The notes beneath the pieces were generated by a model. That model worked only from the letters and a program-made list of their open reading frames with translations. It ran no database searches and had not been told where the DNA came from. Made by a program: the position numbers and the translations under genes. Positions 1 to 64,000 of a DNA stretch of 64,000 nt are shown piece after piece. This DNA comes from Fimicolochytrium jonesii (Eukaryota), in NCBI RefSeq assembly GCF_025526975.1, contig NW_026515682.1:310001-374000 (forward strand), in the 5' to 3' direction. Within the stretch, counting starts at the first letter, position 1. Each line of letters starts with the position of its first letter.

Positions 1-31
1 GGGTTACAGAACTGTTCCGGGTCGGCGGGTT

Positions 32-67
32 TTAGGGTTAGGGTTAGGGTTCGGGTTAGGGTTAGGG
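32..67 (+). repeat. Interstitial telomere-like (TTAGGG)n tract, about 6 units with one TTCGGG variant
   Basis: ttagggttagggttagggttcgggttagggttaggg read directly. The G-rich strand points into the window, so this is not the orientation of a left chromosome end. Confidence 0.85.
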
Positions 68-151
68 GTGGTCGATTTTCCCATTCATCACTCGGAAATC
101 ATGATCCCGTCTTTTCAAGTGTTCGAATTCTGAGAATCTGGCACTAACAAT

Positions 152-656
152 GTGTTCGTCTCCTATGTGTTCGTCACCTGGAAAAATACCCTGGGTTGGA
201 CGACAAGAAGTTCTACACGACGTAACATCCTCGTCTATCGGAATCCGTCTACCAAGCTCTTGAACCTCTCTGGTATCGTCGACTTTGAGTGGGCAGGCTT
301 TTTCCCCGTTTACCACGAGTTTGCAGACTCGTCAGGGTTAAGGGGGGGAGGCCTTTAACCCTGACAAGGACGGTTTGATGGATCGGATGCTGTTGGATGA
401 GATGGAGAAGCTGGGACTAGAGACCGTGCGCACGCTAAATCCAGAATTGTGGAAACAGGCTAGGGATCTGGAAACTTTGAGGACCAACGTGGCACCGTGT
501 TGGTTAATGGGGATGGAGGTGGGCAATCCAAGATTGGAAGGTGAACTCGGGGACGCCGCCAAGGTGCTCATGACATCTTGGAGAGTTTGGGATAAAGCGG
601 ACTGCAAGGAGATCCTCTTCATGCTCCGATTTGAAGGTCTCCAACCCAAATACTAA
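152..656 (+). pseudogene. Fragment of an APH/choline-kinase-like phosphotransferase, frameshifted
   Basis: The motif NILV...LSGIVDFEWAGFFP is typical of APH-like kinase C-lobes. The frame stops at 358 and continues in another frame (375-656) across a G-run near 341-348. No intact HxD or N-lobe is visible. Confidence 0.55.
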
Positions 657-1804
657 GGACATGAAATTCGCGCTCGAGTTCTCGCATGAAGCAAGCCTCA
701 CAGAGGAAAAATATAGTGAGCCGCAGGCCTGCAAGCGGCTTTGAACGGTACTAGCAAACAGACGTTCCCCTTCTCTTTGCGAGTCCGCAACTTTGAGTGC
801 CAAACCATCAAGCCGCAGCGACTCCGCGGAGAGCCCGGGAAGCTGATGATACGAAAGAGTGCCGTTTCATAAAGGCACAGCTCGCGTCCGCCACGAACCT
901 GGGATGGCGACGATAACAAGCTGCACGGAGTCTCCCGCATCATAGGGGAGGGGCATCGCAGTTTTACGAAATCAGGCTCGTTGACGAGCTGACGACACAA
1001 AGCTGCACGGGATTTCCCGCGACGAAGAGAGTGGTAACGTGCACCGGGTTACCAAGGCAAAGCTTTGCGTGCCCCCAGACCTTGCGCAGGGCTGTGATGG
1101 AAGTAGCACGGGCGAATGATCTACACTGTCGAGCACTTCTCTGACGCCACTGTCAAATGCGGTCTTGCTTTATGAACGGCACTGTATCTGCGCGTCAAGC
1201 CGCGGCCGACAAGACGGCGGCGGCATGTTCAAAAACTTTGCGTCCAGGCTATCCTGGTGACGACCTCTACAAATGGGCGGCGTACGCGCACAGAGGATCG
1301 CCGCACGGGTCTTGGGCTTCAGCGCTCCTCCCGCCCCCCACTCCAGTGAACCTTACCACGTTAACCACTGTACCATTACATTTGTAACCGAATAAGTCAT
1401 TCTCTGTACTTATAACCACCGCCTATTATACCTCTCCCGATCTAGTGCCCACAACAAAGTCTGGCAGCCAGAGAATGATAGTGCTCCAAACAGCGCGTGG
1501 CCAGCGCCACCAATTTTCTGACAATTTGCAGGCCCACCGCCACCCCCTGTCGGATCTGGATCTGGGCCAGCTACCTAAGCATTACGTAACCCTTTTGTTT
1601 GAATAAGGCGGTCGGTGTGCGGCAACTCCGACCAACTGAAAAAGAATAGGTCGTTTTATATAGCACTTCCCTCAACGTTTCCGTTACCTTGCGCTTTCCA
1701 TCCCTTTCCCGTTAAGTTTAGCTCCGGAAGCAACTGCGTTCAGCGTCTCGTTGTGTCTGCATACCGTTTTCCGTTTAGATTAGCTACTGAAGCGACTGGC
1801 CTAA

Positions 1805-3292
1805 ATGTATTCCGCAGCGCAGTACATCGCTGAAATCACCCCAGCCCCAATTCGCATGGCAGAGGGACACTCTGGCACCAGCACCACAGTCCCGGCTTGG
1901 CCGCGAACAGACCTGAAGGTTTTGGAACCTTGGACCTCCTTCGACGGGGCACTTACGGAGTGCGGAGAGGTTCTGTCACGGACGGACGTTGGACAGCTTC
2001 GCCCTCGTGCTATTGACGAGGAGGATATTAGTGAAGTTGCTGTGGAAACTGACCTTCACTGCCACGCAGACAATTACGCGCTGAAGGAAGTTAAACGTTT
2101 GGCTCGCTTCGCCGGCGTGCAAGACGGCTTATTCATCAACCCGGCTGGAAAAGTAGATATTGTATGTGATCCAGACCGGGCGTGGAAGTCGGCAGCTGCC
2201 TCTAGGCCTACGCTTTGTGTAGAGTACAAGACTCCGTGGGCGTTCCGTTTTGACGACCTTCTGGCGGCTTATCAGTCCGAGGGGGGAGACACGACCAAGA
2301 AAGTCTCAAAAGCAATCAGTCAGCTATACGGTTATATGACGTTTAATCATCACAGGTTTTTGGCTTCGCTTTGATTCTCCCGTTCACGTTTTTATCGCGT
2401 CTGACATCCTCTTCCTAGATTTGGGGTGCTGTCAACCTACACTAAGACCTGGATGTTCGAACGCGTCTCCGATGATCAAAGCGGGCTTCAAGGCGGAGTG
2501 ATGCGAGTTGCGGGTCCATTCGCTTTCGATTCTCTCTACCAGAATGTAGTCCTGGCTTACCTGACACTCTTCCGGATGGTTGATGATCGATGGTTTTATG
2601 CCACCCCAGCCGCTTCGCCCGCACCATCAAGTCGCAACACGCCGCGATCAAGCCCATCACTACTTCGCCGAGCCGCGGGTCACCCCCTAGATCGGTGCGC
2701 TGACAGACCTTGACTGTATGACAACGGCCCTCACATGTATTCTAACACTGCTCTCTTTGCCAGATACGAAGTGAAGGACGTCGGTGCAAAAGACATCGTT
2801 TTTACCAAAACAATCGATCGGTCCAATGCCACTGTTGCCGGGGGCACTTTGGGCATGCAGTCCGGTGTCTTTAAGTGTGTTGATGCCACCAAACGCCCAA
2901 TATTCGCTCAGCAACTGGCCAACGAAGTTTCCATTTATCGTGTTCTGGAACGCTTGCAAGGCGACGCTATCCCAATGTTCTACGGAGTTTGCCGCGTGTG
3001 GAATATTCTCCATGTCGTGTGCATGGAATTTGGAGGAGCTGCGATTACCCCCGACGTCGTGGCTCATGTGGGAGCCAAAAAGCTAAAAGAGCTTTGTCGC
3101 AATGTTCTGCAAAAGGTGCATGAATGTGGCGTCTTACATGGGGACGCCAGATTCGCAAACTTTCTTTACGACGTCGCGGCGGACCAGGTGAAAATCATCG
3201 ATTTCGGCCTGTCGCGTAAGGAGTGCTCAGACGATGAACTCGCCCAGGAACTCTCTGAATTTGAGCAGCTGGATTTTGCGACAATACGGTAA
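1805..3292 (+). CDS. Crinkler-type PD-(D/E)xK nuclease-like domain + protein kinase-like domain
   Basis: Three ORFs join via introns 2356-2418 and 2695-2763 (the latter with a CTAAC branch point, removing the in-frame TGA). Motifs: DPD...CVEYKTPW...QLYGYM...FGVLSTY (REase-like) and VLHGDARFANF...KIIDFGLS (kinase). The start codon is uncertain. Confidence 0.75.
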
Positions 3293-4359
3293 GCTCTGCC
3301 CAGTCTGGGTCTATTGGTCTCAGTTGTGTGCTACGCACCTATCAGGCACCCTCAGACGTAGGAAGATAGAATAGTTGCCGCAATTCCGTTGTATTTTTCT
3401 TAGTGTTAGGTCAATTACTCGACAACGTGTTCTTCAAACCTACCCGTTTCTTATGATCGTGATCAAAATGGCAGCAATATCTTCGCAGGTGCTCTCAGGC
3501 CCGACGTGTTCACCTCTTCAGCGACGGGAGGGCACTCGTCCGCGCTTACCCCTTTTCATCCGCAAATTAACCCCAATACCTTCCGTCTAATCCCAATAAT
3601 GCTGGTGCGCGTTGTGCAGGGAACGCGTGCCGCGGGCAAAACGCCAGCACTTAAAAGAGCGTAGTGACCGCATCAGTTCCCGGGACAGTGATGAGCAAGA
3701 ATCACTTAGTCACGCTCTTGAAAAGCGCGAAGCGGCCGAACAACGACCGGCAAAGGTCCTCAGCCGAGTCTTTTGCCGGACCTCAGTTCTCGTAAAAGGG
3801 TTGAGCTATCCGGACAGACCCTCAGTTATCGGCATAATGCTCGGCAAAAGGGTCCCTGGCGGACCCTTGACGAGTTTGCGCCGTAGAAGCCTTTGGTGCT
3901 AGGAACGGTGTGGGAAAGACTTCATCACTTCAAGAGTCGTCCCGCGCTAATTTTGCGACGATGGCCAAACGTACCCATAGTTTTAACTGCTGCATGAGAG
4001 CGTAGGCACTTCGTCTTACGTTTGTGTTTGCGTTATGGTCCAAAAGTCAAGAAGGGTAACTTTCTGCATTTAACCAAACTCGCTTTTCGCGACCAAAAAT
4101 TCCTAATTTTGCTGGCGCGCTTGCGGAGATATTGAATAGGATCGCAGGTTCGTCGACACTACCGGACTTCAATCCGTTGCTCCTCCTGCTTTTTCTTCCG
4201 GAATCCGGAACCGCCGTCAATCTTTTCGATATCAAGGTTCACTGTGACCTTCAGCGATCGCCGCGAGGTAGAGAAGCTCACAGAGGTTTTCTGACAGGAA
4301 AATGATTTGAATGTTCGGAACGCTCAAGACTGACGACAGCCTTGGCCTCGCGCCGCGTC

Positions 4360-4367
4360 TATAAAAA
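4360..4367 (+). promoter_or_regulatory. TATA-like box upstream of the USP gene
   Basis: TATAAAAA lies about 30 nt before ATG 4394. Confidence 0.35.
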
Positions 4368-4393
4368 GGCCCGGCGAGTCGCAAAAACCCCTC

Positions 4394-7300
4394 ATGGCGC
4401 AAAAATCCCTCAAAGCCCTGGTACGGAAGCTGGTTTGCCTGGTATACGGAAGCTATTTGCGCCGCGAGAGTGGAGGAGGATGTGACCTGAACGCTCTGGA
4501 CGCCTTTTGGAACCTACTGATGTGTGTAGGGGTCCTGACCGACAAACAACGGACATCAAACCATGGTCCAAAAAGGCAAAAGCAAGCGAGCCGGCAAAGC
4601 AAAGCACCCAGGCGCCCGTCGCACGAACTCCTCCTCGTCTGATCTCGGCCTCCCCGCGGTCGACGATGACATCACCACTTCCACCACCGAGGCAGAGGAC
4701 GCTAACGCCCCTAAACGGTGTCCGCACCTCAAGGCGGATGTGAGGATAACGAGGTTGTCGAAACAGTTGCCGGCTACTTTGAAGAAGGCGCCTTTTTGTT
4801 CGGTGAGCCTTGACTGGACCGCGAGCCGTTTAGAGTGCGGGGGGAAGATGGCATGGCCAACTGAGCGCCTTTGAATGTTAGTCCTGCAGGAAGGACGAGC
4901 AACGAGCCAAATCGAAAGAAGCGGCGGAAGCCGCTTCTACCGAACCGAATTCCAATACAGAGGCGCTAAAGGATGCCGCGTCTGCCACCGCCGACACGAC
5001 CAGCGGCCCGTCGTTATGGCTGTGTTTGAAGTGTGGAGCGGTCAACTGCAGCAGAAACGATAAGGGGCATGGGGTCACGCACTATGAGGACGAGAAGCAT
5101 TCGATAGCGATTAACCTGGACTCGTTGGAGTGCTGGTGAGGACTGGTTGGCGCGCAATGTGCGGCGTGGGACTTTCTCTGAGTATGAGTCTTCAACAGGT
5201 GCTATCAGTGCGATGACTATATTGTCGGGTCGTCTACCCGCAATCAGCTGGTTTCGGAGTGTAAAGCTATGGTTGAGGGCGTGTTGATGAAGAAGACGAA
5301 GAAAGGTGCGGCACTTGGGCGAGCTTCATGTCAACGTAAAGTACGCGGAGCTGACTGGTGACTTCAGATTTGGCGCCAACAGCGCCTTCCGTTACGGTGG
5401 AGAAGAAGAAAACAAAGGGGAATACAACGGCACCGGGCATCGTAAATCTGGGGAATACCGTAAGTTTAGTGGAAGGAAAGTCGACGGAGATATCAATGAC
5501 CAGTATTTATAAATCTATGTCAGTGCTTCTTCAATTCGGTCATGCAATGCATCAACGTTAGCCAAAGCTTGCAAACGCAACTGAAGCAACTAGACAACGG
5601 TACTCAGGCCCGCATAGCAACCGACGCGCTCGGGCGTTTCCTCGCAGATATGGCCGCACAGCGCCATTACGGTGGCGGATCAGTGAACCCACGCGAACTA
5701 TTCGGCGTTCTCAGCAACCAGTGGAAGATGTACAAGCGAATGGGCCAGCAAGACAGCCACGAGCTGCTTCGACGGCTACTGGATCGCGTGAGAGAGGAAA
5801 CAGCCGACCGGAGCGTGGAAGCCAGATTCAGATACGTCAACACGCCTGTCGACAAGGCGTTTGCGGGGAAGTTATGCCAGGTTATTGTGTGCGATACCTG
5901 CAAGCACGTGTCGTATGCGTTTGAGGATTACCTGGACTTTTCGTTGCCTGTCAAGGATGAGGTCAAGGAAGGATGGAAGTTCTCCTCGTTGTTTGGGCAT
6001 CGGAGCAGTAAACCGTTGACGCCACCACCGGCTTTGACACCGCCTGAACCTGTTGTTGAGGGTGGTGAGGACGGGACCGCGTCGGAAGGCAACCATGATC
6101 CGGATCAGTTGTCTCTCATTCAGATTCTACTTCGGCCTATCGGCGTCACGACATCTAGCGAGAATCTGACGCTGCAATCGCGGCTGGCGAGTTTCATGGC
6201 GGTGGAAATGCTGGAAGGAGAATCGGTATATGCGTGTGACTCTTGCTTTACAAGAAAATACGGCGTGACGCCTGCGGAACACGCAAAAGAGGTACACGCG
6301 TGGGAACTGCAGCACAGCCCTGCGAGGACCTTGCAGATCGACACCGCATCGGCATCGTCCTCGATGGCCAACCTGTCACTCCCCACACCACAGTTCCTGG
6401 ACTCTGCGTCAAGTTCAGAGTTCGGATTCAAAGCGAACGCTCTCAGCCCGCTGTTTGCAGATTCGCATGAGGATAGCAGCGCCACGTCGGCGGATGAGGA
6501 TTCTGCGACTGTGGGTGATGTTACGGACGCGGAAACGGCGTCTGGGGCTGCGACGCCTAGGTTTGTACCGCACAAAGTACGCGATGATGATGATGAGGAG
6601 CTACCCACTGACAGTAGCGGAAATACAATCGAAAGGACGAATGAAAGTGCAGAGCCCACGGAGCGCAGCAGCATTGATTCCGATAAGCCGTCTGTGGACG
6701 CAGAGGGTGACGGAGTGCCCGCCGAATCTATGCCAGCTGATAATTCGTCATCATCCTCGAAACCCGCGTCGGAAGAGGCCAGCTTGGATCCCACATCCTC
6801 CTTACCACCCTCCCCGGCCAAGAACGGCGCCGTCAACGGAAGCGGTAGCGACACCCGAAGCCAATCCACCAAACCCACCCGCCCACTCGTCGAAAGCCGC
6901 GCCTACAAACGCTACCTCATCCACACTTCCCCGCAGATCCTCGTCCTCCACCTCAAACGCTTCCAGCAGATCGGATTCGGCGGGCGAACCAAGAAAGTGG
7001 AAGACGTTGTCGCGTTCGACGAGATCATGGATTTGGCGCCGTTCATGGCCCCGCCGGAGGTCGAGACTGCGGTTATGGAGGCGCAATCGCCCGAGACGGA
7101 GGTGGATGCGGCGGATGAGGAGTCTGCGAAACGTAGCAGAGGTCGAGGGTCGAGGTATCGCCTCTATGGGGTGGTCGTGCATGGTGGGGGCCTGTTTTCG
7201 GGGCATTATGTGGCGTATGTGAGGATTAGCAAGCGACCACCACCAGCGAATGGCGCTGGTGAGGCTGGAGCGAGTGCGGAAGAGGGGGCGGAGACGAAAG

Positions 7301-7452
7301 CCCCTGCATCTGCAACACCAGAACAAGAAACGACAGAGAGCGAATGGGCGTACTGTAGCGATACGCATACGAGGGCGGCGACGTGGGAGGAGGTTAGCAA
7401 GGTGCAGGCATATATTCTGTTTTACGAGCGGTGGGATGGTGATGGGCAGTAG
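4394..7452 (+). CDS. Ubiquitin-specific protease, USP16/USP45-like (ZnF-UBP + USP domain), multi-exon
   Basis: ZnF-UBP motifs CPH...LWLCLKCGAVNCSR...GH...HY...ECW; Cys box GIVNLGNT|CFFNSVMQC split by an intron; QQDSHELL; LHLKRF; His box HGGGLFSGHYVAY; AYILFYER. Confidence 0.9.
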
Positions 7453-7567
7453 AAGGGCTTAGTACAGAGTACATATTTACTGTTCCGGAGAATAAACCCC
7501 AACCAGCCAGCCTCGGGCGGCATGTCAGCTTTGCTGCCGGAGCGGCTATGCGTATATGCACAGGATA

Positions 7568-7597
7568 TAACCCTAACCCTAACCCTAACCCTAACCC
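7568..7597 (+). repeat. Interstitial telomere-like (TAACCC)5 tract
   Basis: taaccctaaccctaaccctaaccctaaccc read directly in the intergenic region. Confidence 0.9.
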
Positions 7598-7962
7598 TTT
7601 TCATTATTTGTAACGGAGTGCTGGAATTTGGAGGAGTGCCAGCCGTTGACGAGACACGGAACACGGAATTTGGGCTCCGAACCACAACGGACGAACTCCA
7701 ACCCTTTACTTTCTTGAACGACCAGTACCCCCTCATATTCAACCAGCCAGAGAGGACAGAGAACAGCGAGGCTGGAGGAAAGCTATCACTTGTAGAGAGA
7801 CTGGAAGAGAAGAAGCAGGCAGGGGGTGTGTCACATTCAACGACCGGCGGAACAGTCTTCTTTCAAAACGTCAGATTCGTCTATATTTCCAGTGCCCTGC
7901 ACCTCGGCGCTTCCACAACCTCATCACATTAGCCGCACATCCTCACGACACCTCACGGCAAA

Positions 7963-9390
7963 ATGGCCGGCATCGTAGACTTCATAAGCAGCAAAATAGA
8001 CCCCGTCTCCTTCTTCACCTCCTCTTCCTCCGCTGCATCCTCCGTCTTCCCCTACGCCCTCGACCCCTTCAGCACCGATTTCAACTCTCTCCAGCCCGAG
8101 CACGACCAGGACCTCGCCTCGTTCGCGATACGGCAATATGTCGTAGCCGTTCTTTCGGCGCCGCTGCGTGTCGCAGAGACGTTGGCGGAGGTACAGTGGC
8201 AGCCTCAGGAGGAGGATGAGGGGGACGCTGTGGGTGTTGTTGGGGAGGCTGGGCGAGGGTTGGTGGCGCCGGGGACACCGCCCAAAGCGATTTTGGGGGA
8301 TGACGAGGTTCTGCCGCCCTTGCAGGGTGGGACGTGGGAGAATTTGAGGGATGTGGTGGAGAGTGATGGGGAGGGATTTACTTCATTGCTGAAAGGTGGG
8401 TAGAGGGGATGTCAAGGATTATAAGCGATTTTGGGGAATCGCTGCGAGCGACATCGTTTTGCTTTCCTTCTCATTCCTCTTCCTCTCCTAGGCCACTTCA
8501 CCTCATTCTGCCACGCGACCACATACCATATCCTCCAACCCACCCTCGAAGACACCATAAACGACGTATTCGACATCTACGAAGATACCCACCCAGTCAC
8601 CCTCGTCGCATCCCATCTCATCGTCGGCGGTCTCCTCAGCCCCCTCGAGCTCGCCCGCACCCGGTTAATCGTCCAAGCATCCCCCTCACACCGCAAAAAG
8701 TACTGGGGCCCGTTCCACGCCCTCCACTGCGTCACCACCGAAGAGCCCGCGGGCCTGCTGAGTCTCTACTCCCCCCGGCACCTAATCCCCTCGATCCTCA
8801 TCTCGGGAATGTCCCCGCTCATCCGCGCGCTGTCCAAAGTCTTCATCACAGAGGAACTCGGTCTCGATCCGTCCTTCTCGCCGTTCTGGCATCACATGGC
8901 GACACTGGGCGCCATGGCCGTGGAAGTCGCCATCGTCACCCCGTTCGAGATTGCGCGGAAAAGATTGCAGGTGCAACGGTTGACGAAAGGGAATGTGGAC
9001 GTCCTGCCCCAGGCGTTCGACACATGCGTCGAAGTCTCCCCCCGCTACTATTCCGGTATCTTCGACTGCATGCGGTCCATCGTCATGGAGGAAGGCGGGA
9101 CAGCCCACCGGCGTCGGCGTCGGTTAAGACGGACCCGCGGGCGCGCACTCCCTCACTCGCCATCGGCATCTACCGCTAACGACTGGCACAAGATCTATGA
9201 TTCGGACCTCCCACACGGGTTCTATGACGGCACTGGGGAGACGGGTGTGAGGGCAACGGGCGTGGTTGCGTCGGTGGGGAGGTTTGCGACGGGCGTGCAG
9301 AGTCTGTATAGGGGGTTTTGGGCACGGTATGCGACGAGGGTGGTTGCGTATGCGTGTGATGAGATGATTAAGGCTGAGGAAGAGTGGTAG
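7963..9390 (+). CDS. Mitochondrial carrier-fold outer-membrane protein, Ugo1/SLC25A46-like
   Basis: Carrier signature motifs PLRVAETLAEVQ, PLELARTRLIVQ, PFEIARKRLQVQ, EGFTSLLKG and SLYRGF; one intron at about 8396-8491. Confidence 0.75.
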
Positions 9391-9847
9391 GATATCAATC
9401 AGGATAGTGGATGTAGAAAACCGTTTTCGTATACCGTACTGTAGTTATGTGTAGCTTTAATTCGAGACGACCAGGCGTAATCAGTGATTGTGAAATATTA
9501 TGCGTTCTTCAAAGTGGACGATGCTTGACCACTGGCCATATGAACCTTCTCCTCTGTGCAAGGGAACGGCTAGATCCGTAGCAAGCGAGCGCTACGGACT
9601 AGTTGGAAGCATATGAACGACCGCTGTGGTATGTGGGAGCCTCTGAATATATAGAGAATTTTGCGAATCCAACCAAAGTTACTCTGACGCGATGTGCGGG
9701 TGTGGGAGCCGGCAGCTCTAACTCATACGTTTCCAGGTGTGGTCCTATTGTATATGCAGGGTAACGACCACCCTCCTCGAAAAAAAAATGTACATGTGGA
9801 AAAGGGGATGTGTGTATGTATGTGCATGGCATGTCCAATGTCTGTCG

Positions 9848-11947
9848 CTATAGGTCGTGCCGTATAGTATCCCACCTCTTAAACGTATACCCCACAAACG
9901 CCAGATCCTTGCCCGGGTTCGCGAGATACTCCATCGTCCCCGTGGTGCCCATCCCGTCCATGGCTGGTATCCCACCCGGCCCGCCGTTTACTTGTTGGGG
10001 CACGCCGGCGAGGTCTTCCGTGGGGAAGTAAGATGTGTCGGTGATGGATTTGAGCTGAGGTACGAAGGGGGCGCGGGTGCGGCGGATTTCGGCCCAGTTG
10101 ACACCACGGAAGAAGGGGTGGGTTTGGATTTGGGCGGAGGTTAGGCGGTGCTCGGCGCCGCAGAGGAGACTGTGGGAGAGAAGTGAATATGCGAAGCAGA
10201 TGCTACTGGAAAGGCAGACGGACGGCATGCCGAAACTTACTGCCGCACTAAATCTTCCGCCTCTCTCGATAAATGCACATCATCTGGCAGGTACAGATAT
10301 TCCCGCCAGTTGATGATCTTCCTGTATGTGTCGTGCGCATTTTCAGAGCAGAATGGTGGGTATCCAAACAGGCATTCGAACATGATGGCGCCGAGAGACC
10401 ACCAATCACATTCTTTCCCGTAGCCTCGTTGTAGGAATACTGTTTGAGAAGAATGAGAGACGGGGTGGTGAATATGCTTATCCCCGGACGCGTTCACCTG
10501 TATGGCGTCCTTAAAACGAACCTTCCGGAGCAATGTAATCCGGAGTTCCCACGGTACTATACGCCTAAGGTATGAACATCATAAGAATGTGACCATCGCT
10601 CAGCAGTGAGCAGCACAGCACATACCAACGCCCTCCTATTCCGCTTCCACGTCTCGATCCGATCCTTCCGCGAAAACGTCAAGTCGATGTTCTTCTGCGT
10701 TCCTATTTGGTCCACTTTGCTCGCTGGATTTGAGTTGTCGAGGAGTCTCTGGTAGTATGTGGAGTCGTGCGTTTTGTGGAAGCCAGTGGAAAGTCCGAAG
10801 TCGGATAGTTTAACGTGGCCGTCTTTATCGATCAGTACTGTAATGCGTGATTGAGAAAGCGGTTTAGCAATGGTCTAACCCGGCCGCGAGATAGACACTC
10901 AATTGCACTTACAGTTGTCCGGTTTGATATCTCTGTGGATGACGGAGGGCAAAGTTTCGATAAGGAATGCTTTCAGCTCCTAGTCATCAGCAGCAGGACG
11001 GTACATACCTGTGAACATATCCTAAGTTGTGCACAGCTTCGATAGCGCAGACGCACTCCGCCACATAGAACCGCGTCACATCCTCCGAGAACGTGTCGTA
11101 CTTGATCAACATAGTCATCAGATCTCCGCCTGGCAGGAACTCCATGATCAAGTAGAGGTATAGTGCATCCTGGAATGAGTAGTACAGCTGGACGACCCAG
11201 GGTGTGTTTACTGATTCGGCTAGGACGTCACGCTCAGCTTTGACGTGGGCGAGCTGACGGGTTGAGAGTCAGTTTCCGTGGCCTCAAACATGGCTGACAA
11301 AGCATCAGCGAACCTGATCTTTCTTGACCATTTCCGTCTTTCTTAAGGTCTTCATCGCGAAGATCTTCCCGGTGTCCACCTTTTGCACCAGTCGCACCTA
11401 ATAGCCGCACTGAATCAGACACTGCCCGCCGCCTGTCACTAGCAAAGGCATGCGGATCCATACCTCTCCAAATGCGCCCTTCCCAATCACTTTGACGGTT
11501 TGAAAATCGTCCACTCCCAGTCGCACGCGCCTCAGCCGGAGGAACTCCGACTCCCGTTGCCCATATGCTGCCAACTGACGGTTCTTTCGGTCATCGCTCC
11601 AAGGCTCTTTTCCGATGCGTTCCTCTGCGTCCAGACGTCTTTCGATGCGAAGCGAACGCGCAGGTTGGAACAGAGAGTCAGGAGAGAGCCCAAGCCAGTA
11701 TCGTTGGAACCTTCCTACGTCATTCCACGAACCTGGCCTCCCTATCCCCACACTCCGTCACGACGCTCTTATAGAAGTGTTCCAGCTTGTACTTTGCTGC
11801 TGTTGCTCTATCTAGTGTTGCCTTTGATAACCCGTCTGTAGACCGGTGGAAAAGGAATTGCCCTGCCAGCGAGTCTACACTGCCGTCATTGGACGGCTGG
11901 CGGCCTGGAGGTGGCGGGGCAAGGGCAGCGAATTGATGCTGATCCAT
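9848..11947 (-). CDS. CBK1: NDR/LATS-family Ser/Thr kinase (Cbk1/Orb6/COT1), multi-exon
   Basis: [76 protein letters not shown] and the hydrophobic motif AFVGYTFKR. Confidence 0.93.
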
Positions 11948-12597
11948 TTCAACTATTCAATCGAAGGAGAGGTCCGTCGTCTCCTGTGACAGTTTTCGTT
12001 GGCTCAAGTTTGGGACTGTGCGATGACAGCCTAAAGACAAAGTCGTAAGCGCTAAGTTTCCCACGGCAGACGGCCCAATTCGAGGACGACCCGACCGCCC
12101 GCTCCTTTTGACTAACCAAATTATGATATGCGACGAACGCTTTACCGCTGGTTGCTCGTTCCTTCTTGTAGCCGTTGCTGGGGTACAGTGAGTTGTGGTG
12201 TATGTTGCTGGTGCGGCTTTGTGTTGGTTTTGGGAGGGAGTTATGCAGGGAGTTATGATAGTTAGCGGGCACAAAAGCGATACAGTAGCTGTGGAATCGC
12301 GTGGGAAAGTGATGACGGCTCATGCTGCACGGCTCGATGGGCAGATCCACCTGCGCTCTTCCTCCAGTCCTACTCGGCTTCCTACCGACGGCGACAACGA
12401 ACCCCCCAGCGAGCGCTGCAACACACTCCTTATACCGGACACTCCATACATAGTGGCTGCAGTAGCGATAGCTTCGTCGCTCCGTATTCTGAAAGAACCC
12501 CAAGCACACTGTCAGAGGACGCAGTTTCCCACCAACCCGCCTTATAGATAGAAATACATCGACATCACAACAAGACATCACCCTGCCTACACCAACA

Positions 12598-14507
12598 ATG
12601 ACCGGGCTTGCGATAAACGACCTGAGCAGGGCAGAATGGTCGGCATCCCCACTGGCAACGGAAGACGCCAGTCCCATCCCATACTCGAAGGTCATAAACG
12701 ACCCTATCCATGGGCACATCGAGCTTGAAGACTATTGCATGCACGTTATAGATACCCCGCAATTCCAACGGCTGAGAGACTTGAAGCAGCTGGGCAGCGC
12801 TTACTATGTGTTTCCAGGTAAGATTCGGCTTCATTTTGCGACCCACGACAGCATCGCTAACATTGAAATGTGATCTCTTGACTGACAGGTGCAGCGCACA
12901 ACCGTTTCGAGCATTCCATCGGAGTTTGCTATCTTGCAGGCAATCTGGTAGACCACCTTCGGAAAGCTCAGCCGAATTTGGGCATCACCGACAATGACGT
13001 CAAGTGTGTCAAGCTTGCCGGCCTGTGCCATGACCTCGGCCACGGTCCGTTCTCCCACATCTTCGATAACGAATTCATGAAGCAGGCGCGACCGGGGTTC
13101 CAGTGGACTCATGAGGTGGCCAGTCAGGACATGTTGGACTATTTGGTTGCTGAGAATGAGCATGTCAGCCTTACGCCAGGGGAGGTGCGGTTCATTAAGG
13201 ATCTGATTCATGGAGAGCCTCGCGGCGACTACCCACAAGCGGCCAAGCGGTTCCTCTTTGACATTGTTGCCAACAAACGTAACTCGATTGATGTTGATAA
13301 GGTACCGTCTGATTGTGTGATGCCCAAGTTTATACTCGTTACTCAAACAACGCATCCATTGCAGTTCGACTATATCCAAAGAGACTGCCATAACGTCGGC
13401 ATCAAAACCAGCCTGGACGCCACACGCTTCATGAGGCTGGCGCGGGTCATCGACAATCAAATCTGCTTCAACCAAAAAGAGAGCTTTAACATCTACGAGC
13501 TCTTCCACCGCCGTTTCTGCTTGTTCAAAATGGTGTATACCCATCGAGTAGGAAAGGCGGTGGAATACATGCTCTGCGAAGCCTTGTTGGCCGCTGACAA
13601 GTATCTCGGAATATCGTCATCCGTTGACGACATGAGTCGTTATATTCACATGACCGACGCGATCATTCGCGAGATTGAGCGGAGTACTGTGCCTGAACTG
13701 GCCAAATCAAGAGAGATCATTCATCGCCTGCGAATTCGCGAACTCTATCGCTACGTCGATCAGTCCATCGTGCCCCCAGAAGGGTACGAGGGCTACAAAC
13801 GCGAGGTCACGCCGGAAGCCATCGTCCGCTTCCAAGAGCCCGGAGACGACCTCACAGAAGACGACGTTATCATCGAATGGCTGAAACTCGGCTACGCCAT
13901 GCAAGACCAGAACCCGGTAGACGCCGTCAAATTCTACAACAAATGGCAACCCACCCAAAGCTTCCACATTGGCCGCGAACAAATCTCCTCGTTCCTACCC
14001 ACCAATTTCCAGGAAATAACTCTGCGGGTCTTCACTCGCGACAACAATAAACGGCAGCGGGTCCAAGCCGCATTCAGGAAGTTGGTCGACCATCTCAACG
14101 GATCCACCAGCTCTTTCCTCGATTCAGGCAACGAGGACGAGGACGACGGCCTGAGGACCGTGCCCGGTAGCATCGAAGCCGATCGTCAATCAGGCAGTCT
14201 GTCGTTGCAACAAACACCAGGCGACCTCACCGGCCGCCGCCTCTTCACCGACGCCAACGGCGACCCCACAACGCCGTCCGCCAGCCCCACCCCTTCCTCC
14301 ATCCGCAGCGTGTCGCGAACACGGGAACGCGGCTCCACCTCAGCACAGGGCAGCCCGATGCGTCCGCATAGGTTGAGTCCGCCGACGTCGACGATCTTGC
14401 CGAATAATTATCGGGATATTGCGGATAGCCCGGCTACTAAGAAGAGGAAGAGGACGGGGGAGGATAGGAGGCCGGTGGTTGCTCCGAGTGGGGCTGTGGA
14501 GCACTGA
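12598..14507 (+). CDS. SAMHD1-like HD-domain dNTP triphosphohydrolase
   Basis: [11 protein letters not shown]...[16 protein letters not shown]...[31 protein letters not shown] and IDVDK|FDY, with two short introns. Confidence 0.9.
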
Positions 14508-14906
14508 AAGACATTTGATATATACACCAACTGCATCGCCATCGCATCCACTCTTGTATAGACAAACACATTATTGGCTGTCTCGCCATAGTTAAATCGA
14601 CATCAGAGAGCGCATACCTTCACCCCTGCATATCCCTCCTCCCTATCATCTGGTACCCCTGAGTTTTGCTGCATCCATATCCTTTGTATCTGTATCGATA
14701 ACGCACATTTCGGCCCCTACATATAGATTTTGGCATTCTGCCCCCCAGAACGCCCAATGTATTATGTTCACATCCTGCGCCCCGAATGGCTCCTAGTTGT
14801 TCATCGGATGGGCTGGTTTAAGGATGCGACGAACGTGTTTGTACGGTTGTATGTATATGGAGGAAATGATGAGAATAAATATACAGAAATGTAGCGCTGT
14901 TGGGTG

Positions 14907-14951
14907 TGACTTCCTACTTCCTACGCTGACTTCCTACTTCCTACGCTGACT
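14907..14951 (+). repeat. 20-bp tandem duplication (tgacttcctacttcctacgc x2)
   Basis: Read directly downstream of the TIM9 stop codon. Confidence 0.8.
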
Positions 14952-15005
14952 GCGACGCAGCGAAACCGAAATTTTGATTGGGAGGCTCTATCTCGCTATA
15001 TCAGC

Positions 15006-15671
15006 TTATTGTGATCCAGGAAACTGCCCCATCGCCCCCTGCTGTTGCTGCTGTAACAGCGCATTCTGTTCCCCAAACCTTAGCCCCACCCGCTCGGAAT
15101 GTTTGATGAATTTGTCGACGCATCTGTTCGTGCATGTGTCCTGTGTGATGTGATGATTGTGAGGAAGCTGTGGGGACGGATGTGATGTGGGGGCGGGGTG
15201 GGGATATGGCTTACCTCCTTTGTGGACAGGGCTTTTGATGTGAAATCGTTTACGCAGTCGGCGAAGCAGCGATCGACGAGACTGGCGTAGAGGCGGAGGA
15301 AGTCTTTCATCTGGGGGTGGGAGTGGGAGAAGTGGGAGTTGGCGAGGCGGGTTAGTGGCGGGGTTGAGTGGATTGCGGTTTCCGGGTCGATCGGGGTAGC
15401 GGCTTCGCCCTCGTGGTCGCTCGGGTATTGGGTCCATGTTCCCATGTGGTGCTCCTGACACCATTGACTGCTCTGCAAAACTTTCGACACGTCTCCCCAG
15501 CAGCTTCTACGGTTCGCACACCTCCCTCAAATACCCCTCTACGTTTCTTCGGAATGCCTGTCCCCCGAGTCCCCGCTGCCGTAGTACTACGAGGGATGTG
15601 CATACCTGCTTCTGTTCGATGTAAGCGTTCATCCGTGAGCGGTCCACGTCCGAGAGTCCGCTGAAGTCCAT
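15006..15671 (-). CDS. TIM9: Mitochondrial small Tim chaperone Tim9
   Basis: Three exons: [22 protein letters not shown] | [32 protein letters not shown] | [22 protein letters not shown], giving a twin CX3C motif. Intron 1 is 15311-15605. Confidence 0.92.
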
Positions 15672-15715
15672 TGTGGTGAGGGGAGTGGTGGTGGTGCCTG
15701 GGGGGGTTGCTTATG

Positions 15716-15742
15716 TAGATAGATAGATAGATAGATAGATAG
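15716..15742 (+). repeat. (GATA)n microsatellite
   Basis: A tagatagatagata... run in the short divergent TIM9/ANTH intergenic region. Confidence 0.85.
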
Positions 15743-15954
15743 CAGTGGGGCTGTTCTTGTCGCTGCTGTGTCGCCGGTCGTTGCTCCGAATGTCGTCTGA
15801 ATGCAGGAGTGCCGTTGGGGACGCGTCTCTTGTGCGCCTCCATCCGTCAGAACGACACTCTGCGGCCGTCTGCCTGCCTGCCATCACTGCCGCTTCCCAA
15901 CGTTCAACCCCAACCCCCATCGCAACCGTGTATTCCTTCGGCCACAATCCGGGC

Positions 15955-18900
15955 ATGCGGCCCCTCATCGCTATGGAGAGGTCCGTCAACAAACTGACCT
16001 CAAAGACTATCAAACCGCTCAAGCCCAAGCATGTTCAGAGTGCGTATTTCGGTGGATGAGTGCAGGAGGAGCGGAGTGACCAACGCAGTGACGAGCGAAC
16101 CGTGCGATGGTGGTTTGCGGATGTATCCGAGCGATAGCGAGGAGGATGCTTAAGGGTTCCGAGCGACAGCGACGAGAACGCGACACCGAGCCAATTACCG
16201 GAGGTCCAAGAACGCTTGAGCCGCGAGCGACAGCGAAAGCGCGAGCAGAGCGAGCCCACATTCCCACCAAAGGCGCGCTTCCCCTATTTACGGTTCTTGG
16301 CGAGCATCAGCGAGCGAAGCGAGCTACTCTCCGCCCGCATCCCAACATCCTCGTCGCAATGTGGTGATGGTTGAATGATGGGTTCATGGGTTGACACTAA
16401 CGCCTTTCCTTACTTGATTATCAGTATTGACTGGAGCATCATGGCAGCGAGAAATCCCCATATCGGAGTTGTTCCGATACATCAACCACCGGTTGAGGGA
16501 AGACCATTGGGTGATAACATTCAAAGCCCTAATAACAATCCACATCCTAATGCGCGAAGGCGCCACCGACCGCGTCCTCGGCTTCATCGTCAGCAACCCG
16601 GGTTTGCTACGGATGCACAACTTCCGCGACCGCACCAACACCGCACTGGGCCAGGAGCAGTCCAAGAACCTGCGCGCTTATTCGCAGTATCTCGAGGAGA
16701 AGGTGGCGGCATTTAAGGAGCTTAAAGTGGATTTTGTGAGGAGCAAGGCGGATATGATTGCGAGGTTGAGGAGTTTGCCGGTCGAAGATGGGTTGTTGAA
16801 GGAGGTGGAGCTTTTGCAGAAGCAGATTGATGCGCTGCTTGGGTGTACTGTGAGTAGCGCGAGTACGAAGCGAGAGCGAGGGCGAGCGTTAGCGAGTTGC
16901 GAATTCGATCGAGGACGACCGTTAGCGAGCTGGATGGTTTTCGCCCATATCATTTGCGAATACGACACTCACGCATTCACCCCTTCATTGTTTCCAGTTC
17001 TACCTGGAGGAAATCGATAATGTTGTAACCCTACAAGCATTCCGACTCCTCATCGGCGATATGATGGCGCTCTTCCATCTCCTAAACGAATCAGTCATTC
17101 GCATTCTCGGTACGTTTCATTCATCAGCAAAAAAGCGGCACGCGAAATTCGCTTGTATGATGCTAACTCTCCGCTTTGAAACAGGGGAATACTTCGAAAT
17201 GTCGAAAAGCGACGCGGAACGAGCCCTCCAGATCTACAAAAACTTTGCAACACAGACCACCAAAACCGTCGAATTCTTCGATATCGCCCGGCGGCTGAAG
17301 CACGCCCTTGGTATGGATGTTCCTGCGTTTAAACACGTACGTTGGAGGTGATTTAGAGCGGGGCGTGGTGGATGGTGGTTGATTTGGTTTCTTTTCAGGC
17401 ACCGGTGTCGTTGGCGGGAGCGCTGGAGGATTATTTGAAGGCGCCGGATTTTGAGGCGCAGCGGATGGCTTATAAGGAGAAGAAGGGGGGTAAGACAGGT
17501 GGAACCGCGTCGGCTTCTGCTCCGGCTTCGAAAGGTTTGTTCTGAGGGATGTCATGTGCCACCACTTCGTACTAACTGCGAACCCCATCAATTTCTAGGA
17601 ACGGCAGCCACCTCAACGCAATCATCAACCCAACCCACCTCCACCTCCAAGCAACCCGAGAAACCAGCAATCGACTTTTTCTCCAGCCTCGACGACGAAC
17701 TAAGCGCTTTCCAAGCACCCGCCGTCCAAGCCCAATACAACACCGCCGCCGACCCCTTTGGCGGACTCTGGGGCGGCGGCCAGGACGGCGGCGCAAGTGC
17801 TGCCAGCAACCCGTTCGGAGCAGTACAGACCACCAACCCATTCGCTCTGAAGAATCAGGAACTGCAGCAGCAGACGCAGGATATCAATAGCCAGTTGCAG
17901 GCTTTGCAGGCGGGGTTGAATACGTTTAATGTGCAGGGGGCGGCGGATCCGTTCGGTGGTGGTGGTGGTGCGGGTGGGCAGATGGTACTAGCCAGCCAGG
18001 GCGGGTTCCCGATGCTGCAGCAACAGCAGTCTCAATCGCAGTTTGGGGGTTACTCCCCCTTCGCGATGCCCCAGCAACAACAACAACAACCACAGGGATT
18101 CGGCGCCGGGGGAGGCGCCTTCACCGTCGAAAACGTTTTCGGAAACAACGACGCGTTCGGCAGCGGCGGAGGTGGTGCAGCACCAGCAACCCGAAACAAC
18201 CCCTTCGGCGGCCCCACCACCGCCGCCCTCCCCGCCCCGCTCGCCACCCAACAATCCTCCACCGACCCTTTCGCAGGCCTCGGACTCCCCCAACAGCAAC
18301 CGTCAACAACAAACCCCACCCTGGACCCGTTCGGTTTGAACCGCCAACCGACGACGTTCGGGAACAATGGCATGCAACAAGGCGCGTTTGCCGCGTTACA
18401 GGGCCAGGCTACCGGTGCAGGCTCGTTAAATAACCCGTTCGCGTCTACCGGCCAACCACAACAACAACAACAACAACCATTCGCCCCCCGCTCAACCACC
18501 ACAACAACAGGCTTCGGCGGCGCACCCCAACCCAATAACTACACCGCCGCCCCTACGCTCTCCACCGCATTCGGAGGGTTCGGGTCGTCGAATCATTCCA
18601 CGAGTGCCGGGGTGAATTTTGGTGGGAATAGTAATGTGTTGAGCGGGTTTTCCCTCGGGCTTGGCGTCGGCGGGGTCGGCGGGGGTGGAGGTGCAGGTGC
18701 AGGGGGGTTTGGGACGACCCACCACCCCAACACGTCGAATGTATCGTTCACCAACAACAACCCGAATGCGAATCGGGCATCGTTTCTGCCTGGGATGGGA
18801 GTGTCGGGTGGGAATTTGGGCGGGGCGGGGGCGTTTAACCCGTTTGCGACTGGGGGTGGTGGTGGTGGGATGGGGATGGGGATGGGGATGGGGACGGGTG

Positions 18901-19130
18901 GGGTGCAGGGACAGCAGGGACAGCAGCAGCAGGGGGCGGCGGCGTTTAACCCGTTTGGAGCGCCGGCTGCGGCTGCGGCTGGGATGGGCGCTGGTGGCGC
19001 CGGTGCGGTGCCGTTTGGGAATTTTGCGAAACAGGTGGGTTTCTCGCGGCATCTCCGTGTCAACGGAAAGAATTCTTGGTTGCTCATCGTTCCCCTTTTT
19101 GTTTTGGTTTCCTAGGATTCATTGATCTGA
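15955..19130 (+). CDS. ANTH-domain clathrin adaptor (AP180/CALM, Yap1801/2-like), multi-exon
   Basis: ANTH motifs KPLKPKHVQ, WVITFKALITIHILMREG, LFHLLNESVIRIL and YFEMSKSDAERALQIYKNF; long Q/G-rich tail with many NPF/DPF motifs; terminal exon DSLI*. The start is 15955 or 15973. Confidence 0.9.
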
Positions 19131-19728
19131 GGAAATGTTGCGCTATCTGTGACGGGAACGATTCCGGCCGACCGAAACAAACCATTAACTCGTCACATCA
19201 TCCCCACCCTTCGAATGAGGGGATTCCGAATCTTTATTCAGACCCCGCTTTCCACATCAACTATAGACCATCACCCTTTGAACGCCTCATATGCTACCAC
19301 TAGCCTACATTCATTCCATCACCATCACTCTCCCCTCACACACCCACTCCCCATCCAAATCTTCAATACCACTACATTCCATTCATCCCCCCACATCCGT
19401 GGTATTCCACCTACGCCGGACGGCATCCTACTTCCAATTTCTAGATCTCGCTGGGCTACGTAACTATAATATTTGAAACTGGTTGCGTCGTGTCATACCC
19501 TGGGTGGCTGTGCGTGTGTGTATGCAGGTGTTTGAAGGGTTTCGGGCCGGGAGTGGATTCGGTCAGGACTCCGAGGTCGGCTGAGCATTCGTCGGTGTAT
19601 GCAGGTGGAGGTCGTGTCTATGTACCTGTGCTCGTCAGATGGCGAAGCCCCCGCCTGATGTGTTCAGAAACACACCTCCAGGAACGGTGATATGCCGCTC
19701 CGTGTACATCTCATCTCATCTCATCTCG

Positions 19729-21582
19729 TCACTCCTCCTCGACCTCGACCTCCTCCTCCTCCTCCGCCACGCCATCCCCAACCAACCCCCCATAATACGC
19801 CACAATCGCCTTCGACCTCCCATTCAAAAACTCCTCCTCGACCTCGCATACGCCGCCGGGGCCCGCTAGGTCTGCCAACTGGAATGCAGTGGAGGGGTTG
19901 ATGATCAGTATACGACCGACCGCACCACGACTTCCCCTTCGTCGAGGGGTGGGTGATCCATACCTGCTGTGATATCACGTTCCGCGGCATGAACATGCAT
20001 ACGTTGGGTGTGACGGCCCGGGCAGTCTCGAATAGGGTCGTCCTGTAAAAACAGCGCGTGGGTGAGTCGGGTGGGACGCCCTCGCCAAACCAATATGATG
20101 CAAAAAGAAAACACATACGCGTCAATCGGCAGCATGGTGTGAATATCATACGCGTCCGCCTGTAGGTATTCTGGGCCACCCCATGGCGGGGAGAGGAATA
20201 TTGTATCCGCCTAACGAATGATCCCCCGTCACGTTAGCGTAAGCTGCTGATGGGTCCAAGGCAACAACATAGCGTCATCATACCGTCCGCCCCTTGAGCA
20301 CCTCCAACACGTCCCCGAGTACAAACTCGATCTTGTCCTCGACGCCGTAGATGCGCGCGTTGTTGCGGGCGCAGCGGAGTTTCGTGGGGTCGATGTCGAT
20401 TGCTATCACTGGAAGGGGGAGGAAGGGATAGGTTGGATCGTTTCTGGGATTGAAACTGTCGAAGGGCGAGGAGAGGGAGGATTCCCACCTTTTTTGCAGG
20501 TCTTCGCAAACTGGATCGCGTTGCCTCCTGCCTGTTTTGCCCCCGCGCGTGTGAGATGGTAGTCGATGTGTGTGAGACATGATGCGTCGTGGAAGACGTA
20601 CCCCGCAGAACCCGTCAATGATTGTATCGCACGCCAAGCGCTGTGCTTGGTATTCGGCTACTTTCTCGGGAGTGACTGAGAACCAGCTCTCTACAACGCG
20701 ACAGAAAACGAGCGAAATCAGACGTTAGATTGGAAGTTGTGAATAGTAGACATGGGCAATTCACACTCATACCTTCATCCAACATGATCCCCTCATCGTA
20801 TTTCGAAAACAGGTTGTATCGCTGATACCAGTATTTCACCAGATGCTCCGGGATATGCTCCGCGCCCCATATGTAGTATTCATCTCCCAGCTCTTCGTCC
20901 CCATTCTTGTATAGAGGTGTTGCGTTGTTTGTCTCCATGGTGCTTTCCGGTTCGGGAATGGGTTGTATGGGCGTCGACACAACCGCCTGCCCCTTCCCCT
21001 TCGGCGTCTTCATCACCGCTGGAACCGCATCAATCCCGCCCTGCATCTCCTGCGCCCTCAACGTCGCCAAAAACGCGGCGGCGAGCGATGTCGCCGCCTT
21101 TACCGGCTTCAAAATCGCCGGCTTGACGGTGAAAACCGGCCGAGTCGGTTCAGGCGTCATGCCTACTTTATCGATCGTGATCATTGCATCGAGTGCCACC
21201 TCCTCTCCCCCCTTGTCGCCATCGCCGTCCTCTTTGTCGTCGTCGTCGTCGTCACTCGCCTCCCCCTCCTCCTTCTCCTTCTCCACGTCCAGCGTCAATC
21301 CTCGCTTCTTTTTCTTGCCACGCCCTCTCTTCCTGTTAGCCCGCTTTCGTTTTGTCGATGGAGGCCTTTCCTGTCCACCGGGCGTATCTCCTGCTTTCGA
21401 AGCTGGCGTTAGTGCCTCGTTTGGGGAGTCGGCGCCCTCATGCGATTCGAGTCGCCCCTTTAGCTGTTGAGAGTTGGATGAACGTGATGCCACGGGCGAG
21501 GAGTTACACTGCAAACACTTCTACTCACTCTATTTGAGGTTGACGCCGAAGCATCCACTTTGTGTGGAGTCGAAGTCACCAT
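19729..21582 (-). CDS. TGS1: Trimethylguanosine synthase
   Basis: KYWYQRYNLFSKYDEGIMLD, WFSVTPEKVA, IIDGFCG, GGNAIQFA, IAIDIDP...ARNNARIYGV, SPPWGG, and C-terminal EVEEEFLNGRSKAIVAYYG; many short introns. Confidence 0.9.
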
Positions 21583-21878
21583 TACACGGACAAGTTTGGG
21601 CTTTCGGGGAAGCCGCGAAGTTTCCCTCTGGAATGAAACTATGTGGTGCAGGTTTAGGGCCCGTTCCCAACTCTGACGGGTTGAGGCTGCAAAGGCCTCG
21701 AGCGCGGGGGGACGAAGTGGCTCCGGTCGTCGTCGAGAATGCGAGTGCTTTCCTGTGCGCTGCTTTCGTTTCCCCGCGTCTTCGCAGTCCTGGCGTTCCT
21801 TCCTTCCGCGTCAAGTCCTCCGAGAGACACAGGCACAGACAGGAACCCTAGGCCTTCGACTTGCCGCATACGCAAAGG

Positions 21879-22565
21879 ATGACCTTCGCAGCACGTTTAG
21901 CAACAAGGGCCGGGTTGGGACTCGGAGCTTCGACGATCGCGACAGGGCAAAGCTGTGTTGCTCGCGGAATTGCGAGGCCACAAGCGTACTCGACCGGCGC
22001 TGGCCCTTCGGCCGACACTGGTAAGCCACTCTTCTGGTTGGAACCTGCTTTGTTTGCTTGCAGCGAGTTCGGTTTACTCAACACCCACTCTTGCCCCCTA
22101 CAACCAGATATCCTCCAAAGACTACGAGGAGACCTCTCAACCGCCCTCAAAGCCAAGAACAAAAGCGTCTCAACCCCCATCCGCTCCCTCCTCAGTGAAA
22201 TCACCTACGCCCAGAAACAACAAACCCCAGCAGCAAGCACCGCAGCGACCGTCGCAGTCGTCCCCATCATCCGAAAAGCGATAAAGAAGCGCCAAGAGTC
22301 CGCAGACGCGTTCCGCGCGAACCAGCGGGACGATCTGGCCATGAAGGAGGAGGAGGAGGCCAAGTTCCTCGCGGCGTATTTGCCTGCGCAGCTGACGCCA
22401 GCCCAGGTTGATGAGTTGGTGAGGCAGATTGCCCTGGATTTGGGGGTGAAGGGGCCGAAGGATATGGGAAAGGTGATGAAGGAGGCGAATGTGAGGATTG
22501 ATGAGTCGGTTGCGCCGAGGAAGGTTGTCGCTGATGCCGTGAAGAGGATGATCAGTAGCTTATAG
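21879..22565 (+). CDS. AIM41: Mitochondrial Yqey/GatB-like protein (Aim41-like)
   Basis: Arg/Ala-rich presequence; LRGDLSTALKAKNK, KKRQESADAF...RDDLAMKEEEE...YLPAQL and KDMGKVMK; in-frame intron from about 22021. Confidence 0.85.
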   Translation: MTFAARLATRAGLGLGASTIATGQSCVARGIARPQAYSTGAGPSADTGKPLFWLEPALFACSEFGLLNTHSCPLQPDILQRLRGDLSTALKAKNKSVSTPIRSLLSEITYAQKQQTPAASTAATVAVVPIIRKAIKKRQESADAFRANQRDDLAMKEEEEAKFLAAYLPAQLTPAQVDELVRQIALDLGVKGPKDMGKVMKEANVRIDESVAPRKVVADAVKRMISSL

Positions 22566-23115
22566 GGTGGGGTTGATGTTGATGTGCGTGAGGAGGGATT
22601 TAGGGCAGATATAGATAGACCGTAGGCTTTGACACTCAATCGCATATATGGAGTTCCATGCCTCTGTATAGAGTCTCCGTGATGCTATGAATTTCAGTGA
22701 GACGATCGCCAACATCGGGCATTTGAGAGCATCAACGACAGTATCGCGGGCTTTTTCCCTGGTTTCATAATGCACAATTCATGTGACTTTTCGACATACA
22801 CCAAGCGACTAGCCCAATGCATCAGAATAGATCGCCGAGAAAACAGATGTGTCCCCCTCGTAACCTACGTCGCTGCCCGGCGCAAAGTCCCTCCTCGCCA
22901 TCTTCCTCCTCACATCCACCCATCCACCGCCCCACCGCACGGACAAGTAAATACAAGTTTTTGGCATTGAAACCGCCAAGAACCACCATCTCAAAAGAAG
23001 TGATATGTGGCAAGGGCGACGAAGGAGGTACCGGGATCCTCGCGGTAGCAGAGGAGAAAGTATTTTGCAAAATTAGGGGTATGTGTCAAACAACCGCGAA
23101 AGAGGGGCGAAACGT

Positions 23116-23687
23116 CTACAGCAGCTTGTTCAGGATCTCAAATATCGCTGCCCAAAAGAAGAAAGATAAGGAGGTAAGCAAACGCCATCCCTCATAAGTG
23201 GGTAGACCATACAACGAAAGATATCCCTTACATGACCCAATCACAACAAACACGATAAACCCCAACAGAATCGGGCCAACGGGGTACTTTGCCGTCTCCT
23301 TTTTCAGCGTTGGCTTGACGAAGCCTCGTTTGTGGATGTTTCTATAAACACAATCGTATGAGGATATGTGATGGCATTGTGAGTGTGGCGAGGCTGACGG
23401 AGAGCGGCTTACTGTGCGTAGGCTTGGTTCTTTTGGCGGATGGCGGGTGGTGCGGACTATATATCAAACAGGGATGAGTGGCCCGCTCGTACGTGCGTAT
23501 TCTTTTTCCGGAATAGCTGCTCCTTCAGCCTGACGCGGAGTCCTCCAACTGCCCCCAGCCCGTGGAACCGAGTAGTTATAGCTTATATCGCCGCCCCAAG
23601 TCGCTTTCCCCTCAGTAGGTTTCCACCATGCCCAAGTCGTGGTGATCACACGCCCGAAATAGTCCAGAGCCCAGAGTCACCCACCAT
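23116..23687 (-). CDS. Ribosome-associated membrane protein RAMP4/SERP1 (Ysy6-like), 4 small exons
   Basis: M|SAPPAIRQKNQAYA|QNIHKRGFVKPTLKKETAKYPVGPILLGFIVFVVIGS|...IFEILNKLL*, assembled from GT-AG junctions. Not in the ORF track. Confidence 0.85.
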
Positions 23688-24101
23688 GGCTGCAAGCGGA
23701 TATGAGAGGGGCTGGACTAACGGTCGAAGAAGTTGTAATTCGTTCGTGAGTTGACGGCTGTAAGTGTCCTAGATCATGAGTGTAAGTTGGATGTGTTTGA
23801 ATGTGCGGCTACCAGGTTGCATACTTTTGTTTGCGTGTGTGTGCAGAGATACAGTCGGCTGGAGTTCTGTGCTGGTTGGCTTGGGCTTTGTAGAGTGGCA
23901 GTCTGCGTCCGTTGTGTGGACGAGGTTGGGGATTGGGCTTTTGAGAACTCGAAGCGTGGAGCCTTCCAGAGAGCGACGTGTGCGACCCAGAGCGGAATGC
24001 GAGCAATCCAGCCAACCACGGAGCGCGTCGCTGACCGCCGCCGTCACTCACCCGCGTCGCTGGTCTTCCCACCCTTCCTCCCGTCGCAAAATACCTAAGA
24101 C

Positions 24102-24213
24102 TATGTGCACAACAGAGGACAACATAGCTGACTTACGCAATCACCTCGGCCGCTCATAAATGATCTCAATCCTCCCCACCCCATCCGGATCAACCTGCGC
24201 AACATCCGAATAC
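24102..24213 (+). repeat. Near-identical direct copy of 63881-64000
   Basis: catagctgac(t)tacgcaatcacctcggccgctcataaa..atctcaatcctccccaccccatccggatcaacctgcgcaacatccgaatac occurs in both places. Confidence 0.92.
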
Positions 24214-24474
24214 TTCCTCGTCACCCGCTTCCTCTTCCTCCACTGCCACAGTCCCCCTCCCACACCCCCCCTCAAAACCATCCCCAAACCCACTTCGCCA
24301 CCCTCCCCACCCCCTGCGCTTCCTCCTCCGCCCTCGGTATGGTGGCAGCAACATGCAACAAAATCGCTCCCAACTCACACTAAACGTCCCAATCTCGTTC
24401 ACACTCTCAAACGCTGGATCGGAACTCGCACCCTCGCCATGCACATGATGTTTCAGCAACTCGCGACCGAACAT
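24141..24474 (-). pseudogene. Probable degenerate 3' fragment of a membrane-protein gene
   Basis: The minus strand reads ...GLGMVLRGGVGGGLWQWRKRKRVTRKYSDVAQVDPDGVGRIEIIYERPR*. No convincing upstream gene body, and the same C-terminus appears at 63928-64000. Confidence 0.45.
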
Positions 24475-25260
24475 TACAAGACTCCGACTTTAAGTGGGAT
24501 TAGCCCTCACGCCAACGTCAAAATCAACCAGTATTCGAATTCAATCGTTGCACTAGTATATTAGATTCCGGAGCCGAAGTGAATCTGATGTGTCGCTTCC
24601 CGTCACTCGACGCGCAAAACCACGCTAAGGCAATTAAGCGACGCGCTTATTTGGTCGGTAATTGACAGGATTGACAGCATTCCAATTTGCGAACTTCCAT
24701 GCCTCGGAGGGCTCATTCGATCATCCCAGAGCGAGGCTGCAACGGGCAGAGATAAGCGGGGTCTTCAGGCAGTGTCAACAAGGCGTCGCCGGATCCTACG
24801 TCGTGAGGCCCCGAGACCACCTCTCACCGCATCCACTGGTCCTCCGTCTTTGCGTGGCTTATCTTACATTACATGGCGGGCGTACGTCGTACTGCGAGCA
24901 GTCATGGTCGTCGCCGACGGAAACTTCACATGTGCGGGATGTAGTAGCACGTAGCACCTACATAGGTCCCTCCTACGACGACGGAACTGACTTGCATCCA
25001 GTTTTTTTTTCCTTGCCAAGGCACTCCGCGAAAAGGGCCTTATCTATATTAACCTCGCTGGTCATGTTGGTTCTCCGGCGTGAACGGCAAAGGAAGAGGT
25101 CCCGAGTCGAAGCCCAATTTGGGAGCAATGCGTTCGGTGCTATGTGTCATGATGGGACGTGAGCCTTCCGCATGTCCGAGGCGCCCGACGACGGGCATAT
25201 AAGAAGGCGAGGTGACGAGCGTCACCTCCCTTCCAACAACTATCGCTCGGCAACGCAACA

Positions 25261-28084
<2,824 letters not shown>

Positions 28085-28479
28085 AAGATCATTGAGGACA
28101 CGGCGTAGATTGGTGGGGTGTGGGTATGGGCTGTTGGTTGGATGTTAGGATAGGTGAAAAAAGACGGGCTCTGTGTGGTTACGGCTCTCGTTCCAGTCAT
28201 TTCCGTCGTTGAAATAGAAATCGCCGAATGTTCCGCTCTGACGCTGAATATGTATTTCATGGCAAGGTGTGAATGTGGTTTGAAGGAGTTGACTCAGTGA
28301 CCGCAATGCCAGACCTCAGGAAGAAGAATGGCCTCTCCCCCGTGTAATGCTGAGGAGATTCGCGTTTGCAACCGAACGACCGTCGTAGCTTCCGTGCTCT
28401 GGTCAGCTCCAGGGTCAGCTCTGGTTCATGCATACGGGACAACGGATGTCTCACGTGTCGAGCGTACGCGCAGGTAAGT

Positions 28480-28700
28480 TTATGACATTCGATTTCCCCC
28501 ATTCGGGGAAGAAGGTGAACATCCGCTGAGCTTGTGCGCATGGTACACTACCTCGAGGGCCGGTTTCCAGGAATCTTTGCTTGCGCACAGACGAAGGCGT
28601 TCGCTAAGATTCACAGTGGTGGTTCTTATCATATCTTCCATGGTCTGGATAGCCCGGGTCGCCCTCCGAAGTGAATGGCGTGCTGGGTACCACCCTTCAA
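28480..28700 (-). mobile_element. Degenerate Ty3/Gypsy-type integrase relic
   Basis: RAIQTMEDMIR...SWKPALEVVYH.HKLSGCSP resembles the rve segment ERTIQTLEDMLR...W...LE.AYN..H...G.SP. The match is short and no LTRs were seen. Confidence 0.4.
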
Positions 28701-29873
28701 ATTCCCAGAGGCAAAGTGCTGTCGCTTTGCGAATTCGAGAACATTCGTGCTTTCGAACCCGAAAAAGTAAGCAGAAGCGGGCACTGCCTTGACTCATGCT
28801 CCCGATCCGGCAACATCACCTCCCTACCAGCGATTCGGCCACTCTCGGAAAGGCGGTCCATCAAAAGCCGATATTCCTGCACGGAGGATGCACGTCCAAT
28901 GTCCTAGGCCCTTCTCAAGAAGGGGGTCGTTCACTCGGTTCCGGTTCGGTCGTTGAGAGGATACCAGCGCCTCGAGGCAGCCATCTTTGGCACACGTCGT
29001 TTCGCCTCCGGTTTCGCTCCTTCTCCGGGGTCCTGCATCTCTCTCCGGTCTTCGGGATACAAATGCCCGGTTAACGCAAAGTCGACACACCGCTCTCACT
29101 TGGCGCTTCTGCCTCTCCTTGTTCTATGACGTGATGATTCAAACTTCCTCGGGTGATCTGGTGCTTGGTCGCCGTTGCGTAAACTCCAGCTCGGAGAGCG
29201 CTTGCCGGGGGAGTGAGAAAAGCCGGTGGGTGGCTCGACCCCTTTGACTGTTTTCGATTGAAAGCCCACCCCCAGCTCGAACAGCTACGCCAACAGTGAC
29301 TGTAACAAGCCTCGAAACCCCAAAGATGGTTTTTCAGGAGAGAAAAATGCGTCTTCTCCCCACCCCCGGAGTTTAACAGCGATCCTTACGACTTCAGTGC
29401 CTCCCCACTGACTTGTATCGCTCTGGCTCTCCCTCTCCTTCCTCCCAGAGGGGTGACTGAGTTGCCCGGTGGTCTTGGTTCCGGGGATGATGTTTTGTTT
29501 GAACGCGTCCGCTCCCAACAATGCTCGCAATGTTCACAACGGCAAGAAGCTCACGAACGGCCTGCGAACGGCACAAGGCTGGCACAGAGGCATCGACATC
29601 GTGGTGCTCTCCCTAGGAGCATCGACGTCGAGAGCGACCGGAGGGTTGGATCTGGAGTCTACTCGCAGCGTCCAGTACCTGGTTGTACCCCACCGCTCAA
29701 GACTTCATTTGGGCAACGACGGACCTTCGCTTGGCCCCCTTACATAGACTCGGAGAAAGGGCTGCCATAACGCTCCGTCATATCAGTCAAGGCCTCGCTC
29801 GGGAAGGCAGAGTATCCGATTGTGAGCGCCAACTGAGCGAGCGTCACTTGCCCCGCTCGAGCATCGCGAAACA

Positions 29874-30923
29874 ATGTCCGACCAACTAGAATCCTTCGCG
29901 CAAATCTACGCATACCCACCCTTCTCTACCCGCGCACGCACCGAGAAGCTATGTCGATCCGTCATGTCCGACCCGGAGCTCTATGCTCGCATCGCGCGAT
30001 CCATGCGTGTCATCCTTCCTCGCCAACTACTCGCCCCCGATGAACAAGATGACGAGCAAAGGCGAATCATACGCGATAGCCTTCGGTACCGTATCCCCGT
30101 GTACTTCGGGCGGATATGCTCGCAATCGTTCAACGATGATGTACTTCTGCGTGTATGCGGGTACACTGCCGCGGAAGGCCACACCAAAATCCTTCCAAAA
30201 TGTCGATACGTCGTATGCGGGCGCGTCCTCGCCACCAGTCCCTGTGTAGATACCCCAAAACCCGCCTACGTCGCGCACGCATGGGGCATCAATTTCGAGA
30301 CTTCGGGGACGTGGGATTACAGTCATTATATGGACTCCGAGGGCCGGATTCTGCGCGATACGTTTGAAACGACGCAAAGAGATATGTGCAGGATGATTGT
30401 CCGCGCTGGTGAGCATGCACTGCATGATGCTGGTGCGGGCTACGTGGATCTGTTGGTGCCAATGATTGGCATGGGCGTGTTCATGCAGGCATGTCGGAGT
30501 AGCGACGATCGCAGTTGGGCGTTGAATACGCTGGTGCAGCAGCTCCACTCCGCCGTACACGAATCCACGGCAGAAGTGCGGGTAATATTCTACGGCGACA
30601 CCCGCATCAAACCTCTCCCCACATCCCCCAAATTCACAGTCAAACTCGGTGGGGATATGTTTGCCGACGCCGGCGAGTTGCTAGCGACATCCGCATGCGT
30701 TTGTGTCGTCAACGCATGGGACCCCGTGAGTTTCATCGGCAACGGGATGGCGCATGACCGGAGTATCGACGGAATGATTGGCAGCGGGATGGGTTATGGG
30801 GCGGGGTTTGCCAATTCGTGTTTTACGCATAACACGTACCTTATGCCGGCGGTGTTGGACAGGGAAAACTGGATTGGGATGGAGAGCGAGGCTGCGGGTA
30901 TGGAGAACGACGTGAAAGAATAG
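29874..30923 (+). CDS. Intronless ORF, putative atypical (MavL/DUF4804-like, permuted) macrodomain ADP-ribosylhydrolase
   Basis: 349-aa open frame with YVAHAWG, LLVPMIGMGVF, VKLGGDMF and VVNAWDPVSFIGNG...SIDG motifs. The family call is from motif memory only. Confidence 0.55.
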   Translation: MSDQLESFAQIYAYPPFSTRARTEKLCRSVMSDPELYARIARSMRVILPRQLLAPDEQDDEQRRIIRDSLRYRIPVYFGRICSQSFNDDVLLRVCGYTAAEGHTKILPKCRYVVCGRVLATSPCVDTPKPAYVAHAWGINFETSGTWDYSHYMDSEGRILRDTFETTQRDMCRMIVRAGEHALHDAGAGYVDLLVPMIGMGVFMQACRSSDDRSWALNTLVQQLHSAVHESTAEVRVIFYGDTRIKPLPTSPKFTVKLGGDMFADAGELLATSACVCVVNAWDPVSFIGNGMAHDRSIDGMIGSGMGYGAGFANSCFTHNTYLMPAVLDRENWIGMESEAAGMENDVKE

Positions 30924-30926
30924 CAG

Positions 30927-31958
30927 GTGCTTATTCGAGTTGGACAGAACGCATACCTCGCACCCGCCGACCATTCACACCTACCCGCTCACTGGCGCGT
31001 CGGTGGCGTGTCCGGCTGCATCGTCAAATCCCCGGATCCCTACACCTGGACCCTGCGCGACTCGCATTACCTCCTAGACCAACAAGGCCACGCATGGGAC
31101 GTTTATTCAACTGACAGACAACACATCGACTACGTCGTATCATGGCATCGATTCAACGGCGGCGCAAATCAACGGTTCGAAATTGAACAGGGCGGCGTGA
31201 CCCATCGGGGTCTTTATGCCTATATCGACGCCGAAAACACTCTCAGGCTCACACCAACCGCATCCCAATCCGTCGCTCTGCGATTCCTCCCCGCTCCTAC
31301 AGGGCCCACGCCGGCATTCTGGACACAGCTTCCAGCACAGCTGCCATACCCGTTATTCTATCTCTCTGAGCAGCAAGCGCCCGTCCTTGCGAATCACCCC
31401 GATCTGGAAGCATACACCCCTTACCTCCCCTGCTGGGTCCCACAGGCGCTGATCAGCACCGCCCTCTTCGGGTCCGCCGAAACAGTCGCCCAGACACAGA
31501 GGGCTAGGGGGACGGCCTGGGTGTGGGCCACCGAATTCAGTAACGTGCATTCCACCTTCGAATTTACCGAACCGCCCATCACGGTGGACGGCGAAACATA
31601 CCCCGGCGGCCCTGAAGTGTATTTCCAATTGATGAAGTACCACGGCACCCCGGCGTTCGATCTCGCGCGGCAGGCACTTACACCCGACGCTAACGGGTAT
31701 GTCAACCCGTCTGACGCGTTTGCGGTCGGGCTGAGGTGGGCGTTGCGGGATGATTGGACGGACGTACGGGAGGGTGTGATGGAGAAGGCGGTTCGGGCGA
31801 AGTTTGAACGGGAGGAATTGAGGGAGTTGTTGAAATCGACGGGGACGCATCCGCTCGTGCAACTGAAACCGGGCGATGGGTATTGGGGGACGGGTGGGGA
31901 TGGACGTGGGGGGAATGTGCTTGGGGTTATTTTGGAGAGGGTAAGAGGGACGTTGTAG
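30927..31958 (+). CDS. Ricin-B-like segment + NADAR (YbiA) domain, in frame with the upstream ORF
   Basis: FSN...ITVDGETY...EVYFQLMK...LRDDWTDVREGVMEKAVRAKF...LRELLKSTG..PLV...DGYWGTG.DGRG.N.LG.ILERVR is a clear NADAR signature. WDV...VSWHRFNGGANQRF resembles a ricin QxW repeat. Confidence 0.8.
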   Translation: MLIRVGQNAYLAPADHSHLPAHWRVGGVSGCIVKSPDPYTWTLRDSHYLLDQQGHAWDVYSTDRQHIDYVVSWHRFNGGANQRFEIEQGGVTHRGLYAYIDAENTLRLTPTASQSVALRFLPAPTGPTPAFWTQLPAQLPYPLFYLSEQQAPVLANHPDLEAYTPYLPCWVPQALISTALFGSAETVAQTQRARGTAWVWATEFSNVHSTFEFTEPPITVDGETYPGGPEVYFQLMKYHGTPAFDLARQALTPDANGYVNPSDAFAVGLRWALRDDWTDVREGVMEKAVRAKFEREELRELLKSTGTHPLVQLKPGDGYWGTGGDGRGGNVLGVILERVRGTL

Positions 31959-32457
31959 TTTGTTGGATAGGGACATTTTGGGGACGGTTGGTGGTGAGAC
32001 TTTCTATTGCGTGAGTGGATCGTTTCTTTAGGGGTTGGTCAACATCTTCATCCTACTTTGGATCGACCAGGGGTGGACATAGAGATTGTTTGTATTTATA
32101 TACACATAGACAGGATGTATATCAGCATTCGGCCCCTTTGTTTGTGTTGTTCTTGGATTTGCAGAGTGGCAAAGTTGGGAAATAGAGGCTCGACATAGAG
32201 GAAGGGACGACTGTGGGCGTCGGTGTCATGCGCATATGGATATGTACTGTACAGCATGTATAGTATGCACAGAGCTATAACCAGGGGCGGGCGTCCCGTC
32301 GGATGTAGGATGTGCAGGCGGACAGACCGTCTCTCATAGATGTTGCTTCTCAGCGAGGGGCGTCATATGCATGGAGGGGTGGAAAGTCCAATACGCCTGT
32401 GATATCGTAACTACATATAATCATCGTATCTATGTAAACCTGCCCCAATTCTACAAT

Positions 32458-33771
32458 CTACACCCCCAAACTCTCCAATGTCAATTTTAGAGCCTCCTCC
32501 ACGCTGACCCGCGGCTTCCACCCCACCTCCTCCCTCAATCTCCGCACATCCAACGTCAAGCTCTTCCCCATCACACACGCCACATATCGCGACAACGTCG
32601 GTTCCCCAGCTATCCCAAAACCTTCCCAAATGATCTCGGAGAGGTACCCGAGGAAATAAGCCGCCCAGAATGGTAGCGGAATCGGTGTGGGGTGTGCGGA
32701 CAGGTGCGTCGCGAGGTGTGCAAGCAGGCTGTGCATTTGTAATGGGCTGTCGTTGGAGATGTTGTATGTGTGGCCTAAACTCCACCCATAAGATATCCCA
32801 AAAAAAGAAAAAAGGACCAGCGAGAAACACAGACTCCACAGAACATACCATTTACGACATGATCCCCAACGGTGGCAACACACGCCATTGCGTCGATTAC
32901 GTTACCGACATAGGTTACGTCCATCCACCCCTTTCCGTTGTTGATGACTGGGATACGGCCGCTTTGGATGCGGGAGACGAGGCGGGGGAGCCAGGTTGTG
33001 TCGTTGGGGCCGGTTATGCCGCGGGGGCGGAGAATTACTGCTGCTTTTAGGTGCGGGTGCCCGGGGGTGGGTTGCAGGGCGGCGTGGATTATGTGTTCTG
33101 CCATCTGATAAATATATCGAGCTAGTTGATGAGTTTATTCTGTGCCAACCTCCTCGCAGTTGGAACATACCAACTTGGATTTAGCGTAATAATTGATCTG
33201 CTGACTCAACGAGACCACATCCTCTTCCTTGATACTTAACTGGTCGCGGGGGCAGGTGTAGATGCTCGGAGTGGAGACGTGCACGAGTAAGGGTACGGCG
33301 TGGGTGATGCAGGCGGAGACGATGTGTTGGGTTGCGGTTATGTTGGCTGAGACAAAGTCCTTCCATCTAGGGGATTTCAGGAGAGCGTGAGAAGTATGAA
33401 GCAAGGGTTCCAACTCCGGTGCTTGCCGCAATGCCCTCCACTCATCACACCTACCTGCCAGCCAATTCACACTTTGCAGCACAGTGAAACACCACCTCAA
33501 CCCCCTCCATCACCTCCCCAAGCACTTCCTCAACCTCTCCCGCCTCCCCACCTAAATTAACCCCCACAAAAACCGCTCCCATCTCCCTCAATTTCCTCCC
33601 CTTCACTTCATTCCTGCCTATTGCGATGACTTGAAGGTCGGTGGGTGGGATGTGGCGGGCGGGCGGGGAGGGAAGTTGGGAGGGGAAGGGGTGTGTGAGA
33701 CCCTGTGTGAGGAGAGTGGAGGTGAGGTGCTGCCCGAGGAAGCCTGTTGCGCCTGTCACTAGAACTTTCAT
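32458..33771 (-). CDS. Extended SDR (3-beta-HSD / NAD-dependent epimerase-like, OleD-like), multi-exon
   Basis: MKVLVTGATGFLGQHL, VFHCAAK, LVHVSTPSIY, catalytic YAKSK, ILRPRGITGPND and MDVTYVGNV. Confidence 0.88.
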
Positions 33772-34334
33772 CGTGCTGATAGGCTCTTCCGTGCGTATCT
33801 TCTGGGAGGGGTTGGGATGCGGTTTGTTGGATGGTGACATTGCTGAGGGACATTCGGCGGTCTGCGGGCGGGAGCGGCCGCGACATCTCGACGCGTTCGC
33901 TGAACATCTGTTGATGAACATGAAAGCGACAGAGGACCTTGTGCAAACTGCAGAATCACAGTGCCCAGAAAGAGGTGACCTTGAATGCATGTGTTGCTTG
34001 AACATGAATGTATCTTTGCGTCGCCAAATCCCCATCGATGGATCCCCATTCATGGATATTGGGCCCCACGCGACAAGTCATTCCCGTCTCGTCGTTGTTG
34101 CCCCTCAATTTCACACAGCCAAACAAAGCACGCATCAAATCTTCGCATGTAGTCAACCGGAACTTTCATTATAAATTAAAGGTATGGATGCATGTCCCCA
34201 AAACTAGGTCCTACGAACTTATGTGCAAATGCGCGCTACGAACTCGGCTCTATAATAGGGGTTGCATGGATTGTCCGCGAGAACTTGAGGCGGGACGGTT
34301 CCGGCTCCCGCATCTCGACGGTGCCGGTGACGTC

Positions 34335-35501
34335 TTACGCGTCGACGACGTTGTCCTCCTCATCGACGATGTCCTCCTCATCGTAGATGTTGTCCTCCTC
34401 ATCGTAGTTGTCTTCCTCATCGACGGTGTTGTTTTGGTCACGTTTCCAGCTGATGTTGCGGGGTTCACGCTTCTCGACAACATTGCTGCTCTCATCGCGG
34501 GCCCAGTTGATGTTGCGAGGATCACGTTTCCAGTTGATGTTGCGGGGCTCACGCTTCTCGACAACATTGCTGCTCTCATCGCGGGCCCAGATGGGGAGGT
34601 TGCGAGGATCACGTTTCCAGTTGATGTTGCGGGGCTCACGCTTCTCGATATTGCTGCTCTCATCGCGTGCCCAGTTGATGTTGCGGGGCTCACGCTTCTC
34701 GATATTGCTGCTCTCATCGCGCCAGTTGATGTTGCGGGGCTCACGCTTCTCGATGTTGCTGCTCTCATCGCGCCAGTTGATGTTGCGCGGCTCACGCTTC
34801 TCGATGTTGCTGCTCTCATCGCGCCAGTTGATGTTGCGGGGCTCACGCTTCTCGATGTTGCTGCTCTCATCGCGCCAGTTGATGTTGCGCGGCTCACGCT
34901 TCTCGATATTGCTGCTCTCATCGCGCCAGTTGATGTTGCGGGGCTCACGCTTCTCGATGTTGCTGCTCTCATCGCGCCAGTTGATGTTGCGCGGCTCACG
35001 CTTCTCGATGTTGCTGCTCTCATCGCGCCAGTTGATGTTGCGGGGCTCACGCTTCTCGATGTTGCTGCTCTCATCGCGCCAGTTGATGTTGCGCGGCTCA
35101 CGCTTCTCGATATTGCTGCTCTCATCGCGCCAGTTGATGTTGCGCGGCTCACGCTTCTCGGTGTTGCTGCTCTCATCGCGCCAGTTGATGTTGCGGGGTT
35201 CACGTTTCTCGATGTTGCTGCTCTCATCGCGCCAGTTGATGTTGCGGGGCTCACGCTTCTCGATATTGCTGCTCTCATCGCGCCAGTTGATGTTGCGCGG
35301 CTCACGCTTCTCGATATTGCTGCTCTCATCGCGCCAGTTGATGTTGCGGGGCTCACGTTTCCAATTCCCAATGTTGCGAGGTTCACGGGCCTCCACGTCG
35401 CGCTTAACTTTGATGATTGGCTCGCGGGTCTCGACTTGAACGCTGGCCAACGCGCTGGTGACGGAGAGGGCGAGGAGGAGGATGGTGCTGGTGAGCTTCA
35501 T
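34335..35501 (-). CDS. Secreted Kex2-processed repeat protein (KEP): multicopy peptide precursor
   Basis: Signal peptide MKLTSTILLLALSVTSALA; 13 units of EPRNINWRDESSN(I/T)EKR plus 7 variant units; acidic C-terminal tail; single exon. Confidence 0.92.
   Translation of the reverse strand: MKLTSTILLLALSVTSALASVQVETREPIIKVKRDVEAREPRNIGNWKREPRNINWRDESSNIEKREPRNINWRDESSNIEKREPRNINWRDESSNIEKREPRNINWRDESSNTEKREPRNINWRDESSNIEKREPRNINWRDESSNIEKREPRNINWRDESSNIEKREPRNINWRDESSNIEKREPRNINWRDESSNIEKREPRNINWRDESSNIEKREPRNINWRDESSNIEKREPRNINWRDESSNIEKREPRNINWRDESSNIEKREPRNINWARDESSNIEKREPRNINWKRDPRNLPIWARDESSNVVEKREPRNINWKRDPRNINWARDESSNVVEKREPRNISWKRDQNNTVDEEDNYDEEDNIYDEEDIVDEEDNVVDA
34440..35390 (-). repeat. 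Coding 51-bp tandem repeat array within the KEP gene
   Basis: Plus-strand unit gttgcg(g/c)ggctcacgcttctcgat(a/g)ttgctgctctcatcgcgccagttgat; differences between units are almost all synonymous. Confidence 0.95.
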
Positions 35502-37313
35502 GGCTGCGTTGTTTGGTTGAGAGGAAGATGTGATGTTGTTGGGAGTGCTGTTGAGATGGAGGAGAGGAGGGATGTCGGATCGATGCGCTGGCTTTTATGC
35601 ACTTTTCGGTGAAGTTGCTTGCTATCTCACGGGTCGTGGGGCTTTTCACGCGTCGGGAAAGAAGGGAAAGGTCTGCTCTTGTGTTGCAGGCCAGAGCGCT
35701 AGCTGCCGTATCCCGAATCAGGGTTGCCGCCAGGGTTTGCGATCCAGGAATAGGTCCAACACAACCTCAACCGCAACCTAGCTGTTTTCGGAATCATACC
35801 CGGATGCAGACACAAATAATCCTGTTGGACATACTCCCAGAATAGCAGTTGTTCTTAGCTCGACAAAAACTTTATATTGTGTCCTATTGTGATGCTCCAA
35901 ATGAGAACCGTCGGAAATGTTCGCTCCAGACTCCTGGGGTGTTTGTCTTCACAAAACGGCTCCCAGCGGAGTCCCATTTTGACAGCGCGTCGTGATTCAA
36001 ATATTAACAGTCTCGAAACAGCCGTCACCCGGCTATTGAGGAAATTTGTGGGCGCTTCTGCGAAACCGTCAGGCGGAAAAGACCTTAACAAGCCATGGCA
36101 ATCAAGTGAATGCCCGAAAATCTGCGCTTGCTTCACATCGGAAATCCCTGTGTTATCATGATTTATGTCCACTTCGTCGTAGCAGAGACCCAAAGCTTGG
36201 AGAAGAAAAAAACTTAAGCCTAACGCGCGCCCTTATCCTTCTTCGATTCCATTGACCATTCGCTGGAAGGATTGAACAGCACGGAGCGAATTCCTCTCGA
36301 GGGACGTTCGTTCCTTTGTCGTCGACGGTGACAATGGGTAGGCGTGACGATCGTCAAGTTGACCTGACATCCCCACGCATACATGGGTGGAGTGGGATAG
36401 GAAAGCGTGGGATATGAGTCCTCCTATTGAACATGAAGCGGAAGAAAAAAACTGGTGCTAAGCGTTCGTGGCGCAGATAGCTCAGCGGGGCAGTTATGGG
36501 AGAAGCAAAAAGCCACACCACACTTCGGCGAAAGCGGAGATTGGCGGGGATCATTCGCGTGAAAAGGGAACGCGTGCGAGAAATGACAAAGTGTTGAGAG
36601 GACGGTGTTCTCATGTTGTCTTTTACTATGGATTGCGCCTGTCAAAGAATCGGCGCTCGAGAAGTGCGAAAACGCCTTCCAGTATGGGCGAGCGGCATGG
36701 CTTTCGTTTCTCCATCAAGTTCTGTACAACGTGCCGCAAGATAGAATATTGTTCTTGGAAGGCATACGCCGCATATCACATGCACAATGGACATGCCTTG
36801 ATGGGACGATCGAATCGAGCGTATCGCTAAATTGACCGCTCCCACCAGCGGCACCTTTGTAGCCCGAGAAGCTTTCCTCAAGTATTATGGGAGGGGTTTG
36901 CCAATGGGCATACGGCTCACATAGGGCAGGTTGGTGGAAGCTTTGACGCACCCATGGACCTACCACTTCTACCACCGCGATGGGATAGCAGATAACCTGC
37001 GGTGGTTGACGGGAGCCCATGTCGTCCACTTTCGTATGGCCCAATTTCCACGAAAGCAAGACGCGACGCGTGCACACCCCCTGCCCATTCCTTCTTTTTT
37101 CCCAACCTTCCAAACCATGCCGCACGGACTTGATAATGTGTATTGTACGCGGACGGAAGCGGCCCCAAGACACCTGTATCGAGTATGGGATGGCAATTGA
37201 TGGATGGGGAGGTGATTGATTTGGAAATAGGGCAGAACAAAAAGGCCGAGACGTGAGGCCATCGCTTCGGTGGCTGTTTGAATATCGTCGTTCCTTTTTC
37301 ATAGCAGGCGGAG

Positions 37314-37321
37314 TATAAAAA
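37314..37321 (+). promoter_or_regulatory. TATA-like box upstream of the membrane-protein gene
   Basis: TATAAAAA lies about 165 nt before ATG 37483. Confidence 0.3.
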
Positions 37322-37482
37322 GATACCACTACCACATCCGGTCGCTCGCCGTAGCCGTACATCTGGATCTCGAAATCAAGCGCCTGTCAGTACGGTGTGC
37401 AATCGACCACCCTCAGTCACCAGAAGCATCACCCCAATACGACAAGAGCGCACGGCACACGAGAACCAAATCCACATCAAAG

Positions 37483-39313
37483 ATGCCAGCCCTCACCCGT
37501 GTGCTCCTCGCCCTGACGCTGGCGCTCACAGTCATCACCGCGCAAGCCCAAGCGGAAGTCCAACCATCATCAACACGCGACCTGCAGATCGGAAATGACG
37601 CAGAACCACATGTACATGAACTCCACATCCCCTATGAACTCATCATCGACGTCCCCGTCGCGCATGCTGGGAATCATCGCCGAGCCGAAAGCGACGTCAG
37701 TCTGCGCGATGCAGATCTCGCTGATCTGCTCGAAGACACACATATTAAGACGCATGAACCAGCGAAACAGCATTGGCATCGTCGACACGCACGGGACTCC
37801 GCTGCAAGGGAATGGCATGTTGCCATGCATCCGAGGGATCGGAAAGGGAAGGAGAAGGAGAAGGAGAAGGAGAGGGGTGTCAAGAGGCGGGTGCATTCCC
37901 GCACCGCCGCCGTCGCGCACCACCCAAGTGATTTGAAGACTCCGACGCCGACAGCGACACCAAGACCCACACCGACAAACGCGAAACAACCCACCAACTC
38001 AAACGAAAAACAAGACAACAGAAACGCAGAGGAAAATGATTTCCTCCCGCTCCGCCTCCCCCCGCTCCGCATCCCGCTCCCCATCGCCCTCCCGACACTG
38101 TTACCTGGGGTCGTTCCCATACCTCTCCGGCGGGACGACGAAAGCCGGCCCGACGATGATGATGATGGTGAAGCGCGTGGACATATACGCATGCGAGACG
38201 GGAGTAAGGAAGGGTTGTATAGACGGGGGAGGAGGGGTATCCCCGCGGTGCGACAAGACGGGGATGATCACCAGGATTTGAGGTTCTCCATCAGCTTCAC
38301 CGACGACATTTCGAACGATGGCATCAAGCTAGGCGCGACGACTACGATCACAGCAACGGCGACCTCTGCCCATCGGACGCAGTCTCCCGACGATCTCGTT
38401 CGCTCGCACACATTCGCGCCGACACGAACCCGCAGCGGCCTCCCGGCATGGGTGACTGAGCCGCGGGCGCAACTACCTGACGAGCACGGTCGAGGGCGAG
38501 GGCGGGGGCGTGGAAAGGGGAAGGGTGGGAAAGGGGGCAAAGACGACAAGCAGGAGGGTGAAGGGAAGCACGGCAAGGGGAGAGGAAAACATATCGAGGA
38601 AGAGAAGGAGCACGGAGAAGCGAGGCACGAGGACGATGGCGTAACTCCGCCTGGTCTGACCGCCACCACCGCATTCACCACCGACGCATTGTCTACCACC
38701 ATCGTCGGTGATGACCCGCATGCCTCAACCGCACGATTCGCCGCCACTACAATCGACACCCACACCCCACGCCCAACATCCACACCCTGGCTCACCCCTC
38801 AAAATCAAGAACTAAAAGCGGAGATGGACACGACCACCGCGGACGTGGATATCGCACCCCACCAACAACAGCGGACAGGTGTCGTCGCCGCCATCGCATC
38901 GGCAGTCTTGGCGTTTATCATCCTTGTGGCGGGGGTGTTTATGTGGCGTCGGAAGGTAACGGTCCCTGTTTTCAAAACCCTGCCCGCTTTCGATATGGTT
39001 GACTGACCCCCCAACCTTGTCTACATCACAGCACAAAAAACCCTTCCACCGCCTCCCGACAATGTCCCACCTCCCGCCCCCCGCCAACTCGCCCTCCCTC
39101 ACATCACTCACAAGCAAAAAACCAACACTCAAATTTAACGATGAGAAACGGTTGGAGTTGCCTTTTCATTCTACGCCGGCCCTAAATGATGTCATGGGGA
39201 ATGAGTGGTCGCCGATATCACCCATCGAGCCACCAAGGGGGGCCAAGGGAAGGGGGTTGGTTTGGCCTGATGTACAAGTGGGGAGGGGTGAGGTTGCGGG
39301 GCGGCGGACGTGA
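37483..39313 (+). CDS. Unknown type I membrane protein (signal peptide, low-complexity ectodomain, one TM helix)
   Basis: Signal MPALTRVLLALTLALTVITAQAQA; TM GVVAAIASAVLAFIILVAGVFMW followed by RRK; intron 38956-39031 joins a Pro/Ser-rich tail ending at 39313. Confidence 0.7.
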
Positions 39314-39677
39314 ATGTGCCTTTTTTCGGCGTTGATACTTTCCAAAAGTGCGTATTCTTGTATGGCGTACGACGTTTCGTTTGCTTTGTATATTCTCTGT
39401 TTTTCGAGAACCTGTTCCGATGTTCATGTTCACCCCCCCTCGCGGACGTACAATCATATCTTCTCCTTTTCTTTTTGCACTGCATCTAGTGGTGGTAACA
39501 ACCGTGTGTGTGGAGAAACTTTACGGCATCGACCACGAGTGCATGTGGCGTGCGCATCGAGAAAACATCTACGCGAGACACATGCTCAACAGTCTCCATT
39601 TCCACCAAATCTCTAACTACATATATATAATACGCCAGGGAATGCAAGAAACATTCGACGCCTCCCTTTTCAAGCCT

Positions 39678-41570
39678 TCACGGCTTCCCACCCCCAGCAG
39701 CAACAGCCTCACTAATACCCAAAACCCTCGCCAACAAAACCACCGTCGCAACACTCGTAACATCCTCCGCCATCATCTCCCCTCCGACCCCTTGTCCCCC
39801 CACCCCACTCCCCCCTCTATTCCCAACATCAACATCAACAACCCTCCCCGCGGTACTCATCCCCCTCGCCTCCCTTTCCTTCCGTGCACGTTCAGCGCGG
39901 TCGAGGGCGTCCGCGGCATCGATTTCCGCGTGTTTTTTAGCGAGGGTTGTTTGGGTTGTTGTTATTTGGGCGGTGAGGCGGGCGGTGAAGCGGAGGTGGG
40001 CGGATAAGAGCGTTGCGAGGTCGGTGGGGGATGTTGGGAGGTTTGTGAATGCTGCAAATTTGGAAAGAGGAGGGTTATATAAGAGAGAGAGAGGTGGATG
40101 GAGGGGGGTGAGGTGAAGACAACATACCTCGTTCATTCAACGCCTCAACAAGCTCCAACTCACTCAACCCACTCACACCGCCGCGCATCCTCAGTAGCGC
40201 ATCATCCTTAACAACCCAATCCGCCCACGCGTACAACTTCGCCTGAGCATCTACCCTTCTCCACGCCCCCTTCCGCGTCGCAAACTTCACCAACGGCCCA
40301 ATCTGCTCCTTCGTCATCGTCACGAGGGCTCCATGCTCACGGATCAGGGGGAGGAGGGAAAGGAGGTCGGCTTCGGTTACGGTTGTGGTGGTTGGGGAGG
40401 AGGCGATGCGGGACCAGCGGCGGGCGAGCATTTGGAGTTCGCGGTCGTAGGTTGTGGCTGCGTCGGTTGGGGAGGAGGAAAGGGAAGATGTTATGGCGGC
40501 GTTGATGGCGGGGATGACTGCGGGTTTGAGGTGTTCGCGGGATTCAGCTTCCCGGCGGGTGTGGGCGATTTGGATATCGCTGTGCACGAAAACGGTCGGA
40601 AACAGCCTCGGGAACCGCTTCGTAAAGAACGGCAAAAGCGGGGCCATGAACGGCGGCAAAAACAGCAGAGTAGCAGGAATCGCCCTCAGCCAATCGCGTT
40701 TCAAGCGGTACATGTCGCGGATATCTCTACGGTCGGTGAGTTTCGCTCCCCGTTGCGCGATGCTGATGTCGAAGTATTGCGGGACGTAGTGGACTAGAGC
40801 CCAGTAGATGTCGCGCGTGCCGTCCCAGAGGGTTATGTAGGGTTGAATGAAGGTGCGCCGGAGGAAGGGGGTTACTGCGGCGTCGGATTCGAGTTTGCGA
40901 GGGGTGAGTTCGGGGGTTGGTGAAGCGGGTCTGACGGCGGTAGGTTTGGGTGTTGGTGATGACGTCTTCTTCGCTTCCGGCGCAGAGGTTGGAGTGGGAG
41001 TTGGTTTTGGGGCCTCTGCTTCTACCTTTGGCTTTTCCGGCCGCGATGCTGGTTTTGCTTTTGCTGTTGGCGTGGGCGTAGGCGTCGAAGCCGCTGTTGC
41101 CTTTCGTTCAGCCGTCGCCGTCGCCTTTGCAGCTACAATCGGCTCCTGCTCCGTCACCTGTTGTTCCGCATGCGTTTGCGGCAGCGGCTGCAGCTTTTCC
41201 GCAGGCCATGTTGCCGTTCGTTCACCCGATGGTTTCGGCATTTCAGGGATCACCCGCTTGCCAGCGGGTTTGGGGATAGCCGGTTTTGGAATCGATACAG
41301 GCTTTTTCGGAGCCGGTTTTGCAGCGTTTCCCTGTCGTAAAGACGAGTCAGTTTGCGGCACTTCCGGGACTCTGACGGGAAGCGATTCCCTCCTTTGCCC
41401 CATAGTTACGGAATGTCAAATGCCATTGGGCATACCTTCTTGGTCTTCGTCGCGTAGAACGCAACGGTTGCGGGCAGCACCATTCTCCCGCCGCCCAACA
41501 GCAGTGACGGTCGTTGCGACGCTGCCCGCAGGAGCGTTGTCGTCCTCGTTGCTTGCGCTATGCCCGGCAT
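39678..41570 (-). CDS. LETM1/Mdm38-like mitochondrial inner-membrane protein
   Basis: Presequence-like exon from ATG 41570; LWDGTR, RDWLRAIPATLLFLPPF...FP.LFPTVF and DDALL...GGVSGLSELELVEALNERG; two introns. Confidence 0.75.
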
Positions 41571-41959
41571 GTCTATATGTACCAGTCTGTCTACAGTATA
41601 TATACCTGGTCCGTGATGCAGATCAGGCCGAACCAGTTCCAACCTTCACCCTTTTTTCGGAAACATTTCTGCAGACCGAAAAGGCGACATGAGAACACGC
41701 CGGTGTCTCGTCTTCTCTCTCGTCTCCGCTGCTCACATCACATCCCAACCAGCATCCGCCAACTCGCTCCGACATGCAAGTACAGTACATGTGCAGTATT
41801 GCACGCCGCAAAATAGAACCCATACTCATTCCCAGACTTCCTTCCCGCCGGCCGGGGTATGAACCATATATACAAAAACTGGTGGTGCTATGTTACAGTA
41901 TATGTGCACAGAGTCAAAAAAAAACAACCCAACCACCCTAACCCTCCGAGGTTCTTGCA

Positions 41960-42700
41960 TTTTCACCACTTCCATCTCCGAGGGGTGCGTCCGGTGGGAG
42001 GGGTTTTCTTGTACGGAGGGACATGCGGGGGTATACGTGTCGACGAACCTGTGCTCTGTATCCAGGAGGTTCGAAACTGTGATGTGCTTTTCCTCTGTTG
42101 TACGATCCATCGACAGACGGAAACAACGTCTTGGTATTTCGGGGAAATGGAAGCGTGGCGACATGGCCCGTAAGCGTACTCGAAGTGGAATTTTGCAGGG
42201 GTCGGCAATGTTCTTTGTCCTCCTTCTCTGTACTCTGTACTCTGTTGTGTTCCGTCGACAGAGGACAGACTTGACCTACTGTACTGGGTATTCATTCCCG
42301 GAAGCTTGCGACATGACCCGTAAGCGTCCCCGTACAGTGGCGCTGCTTCAGGAGACCCTCCAGATCCCCCGTTGTGGTTCCGTCGACAGGGCCATGTCTG
42401 GAAACATTGGTTGTTCCCGGAAGCGTGCGACATGACACGTAAATATATACAAGTCGCTCCTTCAGGGGAATCCCCGAGCGAGTCCTCCGTTGTATTATCC
42501 GTCGACAGGAAACCACGTCGTGTGAAGTCCTGACCACTCATTTCCGACATACCCGTAGGACGTACAGATCGCCTTCGAAACAGTTCTGCGTCGGGTGAAC
42601 TCCACTACACACGCGACTTGTACCGAGCCCTCCGACCACCACCCACAAAAGTGAAGCTCTTCCATGACCCGTTCGGTCCAGTAGGCTGCTATCTTCACGA
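41960..42700 (-). pseudogene. Degenerate WD40-repeat gene remnant
   Basis: Roughly 120-150-bp periodic recurrence of gacatg(a/g)cccgtaag and cgtcgacag. The minus strand gives broken ...SVDGT... and C.GTLTGHV motifs in shifting frames. Confidence 0.5.
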
Positions 42701-43572
42701 GGCACCCCTTTGTCGCAGCTACCAGCTATCGCCCGAGTGTTTTGCGCCCGTCATGGTAGCCTTCCGTGCCGGGTCCCCTAGCGGCCAGCCTCCATGCAAC
42801 TCATCTTTCTCACGTCGGGAGAACTGTAGGCAGGCCGCCAGAATGCAGAAACCTGAACCCCCGCATTCGCAGGAGACATCATCGACGCTTCCTCCGCGCA
42901 GTGGTATCTGTAGTTGTATGATGCGAACGTCATGTTGGACATCGTCGACGTTCGCTGCTCCGTGATTGTCTGAGCGAGGGTTCGAGGCCTTCCCGCCGCT
43001 GAAGAAGCTTCTGCATCCCCCTAGCCGTAATTGGATTGCACCACGAATCCCCGTCAGTTGCGGGGACGCGCGCGTGAAAAACCTGCCGATCTAGCTTGAA
43101 CCCAAAGCGGAAAAGCCATGTGACCTCTCCCTGACAGCCCATCGTCCTCCCCTTCCAGCTGTTCTTTTCTCTTCCTGATCCAGCGAGCATGGCCTAGGTG
43201 TCTGTCGATCCCTCCGCGATGCTGGGCAAAGTGGAGAAACAGGGCGGTTTCAACCGTTTCGTGACGAACTCGTTTGAACTTTTGCGCAGCTCAATTTCTC
43301 AAGTCCGACATTTTCTCAATCGCACCAGCCTAACCACATCCATCCAGAGAACGAAACAAAACAAAGACAAGACAGTATGTTTGCGCACTGCAAAAAAGTA
43401 TTCATTCTCACTCAAAACTTCCTTTCCCGCCAGGGTGAATTTTATATACAAAGGTGGGGGAACAAACCGTCCGTGTATGTATGTGCAAGGTTGTGGGTGG
43501 TGTAGGATGTTCACAAAAAATGTACATAGAAAGAAAACTACATTCCCCAATCCGTCTCAGTGGGGTCTAAAT

Positions 43573-44502
43573 CTACAGGCCTAGGACGCCGTTGATAGCT
43601 TTGACGGCCTTCTGCTGCGTTTGAGCGGCGGTCTCGGCTACTTTCGTCGCTTCGGTTTTAGCAGCGCCGCCTGCTTCGGGTGCAGCGACGACGGGGGTGG
43701 CGGTTGCTTCGGCGGCTGCGGTGGTGGACGCTGCTGCGGTGGCTTCAGCGGCGGCTGTAGTTGCTGCTGCGGTCGCGGTGTTTTGGTTTTTGTTCTGGTT
43801 GTTCTTGTTCTTGTTCGCTTGGCCGCGACCCTTTCCTTTGTTGGCGTTGGCTTTGGCTTTACCGGCAGCCTTTTTCTGGTTCAGTTTGGCGCGACCGTTT
43901 CCTTTGCCCTTGTTTCCGTTCGCCGCCTTGTTTTGGTTTCCCTTGTTGTTGTTCTCGTTCTTGCCATTGTTGACGTTCTGGTTTCCCTTGTTCTCGTTGT
44001 TATTCCCTTGGTTGTTCGCGTTCTGGTTACCAGCCGCCGCTTGACCACCACCGACGACGCCCGCGAGGTCGGTGACGAGCTTCTGGAACGCCGTCTGCAC
44101 CGCCGTAAGATCGGCTTGGATCGCCGCGGTGTCGACGTTCGCGTTGGCATTGCCTGCAGCTTGTGTCGCTGTTGCCGTCGCGGTCGCAGCTGCCTCGCCA
44201 GTCGCAGTCGCAGTGGCCGTCGCAGTGGCCGTCGCAGTCGCAGCCTCAACCTTGTTGTTGTTGCCCTCAACCTTGACTTCGCCTTGCTTCTTGTTCTCAA
44301 CCTTGACTTCCGCCTGCTTGTTGTTCTCAACCTTGACTTCCGCGGCCGCCTGCTTCACGCCGGTCGCTGCCTCAACCTGCTTGGCCGCTTCATTGTTGGC
44401 GCGAACGGCAAGCCCGCCGATGGGGAGGAAGGGGGTGGGAGCCGCGAGGACGGCGGCGGAGGAGCAGAGGAGGACGGTGGAGAGGAGGGAAGTGACCTTC
44501 AT
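43573..44502 (-). CDS. Secreted low-complexity Ala/Thr/Asn/Lys-rich protein
   Basis: Signal MKVTSLLSTVLLCSSAAVLA-AP; EVKVEN repeats, ATATAT tracts and an N/K/G-rich block; 309-aa single exon. Confidence 0.8.
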   Translation of the reverse strand: MKVTSLLSTVLLCSSAAVLAAPTPFLPIGGLAVRANNEAAKQVEAATGVKQAAAEVKVENNKQAEVKVENKKQGEVKVEGNNNKVEAATATATATATATATGEAAATATATATQAAGNANANVDTAAIQADLTAVQTAFQKLVTDLAGVVGGGQAAAGNQNANNQGNNNENKGNQNVNNGKNENNNKGNQNKAANGNKGKGNGRAKLNQKKAAGKAKANANKGKGRGQANKNKNNQNKNQNTATAAATTAAAEATAAASTTAAAEATATPVVAAPEAGGAAKTEATKVAETAAQTQQKAVKAINGVLGL

Positions 44503-46480
44503 TTTGAGTGATGTTGGTTGGTGAGAGTGGGTTGTTGTGTTGTATGTGATGTGAAGAGGAAGGTATAAGAGGAGAAGGCGAGCGTAGGGAAGACTTCTTC
44601 TTGATGTGCTTTGAAGGGAAGGGAAGGGAGACGGAATACAGAGCAGCCCTTAAATACGTCCGCCGACTCCGTTTGACTCCGCTCAGCTCCCAACTTTATT
44701 CCCAGCCCTCTCCAAACGGTGATGAAACCTGCGCAATTTCCGTACGCTCAGTTGCTGTGCGTTGAGGGAGATGAGGGCACGGTATCCCATTGTTCCGTGC
44801 TGCTGTTGTTGGGGGTACATTGTGTCTGTCGCTCAAACGGGGAATGCAATTGCGATGTCCCCTAGTAACGACCGTGACTGAGCTCTCTGTCTGCGTGTTG
44901 ATTGCGTTGGGGAAAAAACGAGAGAGATGGGGCGGGATCCCGACCGGAGGGCAATTGACGAACAGGAAACGCGTCAAATGGGGGGAGAGCGGGTCCATCC
45001 CTTCGGACACGCAACGCGTGAAACACAGGGGCGGCGGGGAGAGACCGAGAGAGGGTTGGAAACGCCACGGGGGTTAATGACCGTTGCGCTCCGACAATTC
45101 GACACGGGATCCGGTTTGAGAGCCCGTCCGGTTGCGGTGCCTGGAATCTGGATGGACCGCGGGGATGGTATGACGCTCGCTTATGTGTTGCATGTGCAGA
45201 GCGAGATGCGGTCATGGAACGTTTTGAAAGGGCATGGGGGCACGGCCCATTCTGGGTTTTTAGATTTTTCGCAATTATGAATGAGCTTGGGGGCAAGGTG
45301 GTCGGGGCATGGTTTGTGAGGATTTGCAGAGCCCTTCCGTTACACGTGTGAGACCAAAGAACCTGCGAGACCGCCGCGCAATGCCATCGTTTCGTTTCAA
45401 ACGCTGGTGGACATGAAACGTCGGTGTCTCCGTCCGCAATTCGGCTGATATATCTATAAACCAACGTCAACGACCGAGATCGCAAAGCAACGCATCTCCC
45501 ACGGGATGTAATTGCAATGTCATAATCTGCGAAACTATGGTTCCGTCCCATCTGAGGGATTCGGTTTCAGGTGTTACCGAAGCCCATTCGAGTGCTATGT
45601 ACTGTACGACGAGCGAGCGATCCTGTCCCGTGCGGCAAGGCTTGTTTCCCTCGCTTTGTCTTCTTTCATTCGCGGCGTGCGGCATGCATGTATGAATGGG
45701 TGTATAATGTAGCCAGAGAAGGTGTTGTGGGGTGTTCTATGCGGGAGGGGGAGGGGTGCGGCGTGTTATCCTTCAACCTGTCGGACTTTGCGGGCGCAGG
45801 CGATTTGGTCACGCAAAGAGGGCACTCCATCTCAACCAAGAGGGACTTCATCTCAGCAACAAGGGACTGGCATCGCTCTCAGGAAGACACGACCGCTAAT
45901 CTGCAAAAGAAGGGCTGCGAGCTGATGGCCCCCCCCGCGGGATGGAGATCTTCGGATTCGGCCTACCCTGCCTGGCACGGTTGGCATCCCGACACCAACA
46001 ACAGTCGGTGGGTCATCAGATTTCTCGATTTCGAGGTCAAATGGACTTCGGAGCGAGTTGCCAGAGCCTAAAACTCCTGCCCTTCTGAACTCTAACCAAA
46101 ACTCCACACAAACGTCATCCCAACTCCACCGAAACCTTCGTCGCATCCAAGCCCTTTCATTCAAAGACCCCACGCCATAATAATTAAACCAAACAAAAGA
46201 GAAAAACAGGTTGAAAAAATGAACCTACGAAAAGTGCGAGTTTCTCTAAACTACGGTTGATGCATGGTGGGATGGGTAGGGTGTGAGGTTGGTGTTGGGA
46301 TGCTACGTATGCTTTTCTTCTAGGGTAGGATGCAGGATGTTGGGATATGAGGCGGATGTGCGGGGTTCGGATTGACGGTGGAGTGGGATGATCCGAAATA
46401 AGAAAATCGAAAGGTTTTCTCCACAATTTGTTGGACGTTTTCCACAAGACGGACCCGGACGGGCGAGTAATCGTGTGGAT

Positions 46481-49390
46481 CTAATTCTGCCCCTCGCCGA
46501 ACTTCAAGTAGAAGTTTGTGAGTACGGCGAAAAACAGCACGATGACGAGAACTGTAGGACCGACACGGTCGTCGTAAGGTCCAGCATCTACGCAAAAAGA
46601 AACCCACCCAATAAGCAATCAGCAAAACTTCTGAGCCGAAAAGTTCCCACAACAACCAACAACATACCCCGATTCCTGATCTTCTTGGCCCTCCAGTGGT
46701 ACAGAAACAGGGCGTAGACCATGAACAGCATTGCGACGAGTGTAAAGACCAGGCCGGCGATCTGGCCGACGCGGTCGCCAAAGTTGAGGAGACCGAGGGC
46801 TAGGCCTCCCAGGACTATGCAGACTATTTGGGTGGGAGGGGGACAGGGGCATGTGAGTAGACGGGAGGAGGATAGATCAACATGAACACAGCACAGACAT
46901 CCGAAACTTACAATGCAACCAACTCAAAAACGTCCTCTCATTCGCAAAGAACACCTTGGGCTCAACGCGCACCGGCAACGCAATCCTTTTCGCTTTCCCA
47001 CTCGCGCCCCGTTGCAACGACACCACCCCATTGCCACTACCCCTCGACGAATCACTCGCGTCGTTTTTGAACAGGTTTCCGAACCCGCCCGCCCATGAGA
47101 AGGGTCGTGTTCGGGGTTGGTCGGTGCGTTGTCTGCGTTGTTGTGTTGAGGAGGAGGCGTTGTTACCATTTCTGGAGTTGTTGCCACGGCCGGAGCGGAG
47201 GAGGAGCGGGGACCTTTCGTCAGCGTCTTCTTCGACTTCCTCAACGATGACTTCGACAGAGTCGACGTCAGATTCGTGGCGGAGGCTGCTGGCTTTGCTC
47301 TGGTTCCTGTGATTGGTCCATCCGTTACGGCCGCGCTCGACCGAGCTTTCGCGGGAAGATGAGGCGCCGGCGGACCATTCAAGGGATCGCCATTCCTGCG
47401 GGGCGGGCTTGCGGATGTCCTTGTCCATCTGGGGCAGCCAGAAGGGGAGGAGGGACACCCGGCTTTCGAGGAGGGTGGCGACACCGTGGATAAATTTGGA
47501 GAATTTGGGGACTTCTTCTACCAGGTGGGAGTTGACGAGCTCGTCGACCCATTTGGGGGCTTCCGTGCCGTGCTGAGTTTGGAGCTTGACTTCCAGGATG
47601 GCGTAAGGGAACGCGCACACGTCTTCAGAGGGGAGATAGTCGAATGGCGCGACGGTGCCGGCGTCCGTGCGGCGCCAGTTGTCGCCAGAGCGTGGACGGC
47701 CCTCGTTGTCTTCACGAATGAGCGTCAATTCCGTGTCGAGACTGATCCGCACACGGGCGTCACCAGGGAGCTGGAACGCGGTGCGGTTGTAGAAGGTGCG
47801 AACGACGGGGTGGAGGTGCTTGTTAAGCACGCTTTCCGACACCTCCTGCGCGAGTGTCTCAAGGTGCTCCAGTTCCTTCTCGTCCTTCTGGTTCTTTTTC
47901 CGCATCTTTTCGATCGTCTTGCCGTAATCAAACTCGCCCTTCAGGTACGCGTTCACGTTCTTTTCCTTGATCGGGAAACGGGATTTCACAGATTGCTCGC
48001 CGGTCCAGTCCTCCCGATGCGTTTTGCGCTCGACGAAGATCTCCTGTTGGTCCATGTTGCCGTACCACCGAAGGCGGATCGCTTCGGCGCCCTCGGTTTT
48101 TTCGAGGCGGCCGAGGTACAGGTCGAAGGAGTCGTTGTCAAAGTAGATGGAGGTGATGGCTGGGTCCGGTTCCTTCTTGCCTTTTGCGCTGAATACCAGC
48201 ACCGGGAGGTACTTCAGGATGATGCATTTCACCTCCGTCACGTTGTCTAGTTGGGGGAGAATGGAAGGTCAGCATAAAGAAGTAGAATAATGAACAAAAG
48301 GACATCCCGCCAGCTGAGTCAGGCGACGTCGCTCCACTCGCCAGAACAATCCCAACTCCCAAACTCACCAGGGTGAACCCAGTACTTGGTCGTCCTCCTC
48401 ACAAAGTTCTGCTGCGTCGCCCCCGCATTCGCATTCTCCTGACTTCTCTTCCCACCGGTCCTGATCGTATCAAAAAGCTTCGACAACCTCAGGATCAGGG
48501 TATCGAACCCATCCTTGTAAAACGGTCTCGCATTCATGCGGACCATAAACGTCGGCTTGAGCATATATACGGTGTGCTTGTCGTGTTTCTTGAGGATCTT
48601 GAGGAACCCGGTGTAGTTGATCCGCACGAACTTGGAGAGTTCGGTGACTTCCATCGTAATGCGGCGGATCTCTTCTTCGACGCGGGCAAAACGTTCGGCA
48701 TCGGGCGTGGCGGAGTCGCCTTGGGCGAGGGTGGATTCGACGACGGATTCGCAGTGTTGTACGCGGCGAGTGAGTTCGTCGCCTTTGATGTTGCGGAAGG
48801 CTGTGACCTGTAAGAGTTTGAAACAGGTGGGGTTGGCATCCCTAGCAAATGTAGCTGAAAGCGATGGAAGGTCGGAGCGACGCATGGACGGGTCGCTCCC
48901 GACCGTCAAACGGCCAGATCCATATCCGGCGACGCTCCTCCGAAGCCGTGAGCTTTGAGCATACTTGCGCCTCGCATCGCTCGGCCTACGTCGCAACCTT
49001 TTCGTATCACAACTCCACCTCGATTCGCCCAGCATCGCCCGACTTCCCCCTCCCCCCGTTCCGACACCCAAATTCCCCACCCACCCCTTCCGAAATTCCC
49101 ACCATGCACATCCCCATTCATTCCCCATTTCCATACCTTTTCCAACTCCCTCTCAAGCGTCTCCACAAACGCGGCCTCACGCTGGTCGTTGAACCCTCCA
49201 TTGCCCGTGAGTCCCTGCTTCAGCTGGCGTTTCAGTTCATCGTAATCACTGCGGAATGCACAGTCATTAGCAATGCGCGGTATGTGTACGAATCCTCGAT
49301 GCAATGAGAACAATGGAGAGGGGATACGCACACGTAGTAGAACCTCCACTCGGAGTAGAGGGCGTTGGAGAGCTGGAGACCGAACTTCAT
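46481..49390 (-). CDS. VTC4: Vacuolar polyphosphate polymerase (SPX + VTC + DUF202), multi-exon
   Basis: MKFG..L...[104 protein letters not shown]. Confidence 0.95.
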
Positions 49391-51077
49391 GGTTTGCGTC
49401 TTATGAAAGATTTTTTTTCCCACGGGTTCGAGGTTGGCGAGGATAAAGGATGGCGCGGTGAGAGGATGGGTCAAGGAACGCCTTGACGACTTGGAAGAGC
49501 CGTAGTAGAACGCACTTGTCAGTGTATGGCAGCAAAAGAGGGATGCCAATGGGGGGCCAGCTCTTTTCTGTTGGGAGGGGGGTTGTCAGTCGGTGTTGCG
49601 CCTCCGGTATGATGACGGGTATTATGGTTACAGTAGTAGCTGTCCAAAAAAACCAAGAAGCGTTTCCTTCCCCGTCGCAGAACGCCATCGATTTCATCAA
49701 CCCCCACCTTATGACATGCGGGAAGGGCGCAAAAGTCACCGGCCGCCTACGTGGAGACGCTCCTCACACCGCGCTCAGGGTCTTGGCAACCCCCGGGCCG
49801 CTCACTTTTGCCTCCCGCGGGCCCCCATACCCATGCAGTCAGTCGTAAGGAAATTTGCTAGAGCAACAACCTCCGGCGCAACGACATCGCACGTTTTGGG
49901 CGTAGCCCATGCCGTTGGTTGTCAACTTGTCGGAGAGGTGGAGCCGGTGCATGCCAGGCCATATCCATACCATAATACGCATTCAACTGGGCATGTCCAG
50001 ATTCCACGACGGGATGGGATATCGTCGTTCCCCTCTTGAGATCAATCTCGCGTCGCTGGGATAACACCGCGTCTCACTCACTACACATGAGGCTGGAGCC
50101 TTATCTGCGTCCTTTACGACCCTCTGTCAGACTCCACATCACCCCACATTTTGGACTAATAGGCACGATCACAAGCGGACGGCCATGGAAGGACGGCACA
50201 TGTCGTCGGAACCATCATCCAGAAGTTCACTTCCCATTTCATGCGGGTTCAATTAATTCATAATCCAAGGAAAATTCCCAGTCGAATATTTCATGTGGTA
50301 GGCCACGGAAGGGAGAAGAAAGACTCGGAGCTAAAAACTATTTGCCGTTGTAGCCCTTGCTCTGCGCCGGATGCGCCAGAAGGGCCCTGGGCTGTTCGAC
50401 TTACCCGAGCAGTAAGCTCCAACGCCTTTTTCCTTGTCTTCAGAGGCCGTTTTTGCGTGAGGAACCTGTCAATCACAAAACCGTCAACCCAACCTGTCAC
50501 GTGACCGGAGTACGTTTTCGACTCTTCCTCCACCAAAGCGCTACCTTCTTGCGGGCCTGGGCGACCGATCCGAACATGTCTGGTGCAGAAGCCGCCGTCA
50601 AAGAACGCCAAAGGTGAAAACCTGGATGCGGGCAAGGTTATGGTTATGGGATATGGCTGTGTGAGTGAGGGGCACGTTTTGTTGATATGGATTATGGAAG
50701 GAAGTGACATCATCATCCGAGACTGACTGACTGACTGCGCAATGGGATGGATCGCGACGGGGACGTGGTCGCAATGGCCTCCCTCATACCGGGATCCAAC
50801 TCTGAGTGAGAGCGCGAGTGAGAGCGAGTGTGAGAGAGGGCGAGGAAAAGAAGGCGGATGCTCGTTGAAAGAGAAAGGGGGGTCGCATATCGCATATCGC
50901 ACATCGCATATCGCTTTGCACCCCCCCCCTTCCTGTTTGTACACACAACTACCCCCCCCCCCTCATATACATACATACATACATACGCTTGCTTGCGGCA
51001 TTCATTCAGTCTTGCCCTCTCTCCCTCATAAACACCTCTCCCGGACGGCCGCCTCAGCGTGTCATCATTGGACAGTC

Positions 51078-53155
51078 ATGTCGTCCGAACGTGGACGCAG
51101 CAACGCCACCCTGCCCTCAATAACCCTCCGCCACCCAACGCAAACCTCTCTCAACCTGAATAGGAATGGAGAACCTCACCCCCCAGGCTCTGTCACCGGC
51201 TATCAGCCCTCCAGATTGTCTCAGGTAACCGCCAGCAACACCGACTCCGGCGACTACGACGACTCCTACGAAATAGAGAACCCCCACGGGCAAGAAGATG
51301 CCGACAACGACGATGCAAACCCCCTACTCGGCACGCACCTCTCCCGCAAAGGCGACGGATCCCCTGACTCCCGTCCACCTTCCTACGCAACCCTCGTCTC
51401 GCCCATCTCTCTCGACTCCCTCGACGACGACGGTAACAACAACAACAACAACTGTCTGCATGTCTCACCGCGTGAAGGGTCGGAGTATGGCGGGTCGCAG
51501 TGTAGTTCCCGACGTTCGACGAGTGGGAAGAGTAAAGCGAGGAAAGGCATTTGGAAATGGGTGCCGAGGTGGAAGGTGCCGCCGAAGGATACCGTGGTCG
51601 TTTTGACAGCGTTGTTTGCGACAGAGGCGAGCAGGGGGTTGGTTATTCCTACCATGTGAGTACTTGCGACGGTACTTGCGACGGGAGGGAGCCCATGGCG
51701 AGTTCCATTGACACATCACTCACTCACTCACCACCTTCCCACCACTCATCCCCTCCCAGGATATCATACGTGCAACTCCTCGGAGGAACAGTAGCGACCC
51801 TCGGCGCCCTCATCTCCCTTTTCTCCATCGGTCGTCTCATCTGCTCCGTCCCCTTTGGCGCCTGGGCCGACAAACGCCAATCCTCCCGCGAAGTCCTCAT
51901 CTTTGCCTCCATCCTCGCCGCCGCTTCCAACCTCCTCTACGCGTTCGCCTGGGCCCTGCCAAACCCCATGTGGTGGCTCTACGCCTCCCGCCTTGCCTGC
52001 GGGTTCTCAACCGGAACCATCGCCGTCTTCAGAGCCTACCTCGCCAGCTCCGTACCCCCCAGCGAACGAACAAAAGTCATCGCATGGTCAGGCATGGCGC
52101 AGTACGCGGGCTTCTCCCTCACACCCATCATCGCAACCTTCGTCATGCTCGCCAAAGACGCCTGGTTCTCCACCCACCCCTCTTCAACCTCCGAAGAAGT
52201 CCCTGACCCAGACCCAACAACAACAGGCCCAACAATCCTCGACTGCGTCCTCCCCAACGCCTTCCTCATCTTCCTCAACCTCCTCCTCATCCCCCTCCTC
52301 CTCCTCTGCATGCCCGCAAAAGACCCCGTCGCACACACCCCGCCGCCACGCACACCCACGCCCCTCCCCAACCCCGTCACCAGCCAATCCACCCTCGCCG
52401 CAGAAGCCCAACTAGTCAAATCCGGCTTCATCCTCTTCTTCCTCCTCAACTTTGTCCTCCGCGGCGTGATCGGCGTCACCGAAACCCTCGCCCCGGACAT
52501 GTACCAGCACCACAAACACACCGACCCGCAGGCCGCCGAACACTCGGGCCAGTTCTTCTTTGCCCTCGGCATGGTCGGCATGGCCGTCTTCCTCACCGTC
52601 GACCCGCTCCAAAAACGCCTCCTCGCAGGCCACAACCTCCTCATCCTCGGCACAACGACCGTCATCCTCGGCACCCTGTTAAACATCGACCCCGAACCCG
52701 CCCGCACGCCGGCCACATGGTCCCTGTTCGTCGCGGGCATGACCCTCATCTGGTCCGTCGGGTCCCCCATCTGCCAGACCCTCACGGTCTCGATGTTCTC
52801 CAAGATGCTCGGCACGCGCCCGCAGGGCTCGTTGATCGGGTGGATCACGACCGCCGGCAGTCTGGGCCGCATCGTGTTCCCCGCGCTGGTGGGCACCGGC
52901 GACCGCGCCGCGGTGTGGGTCAACTGGCTGGACGTTGCGCTGTGTTGCGGGTGCGTGGTGGGCGTGGTTGTCTTTGAGAGAATGGTCAAGCGCGTACGCA
53001 CGTGTGTCGGCGAGGGCGTGGCCGATTGGGAGGCGGATGACGACCGGAGTGAGAGTGGGAGCGAGGCCAGCGAGACGGACCGCCTGCTGTTGCCAAACGA
53101 GAGGGACACGGACCCGCTTGTGGATATGGATGGGGAGACGGACACGGAGAATTAG
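51078..53155 (+). CDS. MFS transporter (MFSD8-like)
   Basis: About 12 hydrophobic helices; FGAWADKR, SRLACGFSTG, RAYLA, MFSKMLG.RPQG and GSLGRIVFP; intron at about 51656-51760. Confidence 0.85.
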
Positions 53156-53476
53156 CTTGGTCGAAGGGGACGAGAACTCACTACACTATACCCAAAACAT
53201 CCCCCGTGCTGTTGTTATGGGTTGCCCGACCCCTCCATTTTTTTTTTAAACCTGTAAATAAACGAATCCAAAATGGGGGCATTTTTCGTATCCCCGTCCA
53301 CTGCAGACTTTTTTTCTCTCCTGTCTTTTGCTCCATTTTCGGTTTTTCTTTGATTTCAGAAACACAGGTACACGTTGCTTGCTTGTCCACAAGCACACAA
53401 TCCCTACATACTGTACATTACATGCAGTACTGTACATGGGGACTGCATACGCTTCCACTGCAAACCCCGCGGGGGT

Positions 53477-53478
<2 letters not shown>

Positions 53479-53516
<38 letters not shown>
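53479..53516 (+). repeat. (CA)n microsatellite
   Basis: About 19 CA units between convergent genes. Confidence 0.95.
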
Positions 53517-53522
<6 letters not shown>

Positions 53523-53542
53523 CGCTCGCACATATGTCACAT

Positions 53543-56500
53543 CTAAACCCGTTCATAGACATAGATATACGCCTCCCCCACGGCCTTTTGCACGTCCCGC
53601 TCAGGCACGCTCACGACGTGGTTATCGTTGAACAGCGCCCACTCCTCCCCCTCCGGGGTCCGCCGGCGAATGTGCGCGACGTAGTGTCCGCAGTGGGTCG
53701 ATGTGCCGCGGTGCGAGATGAAGGCGGTGAGGCGGTAGCGTGCGGGGCGGGTGTCGGGTGCGGTTGTGGTTGTGTCGGTGGTGGCGGTGGTAGTGGCGTC
53801 GTCGTCGATGTCCATCGAGTCGGCGTGCGAGAAGAGGTAGTCGACTGCTCGTTCGAGGTTTCCGCTCTGTATCCCCCCCCAAAAAAACACAATTTCAAAA
53901 TCCCAAATCATTTCCCATTCGCGAAAAAAGCGTAACGCGCGGAAACATGGACACCCCCGGCAATGTGAGAAAGACTTACGGTCTCCTTCAACGCGCGCTT
54001 GGCCTGCGCGGCCGAGAACCCCATATCCACCAACTGGCGGATATCTGCTTCCGATGGGCCGGACGCCGACGGGGCCGTGATGGGGTCGTCGATGTCTATC
54101 ACCCGAGGGGTTAAGTTCCGTCAATCCGTTTCCCTGTTTCAATTCCTCCACCGCAACAAACAAACCCGGCGCCGAAAAGAGAGTCAAGACCCTACCAGCA
54201 TCCTCCATATGCTCAAACAACCATCCCATAGCAACCTCCGCGCCCGCGTTTCCCGTCTTCACCAACGCCTTGATGCATCTCACTTCCGGGAACCCCATCG
54301 CGACCAGCTGGGCGAGGGCTTCTGGGTCGACTTGCGGGGCTGCGGGGGTTGGTGCTAAGGTGAGGTGTGGGAGGGGTGTGAGTTTTTTGGGGGAATACAG
54401 AATGGGGGTGGGGAGTTATGTAAAAACCTTGGGTATCCTCTGGCAATTCCACCTCATCACTCTGCAGCCCATGTCCACGCAACCGTTCCAGATCCAACCC
54501 CAAGGGTGCGTTGATGGGTACGTCTGCGCAAAAGAACATCATGTAAGCATTCCCCTCCTTTACGGAACGATGATGCGGATGGCGAGCAGTACATACTGAG
54601 TTTCTCCATGACCCACCCCTTGCCAAGCACAAACCGGCTCATGGTGCAGACCAGCACGTCCGGGAAGGTGCTGAACCGTGTTGTGCTGCGTCAAAACCAA
54701 GAAAAAATTCCTAAACTTCCATGCCCCCCAAATCGCATCCATCCCCAATCGCAAAACGCATAATACTTACAACGTAGCCGAAACATCCGCCTTATCATGC
54801 GGACACTTATACTCCCTCACATCATCTCCAAAGAAAGTCGCAAGGCAGGCTTCAAACTCCACTCCCTTCTCTCCTCCTTCTCCCTCCTTCTCCCCACCCG
54901 CCCCGTGGTCCCCGGTAGGAACCCTCAAAGTCAGCGACGAGCTCTTCTCGGTTTTATACCGCACCTGGTGGCACTCGAGGCACTGGAGCCGCTGTTCGAT
55001 TCCGAATTGGAAGATTTTGGACGGGTCGGCGCCGGGGAGGGTGCGGTGTTTTTGTTCGGTCAGCGTTAGGAGGTGTTGGAAGAATTCTTGGGCGTCCTGG
55101 GGAATGTCAGGGGGCGTCAGATACATGGTGGGTTTATGGTCCCCCCCAATCCCCTACCGGAAGCCCGCCATCAGAGCTCCCCTCCCCTGTTCTGTGTTTT
55201 CAAACGCACCTGCTGCCGCATGGTAGAGAATTCCACATGCCCCTTCCCGACCAAATTCTTAAACATCCCCGGCGCAATCCCATTCTGCGCCTTCTTTTCC
55301 CCCTCCGCATCCACCGTCTCCTGTTGCGGTCGCGAGTACCGCCCGCTCAGGAGACCGTCGGCCAGTTTCGCCATCTGGCAGTGGAAGCAGTGCGCTGGGC
55401 GGTCGGTGCAGGTGAGGACGTGGGATTGCATTTCGGTTGTGTAGCTGCGTGGGGGACGGGGTGACATCAGGGAAAGGGTTGCCTGTGCAAATGGCGATGG
55501 GGGGACTCAAACTCACCGATCTTCGAACGGCTTCAACGCAAACACTGTCTGCATAACCGAGGCCATGTAACAACTGCAATCACAAAACCTTCGCGTCAGC
55601 AAAACCCAAAAGCCTCAGAACGTAAACCCCATCCATCACGCACCTATTCCCCAAATTCTTCAACCCAGTAAACCCCGGTCCAAACAGCGGATCCAGCGAC
55701 TTCCCGTCCTGGGTGGTCATACTGAAATCAAACTTCATATTTTGTTCCAGTTGCTGTGTAAGCATCATAACACGTATGGGGTGATTAATCAGTTTGAGCG
55801 GGCCATGAATGCGAGCTGGAATATAGGTTAAAGGCTTACCAATTCACCCAAACTCTTCTCCGTCTTCTGCTGTTCCGCAACATTGATCCCCCAAGTGGCC
55901 AGATGCGCGGCGAGTTTTGCGTCAAGACGGTCTTCCCCGCACTCATAACAAAACACATCTACAAAATACCCCAAAAATCAATTCCCCCACTTCCCCCGCA
56001 AAGGCCCCCCAGGCTCCCCATTTTCCCACACTCACCAGCACCCCCCTCCGGCGTAATCGTCCCCAGTTTAACCGCCACAGGATGTCTCGTAGCATCATGA
56101 TGCGCCAACCCATGCGAGTTCCCACCCAACCCGCCGACCTGCTGCCGGCCGCAGCCGAGGTTGCCGCAGGTGAGGCAGAGCCAGAGGTTTGTGGGAAGCG
56201 GGCAGGAGGTGCAGTGGGCCAGGTCTACCATAAAACCATACACTGCCGGTTAGCTATCGCGGGGATGATTGAAAGGGAGGGGGGATATACGCACTGCTAG
56301 CCTCCAACTTCCGTCCCGCATCCTGCACAAGCCCCTCCGTATGCCGACACGCCACGATCTCCTCCTGCCACGCCTTGACTTCCGACTGGCGTTTGGCGGA
56401 CATGGCTGTCACCACCGAGTCGATCACCGCCGGCAACTACGGATTCAGAATCAATGAGCGTGCATGAGAGACCGTGAGGAGGTGGGGTGATGGGAAAACA

Positions 56501-57027
56501 TTACCTTCCCGACACTCCGCTCAATCTCCACCCCCCCGCACTTAAGACACTTCGGCACCGTCAAAACTTCAAACATGTCATCTTCATTCTCTTCCACGAT
56601 CTCGAGCTTGGTCATCTTCTTCGGTCGTTCGTCGCCCAAATCCTGCTTTCAGCATCAGTACCATCATATACACTCCCATATCTCGATGCAACGATGCGTT
56701 ATTCATGTGAATAATGCGGGCTTTCCTACCTTCGTCTTCGGCACCCGTCGAACATTAAGCACAACCGCATGTCCCGTCTTCTCGAAATGCAGTTTCGCAT
56801 GGTTCCGCTCGCCCGCGCATCCGCCATTGAAACACGTCAGGCACACGTCCACGCCTGCTTCCATGTCCTATCAGAATATGGGGGGTGAGGGGAAGGGTGG
56901 CGGGGAAGGGGGGATCGGGGGGATCTTTCACCTGGGTGTCGAAACAGAGGGTGCATTCTTCTTTGAAGACTTCGGAGGAGGGGGTTGCGAGGGTGGTGGA
57001 TGTGATGTGGGGACAGAGGGCGGACAT
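53543..57027 (-). CDS. UBP14: Isopeptidase T / USP5-like deubiquitinase, many exons
   Basis: VFKEECTLCFDT; NLWLCLTCGNLGCGR...GGNSHG..H; VKLGTITPEG; GFTGLKNLGN|SCYMAS; QQ|DAQEF; two UBA domains (MGFP, MGFS); HRGTSTHCGHYVAH; FND. Confidence 0.93.
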
Positions 57028-57448
57028 CTTGTCGACTGGTGTGTGTTGGTGTGGTGTTTGTTTGGACGTCTCAGTGGGGAGTGATGGGGGATGTCGGGCA
57101 GAAACTTGGGGAGATGACATTTGCGCCTTTCCATTAGACGCGACGTTGTCGGGCCACTGGGGTGGCATCCTCCAACAGACCCCCCGACGCAACCACTCAC
57201 ATCAACAGCAACCAGAGATAGAAGCTTTTGATAAAATATAGAAAAAGGAATGAGAAATTGGTATTGTGTACTTGATATGAAGGATGTGCCCGCAGGTGTA
57301 TGGGGGGATGTGGGCAAGGTGCAGATGTGTAGGATAGTCTTTCGTCGTCGTCTAATGGGTTGGGGATATGATAGCGCGGGGGTCGTGGGGGTGGGGCCGT
57401 AATGCTTTGGCAGGAGGGGCCATACCCCTCTCTCTAAATGGCCGAAAT

Positions 57449-59971
57449 CTACTTCTTCGCCGCCCTCTTAACCAACGGCACAAGCGCACTCGGCGGCGCC
57501 GCCATCCTCAAAAACGGATGATGTAACAACTCCTCCGCCTCCGCCCGTTTCGCCACATCCACCTCCAAACACCTCCCCAGGAAATTCTTAAACAGCGGGC
57601 TCAGCTTCTCGGGTGTCTTCAACGTGGGCGTCCCGTTGGTCGCAATCAGATACAACGCTTTCAGAGGCTCCTCCTCGAGGTAGGGCGGCTCGCCCTCGAT
57701 CATCTCAATGGCCATGATACCCAGGGACCAGACGTCGACTTTTGCGCCATACTCTTTCTGCTTGACGACTTCGGGCGCCATCCAATACGGGGTTCCGACC
57801 ATCGTTGCGCGTTTGCCGCGGTCGGCGGTCAATTTTGCGCAAAAGCCGAAATCGGTGATCTTGACGTGCCCATCGGCGTCCAGCAATACATTATCCGATT
57901 TGATATCGCGGTGGATGATATTACGACGGTGCAGGTGATGTAAGCCTTTGATCGTTTCGCAGCAGATAGCAGCGATCTGGGCCTCGTTGAGGGTGTTGGT
58001 GTCGATAATATCCGTCAGTGGCCCGCCTTCCATGAACTCCATGATGACCCACAGCTCGGCTTTGACGAGGAAGGAGTTGAGGTAGTTGACGATGTTGGGG
58101 TGTTGCGATTCTTTCATGACGAGGATTTCGTTAACGATCAGTTCTTTGCGGGGTTGGTTCGCTAGGTCCATTTGTTTGATGGCTACCGTGGCGTTGTTGA
58201 CGTTATGCCGTGCTAGGTAGACTGATCCCGAGGCACTGGAAAACAAAGAACATGTTCAATCATGTCAGAAAATCACATCATCACCATACAAACTTCTGAA
58301 AACTGCTCTCTGGGGATTCCCCCCAAATACATACCCCTGCCCAACCTTCTTCAACTTCGTATACATCGTAACCGGATCCCCCTTCGACACCACACTCCTC
58401 AACTTCTCCATAATCTGCGCCTCAGACATGGCCGACATCCGCGTGCTCTTCTTCCGCCCAGACGACGGTGGGGCCGCAGCAGCCGCTTGTTGCTGCTGCT
58501 GCTGAATCGCAATCGCATTGTCCTTTGCGGGCGCTGCGGGCCGCGGCTGCACGTCCTGCGGACGTGGGGGTTGTGGCGGTGGTGGGCGCGCGACGGGTGG
58601 GGGGATGGCGTACCCGCCGGGGCCGACTTGCGGTGGTGGAGGTTGCCGTTGGTATTGCTGCTGCTGTTGTTGTTGCTGTTGGCGGTCGTAAATGTGGTCG
58701 TTGTTGGGGTCGAGTCGGGACGGCGGTGGTGGGGGTACGACTCGTTGCTGCTTTGGGGATTGAAAAGACGGTGTTGGTTAGCCAACACTCGAAGAAGAAC
58801 AAAACAATTCTCGGCAAACTCCCAAACATACCACAGGTAGAGGCGCCGGCGCTTGATTCCCATACGGCTGTCCCGGCGGTGGCCCCGGCACGCTGAACCC
58901 ATCCGCCCTCGAATAATTCGAGTCCATCCTCGACGGCAATGGCGCGCCATCATCCTCCCTCCTCCCACCACCCGGCGGGAGTCTCATCCCACCGCCACCA
59001 CCTGCTCCCCCTCCCCCACCACCACCACCGCGCTCAACCCGTCCTCTCCCCATATTCTCGGTGTAGAATTCGAGCACGTCAAGGACGGCTTGTGGGTTTT
59101 TGGACATTTCTTCTTTGGAGATGTTGGAGGATTCGAGGAGCGAGTTCCATTCGCGGGGGAGGCCGGTGAAGAGGCCGCTGTCCGAGTCGAAGCCGACGTG
59201 GACTTTGTGGACAAAATTGGTTGGATTCGAGATGCTTATTTGTGGTGAGCGCTGTGGGGAATTAGGAAGAGAAAATCAATGATCTTCTCACTTTTGTGAT
59301 TCAACATGGCGATATTTTCACACACCTGATAGATCTCATCCATCCACGAATACAGCTCCTCATCACTCTTGCACGACACATAGTACGTCTTTTCCTTTGT
59401 GATGATCTCGAACGAGTACGGTTTCAGTTCGGTCCGGTTCACTGCTTCCACTTCCTTCAAGAATATCAACGATATCGCTTGGTATGTGTTCTGGGGATTC
59501 AGAAAGGGAGAAAATTGATCAGCTTCTGTTGAGTTTGTTTATCCAATGAGTGAGTTGGTTGTTGCTTGATTTATGAAATATCATCCTGCTCGCTCACGCT
59601 CGCGACAAGGATGTTGAGCGCGGTTTACCAATCAAAACAAAACGATTGTTCGCTGTCGCTCACAGGCATTAAGCCTGCGGCGCGGAACTTGCGCTTCGCG
59701 CTCGCTCGCGAAGGCGTTCGCCCTGGTCGACCTCGCTACGCTCGGTCTCCCAGTGCGGACCAAACCCTGCACCTCGCTTGGCTAGCCGCAGTCCGCATTC
59801 CTCCCTCCCCTTATCCTGTTATCCTCCCCTCCTCAATTCGAGTCATACCTCATTACGATGAAAAGTGAGCGTCTGTTCCCTGAGGAGCAACCACCTCTTT
59901 GACCAAAGGAATGACTTGAACCCGTCTTCCCTCACTGAGCAGTAGCCTCTTTTGACTACATATGATGACAT
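57449..59971 (-). CDS. CLA4: PH-CRIB-kinase p21-activated kinase (Cla4-type), multi-exon
   Basis: PH exon [10 protein letters not shown]...[30 protein letters not shown]; kinase [40 protein letters not shown] and [12 protein letters not shown]. Confidence 0.92.
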
Positions 59972-62274
59972 GGTTGTCGTGAGAGATTAAATGGGTGGGA
60001 CGGCGGTTGTGATGATGGTGCCTCTATCGTGGTCAGGTTTGGATGACGGGCTGGATGAGGCGGATTTGGCGGTAGGGAAGTTTCGCGGCGGCGAGCAGTG
60101 TCGAACTGAGAATAGGATGTCGGGATTCTGTTCCGTTATACTCCTCAGCTCCCGTTGAGCAAGATATATTTGAGTGGACTATTGGTGATTGGGTGCGAGA
60201 GTTTTTGGGCCGCTGTGATTCCACCTCAGATGCAGATATCCAACTAGCGACTGCTACAGGTGTGTCTGACTCCGGGTGTATCGCGCGAGTAGGCCTACTA
60301 TGCGTCTCGCCCTACTGTCCCCCTAATGCGTGGGAGTGTAATATACAGTTGGAGGTGGCGATTGTGGGTGTGGGGAATAATCAGGTCTCGCTTTGCGATG
60401 GTACTGTATTGGGTGGCGGAGAGCAGCCGCCTGTTGTGCTCCCGCCCAGCGTTCATTCATTATTGTTATTACAGCGGCCGAGGTCCTTTCGCGAAGGAGG
60501 GTGGTGCATCCTCACGCCATCTCCCTCGCATCATGCTTGCGCCCCCTCACCATACTGCTCTCCTACCCGCGCACTTTCTCCTAGCGGGGCGCAATTCATT
60601 CTCGCCTAAAGGAAGAAAACAGGTGCGCTGGTAACTTCAGGTCACGTGCGCTTCATACGTCTCATGGGTCTCATTATAATTCGACTGACAGTGAGAGGGC
60701 CTGAGAGGCGAAGATGTTGCGAATAGTTATGATACACACCCATCGGAATTACATGCCTGCTACATCATCATGCATCTAATCGTTCTGTAAACCCGTTACC
60801 TAGTATATCCAGCTAATAGTGTTGTGAAACCTTTATCTATCCTCACCAATACAATCTAATGAAAACTCCCCCGCCCATCCTCCAACCACCTTGGACTCAG
60901 GCCGGGAGCAGGGTCTGACTCTCCCCACCAGCTTTCTACCCGGATGCAATTGCGGATTTCAAGGGCGTTGCCCAAATCTTGCCGCCCAAACTACCGTAGC
61001 CTCCCCCATCAGAACATCGGTGTATTGAATACATGCCCCGCCGCCCTTCCTTTCCCTTTTCCTCTCGCTCCACAGCCTACGTACGCATTCCGAAGGAACC
61101 AGATCTCCTTGCAGAAGCATCCCTCGAAACGCCCTCAAACGAACCTCGCAGGGGCTCTCTTCTTCATGACCGCCTTCTTTGCATCGCTGTCAGTGCTTGT
61201 TGCTTGAGGCACGGGATGCCGTCGGCGGTTGGCTTGGACATCCCTCCCATTCCGTCTTCATCCCCCGGAACGCACTCCGAGAGGACTCTCAATTGCTTTC
61301 TTCTTCATGGCCTCGCCTTCTCTTCTCTTCTCCTCTCCGCTCCTCATTCCCTTGTCCCCTACCGACATTGTCTTTCACCGATCCTTCAGTATGACCACGA
61401 AAAGGTGATGCCGTTGGTGGTGGGCTTAGAAAATGGCGATGCTGCTCTTGCCTTGCTTGTCGTTGTCTTCATCCTCATCGTGGCCCTCGTCCGCCCCAAA
61501 CAATGCCCGAGCCCCCATCCACCAACCCTGTCGGGCGCTTCCCCACGGGCGCCTCGCGCAAATTCCAGCGCCCGCGACAGTCTCCACCCGCTTCTCAATG
61601 TGCTGCCCACGCCGGGAGCGGGTGTCAGTCAAAGATGGGTGGCCGTTTCTGTCTTTGGTTTCGTTGGAGTGGGACCTCCTCAGCACTCGCCGAAATGACC
61701 CACTCGTTCTTCCTTGCATGATAGGCAGCGCGGGCGAACACCTGCGAACACGCAACCATGAATAGTCCTCACCAAGGTGCGGGTGTTGGTGTGGGTGTGG
61801 GCGCGGGAAGATTCCCAGAAACAATTTCGCCGCGATCAAGATGTCCCACGAACCCTAAAAGAAGAGCGACGAGAGCGACGAGGCCATACAGATCTGCGGG
61901 TGTTGAGCGAAAGAAGATGAAAGGCTGCTTCCCTCCGTATGTTCAGTCGGCACGAAAACCTGAAGACCTACAGCACCACAGCAAACAGTGGACTCATCGA
62001 ACCGCGCCAAAAACCGAATGATTCGCTGATATCCAGACCCGCGACCCCATTTTCAAGGGCGTCATCTGTGTTCATCTGCCGGCCTGCCCCCTGAGAATTC
62101 GGAACGCATACACGGTTTCGCACTACTACGTAGTTGCAACTACAGTACTTGGGTTTAAAGCTGGTAACACACCAACGCGCATGTTAGCAGATGACAAGTC
62201 AACTCCAAGATTCCCCACCCACCACACAAACCCACCCACCAGGACGCAAAATCCCCTCATTCTCTTTCTGAAAA

Positions 62275-63806
62275 ATGGCAACAGCAACCGCCCCTCCATC
62301 CACCGCCCCACCCGGCACACCCCTCCGCCCCGCCCGCGCAACCCCCCCATCCTCCGCCGGCACTCGAACAAGCACTTCCGCACGCCCAAGCAGCTCCCGA
62401 GCCAAATCCGCCGGCAAGAACAAGGAGGTTATTCGGAAGACTGAGGAAGCGGAGGAGGGTGGTCGGAAGGGGGTTTGGGAGGTTATTCAGGTGTGTGATA
62501 CATGGGGGAGGAGGGTGTGGGATGTTTTGTTTGGGGGAGTCATGGAAGAGGGATGAGAAATTGATAGGTTGCTTTTCCGGTAGGACCGGATTGGTGCACC
62601 TCTTACATGGACGTTTCTCACAGCGGCGGACATTACGGCGCTGAACGGGTTTACAGGTCCGGAGGATGTTGTGAGGTTTGTGTCTGCGCTGCAAATTTAC
62701 CACTCGGAGGGTTGTATTGTACTGATGGACGTTGTATGGGATGTTTTAGCAAATTCGCACAACTGTTGGGACTAGATGGCGTGCATCGCAAGGATCTGTT
62801 TGCGGGGATAAGCGTTATGTTTCATGTTGGGAATTACATGTAAGCTTCAGCTTGTCAACTGCTGCAGCTGGCTGGTCAAACTCCCAGTGTCCATTAATGG
62901 ATATCTGATGTTCTCTGTATAGGTATGCAAAGGATAAGGGTTTCACGGACGCAGAAACAGCGGCATTTTGTGCGATATTGAAGACTTGTTTGGAGAATGG
63001 CAGTGAGTACAGACACTCTCCATTCCTTCCTCCCCTGATGCTTCACAGCCCGTACTCACTGCTATCGTATCCACCAGAGCACCTCACCACCCTCGACAAA
63101 GCCCTCACGCACACCCAAGAGCTGCTCATCGCCCACACCGGCTCGGCTTCTCAATCACAGATTCAGTCGACACCAGAAGCACCGACAGGCGAGAAAGCCC
63201 AATGGGAGGTGTTCCGCCCAGAGGTGGTCGACATCATCACCGACTACATTGTCCTCACGTACGTACGGGTTTTATCATAAGCACAATCACATCCATATAT
63301 CAAAATCACAAAAGGCTAAAACTGCTCCAATCAATAGATTTTTGCAGCATTTCCGATTATACCACTACACCCTAACCCACCCTCAACCCCCGCACACAAC
63401 CACCCACACCCTCCACCTCAATGAACCCCCAACCCTCACCCCGCCCACACGCACCGGCAGCGGCTCAAAATCCAGCCGGCCCTCCACCCGTTCCCGCAAA
63501 TCCACCGCCAAACCCCTCGCCACCTGGCCACCCCCCCTCTCCAGCCACCTACCCCTCGCCATCCACGAAGCGCAAAAGGCGGAGCAGGCGCAACGCGAGC
63601 GCGAGCGGATAGCTGCTGAAGCCGCGTTGAGGGAGGAGGAGAGGAAAGCGAGGGAGAACCCGTTTGGGGTACTTGATAATGAGAGTGTTAAGAATGTGGC
63701 GGTGGAGGTTGTGGCGGAGATGCTTGCGGCGGTGGGGAGGGAGGTGGAGGCGAGGTTGGAGGAGGGACGGGGGAGGTTTTTGGAGAGAGTTGGAGGGGTC
63801 AAGTAG
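62275..63806 (+). CDS. Flagellar central-pair C1a-32 / CFAP119 (CCDC189)-like protein, multi-exon
   Basis: YAKDKGFTDAETAAFCAIL and FRPEVVDIITDYIVLT|FLQHFRLYHYTL motifs plus a C-terminal coiled coil. Exon boundaries are approximate. Confidence 0.65.
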
Positions 63807-63927
63807 GGATATGTTGAAGGGCTGTTCTGGGGATGTATCGGTGTGTTTTGCGAGATGTGCACCCTTTCAAGATGTAACCATATGTGCACAGCAGGGGAAT
63901 TAGCTGAAAACATAGCTGACTACGCAA

Positions 63928-64000
63928 TCACCTCGGCCGCTCATAAACAATCTCAATCCTCCCCACCCCATCCGGATCAACCTGCGCAACATCCGAATAC
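63928..64000 (-). CDS. Possible 3' end of a gene extending beyond the window (...YSDVAQVDPDGVGRIEIVYERPR*)
   Basis: Open minus-strand frame to the window edge, paralogous to 24141-24213. Confidence 0.4.
   Translation of the reverse strand, partial: YSDVAQVDPDGVGRIEIVYERPR

Follow-up and report, generated by a model that had tools for sequence, protein, structure and literature searches.

A probably acquired, intron-free macrodomain, beta-trefoil and NADAR locus of the chytrid Fimicolochytrium jonesii, with a predicted role in ADP-ribose removal and a stop codon in the first linker

The described systems closest to the locus presented here involve two unrelated folds that process ADP-ribose. 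The macrodomains of the MavL class comprise MavL and Larg1 (Lpg0081) of Legionella and the Drosophila DUF4804 proteins CG2909 and CG3568 (PF24754, PF16062); according to the accessible text of PMC10951314, all four assayed members of the MavL/DUF4804 class act on arginine conjugates, the D323A substitution impairs the activity of MavL, and DUF4804 has already been noted in fungi, while a DUF4804 protein is packaged in the virion of Medusavirus (PMC6450098, accessible part). The YbiA family of NADAR proteins is represented by YbiA of E. coli (2B3W), the Phytophthora NADAR (8BAU) and SCO5665 of S. coelicolor; in the accessible parts of PMC11543638 and PMC11125620, the known NADAR families carry Glu, Asp or His at the catalytic position, and it has been reported that E167Q abolishes the activity of the SCO5665 NADAR (PMC12945103, accessible part) and that D171N impairs the NADAR of E. 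coli C7 (PMC11543638). NADAR-fold erasers are also found in the DarT1-NADAR and YarT-YbiA pairs, and tandem Macro-NADAR proteins are encoded by DNA viruses (PMC9503650, accessible part).

The locus of F. jonesii is best read, with somewhat more confidence than doubt, as an intron-free, likely acquired three-domain gene for predicted ADP-ribose removal, of which, owing to a TAG within the first linker, the macrodomain is likely the main product.

Organisation of the locus

The window, that is, the whole stretch of 64,000 nucleotides analysed, comes from F. jonesii, a chytrid of the Spizellomycetales; on its + strand the locus runs from an ATG at 29874 to a last TAG at 31956-31958. A first-pass annotation had described a 2.1-kb intronless frame: intronless it is, neither ORF1 nor the downstream part requiring an intron, but it is not continuous, an in-frame TAG at 30921-30923 cutting it in two. 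Immediately behind this TAG, and in the same frame, 344 stop-free codons code for a beta-trefoil and a NADAR; the chance of such a stretch, estimated from local composition, is about 1e-5. The first in-frame ATG past the TAG is codon 237, within the NADAR, and is preceded by 236 codons without Met. In the database (NCBI/UniRef) the protein of this locus, P0024, is modelled as a single protein of 693 aa. The features of the first part and of its boundary are the following:

29874..30923, + strand: ORF1, MavL/Larg1/DUF4804-class macrodomain of 349 aa (folded part about residues 1-335, then a short linker and TAG)
30459..30482, + strand: diphosphate-binding loop PMIGMGVF, aligned to MavL P220-F227
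30705..30773, + strand: catalytic loop, residues 278-300, containing D283, N290, G291, D295, S297 and D299
30912..30947, + strand: 36-nt intron of the database model P0024, with a non-consensus donor; it removes the conserved first trefoil strand
30921..30923, + strand: in-frame TAG in the first interdomain linker, in the context GAA TAG CAG GTG

The flanking genes are ordinary and intron-bearing, with an AAA ATPase gene on the upstream side and an epimerase/3-beta-HSD gene on the downstream side; next to the locus, no gene for an ADP-ribosyltransferase was seen, and convincing terminal or direct repeats were not found in 28000-33000, leaving a transposon setting unsupported. GC and GC3 are the same as in host exons, so that a compositional sign of recent transfer is absent. 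By eye, ORF1 does not begin with a signal peptide, and the product would thus be intracellular; the long low-complexity linkers suggest that the domains are independent of each other. F. jonesii is reported to be rich in 6mA (PMC11258239, accessible part), and ORF1 has an excess of ApT (78 observed versus 64 expected, z 3.2) that fits 5' 6mA clusters; since eight host exons span z -2.2 to 3.3, little weight is given to this excess.

Fold, family and active-site residues of the three domains

The proposal that ORF1 belongs to the MavL/Larg1/DUF4804 family is borne out by its AlphaFold model (pLDDT 94.7, pTM 0.93), which, compared with 48,161 chains, gives Z 25.4 with CG3568, 24.9 with Larg1 and 18.8 with MavL, the next being PARG at 6.4; by Foldseek, the model matches Larg1, MavL, CG3568 and CG2909 (E 4.7e-10), the 26 matches at E<=0.001 being of this class throughout among the matches listed. 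In the ESM Atlas, MavL-containing clusters rank top (0.96). Single-sequence searches of Pfam, PDB, PHROGs, NCBIfam and PADLOC with ORF1 gave no match, nor was ORF1 matched by Pfam PF24754 or PF16062; the PARG/MacroD motifs GGGx6-8QEE or Nx6GG[VLI] are absent from it (motif definitions and MavL residue numbering are from the accessible text of PMC10951314). The 50%-cluster library holds 226 relatives of ORF1 at E<=0.001, and an alignment of 107 sequences was made of ORF1, nine close relatives and the matches of 250-500 aa among those listed (150 of the 226). The profile of these aligned sequences finds MavL (E 2.7e-8) and Larg1 (E 0.0025); at E<=0.01, PF24754 matches five of the 107 homologues and PF16062 one, and among the matches listed with scores all lie below the cut-off.

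The elements HAWG (135-138), PMIGMGVF (196-203), GDMF, VVNAWD (278-283) and SIDG (297-300), picked out from the letters in the first-pass annotation, all lie within ORF1; their order, there called permuted, agrees with that of MavL, in which the diphosphate loop also precedes the catalytic loop, and is thus not peculiar to ORF1. By alignment, D283 and N290 are the equivalents of MavL D315 and N322, F227 is kept, and G291 replaces D323; S297 and D299 would correspond to MavL T331 and D333 by motif spacing, the alignment having ended at N322. Among the 107 sequences, D283 is kept in 104, N290 in 106, G291 in 102, D295 in 104, Ser or Thr at 297 in 105, Asp or Glu at 299 in 105 and an aromatic residue at 203 in 104. 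In motif 1, [VIL]xGxGxGx[FWY], ORF1 reads V-P-M-I-G-M-G-V-F, with the aromatic residue and the last two Gly present and Met in place of the first Gly, a position occupied by Gly in just 12 of the 107. From the published motif 2, WDxx[SA]xPGN[DE][FY][FWY], ORF1 departs: WD, S and GN are present, Pro is replaced by Ile, and [DE] is replaced by Gly (102/107). It is for this reason that ORF1 is filed as a new subfamily of the MavL class, predicted from sequence to work as a class member. With Gly at the position of D323, the macrodomain might bind without hydrolysing, or might act on another substrate; the near-invariant D295 may substitute for the absent D323.

The downstream frame, whose model has a pLDDT of 90.8, contains the following features:

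30924..31295, + strand: beta-trefoil (ricin-B/fascin-like fold), residues 1-124 of the downstream frame
31311..31529, + strand: N-terminal extension conserved in the Gln-type NADAR subfamily, residues ~130-202
31530..31958, + strand: NADAR (YbiA fold) core, with E231, K238, R275, W278, D318 and W321 kept; ends in TAG
31860..31862, + strand: Q313, at the catalytic Glu position of YbiA and the Phytophthora NADAR (E125)

Twelve strands within residues 2-123 make up the beta-trefoil. Of this middle part, described at first as ricin-like, the motif W74..NGG.NQ.F85 is present in the downstream frame, and Pfam Ricin_B gives no match to the downstream frame at E<=1. R-type lectins and fascin are matched about equally (Z 13-14.5), and sugar binding by the trefoil is therefore no more than putative; one stretch resembles a sugar site (D59, W74, N82, Q83), the Asp being Glu and the Asn being Lys in four of seven aligned sequences each.

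The C-terminal NADAR was correctly recognised at the outset: Pfam PF08719 scores 66.2 bits against a cut-off of 35.1, and the model matches YbiA and the Phytophthora NADAR, with the YbiA fold. The first catalytic Glu and Lys (E43 and K50 in 8BAU) correspond to E231 and K238, which are invariant among the 12 nearest database relatives, and the extension of ~75 residues is common to the same 12. The catalytic position is Gln in 11 of the 12 relatives found by similarity; taking in fusions and loci it is Gln in 28 of 29 NADAR sequences and Glu in none, a count to which pattern scans contributed 11 rows, namely nine loci as well as P0175 and P0176, the metagenome scan pattern itself requiring the Gln. 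Since Gln stands in place of the catalytic Glu and an E-to-Q change causes loss of activity in SCO5665, guanine de-ADP-ribosylation and rescue from DarT1 by this NADAR appear doubtful by analogy. The invariance of E231, K238, W278 and W321, together with the clade-specific E204, H209 and K315, speaks against a dead enzyme, and an active site might be rebuilt from the last three residues. Transferase-like motifs in P0175 were confirmed by none of Pfam, PDB, PHROGs and NCBIfam. NADAR annotations occur in other fungal genomes, and the chytrid copy is not the first occurrence.

Relatives, origin and the stop codon

Among 172 proteins, five besides P0024 carry the three domains in one ORF, and they form four 90% clusters (P0025/P0171, P0026, P0027 and P0028) from metagenome sources (ENA, JGI and Logan); fusions of 611-1533 aa were sampled via the 50%-cluster library alone, the search for longer proteins spanning 1534-4380 aa. 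P0004 and P0029 consist of macrodomain and trefoil. In the macrodomain tree (FastTree, 146 sequences, midpoint root, 16 of 162 dropped for covering fewer than 220 profile positions), F. jonesii and Phlyctochytrium arcticum are sisters (0.97), joined by P0025/P0171 (0.98) and then by P0026/P0027 (0.99). The NADAR tree places the NADAR of the window with P0025/P0171, P0007, P0008 and P0027, and then with P0026/P0028, apart from the stand-alone myxobacterial copies (supports printed as 99 and 70, values that re-rooting may have displaced). One-frame fusions in four clusters, united with the chytrid copy in both trees, indicate that the fusion is ancestral; as the macrodomain and NADAR trees group the same proteins, the three domains have travelled together and the stand-alone state in chytrids is derived. 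The coupling of two unrelated folds postulated at the start is thus conserved in the single ORFs of relatives, whereas in the chytrid a stop codon separates the macrodomain. The macrodomain subfamily of ORF1 has entered a second, independent pairing, with a Glu-type NADAR, in P0173/P0174, and among relatives of the macrodomain there are fusions to EEP phosphatase and to nucleotidyltransferase domains.

The locus was probably acquired horizontally, which the first-pass annotation had put forward as a possibility; absence of introns, nesting among metagenome proteins and giant-virus relatives all point this way. Indeed, the two chytrid macrodomains nest among metagenome fusion proteins without taxonomic label, the macrodomain subfamily occurs at four loci in giant-virus bins and IMG/VR contigs, and the three significant matches of the ORF1 model in the viral library are proteins of Mimiviridae ChoanoV1 and Sylvanvirus; moreover, a giant-virus capsid gene lies on a fungal contig of F. 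jonesii (PMC13533422, accessible part). The labelled viral sequences (L001 and L002) fall outside the clade containing the chytrid macrodomains, and no Gln-type NADAR was found in viral contigs. Two narrow tests, tblastn of ORF1 in phages and plasmids and a single ORF1 motif pattern in GTDB genomes, gave no match. With the tree rooted at its midpoint, a giant virus is the donor towards which we lean, a protist, possibly an unsampled one, is a plausible if less probable source, and a bacterium seems improbable.

What the TAG in the first linker does can be read in several ways. The identity of the locus to P0025 (55, 37 and 55% for the three domains) lies inside or above the ranges among intact homologues (44-53, 34-53 and 44-57%), so that the downstream part has not decayed; with its frame intact, the stop is either recent or bypassed at some rate. 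Reassignment of TAG was rejected, as TAG terminates the neighbouring AAA gene. In F. jonesii the main product is likely the macrodomain by itself, and a recent or fixed truncation has not far from an even chance of being the right account of the stop, while a separate non-AUG start for the downstream part is very improbable indeed. Partial readthrough, by which the TAG would be a functional switch between a short macrodomain isoform and a long three-domain isoform, is unlikely, even though the stop is located two codons ahead of the first trefoil strand, in a linker where only seven of the 222 single-base routes to a stop fall (3.2%, or 5.5% of those after the macrodomain), and the frame behind it is intact and not more diverged. 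The base at +4 is C (TAG CAG G), which agrees in part with the readthrough context CAR-N-YA of yeast. Yet no stable RNA structure or readthrough stem-loop is present 3' of the stop (z 0.24), the AAA gene next door uses TAG as an ordinary stop, reports of readthrough in chytrids were not found in the literature, and a surviving stop would be found in the linker just as well if selection favoured a clean truncation after the macrodomain; the position of the stop fits such selection as well as it fits a switch.

About as unlikely as a switch is the splicing implied by the database model, in which a short intron removes the stop and yields the single 693-aa protein. P0024 is annotated in this way by NCBI/UniRef, TAGCAG looks like tandem acceptors, and a branch-like word, CTTAT, occurs within the 36 nt; but the donor would be GTGAAA, against GTAAGC, GTGAGT and GTACGT in the neighbourhood, introns nearby are longer than 36 nt (~58-75 nt by eye), splicing would delete the first trefoil strand, which homologues conserve, and a second intron of the same model removes the invariant R341. 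None of the 17 frame-preserving GT/GC-AG pairs across the stop combines a consensus donor with sparing of the conserved residues, and from sequence the 36-nt intron is probably a prediction artefact. An assembly error in an intact 694-codon fusion would need a single base change, all else being intact; it is nonetheless distinctly improbable, because a random error would land in the first linker about 3% of the time and because in P. arcticum, too, the annotated orthologue is a macrodomain by itself that stops at this boundary (an end that may itself be mis-annotated), with no P. arcticum partner among the 12 nearest NADAR relatives.

Proposed function and comparison with known systems

The macrodomain, which keeps the diphosphate loop and most of the distal-ribose residues of MavL, would be the catalytic part. 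By analogy with the class, it would split ADP-ribose off a side chain of a protein by hydrolysis, arginine being the most probable residue, through a substrate-assisted mechanism as proposed for the MavL class. Macrodomain and NADAR would both bind ADP-ribose, judging from their folds; the NADAR, in which the ADP-ribose-binding residues are kept and the catalytic acid is replaced by Gln, is likely to bind ADP-ribosylated targets or to act on another linkage, and likely does not act on ADP-ribosyl-guanine. The trefoil, to judge from its modelled fold, probably tethers the protein to a glycan or to another protein. The ancestral fusion would most likely have served in a virus-host or microbe-microbe conflict over ADP-ribosylation.

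That both domains are active erasers, one acting on arginine-ADP-ribose in protein and the other on guanine-ADP-ribose in DNA or RNA, in defence against ADP-ribosylating toxins, is rather improbable: the remaining active-site residues of the NADAR are all kept, every NADAR assayed in the accessible part of PMC12945103 removed G-ADPr, and bacteria-derived ladybird NADARs, cited in the same paper, act in defence, but the catalytic Glu is Gln here, the E-to-Q change abolished SCO5665 activity, active NADARs of the YbiA type failed to rescue non-cognate toxins (PMC11125620, accessible part), and the stop codon parts the domains. Small molecules rather than conjugates, that is, signals derived from ADP-ribose or, for the NADAR, riboflavin-pathway intermediates, have been proposed as substrates of the tandem Macro/NADAR proteins of DNA viruses (PMC9503650, accessible part), and the EEP phosphatase and nucleotidyltransferase fusions of macrodomain relatives would suit them; the NADAR matches NCBIfam TIGR02464 (riboflavin-intermediate N-glycosidase), though weakly, at 58.9 bits, below the cut-off of 73.7, riboflavin families matched none of the NADAR neighbours scanned, and the arginine conjugates on which four of four assayed members of the macrodomain class act (PMC10951314) also make such substrates rather improbable for our locus. 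More speculative, and a long shot, is a giant-virus-derived reader-eraser domesticated by chytrids, in which the Gln-type NADAR reads, the Gly-type macrodomain erases a new linkage, and a leaky stop at the domain boundary gives either a free eraser or a trefoil-tethered three-domain form.

The first-pass annotation knew of no described fungal system of this architecture. This stands in so far as descriptions of the three-domain protein, of a Gly-type macrodomain and of a Gln-type NADAR were not found in the accessible parts of the open literature, supplements aside; Macro-NADAR tandems, by contrast, are known in viruses (PMC9503650). The analysis thus defines two enzyme subfamilies for which no description was found and which can be assayed at once: MavL-related macrodomains (226 clusters at 50% identity), present in giant viruses and without one catalytic Asp of MavL, and NADARs in which Gln occupies the position by which the known families of NADARs are defined. 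The locus is, in addition, a clear example of a probably foreign gene for several domains that was split once it had reached a fungus.

Like the viral tandems, the ancestral arrangement joins two unrelated ADP-ribose-processing folds in one polypeptide, and the accessible part of PMC9503650 mentions for them neither the MavL/DUF4804 class nor a trefoil spacer, nor a NADAR of the Gln type, nor a copy in fungi. With the DarT1-NADAR and YarT-YbiA pairs the locus shares the NADAR-fold eraser, without an adjoining ADP-ribosyltransferase or a catalytic Asp/Glu; the DarT1-associated NADAR (BC4488) has Asp in the last strand and is linked to darT, whereas the chytrid NADAR has Gln there and lies between the AAA ATPase and epimerase/3-beta-HSD genes. 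The YbiA fold is shared with the YbiA family (38-39% identity to YbiA over ~140 residues), and the equivalents of E43, K50, D86, W89, D130 and W133 are present; what sets the chytrid NADAR apart is the last-strand Gln instead of Glu, Asp or His, followed by an invariant Lys, together with the ~75-residue N-terminal extension and the fact that no DarT or riboflavin partner was seen. Finally, ORF1 has the fold of MavL, Larg1, CG2909 and CG3568 over ~270-306 residues (Z 18.8-25.4), with the GxGxF loop and the WDxxSxxGN loop in the same order and with equivalents of D315, N322 and F227, at an identity of 11-15% and below the Pfam cut-offs; its motif 2, WDxxSFIGNG, has Gly for MavL D323 and Ile for Pro, and the first Gly of motif 1 is mostly lost, while the near-invariant H135, N140, E142, D148 and D295, and the fusion to trefoil and NADAR in relatives, distinguish its subfamily from the MavL class.

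Gln-type NADAR domains in other protein contexts

NADAR domains of the Gln type, as carried by the main locus, occur in the following frames and fusions.

L017:5931-8675, + strand: P0175, a 914-codon frame with the Gln-type NADAR at its C-terminus
L014:5012-7591, + strand: P0176, an 860-codon frame in which the Gln-type NADAR comes first and is followed by a long region with no assigned domain
L007:3205-4365, L009:4455-5615 and protein P0012: Gln-type NADAR fusions of Polyangiales

The N-terminal part of P0175, which lies on a gene-dense and intron-poor metagenome contig, displays by eye R..STS..ExE-like motifs such as those of arginine ADP-ribosyltransferases; searches of Pfam, PDB, PHROGs and NCBIfam did not confirm them, and, if real, they would provide a second tie between the Gln-type NADAR and arginine ADP-ribosylation. 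P0176 adjoins a RING/TRAF gene on a contig of 62% GC. In the Polyangiales fusions an alpha/beta hydrolase-like domain, judged by eye, precedes the NADAR; in other myxobacteria and in one planctomycete the Gln-type NADAR is a stand-alone protein.

Fusion partners of the macrodomain subfamily and NADAR-like genes in giant-virus bins

The macrodomain subfamily of ORF1 is also found in the middle of two polyproteins of 2.9-3.2 thousand residues (P0173 and P0174), where a Glu-type NADAR lies close to the N-terminus. They represent an independent macrodomain-NADAR fusion and fall outside the chytrid clade of the sequence tree. Further partners are EEP phosphatase/nuclease, cytidylyltransferase-like and protein-kinase domains (P0070, P0094, P0141 and P0065). 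Both giant-virus bins encoding this macrodomain subfamily (G001 and G003) contain NADAR-like genes separate from it, one of the three matches being above the cut-off; the third record, a 14-kb fragment, contains none.

Gene model of the main locus and other genes in the window

The second intron of the database model (P0024; window 31941-32031) replaces the end of the last NADAR helix, including the invariant R341, and is probably an artefact too. Two other genes were considered.

12882-14507, + strand: long exon with an HD-domain match
34335-35594, - strand: repeat precursor, predicted to be secreted (signal peptide by eye)

The HD exon resembles dNTP triphosphohydrolases of the SAMHD1 type. 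In the precursor, for which no Pfam match was obtained, a 17-residue unit is repeated in tandem more than 14 times with KR sites between the copies, an array resembling Kex2-processed repeat proteins.
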